Assembly: GCA_000388065.2 (NCBI GenBank)
Contig: KB932207.1
From: Fonticula alba ATCC 38817
Lineage: Eukaryota; Protista; Nucleariida
Length of the DNA: 12,577 nucleotides
Reading direction: 5' to 3' (one strand)
The notes under the pieces were generated by a model, which did not search any database, was not told where the DNA came from, and saw nothing but the letters and a program-made list of their open reading frames with translations. Positions within the stretch are counted from its first letter, which is position 1, and each line of letters begins with the position of its first letter. The position numbers and the translations under genes are program-made. Below are positions 1 to 12,577 of the stretch, one piece after another.

Positions 1-941
1 CCCCCCCCGCCGCCGCCGCCGCCGTACGGCCTCCCGATCTCTGGGGCATGGGCGGGGGGATGGGACGGGGCATTCTTGCTCACGCCCCAGCCCGAAGAGT
101 GGCGGTTGCGAGCCAGCGCGCGATCTTCCGGCCGCCGACGGGGGCCAGGGGCGCCCCCGGGCCGGAGCCTCTTTCCAGACCCCCCGCCCCTCAGAGGCAG
201 CCCCCACACCCGCTCACGCACACGTCCCTGACCCAGGGGCCTTGCCCACCCTGGCCAGGGGACCCGGCTGGCCGGCCAGGAGACCCGGGGGCCGAAGAAA
301 GCGGGCAACCGCAGAGAAGGGCCCCGCCCGGGCGTAGGCAGCCGGAGGCGCTCCCCGCCCTCCACACCCCGCGGCGCACCCAGGCGCCTCTGGCCCGCCG
401 CGCGCGCGCGCGCCCCAGAGTGCTTGCAAGGCGGATGGGCGCCCGTCCCGGGGGGGGGCCGGTGGCCCGCCTCTTAGACACGGGCCCCCGGTCAATGCTG
501 GCCGACATTGACCGGGCACCCCCGCGAACTGGGCAAGTCCCGCCCGCCTGCGTCACCCGGCGCACACCAGCACGAGAACATGGGCGCGGGCATCATGCCC
601 CCCCTTCTGACAAGTGGGAGGGTGCGGGAGGCTCCTCCTCCCCGGGCGCGCCAGGGCCGCCCCGCCCCCCCCCATCGCCCCCCGAGCGCGCAGTGCCGGG
701 GGACCGAGCCAGGGGGGGGCGGGGCGGAAGCCGCTGGCTGGACCGCCGATGTGCCGACGGATATCACACCACCGGCCTCGATGACGACCCGTGATTCGTT
801 CCCTCATGTGCCGCGGCAGGGTTTCTTGTGGCAGGGTGCTCCGCGAGGGCCCCTGCCGGCACGGCGCGCCGCAGCCCGGTATCCATGCCAATCGCTCCGG
901 GCGCTGTTACGGCCTCCTCACCCCGGCCGCGCATGCATTAG

Positions 942-958
942 CACACACACACACACAT
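942..958. repeat. (CA)n microsatellite
   Basis: gcacacacacacacacat. Confidence 0.9.
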
Positions 959-1356
959 ACAGCCATATAAATCTTCAGATGTACGCGCCCTGCTCCAGGA
1001 GGAGTCGTAGCGGCGCTGGCCATGGGGCCGGGGTGTTCGTCCTGTGGCTGAGCCTGCTGCCGCCCCCGCCCCCGCCCCCGTCCCCGCCGCACGCCGCCCG
1101 GAACCGAACCCCGGAGGGAGGATACTGGCGCCCTCGCTGGTGGGAGCGCCACGTTCCGCGCCCCCCCGCCCCCCTCCCCCCAGGCCCGCGCAGAAGGATC
1201 CCTGCGGCCGGGCGCAGCCGCGACGCGATTGCTTGTTTCCCGCTACTGCCCGGGCCGGCGCCCGGCCCTCTCGCCGTCGGCGGCTCCGCTTCCCCGGCGC
1301 ACATGGGGCGGCCGCATTGTCGGCGCCGGGGTACCGAGCGGAAGAGTTGTGATGCT

Positions 1357-1635
1357 GGGGGGGGGGGGGGGGGGGGCGCCCGGGTCCCCCCGGCCGTGCA
1401 GGGGCTCCGGGCGGCGCCCCTCACATGGCCGGGGCCAGGCATTTTCACGCCGGCCGGAAATCATGGCCAAGCCGATCTCCCACACCAGGCGGGGGACCTG
1501 TGGGCGGGACGCGCGCGCGTGTCAGCACACCCTGCCCGATCTTCGCCCGCCGTCGAGGGCGAGGGGCGGTGGGCGCGCTCACGCCGGCCTGGGCACCCTC
1601 TGGGGAGGCCGGCGGGCGGGGGGGGGGGGGGGGGG
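1357..1635 (+). repeat. Two long poly-G runs (G20 at 1357-1376, G18 at 1618-1635)
   Basis: Counted from the sequence. Confidence 0.9.
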
Positions 1636-2113
1636 CGGGCAGGGCCCCGCCGTTGGGGCGCCCAACATGTGGGCGCCGGACATATTGTCCCCGCCCCTGT
1701 CCCACCAGCCGGAGATCGCCCCCTGCTGGCAGTCAGAGACCCCGCCCTCCATTCGGGCGCGGTCCGGCGGCCGACCGATCATTCCCGGCCGGCGGCAATC
1801 CGTGCCCACGATAGCACGTCTCTCGACGCTTGCCCGTGCCTCCTTTTCGCGCGCCTTCGCCCCGGCCACCGCCGCGGGCCGGCCGCAACGCGCGCTCCCC
1901 CCTCCCCGCCCCCCCCCCCCGCCCCCTCTACCCTCCGCCTCTCCGCCCATGTCTCCAGCGCGCAAGCCCACGCCCGCCCACATACACACCCACAACACAC
2001 GCCTTCTCCCCCTCCCCCGCCCGCCCGCCTGCCTGCCCGCCCTCCCTGCGCCCTAGTCGCCCCGCTCCTTCCCTGATCCCCCGGCTGGCGGATGCATCGA
2101 TCCCGCACGGGAG

Positions 2114-3598
2114 ATGGCCCAGGTTCGCGCCAACTCGGTTGACGGGCTGTCCGACCCCACCTCGGAGGACTTCCGCCCCTGGCGCGAGTTCCTCGAAACG
2201 GCCCTCAGTGCGTGCCGGCCTTGTGAGCATGTCACACGCCGCCCCCGGTCGCCCGCTGACCCCCGTCCTCGCCTCTCCCCTCCCCCTTCCCCCCTCCTCG
2301 CCACCTGCCCCACGCACCAGCCTCCGCACGGTACCTGTCCGAACAGTGTGAGGACATCTTCAAGGACGCGCCCACGCATGTGGAAAATGCCTTCATCCAC
2401 TTTGGCCCGGGGTCGCACTTCTTCCGGACCATCGTGCGCCTGACCTCGGAGGGAACCTGGCCACCGACCGGCGGACCCAATGGCGGCATCCCCGGCGACC
2501 TGGCGGACCTCGGCCCGCCGGACCTCCTCCCCCGCCTGGCCACCATCCCCAATCCCGAAAGTGCCACCACCGGCCTGGCCGTGCTGAATTACCTGCTCCG
2601 CTGCGCCCATGGGCAGAATGACACCCTGATGCACATCTCGCGCGGGCTGATGCGCTGCCGCATCGCCAAGGCCCCGATGGCGCCGGGCCGCGGCGGCCGC
2701 GACGGCACCCCCACCCCCACCCCCACCCCCACGCCGGCCCCGCTCGCAACCACCCCCCAGCCGGCTGGCGCCTCTTCGGGCCCGGCCGCGGCCACCTCCG
2801 CCAGCGGTAGCAACAGCAGCGACATCGACCCGGAGCCCGGGACCCCGCAGGCGGCCGGACACCCACGCGCCGGGGCGGCCCGCTCCCGGCAGCAGCCCCG
2901 CTATGACATCCTGCTGTACTGCTTCGCCTGCCTGGGCCCGGTGTCCAGCGCCATCAAGACCCTCCTGTGCAAGACCTGCCGCGAGGACAATGCCCGCGTG
3001 GGCGGCCAGCAAATCTGCACCAAGGAATCCGACTGCACCCAGCTGTCCCTCAAGAACACATCCACCTGCAACAAGTGCAACCGGACGCACCGGCGCGCGC
3101 GGCCCGGCACCGGCGCCGGTACGGCCGGCACCTCCAACAGCCCGGACAGCCCGGCCGCCGTGCAGTGCTGGATCCCGGCCAAGGAGCGCGCCCCGGCCCT
3201 GCAGACCGCCATCCAGCAGGGCCCCAGCCGGCTGGGCTTCGCGGTGCGCCTGCGGCCCATCCCCCCCCCGGCCGGGGCCGGCGATCCTGAAGGCGGCCCG
3301 GAGGCCGGCCACCACTCGGCACCCGGCCCCGATGGCGCCGCGGGCCCCGTGGCCCTGTGGGTGGGCTCCGGCATGCCGGACGATGTCGCCGCCAATGGTG
3401 GCCTTCTGCCTGGGGCCCAGTCGGCGCCGCTGGTCTCGCCGCAGCCGCAGCCACAGCCGCAGCCCCATGCCTCGGGCCAGCCCCATGCGCCTGGGTATGC
3501 CCCCCCGCACGAGTCCTTCCGTAACCCCTTGCAGCCGGTCTACCATCACGTCCCTGTGCCCAGCACGGACTTGCATCAGCTCGCCCTCGACCTGCAGC

Positions 3599-3632
<34 letters not shown>

Positions 3633-4476
3633 TCAACAACAGCAGCAACATCAACAACAGCAGCAACATCAACAACAGCAGCATCTCATCCAGCAGCAGC
3701 AACACCAGCAGCAGACCCAGCAGTATCAGCGGCCGCAAATCCTGCTAGAGGCCAGCCATGATGCCAGCTACTCGCCCGAGCTCACAGCCAGGCCCGGCAC
3801 GCACAAGCACTTTCTCGAAGCCCTGGAGGCCACCCCCGGCATCTGGGAAACGGTGGCCCTGATTGCTGAGCCCTCAGTCGGCGACCTGTCGACCCTGCTC
3901 GCACCCTCCCGATCGGCCCCGGCCCCGGCCTTGGGACATGTCACCACCTTGCAGCGGCTGGGGGCCTTCTCCCAGGGCACCACCGGGCCATCGGCCGAGG
4001 TGGGCGGGGTGGACTTCTCACCGCCATTGTCGGCCAACACCGCGCACCAGCCGCCCCCGCAGCCCCCGCAGCCCCAGCAGCCCCAGCAGCCCCAGCAGCC
4101 AGCCCTGCCGGTGGATCAGGCAATGCCCGTGCGCCAGCCAGCCACACAGCCCGGTCACCATCACTCCAAAATGCCCGCCGCCCGGGACCCCGGCCGGCCG
4201 GCCGGCGAGATGGACGGTGGCGCCAGCCCAGCGACTCGACCCCCGGCAGCCACGAAGCCCAGTGCGTGTCGCCCGCTCCTTCTCTCTTTTGCCCCGGCCG
4301 CTCGGCCTCCGGGAAGCCTCGGGCACATGAGGGCGCCCCTCGACACTGACAGACCCCCGCCCGCCATACAGGCCACTCCCGTTTGGATCAGCTGGTTAAT
4401 GCATCGGCCTGTCTTTTGGGCCCGGCGGCACAGGAATACTCCCTTCACAGCAGCTCCCCGGGGGTACGCGTGTACA

Positions 4477-4514
<38 letters not shown>

Positions 4515-5447
4515 CTCTTGCCCTTCCTCCTTTTCGCTTGTGCCCCTGCCCTCCCCCCCCCCTCCTCCGCTCTCCCGAAAGGGCGGGGGCCATGGTGCCG
4601 CCGGCTCCTGCTCACCCTATGACATGCTCCTCGCCCCTCCTCCTTCTCCAGCACCAGCCAGCCGACCGGGAGAGCGCGAGCCTCCCCCCGGGCCCAGGGC
4701 CAGGCTCGATGCCCACCCCGGGGGGTGGCCTGGAGACGGCCTCGCCGCCCCCGGCGGCCAGGGCCTCGGTCCCCGGCCCGCCTAACCCGGCCCCGAGTCC
4801 CCCGGCGCCGGTGGCCCCGGCACGCGCCAAGCGCCGCCGCCATCAAGAAAGGTATGTCTGCCTCTGGCCAGCCGCTCGCCCCGTACCACGGCCGGCACCA
4901 CCGGCATGTGGCTCGCCGCCCCTCCCCCTTCGCCCCTGCCCAAGCCCGGACCCTGGGGCTCTTTGGGAAATGCGCCCGCTCTGACACCCGGCCATCCGGC
5001 AGTTCGCGCGACATGCCGGCCACCAAGCGCCCGCATGTGTATCAGGCAGCCGGGATGCCCCTCACCCCCCAGGGCCCCTTTGGCCCGATGATGGGCTCGA
5101 CCCCGGCAGGTGGGGCGGCCTGGCCCGGCGGCTCGCCCATGTTCATGCCCTACTTCCCCGGGCCCTTCGGGGCATTCCCCTTCCCGGGGCCCATGTTCCC
5201 CGGGATGTACCCGCCGGGGGTCTTCCCGGCCGGGGCCGGATTCTTCCCGGGCCCCGCCGGGGCCATGCATCCCCCCCGCCGCCCCCAGTGGCCGGGCGGC
5301 GGCGGGTCCGGCTCCTCGACCGGCAGCGAGTCCGACCCCTCAGACGGTGGGACGGGCTCCTCCTCCGGGAGGGCCTCTGACCAGAGCGACCATGGGTCGG
5401 GCTCGGATTCCGGCTCGGACCCGGGCTCCGACTCCGGCTCCGGCTCT

Positions 5448-5478
<31 letters not shown>

Positions 5479-6550
5479 ACTTCGACTCCGACTCTGGCTC
5501 CGGCTCCGGCTCTGGCTCCGGGTCGGACTCCGATGGGGAGTCCCCGCCCGGCCGGGGGTTCAGCTGGCCGCACGGGCCGGGGCTCATGCCGTCGGTGCCC
5601 GGCGGAGGGCCAGGTGTCGCGGACTTCGCCAACCCCTTCGGCATGGTCGGTGGGTCTCCCTTCCCGCCGCACTGGTCGCCCATGGGCATGATGGCCGCAC
5701 CTCCAGCCCCGGCGGCGGCGGCGGCGGCGGCGTCTCCCCGGGCGTCTAAGCACCAGTCCCGGCAGCTGTCCGGCATCAAGTCGGAGTTCGGCCGGGCGCC
5801 GGGGTCGGCGCCGTCGTCGCCGGCCCCGGGGCGCGGGTCGCCGAGCGACCGGGCCGGCGCTCGGTCCAGGTCCCGGCGCTCGGTCCCGCAGCCCGGCCCG
5901 ATGCCGGCGCCGGCGCCGCCCTTCGGGTTTTCCTTCTACGGCGGGGCCCCCGGCGCCGGGGCCGGGGTCGGCATGTGGCCGCCTATGCCCATGCCCGGGG
6001 GCTTCCCGATGGTTTTGCCTCCTGGGGCGGCCACCGGCGCCGGTCACGGCGGCCATCAACGCCCCATGTCAACAGCCATGATGATGAACCCCATGATGGC
6101 CGGGCCGATGATGATGGCCGGGCCGATGATGGGCATGATGCCGGCCGGGGCCCCCACCGCCGTCGCCCCGGCACCGGGGTCCCCCGATGGCAGTGCCAGT
6201 GCCTCCGACAGCGATCGGCCGGATTCCGGCCCCCCTTCCTCCCCCGACAGCGAGAGTGGCCCCGGTGCCGCCCCGGGCACCGGCAGTGGCGATGATCAGG
6301 CGGCAGCTCGCCAACCGCGGTCCTCCTCGTCCAGGGACAAGAATGGCCCCGGTGCCGGGCCGGCCTCGGGATCGGGCAGCAGCTCCCCGGACCGGGGCCC
6401 CTCTCCGCACACCGGCGCGCATGCCTACCACCCCCTCCGCCATGCGCCGCAACCCCCGCAGCTGTGGCACCCGGCGGCGGCCATGATGCCAATGCCCTTC
6501 CCCCTGCATGGGGGTCCCTTTGCGAGCGGCTTTGTCGGGCCCGGCGGCGA

Positions 6551-6586
<36 letters not shown>

Positions 6587-7064
6587 GGGCAATCGTCGCC
6601 GGGGCGGGCGCGCTCCGACTCCGGCCGACCCGCCGCCGATGATGCTCATGCCGCCGATGTTCCCGCCACCGGTGTTCCCGATGTCGGGCATGCCCCCGAT
6701 TCCCCTGGGGACATCTCCCTCCTCGTCGGCCGGCCGGCGGTCTCGGCGCCGGCGTCGCGAGGGCAGTGGCGGGGGCCCTTCGTCGCGGGCGGCCGACACG
6801 TCGCGGCTTCCCGGCGAGAGCCAGCTCCTCCGGCCTGTCCGGGACCAATGCTCCGATCCGGGGCCCGATGCGGCCGCCGCCGCCGCCGCCGCTGGTGCCG
6901 CTTTGGGCACACACATGCCGATGCTGACCTTCGCGCCGCAGCAGGGCTGGCTCGGTGGCGGTGTCCCGGCCGGCCAGTCATACCCCTCGTTCCCCCAGCC
7001 GGCCCCGGTGCAGCAGGGCTCCTCGCGCGGCAAGCGCCATGGGCCCGGCCCGACCCCCACGTAA
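2114..7064 (+). CDS. Five-exon orphan protein (about 1462 aa), probable nuclear/transcriptional regulator with Cys8 zinc-finger-like motif, polyQ and long low-complexity C-terminus
   Basis: Hand-built exons 2114-2207, 2321-4261, 4372-4463, 4652-4851, 5003-7064 total 4389 nt = 1463 codons including TAA. Introns 2208-2320 (GTGCGT..CAG, branch CTGAC), 4262-4371 (GTGCGT..CAG, CTGAC), 4464-4651 (GTACGC..CAG, (CT)n) and 4852-5002 (GTATGT..CAG, CTGAC) all have matching phases (1,1,0,2). The splice model links ORFs 2114, 2380, 4383, 4538 and 4725. The function call is inferred from composition and motifs only. Confidence 0.72.
2707..2733 (+). repeat. (ACCCCC)n hexamer repeat encoding TPTPTPTP
   Basis: acccccacccccacccccaccccc in exon 2. 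Confidence 0.85.
2920..3090 (+). other. Cys-rich putative two-zinc module C-x2-C-x12-C-x2-C-x12-C-x5-C-x10-C-x2-C-x3-H
   Basis: Translation [57 protein letters not shown], read directly from ORF 2380..4785 and flanked by low-complexity linkers. Confidence 0.7.
3601..3729 (+). repeat. Coding polyQ/QH tract: (CAG)9 followed by 3 x 18-nt unit CAACATCAACAACAGCAG
   Basis: Read directly: CAG x9 at 3601-3627, three exact 18-nt copies at 3628-3681, Q-rich sequence continuing to about 3729. Confidence 0.95.
4481..4511. repeat. (CT)n microsatellite in intron 3 of the large gene
   Basis: tctctctctc run visible directly. Confidence 0.95.
5393..5538 (+). repeat. (GGCTCC/GGCTCT)n hexamer repeat encoding Gly-Ser/Asp-Ser tract
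   Basis: Encodes [48 protein letters not shown]. Confidence 0.92.
6552..6590 (+). repeat. (GGC)n encoding polyglycine
   Basis: ggcggcggc run; [15 protein letters not shown] in ORF 4725..7064. Confidence 0.92.
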
Positions 7065-7339
7065 CCGGCCGGGCCGGTCCCCCTCTCGCCCTTCTCCACA
7101 TAGACAATAGACATGCGCGAAAGAGGAGCAGATGGCAAGGAAGGGCACGGGCGCTCCGGGGACCAGCTGCGAAGGGGGGCGGGGGAGGCGCGGGGCCCGG
7201 CGTGTGGACCCCGCTTGCGGCTCCGGTCTGGCTGTGAACCGCGCCGTAACTGGGAGCCCGGCTTAACTGAGCCCCGCGCCCGCGTCCCGGGCGTAGGCGC
7301 GTCAACGGGCTCGATCCGTTGGCTGCTGCCCGGGTGCCG

Positions 7340-7345
7340 AATAAA
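7340..7345 (+). promoter_or_regulatory. Candidate polyadenylation signal AATAAA of the large gene
   Basis: AATAAA lies about 275 nt after the TAA at 7064, in a rare AT-rich patch before the BLOC1S1 start. Position only; use is unverified. Confidence 0.4.
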
Positions 7346-7578
7346 AACACAACTTTGGAACGCAGGCATGCCCAGGGAAGGGCCGGAGGGGCGGGGGCGG
7401 GGGCGGGGCGGGGCGGGGCTGGGCGGGGGGACGGATTGCTTGAAGGGGACTGTTGCCGGGGGCATCGCACGGGACGAGACATCAATCCCCCCTCTCCGCC
7501 TCCCCCCTCTCCTCCCTCCCCGCTTTCCAGATCCGATCTTCCCGCCATCCGCCTCGCCTTGCCGGACGCCGAACCACC

Positions 7579-7814
7579 ATGTCCGCCAATCCCGCCGCTG
7601 TGGCCTCTCCGGGGCGCCCGGGCGCCGCTCCCGCTGCCGGGGCTGCCCCTGCGCGGCCCCCTCCGCCGGCCCTCCAGCCGCTGATGCTGAATCAGACCCT
7701 GCGTCAGTATCAAAACCAGCAGTCAGCTACTCGCGCCGAGACAGGTACCGAGTGTGGGCCTCTGCCTGCCTGCCCAATTGCACACCCTCCCCCCCCCCCT
7801 CCTCCCCATGCACG

Positions 7815-7845
<31 letters not shown>

Positions 7846-8452
7846 CACACACACAGCCTAACCTGCGATCCTCCTCCCCCGTGCTGGCGCCTCGATAGAC
7901 AACCTCCGGAGGCAGATGTCCTCGTCAGTGCGGAATTTCTCCGACCTCTCGGTCGATCTCCTCAATGAGCGGTGCGCAGCATGCGCACACCGTGTCCTGC
8001 CCTCTTCCCTTGCCCCTCGGCATCCTGCAGCTGCCTCCGCCCGTCGTACATGTATGTGTGACTGACCCATCTGAGGCTCTGTCTCTCTCTCTCTTTCTCT
8101 CTCTGTCCCCCCCCCCCGATGCATTGCCTCCCCTGCGGTCCCCTCGGTCCCGGATGGCAGCGTGATGATGGTTTTCGACTACCAACAGGCGATCGAGCAG
8201 GAGGCCAACCAGCTGCAGCAGGCGAGCGCTCGCTTCGCCAAGCAGTCGGCCCAGTGGTTGAGTCTGGTGGAGAGCTTTAACACCGCCCTGAAGGTGCGTT
8301 TCGTGTGCGCGTGCGCGTGCGCGTGCGCACACACACTCAGGAACATATGCCTGGGCGCGCGCTTGGTCCAGCTCTCGGACATGGATTGGGGGAGGCGGAG
8401 AGAGACGGCTCGCTCTCGCTCCACAGTTGTGCATCTCCCCTGACGCCCTCAC

Positions 8453-8491
<39 letters not shown>

Positions 8492-8816
8492 GAAGGAGCT
8501 GGGCGATGTCAACACTTGGGCCCAGACCATCGAGCACGACATGACCGGTATCGCTGCCGCGCTGGAGTATGTCTACAAGGGTACGCGCGAAGGCACGCTG
8601 CCCCGCACTCCGCTCGCATCCTGCCTCACACTGACACCTTTCCCGATTTGCGCGCGCACACGCACACACACACACACACTCTCTCTCTCTCTCTGGGCCC
8701 CACCGCCGGCCGGCGAATCAGGCTCTATCGAGATCATCTCCAACAACGAGACGCCGGCCGACGAGGACGCTGCGGTCGAGGAGACCCCTGCCGCGCCGGC
8801 TCCCGAGACGGCCTGA
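7579..8816 (+). CDS. BLOC1S1: Biogenesis of lysosome-related organelles complex 1 subunit 1 (BLOS1/GCN5L1), 183 aa, five exons
   Basis: Exons 7579-7744, 7899-7971, 8161-8293, 8496-8580, 8722-8816 total 552 nt. Start context ACCACCATG; all introns are GT-AG and phase-consistent. The spliced protein ...MLNQTLRQYQNQQ...DLLNERVMMVFDYQQAIEQEANQLQQASARFAKQSAQWLSLVESFNTALKELGDVNTWAQTIEHDMTGIAAALEYVYKG matches the recalled family pattern FAKQxxQWxxxVExFNxALKExGDVxNWAxxIExDMxxIAxALEYVYKG. Confidence 0.95.
7817..7853. repeat. (CA)n microsatellite in BLOC1S1 intron 1
   Basis: Visible CA run immediately before the CTAAC branch-like motif. Confidence 0.95.
8450..8490. repeat. (CA)n microsatellite at 3' end of BLOC1S1 intron 3
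   Basis: CA run between CCTGAC and the AAG acceptor at 8493-8495. Confidence 0.95.
8655..8692. repeat. Compound (CA)n(CT)n microsatellite in BLOC1S1 intron 4
   Basis: gcacacgcacacacacacacacactctctctctctctct. Confidence 0.9.
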
Positions 8817-9039
8817 TTCACCGTAGAAGCAAGGCCACGGACGGCGAGCGGGAGGGGACAGCAGCGGAGAGCCCGTACACCCCCCCCCATCCCCCCCGGC
8901 GCCTCGGCCCCAGCCTCGCCCCCCCCCCCCTCCCCTCCCCACCCCACCCCACTCCAACGTGTGACCTCACAAATATATACATGCACATGCACATGGGCGG
9001 TCCCCGCATGCTCGGAGACAGAGGGACACCCGGCTGGCC

Positions 9040-9984
9040 TCAATCGCGCGCCGGGGGGAACACCTGCTCGGCGCCCGGGCCCGGGTCCAGTTCGCGCAGC
9101 GTCAGTAGCGCCGCCGGTCCAGCGTGTGCCACGCTCAGTGGCGAGTCGAAATAGGCCCGCGAGGCGGCCTGCCGGCTCAGCTGGATAAGTGCCAGGCTGG
9201 CATGCCGTGCCAGGCAGGCGGGCACGCCCGGGCGAGGGGGATAGGGCACCGAGATCCGGCGGGCGGCCGGTGTCAATGTCGAGACGGCCGAAAGCACACA
9301 GCGAAAGAGCCGAAGCCCCGGGGCCGGGCGCAGGGCAAAAAAAAAAAAAAAAAAGGAAGAGAGAAATACACGCACTCCGCCAGCACCAGGGACGTCATGG
9401 CCTCGAGGATGGGGACCGCGCGCGGGCCGACGCACGGGTCGTGGCGCCCGGCCCCGGCGACCTCGCGCAGGGCCCCGGCCCAGTCGGCCGTCCGCTGGGC
9501 CCGGGCAATGGTGGATGGCGGTCGCATGGCCACGCGGAAGGACAGCGGCAGGCCGGTGGTCAGCCCGCCCTGGGACCCGGCGCTTTGATTGGTGGCCGGG
9601 ACCAGGGGCACAATCGGGCCACGCCCGGCAACCGGGCGCTCAAACGGGCCGGCCGCCGCGAAGGGGTCATTCCAGCGGCTGCCGTGCGATTGGACCGCCC
9701 GGTGCCAGCCATCCCGGCCCATGGCAAAGCCCCGGGCGGCCGGCAGCGAGAGGGCCGCGTGGGCCAGCCGCGCGGGCAGCCGGTCGAACACCGGCTCGCC
9801 CCAGCCGGCCGGGAGGCCGCGCACCCGGACGGCCAGCCGCGCGCCGACCGAGTCCCCGCGTGCCTGGGACTCGGCGATGGCGGCCTCCATGCGCCGGGCC
9901 CAGTACGGGCAGGGGCACCGGACGGGATGGGCGTCCACCTGGGCCCGGGTGAACCAACAGCCCTCCGCGCTGTGAGCCGGCTCG

Positions 9985-10055
<71 letters not shown>

Positions 10056-11126
10056 GTGGTGGTGGTGGTGGTGGTCATCTTCGCAGGCATCGGACTCGAG
10101 GCCCGGATCGCCGGGCTCGGTGCCGGCGGCACAGGCATCCTCGCTGCATGCGGCCCCGGCCGGGTGACGCGGCATGGCCACCCGGCCAACTGCCTCCACA
10201 TATGCAACCACCTCGACACCGAAGGCGCCGGCCAGCCAGAGGTCGGCCACGGCGCCGGCGGCCACGCGCGCGGCCGTTTCGCGAGCCGACGCCCGGCCCC
10301 CGCCCGAGGCACTCGGCAGGAAGGCCCACGGGCTGCTGGCCAGGCTTTGGCGCAGGGCCTGGCGCTCGGCCAGGAGGGCCCCATCGGCCGGGACATCGGC
10401 GCCGGCGGCCAGCCGGTCGGCCTCGGCCAGCCCGGCAAACAGCTGGTCCTGGTGCGCGGCCGATGCCGGGCTGTGCGGCACGGCATACTTGCACCGGTAT
10501 GTGTAGTCCGCATGCGAGGGCCGGGGGGCCGCGTCGCGCGAGGCCGGCTCGGCGCTGCCTGCCGGCCGTGAAGGGGCATGCTCGGCCTCGGGCGCGGCCG
10601 TGGCCGGGGAATGCACCGCCAGGAAGGCCTGGTAGTCCTGCGGCCGGGCGTCCTGGTTGTCGATCATCATGGCCAACGGGGTGCCGAGCGACCGTCCGGT
10701 CAGGGGGTCCAGCCCGCTGAGGATGCGCACCCGGTCCGGCTCATTGCGCTGCGTCGATGGGGGCGAGGGGAGGTGAGATGCACGGGGGGGGGGGGCGGGG
10801 GGGCGGGGGAAATGGCAGCGCCACACAGGCAGACCATGCTACATGACGGCCAGCGGGGAACCGTCACCAGGACACTGGCGGGGCAGACCGGGGGGCGCAT
10901 GGGCAGAGCCCGGCAGCCGGCCCGCCAGCGCGCGCCATGGGGCCTGGCCGAGACGCACCGGGGTGACGAGATGGCTCTGGCCGGGGCGCCGGCGGTCAAG
11001 TTGCCGCTGCACGGCGGCGGCCGGGATCAGCAGCCCGGGCGGCACCCCATCGATTACACAGCCAACCGCGTCGCCGTGCGACTCGCCAAAGGTCGTCACA
11101 CGGAAGAGCGTGTTGAGTGATGACAT
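9040..11126 (-). CDS. ARO2: Chorismate synthase (shikimate pathway step 7), about 565 aa, three exons
   Basis: Exons (minus strand) 11126-10959, 10748-9376, 9196-9040 total 1698 nt. Introns 10958-10749 and 9375-9197 are both GTGCGT..CAG, phases 0 and 2. Family motifs: [90 protein letters not shown](LALIQ). The LVLADxxLIQ end resembles fungal Aro2. Confidence 0.96.
9337..9354. repeat. A18 (T18 on the transcript) homopolymer in chorismate synthase intron 2
   Basis: Visible directly. Confidence 0.9.
9987..10073 (-). repeat. (CAC)7(CAG)22 coding repeat giving H7-Q22 inside chorismate synthase
   Basis: On the plus strand, 22 CTG at 9987-10052 and 7 GTG at 10053-10073, in frame with exon 2. Confidence 0.95.
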
Positions 11127-11650
11127 GCTGAGGAGCCGGGGGCGGGGGCGGGGAAGGTCTAGGCGGCAGGACCTGCTGGGTGGTGGGATCGTGCCCCTCG
11201 CCTCCGGCGCCGGTCTCCAGGCCTGGCCCTTGGATCTTGGGACGGGAGGGCGTACGGCGTGCGGCGCGTGCGGGCCGGGCGATCGGGCGGGCGCGAGGCC
11301 AGGCGTGATTCGTTGCCCGGGGTCACGCGGGACGCTGTAACTCGCGGTTAACTGTCCGCGCGTGGGCGCCGGGCCGGTGGGACCCGTGGAAACCCCGGGT
11401 GTGCAGGCAACCCGCGCGGTCTGAACTGGTGGAACCCGCACTTTGTGAGGCCACATACCTGCAACCCTGACCCGGGCTGGGCGACCGCGCTGCAGCGCCT
11501 CACGGGCGGGGATCTGCTCGTTGTTTTTCTTTCACGGCCGGAAATTGCTCCGGCCCTGGATGAGGGTTGGTGCGAGGGCGTGGGCGCGCGGCCACGCCGA
11601 GGTGGCCCTGCGCGCCTGGCGGTGTTTTCATGTGCGAGGCCGCCTCTACG

Positions 11651-11722
11651 GCGGCAGGGCGGCGGCAGGGCAGCGGCAGGGCGGCGCGGCGCGGCGCGGC
11701 GCGGCGCGGCGCGGCGTGGCGC
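11651..11722. repeat. GC-rich tandem arrays: about 3 x GCGGCAGGGC, then about 8 x GGCGC
   Basis: Visible directly upstream of chorismate synthase. Confidence 0.85.
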
Positions 11723-12020
11723 ACGACGCGTGCGGCGGAACAGGCCGGGCGCCGGGCGCCGCAGGCAGCGCCGCCCGAGAGGGGAGGGTGGGCACGCGCC
11801 CCGGAGCTGGTACGGGGAGTTGCACTGGGGCCGGCCCCCTGGAGGAAGGGGCGACGGGGGGCACGGCGGGTGTTCGTTCGGCCCCCCGAAGCGGGCGGGT
11901 AACCGCGAACCGGGGTGCGACCATCGGCGGGCGCGAGAGGCGCCGGCCAGGGGGGGCGGCGTGCGCGGGGGTGTGTGTGCGCCCCTGAAGCGAGGGCGAA
12001 GCACGGCGCGTGTGTTCCCA

Positions 12021-12078
12021 AGAGAGCGAGAGAGAGTGAGAGAGTGAGAGAGTAAGAGAGTAAGAGAGAGTGAGAGAG
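12021..12078. repeat. Interrupted (GA)n / GAGAGAGT array
   Basis: agagagcgagagagagtgagagagtgagagagtaagagagtaagagagagtgagagag; a second, smaller GA patch lies at about 12197-12230. Confidence 0.9.
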
Positions 12079-12577
12079 CGCGCGCTGAACGAAGGGCGTG
12101 CGCTCCTGCCAACTATTTTTCAGCAATGCTCACCAAGCGGCAAGCCCGAGGGCCGGAGCCAGGACGCGGGCGAGGGCCGGCCGGCTGGCCCTGGCCGAGA
12201 GAGCGAGAGAGAGAGTGAGAGGAGAGAGAGCCCCGCCCACTTGGCGGCGGTCTGCCGTGGCTCTCGCCCCCTGTCCGCGGGGGGGGGATAGCCGGGCGCC
12301 GGTGCCGGCGTCTCCCTCCTCGGGCAAGATACCAAGGGCGGGCGCACGCCGGAGGGGGGTGGCTTCCATTGTTGCTACTGCCGCTGTGCTGCCGCCGTGC
12401 CGCCCTGGGGCCACCTCGGCGGTTGCCTCAGTTGGACATATGTCGGACGCCGGGCGAGTGCGCGCAGGGGGGCGGGCGGCGCGTGCGCGCCCGAGACAAC
12501 GGGCGCGCCGCATTCATCACTACTCACCCTGTTCGCCAAGCCCCATGTGGCCCTTGGCCGGGGGGGGGGGGGGGGGA

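Follow-up and report, generated by a model that had tools for sequence, protein, structure and literature searches.

The locus described here, on contig KB932207.1 of the nucleariid Fonticula alba ATCC 38817, contains a compact cluster of eight cysteines in a long open reading frame, which raises the question of whether a relative of the DNA-binding domain of nuclear hormone receptors (zf-C4) is present in a eukaryote that is not an animal, or whether the cluster represents a zinc-binding module of another kind. Both possibilities had been put forward in a first-pass annotation. In the following, the window is the whole 12,577-nt stretch of DNA that was analysed, and the coordinates of the features of the gene are given in Table 1.

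Gene model and eight-cysteine module

Because the window has a GC content of about 73%, long open reading frames are found in several of its frames. The GC content at each codon position was measured in 300-nt measuring windows. The cysteine cluster is contained in frame +1 of the + strand (codon starts at positions 1 mod 3), which has no stop codon between 2323 and 4785. The data showed that its GC content at third codon positions (GC3) stays at 0.83–0.93 from about 2250 to about 4200, with second positions at 0.26–0.70. This coding periodicity is lost near 4200–4260. Only the frame of the module combines the GC periodicity with an open reading of 800 codons, and the stretch that bears the module is coding.

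Table 1. Features of the module-bearing gene and of the open reading frame downstream
Feature	Position	Strand	Basis
Predicted exon 1, 31 residues	2114..2207	+	ATG 2114 is the first ATG after the in-frame stop 2053-2055
Predicted intron 1, 113 nt, phase 1, GTGCGT...CAG	2208..2320	+	Donor hexamer; frame restored across the junction
Exon 2, main coding exon	2321..4261	+	GC3 periodicity, open frame, composition profile
Eight-Cys module, putative two-zinc site	2920..3078	+	Spacing, non-random clustering, charge
Basic tail NRTHRRAR, adjoining the last CxxC	3079..3102	+	Translation
Poly-Gln/His tract, imperfect 18-nt CAG/CAA/CAT repeat	3594..3714	+	Tandem Repeats Finder
Predicted intron 2 donor GTGCGT, phase 1	4262..4267	+	Point where the coding periodicity stops
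P/G/M/S-rich low-complexity ORF, about 740 aa	4854..7064	+	GC3 0.80-0.93 in its own frame

Predicted splicing of exon 1 to exon 2 gives an open reading frame of 678 codons. The donor hexamer GTGCGT of the two predicted introns is identical to that of an intron in the chorismate synthase gene of the same window. For intron 2, the candidate acceptors place its end at 4371, 4651 or 4761, and an exon beginning at 4762 would stay in frame into the P/G/M/S-rich open reading frame located downstream. This downstream frame belongs either to the gene of the zinc module, as one more exon, or to the next gene, starting from the ATG at 4854. It matched no Pfam family, and its exact product was not on record in an exact look-up. 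The frame contains an (SG/DS) array at 5409–5532, a Met-rich 12-residue repeat at 6093–6131, and a Gly run at 6542–6590. Several other sequence features were also observed around the gene. A perfect (TC)16 microsatellite is located at 4480–4512, inside the presumed intron 2, and two (CA)20 microsatellites, at 7817–7855 and 8450–8490, border an intergenic stretch of lower GC content (62–67%). In the region 1200–2050, upstream of the gene, a weak codon-position GC bias extends over about 800 nt, with positions 1 mod 3 at 0.82–0.87, and it coincides with a 275-codon open reading frame on the + strand (1229–2056), the R/G/P/A-rich translation of which resembles no protein. This bias could be an artefact of composition, or it could mark a 5′ exon or a further gene, on whichever strand.

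The chorismate synthase gene lies on the − strand at 9273–11130, where it was recognized by Pfam in two open reading frames (5.8e-79 and 8.5e-15). It is split by a spliceosomal-type intron, whose donor, GTGCGT, lies at about 10957 and which is followed by an exon starting at about 10748, with the junction reading ...SHLVTP/GTGCGT...GACGCAG/... In its catalytic domain there is an in-frame insertion of His7-Gln22 at about 9985–10075, which corresponds to perfect TGC/TGG repeats on the + strand. Animals are not known to have the shikimate pathway. Since the gene contains an intron and animals are without this pathway, the host is a non-animal eukaryote, which supports the earlier claim, based on the same neighbor, that it is not a metazoan.

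Exon 2 encodes, in this order, an N-terminal region without repeats, which is about 150 aa long and possibly folded, a T/P/S-rich linker, the eight-Cys module, and an Arg-rich tail. On the C-terminal side of this tail, there follow a short ordinary-looking stretch containing one more Cys, the poly-Gln/His tract, an acidic-hydrophobic patch, and P/Q-rich tails. According to its composition profile the predicted protein largely consists of low-complexity P/A/Q/G sequence, and no hydrophobic signal-like stretch was found at its predicted N-terminus. In four small read runs from one 2012 study, which we guess to be RNA, 7–32% of the sampled words from the locus were present.

The eight cysteines are arranged as C-x2-C-x12-C-x2-C-x12-C-x5-C-x10-C-x2-C. 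This spacing, as given in the first-pass annotation, was reproduced exactly by the translation of frame +1, as were two further details of it, namely a Thr following the C-x5-C pair and, C-terminal to the second CxxC, Arg at positions +1 and +6. The eight Cys, all of which are encoded by TGC, span residues 232–284 of the 678-codon gene model, so that the 53-aa module is composed of three CxxC and one C-x5-C, and has no His ligand in its sequence. Eight of the 12 Cys of the 678-aa gene model are contained within these 53 aa. When 12 Cys were placed randomly, at least three CxxC within 60 aa were obtained in only 2 of 20,000 placements, which shows that the clustering is non-random. The module is also positively charged, because together with its tail it contains 11 Lys and Arg versus 4 Asp and Glu residues (net charge +7), while the net charge of residues 271–300 is +6.

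Probable zinc binding and proposed nucleic-acid recognition

Pairs of CxxC clustered in an intracellular protein nearly always bind zinc. In the protein described here the CxxC pairs are clustered beyond chance and the N-terminus is not signal-peptide-like, which is the generic pattern of Cys4 zinc modules. Because the clustered CxxC pairs are found in an intracellular protein, and because eight Cys fit two Cys4 sites, we infer that the module most likely binds zinc, with two Zn(II) ions coordinated by its eight Cys, four to each site. Two successive modules, formed by Cys1–4 and Cys5–8, would be the simplest ligation; a cross-braced arrangement is also conceivable.

The combination of a basic zinc module with a basic tail and Gln-rich sequence is what is commonly seen in transcription regulators that recognize specific sequences. 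Because the module is basic, and is accompanied by the Arg-rich tail, the poly-Gln/His tract and the P/Q-rich tails, the protein is predicted to be a nucleic-acid-binding regulator. In such a regulator, the zinc module and the Arg-rich tail would contact nucleic acid, most likely DNA, and the Gln-rich part could recruit the transcription machinery. We favor the interpretation, to which we assign a probability of roughly 0.55, that the protein is a nuclear regulator, and that its eight cysteines form a two-zinc module that binds nucleic acid, is restricted to this lineage, and belongs to no described family.

RNA or proteins would be equally plausible partners of a basic Cys-rich module, and basic zinc knuckles often bind RNA. 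It is conceivable that the zinc module binds RNA, or that its role is purely structural, stapling together a disordered scaffold protein, for example a condensate or Mediator-like co-regulator; in either case, it would not bind DNA in a sequence-specific manner. The low-complexity composition of most of the protein is consistent with this explanation, as is the fact that the protein may run on into the P/G/M-rich region of about 740 aa. On the other hand, Pfam detected no RNA-binding domain, and the pattern searches found no CCHC knuckle spacing in the module. Overall, we consider the RNA-binding or scaffold explanation unlikely, although it survives better than the other alternatives to the regulator.

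Known zinc folds and the search for relatives

To compare the module with known zinc-binding folds, ten classical Cys-spacing patterns were tried on it. The spacings of GATA, RING, PHD, FYVE, LIM, Zn2Cys6, MYND and the double CxxC ribbon all failed, and Pfam was blank at E ≤ 10. This result agrees with the earlier statement that the module does not fit GATA, LIM, RING, MYND or Zn2Cys6. When the module, the whole open reading frame, its parts, and 17 other open reading frames of the window were searched against Pfam, only chorismate synthase was recovered, apart from compositional noise (such as Tim54 and Med3). Among PDB sequences, the best match of the module was the RING domain of RNF4, in which the last 19 residues were aligned with SQCLRDSLKNANTCPTCRK at an insignificant E = 4.9. 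Other parts of the protein matched Bch1 (E = 0.21) and Mediator subunit 15, neither of which is meaningful; the latter was the sole PDB similarity of the poly-Gln/His part, and it was compositional. A transposase zinc domain was also considered, and it was rejected because no transposase domain was present.

In its design, the module has resemblances to GATA-type fingers and to the RING or C4C4 cross-brace. Similarly to GATA-type fingers, the module has a CNxC pair with a basic tail behind it that ends in Arg-Pro, and it probably follows a treble-clef logic, with a CxxC knuckle and another CxxC at the start of a helix. However, the GATA spacing C-x2-C-x17-18-C-x2-C is absent, there is no Pfam GATA match at E ≤ 10, and the tail of the module is shorter.

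The likeness to the cross-brace, as in RNF4 and CNOT4, consists of the eight ligands, which in their arrangement in four pairs equal the ligand count of RING, PHD and FYVE domains, and of the weak similarity to RNF4, the only one that the module has among PDB sequences, which covers the C-terminal half of the RING. This could mean that the module is a cross-braced RING- or PHD-like unit, which mediates protein–protein contacts as part of an E3 ligase or an adaptor, rather than binding nucleic acids. The central spacings of the module, however, break the cross-brace, because the gaps between ligands 4 and 5 and between ligands 5 and 6 are 12 and 5, versus the defining 2–3 and 2, and the pattern failed even when 2–5 residues were allowed for the first of these gaps. 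Together with the failure of the RING, PHD and FYVE patterns, the absence of Pfam RING or PHD matches at E ≤ 10, and the lack of a His ligand, this makes the cross-braced explanation improbable, slightly more so than RNA binding or a scaffold role.

The structure of the module was also predicted using AlphaFold2 without an alignment. The confidence was too poor for the models to be used, with a pLDDT of 57 for a 77-aa segment containing the module and 39 for a longer piece, the N-terminal 269 aa. The low-confidence prediction was mostly helical, which is unlike zinc knuckles. A Foldseek search of the PDB with the poor model of the module (pLDDT 57) returned nothing at E ≤ 0.001, and a wide VIA-align comparison of the same poor model with 48,161 chains returned only generic helical chains, with the best Z of 4.3.

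The search for relatives in protein collections was similarly negative. A phmmer search with residues 1–266 of exon 2, comprising the N-terminal region and the module, against 1.84 billion representative proteins gave 0 hits at E ≤ 0.001, and not even a self-hit. For a domain of 53 aa, significance at E ≤ 0.001 in a library of 1.84 billion sequences takes a score of about 45 bits or higher, and this search therefore excludes only fairly close relatives. Word-index searches with queries of 801 aa and 127 aa also gave neither a match nor a self-hit, and feature searches of the ESM Atlas, over all clusters, over the named ones and over the unnamed ones, yielded nothing that could be used. In a scan of JGI metagenomes 104 patterns were matched, and 0 loci were confirmed. 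The recognition scores given by a language model, 1956 and 1527, were below the value of 2300 that most known families reach, which fits an orphan protein, but would also fit a fast-evolving protein or a marginal open reading frame. The genomes of the nearest relatives may be absent from the searched collections, and, given that no self-hit was obtained, the locus may be unannotated or differently modelled in public gene sets.

The absence of a homologue and of a self-hit in protein libraries, the low language-model recognition, and the poor structure confidence could also be explained if the module had no conserved function, that is, if the open reading frame were young or decaying, or were an artefact of assembly or annotation, and its Cys did not bind zinc, or formed disulfides or an Fe–S site instead. 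This explanation is quite doubtful, and more so than the cross-braced one, because the codon-position periodicity extends over about 1.9 kb in an open frame of 800 codons at 73% GC, and three CxxC within 53 aa are very unlikely to arise by chance. The variants in which the cysteines have another role were rejected, since a disulfide-rich secreted domain would need a signal peptide, which is lacking, and no ferredoxin-type spacing, as expected of an Fe–S site, is present. With the family, sequence, fold and feature searches all blank, the other option offered in the first-pass annotation, which is that of a zinc-binding module outside the described families, stands by elimination. The module is best described as an unclassified variant among the Cys4 zinc modules, which form a very large class. 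It is a modest lead.

Comparison with nuclear receptors

Nuclear receptors are regarded as an animal innovation (PMC8061703). On the other hand, a stand-alone domain of the Pfam zf-C4 family was reported in choanoflagellates (PMC6792448). Hence, the premise from which the first-pass annotation started, that zf-C4 is specific to metazoans, is dated with regard to the DNA-binding domain itself, which is no longer strictly animal-specific, while it holds for the receptor in which this domain is combined with a ligand-binding domain, because that combination remains animal-specific. Because stand-alone zf-C4 domains occur in choanoflagellates, the lack of a ligand-binding domain would not by itself exclude a kinship of the module with the receptor DNA-binding domain, and the prior for older zf-C4 relatives is slightly raised.

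The module and the zf-C4 domain have several features in common. Both contain eight Cys in four pairs within about 55–65 aa, with the third pair being C-x5-C followed by Thr, and in both of them basic residues follow the second and the fourth pair, each of which is a CxxC. If the two zinc sites were sequential, the ligand order of the module, Cys1–4 and Cys5–8, would equal that of zf-C4. These similarities, especially the four pairs with the C-x5-C and its Thr, and the two Arg residues, +1 and +6, that follow the second CxxC, together with the choanoflagellate domain, which suggests that zf-C4 is older than animals (PMC6792448), are the arguments for the view that the module is a very divergent zf-C4 relative predating the split of animals and fungi, which would be built of two treble-clef modules with helices starting from the second and the fourth pair.

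The module also differs from zf-C4 in several respects. The near-invariant receptor spacing, C-x2-C-x13-C-x2-C-x15-17-C-x5-C-x9-C-x2-C, failed on the module in a regular-expression search. The loops of the module are 12, 12, 5 and 10 residues long, versus 13, 15–17, 5 and 9 in receptors, which means that three of the four differ. A PROSITE-like receptor signature failed as well. The module has AI at the position where receptors have [HNY][FY] before the third Cys, and DN-A-R where they have FF-x-R after the fourth Cys, and no ninth Cys is present within 29 residues after the last CxxC. Thus, in contrast to zf-C4, the module is without the GxHYG, FF-x-R and ninth-Cys hallmarks. The HYG and FF residues, the ninth Cys, and the ligand-binding domain had already been conceded to be missing, and the patterns and Pfam confirmed that all of them are absent. 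In contrast to nuclear receptors, the module is also located in the middle of a Q/P-rich orphan protein, in an organism that is not an animal.

The database searches led to the same result. When the 80-aa stretch containing the module was searched against Pfam-A at E ≤ 10, it matched 0 families, and so not zf-C4 (PF00105) either. Pfam also found neither a zinc-finger family nor the Hormone_recep domain in the open reading frame 2380–4782 or in its parts, with the whole frame searched at E ≤ 0.1. A phmmer search with the module against all PDB sequences gave no receptor chain at E ≤ 10, and the fold searches produced no zinc finger from a model that is too weak to show whether there are two helix-bearing modules. 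The choanoflagellate domains, in contrast, were detected by the ordinary Pfam model, which misses the module. With the family profile, the PDB sequence search, the spacing and the signature all negative, the claim of a divergent relative of the receptor DNA-binding domain found no support, and neither membership in the zf-C4 family nor kinship with it can be demonstrated for the module. What would be left of this claim is a remote relative of the zf-C4 fold at the level of opisthokonts, which kept the C-x5-C and two helix-initiating CxxC and was re-spaced beyond detection by profiles, and this seems to us highly improbable, far more so than any of the other explanations.

If the link to receptors were true, the origin of the receptor DNA-binding domain would shift from the ancestor of choanoflagellates and animals back to the one that animals share with fungi, and a hallmark domain of animal transcription factors would be redated. 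The evidence does not support this link, and the case serves as a caution that Cys spacing alone is no sign of homology. The analysis delimits a concrete candidate domain of about 70 aa, at nt 2884–3114. Read as a putative two-zinc module of a probable regulator, this domain is one more candidate for the lineage-specific transcription factors, a poorly known repertoire, of a deep-branching relative of fungi.
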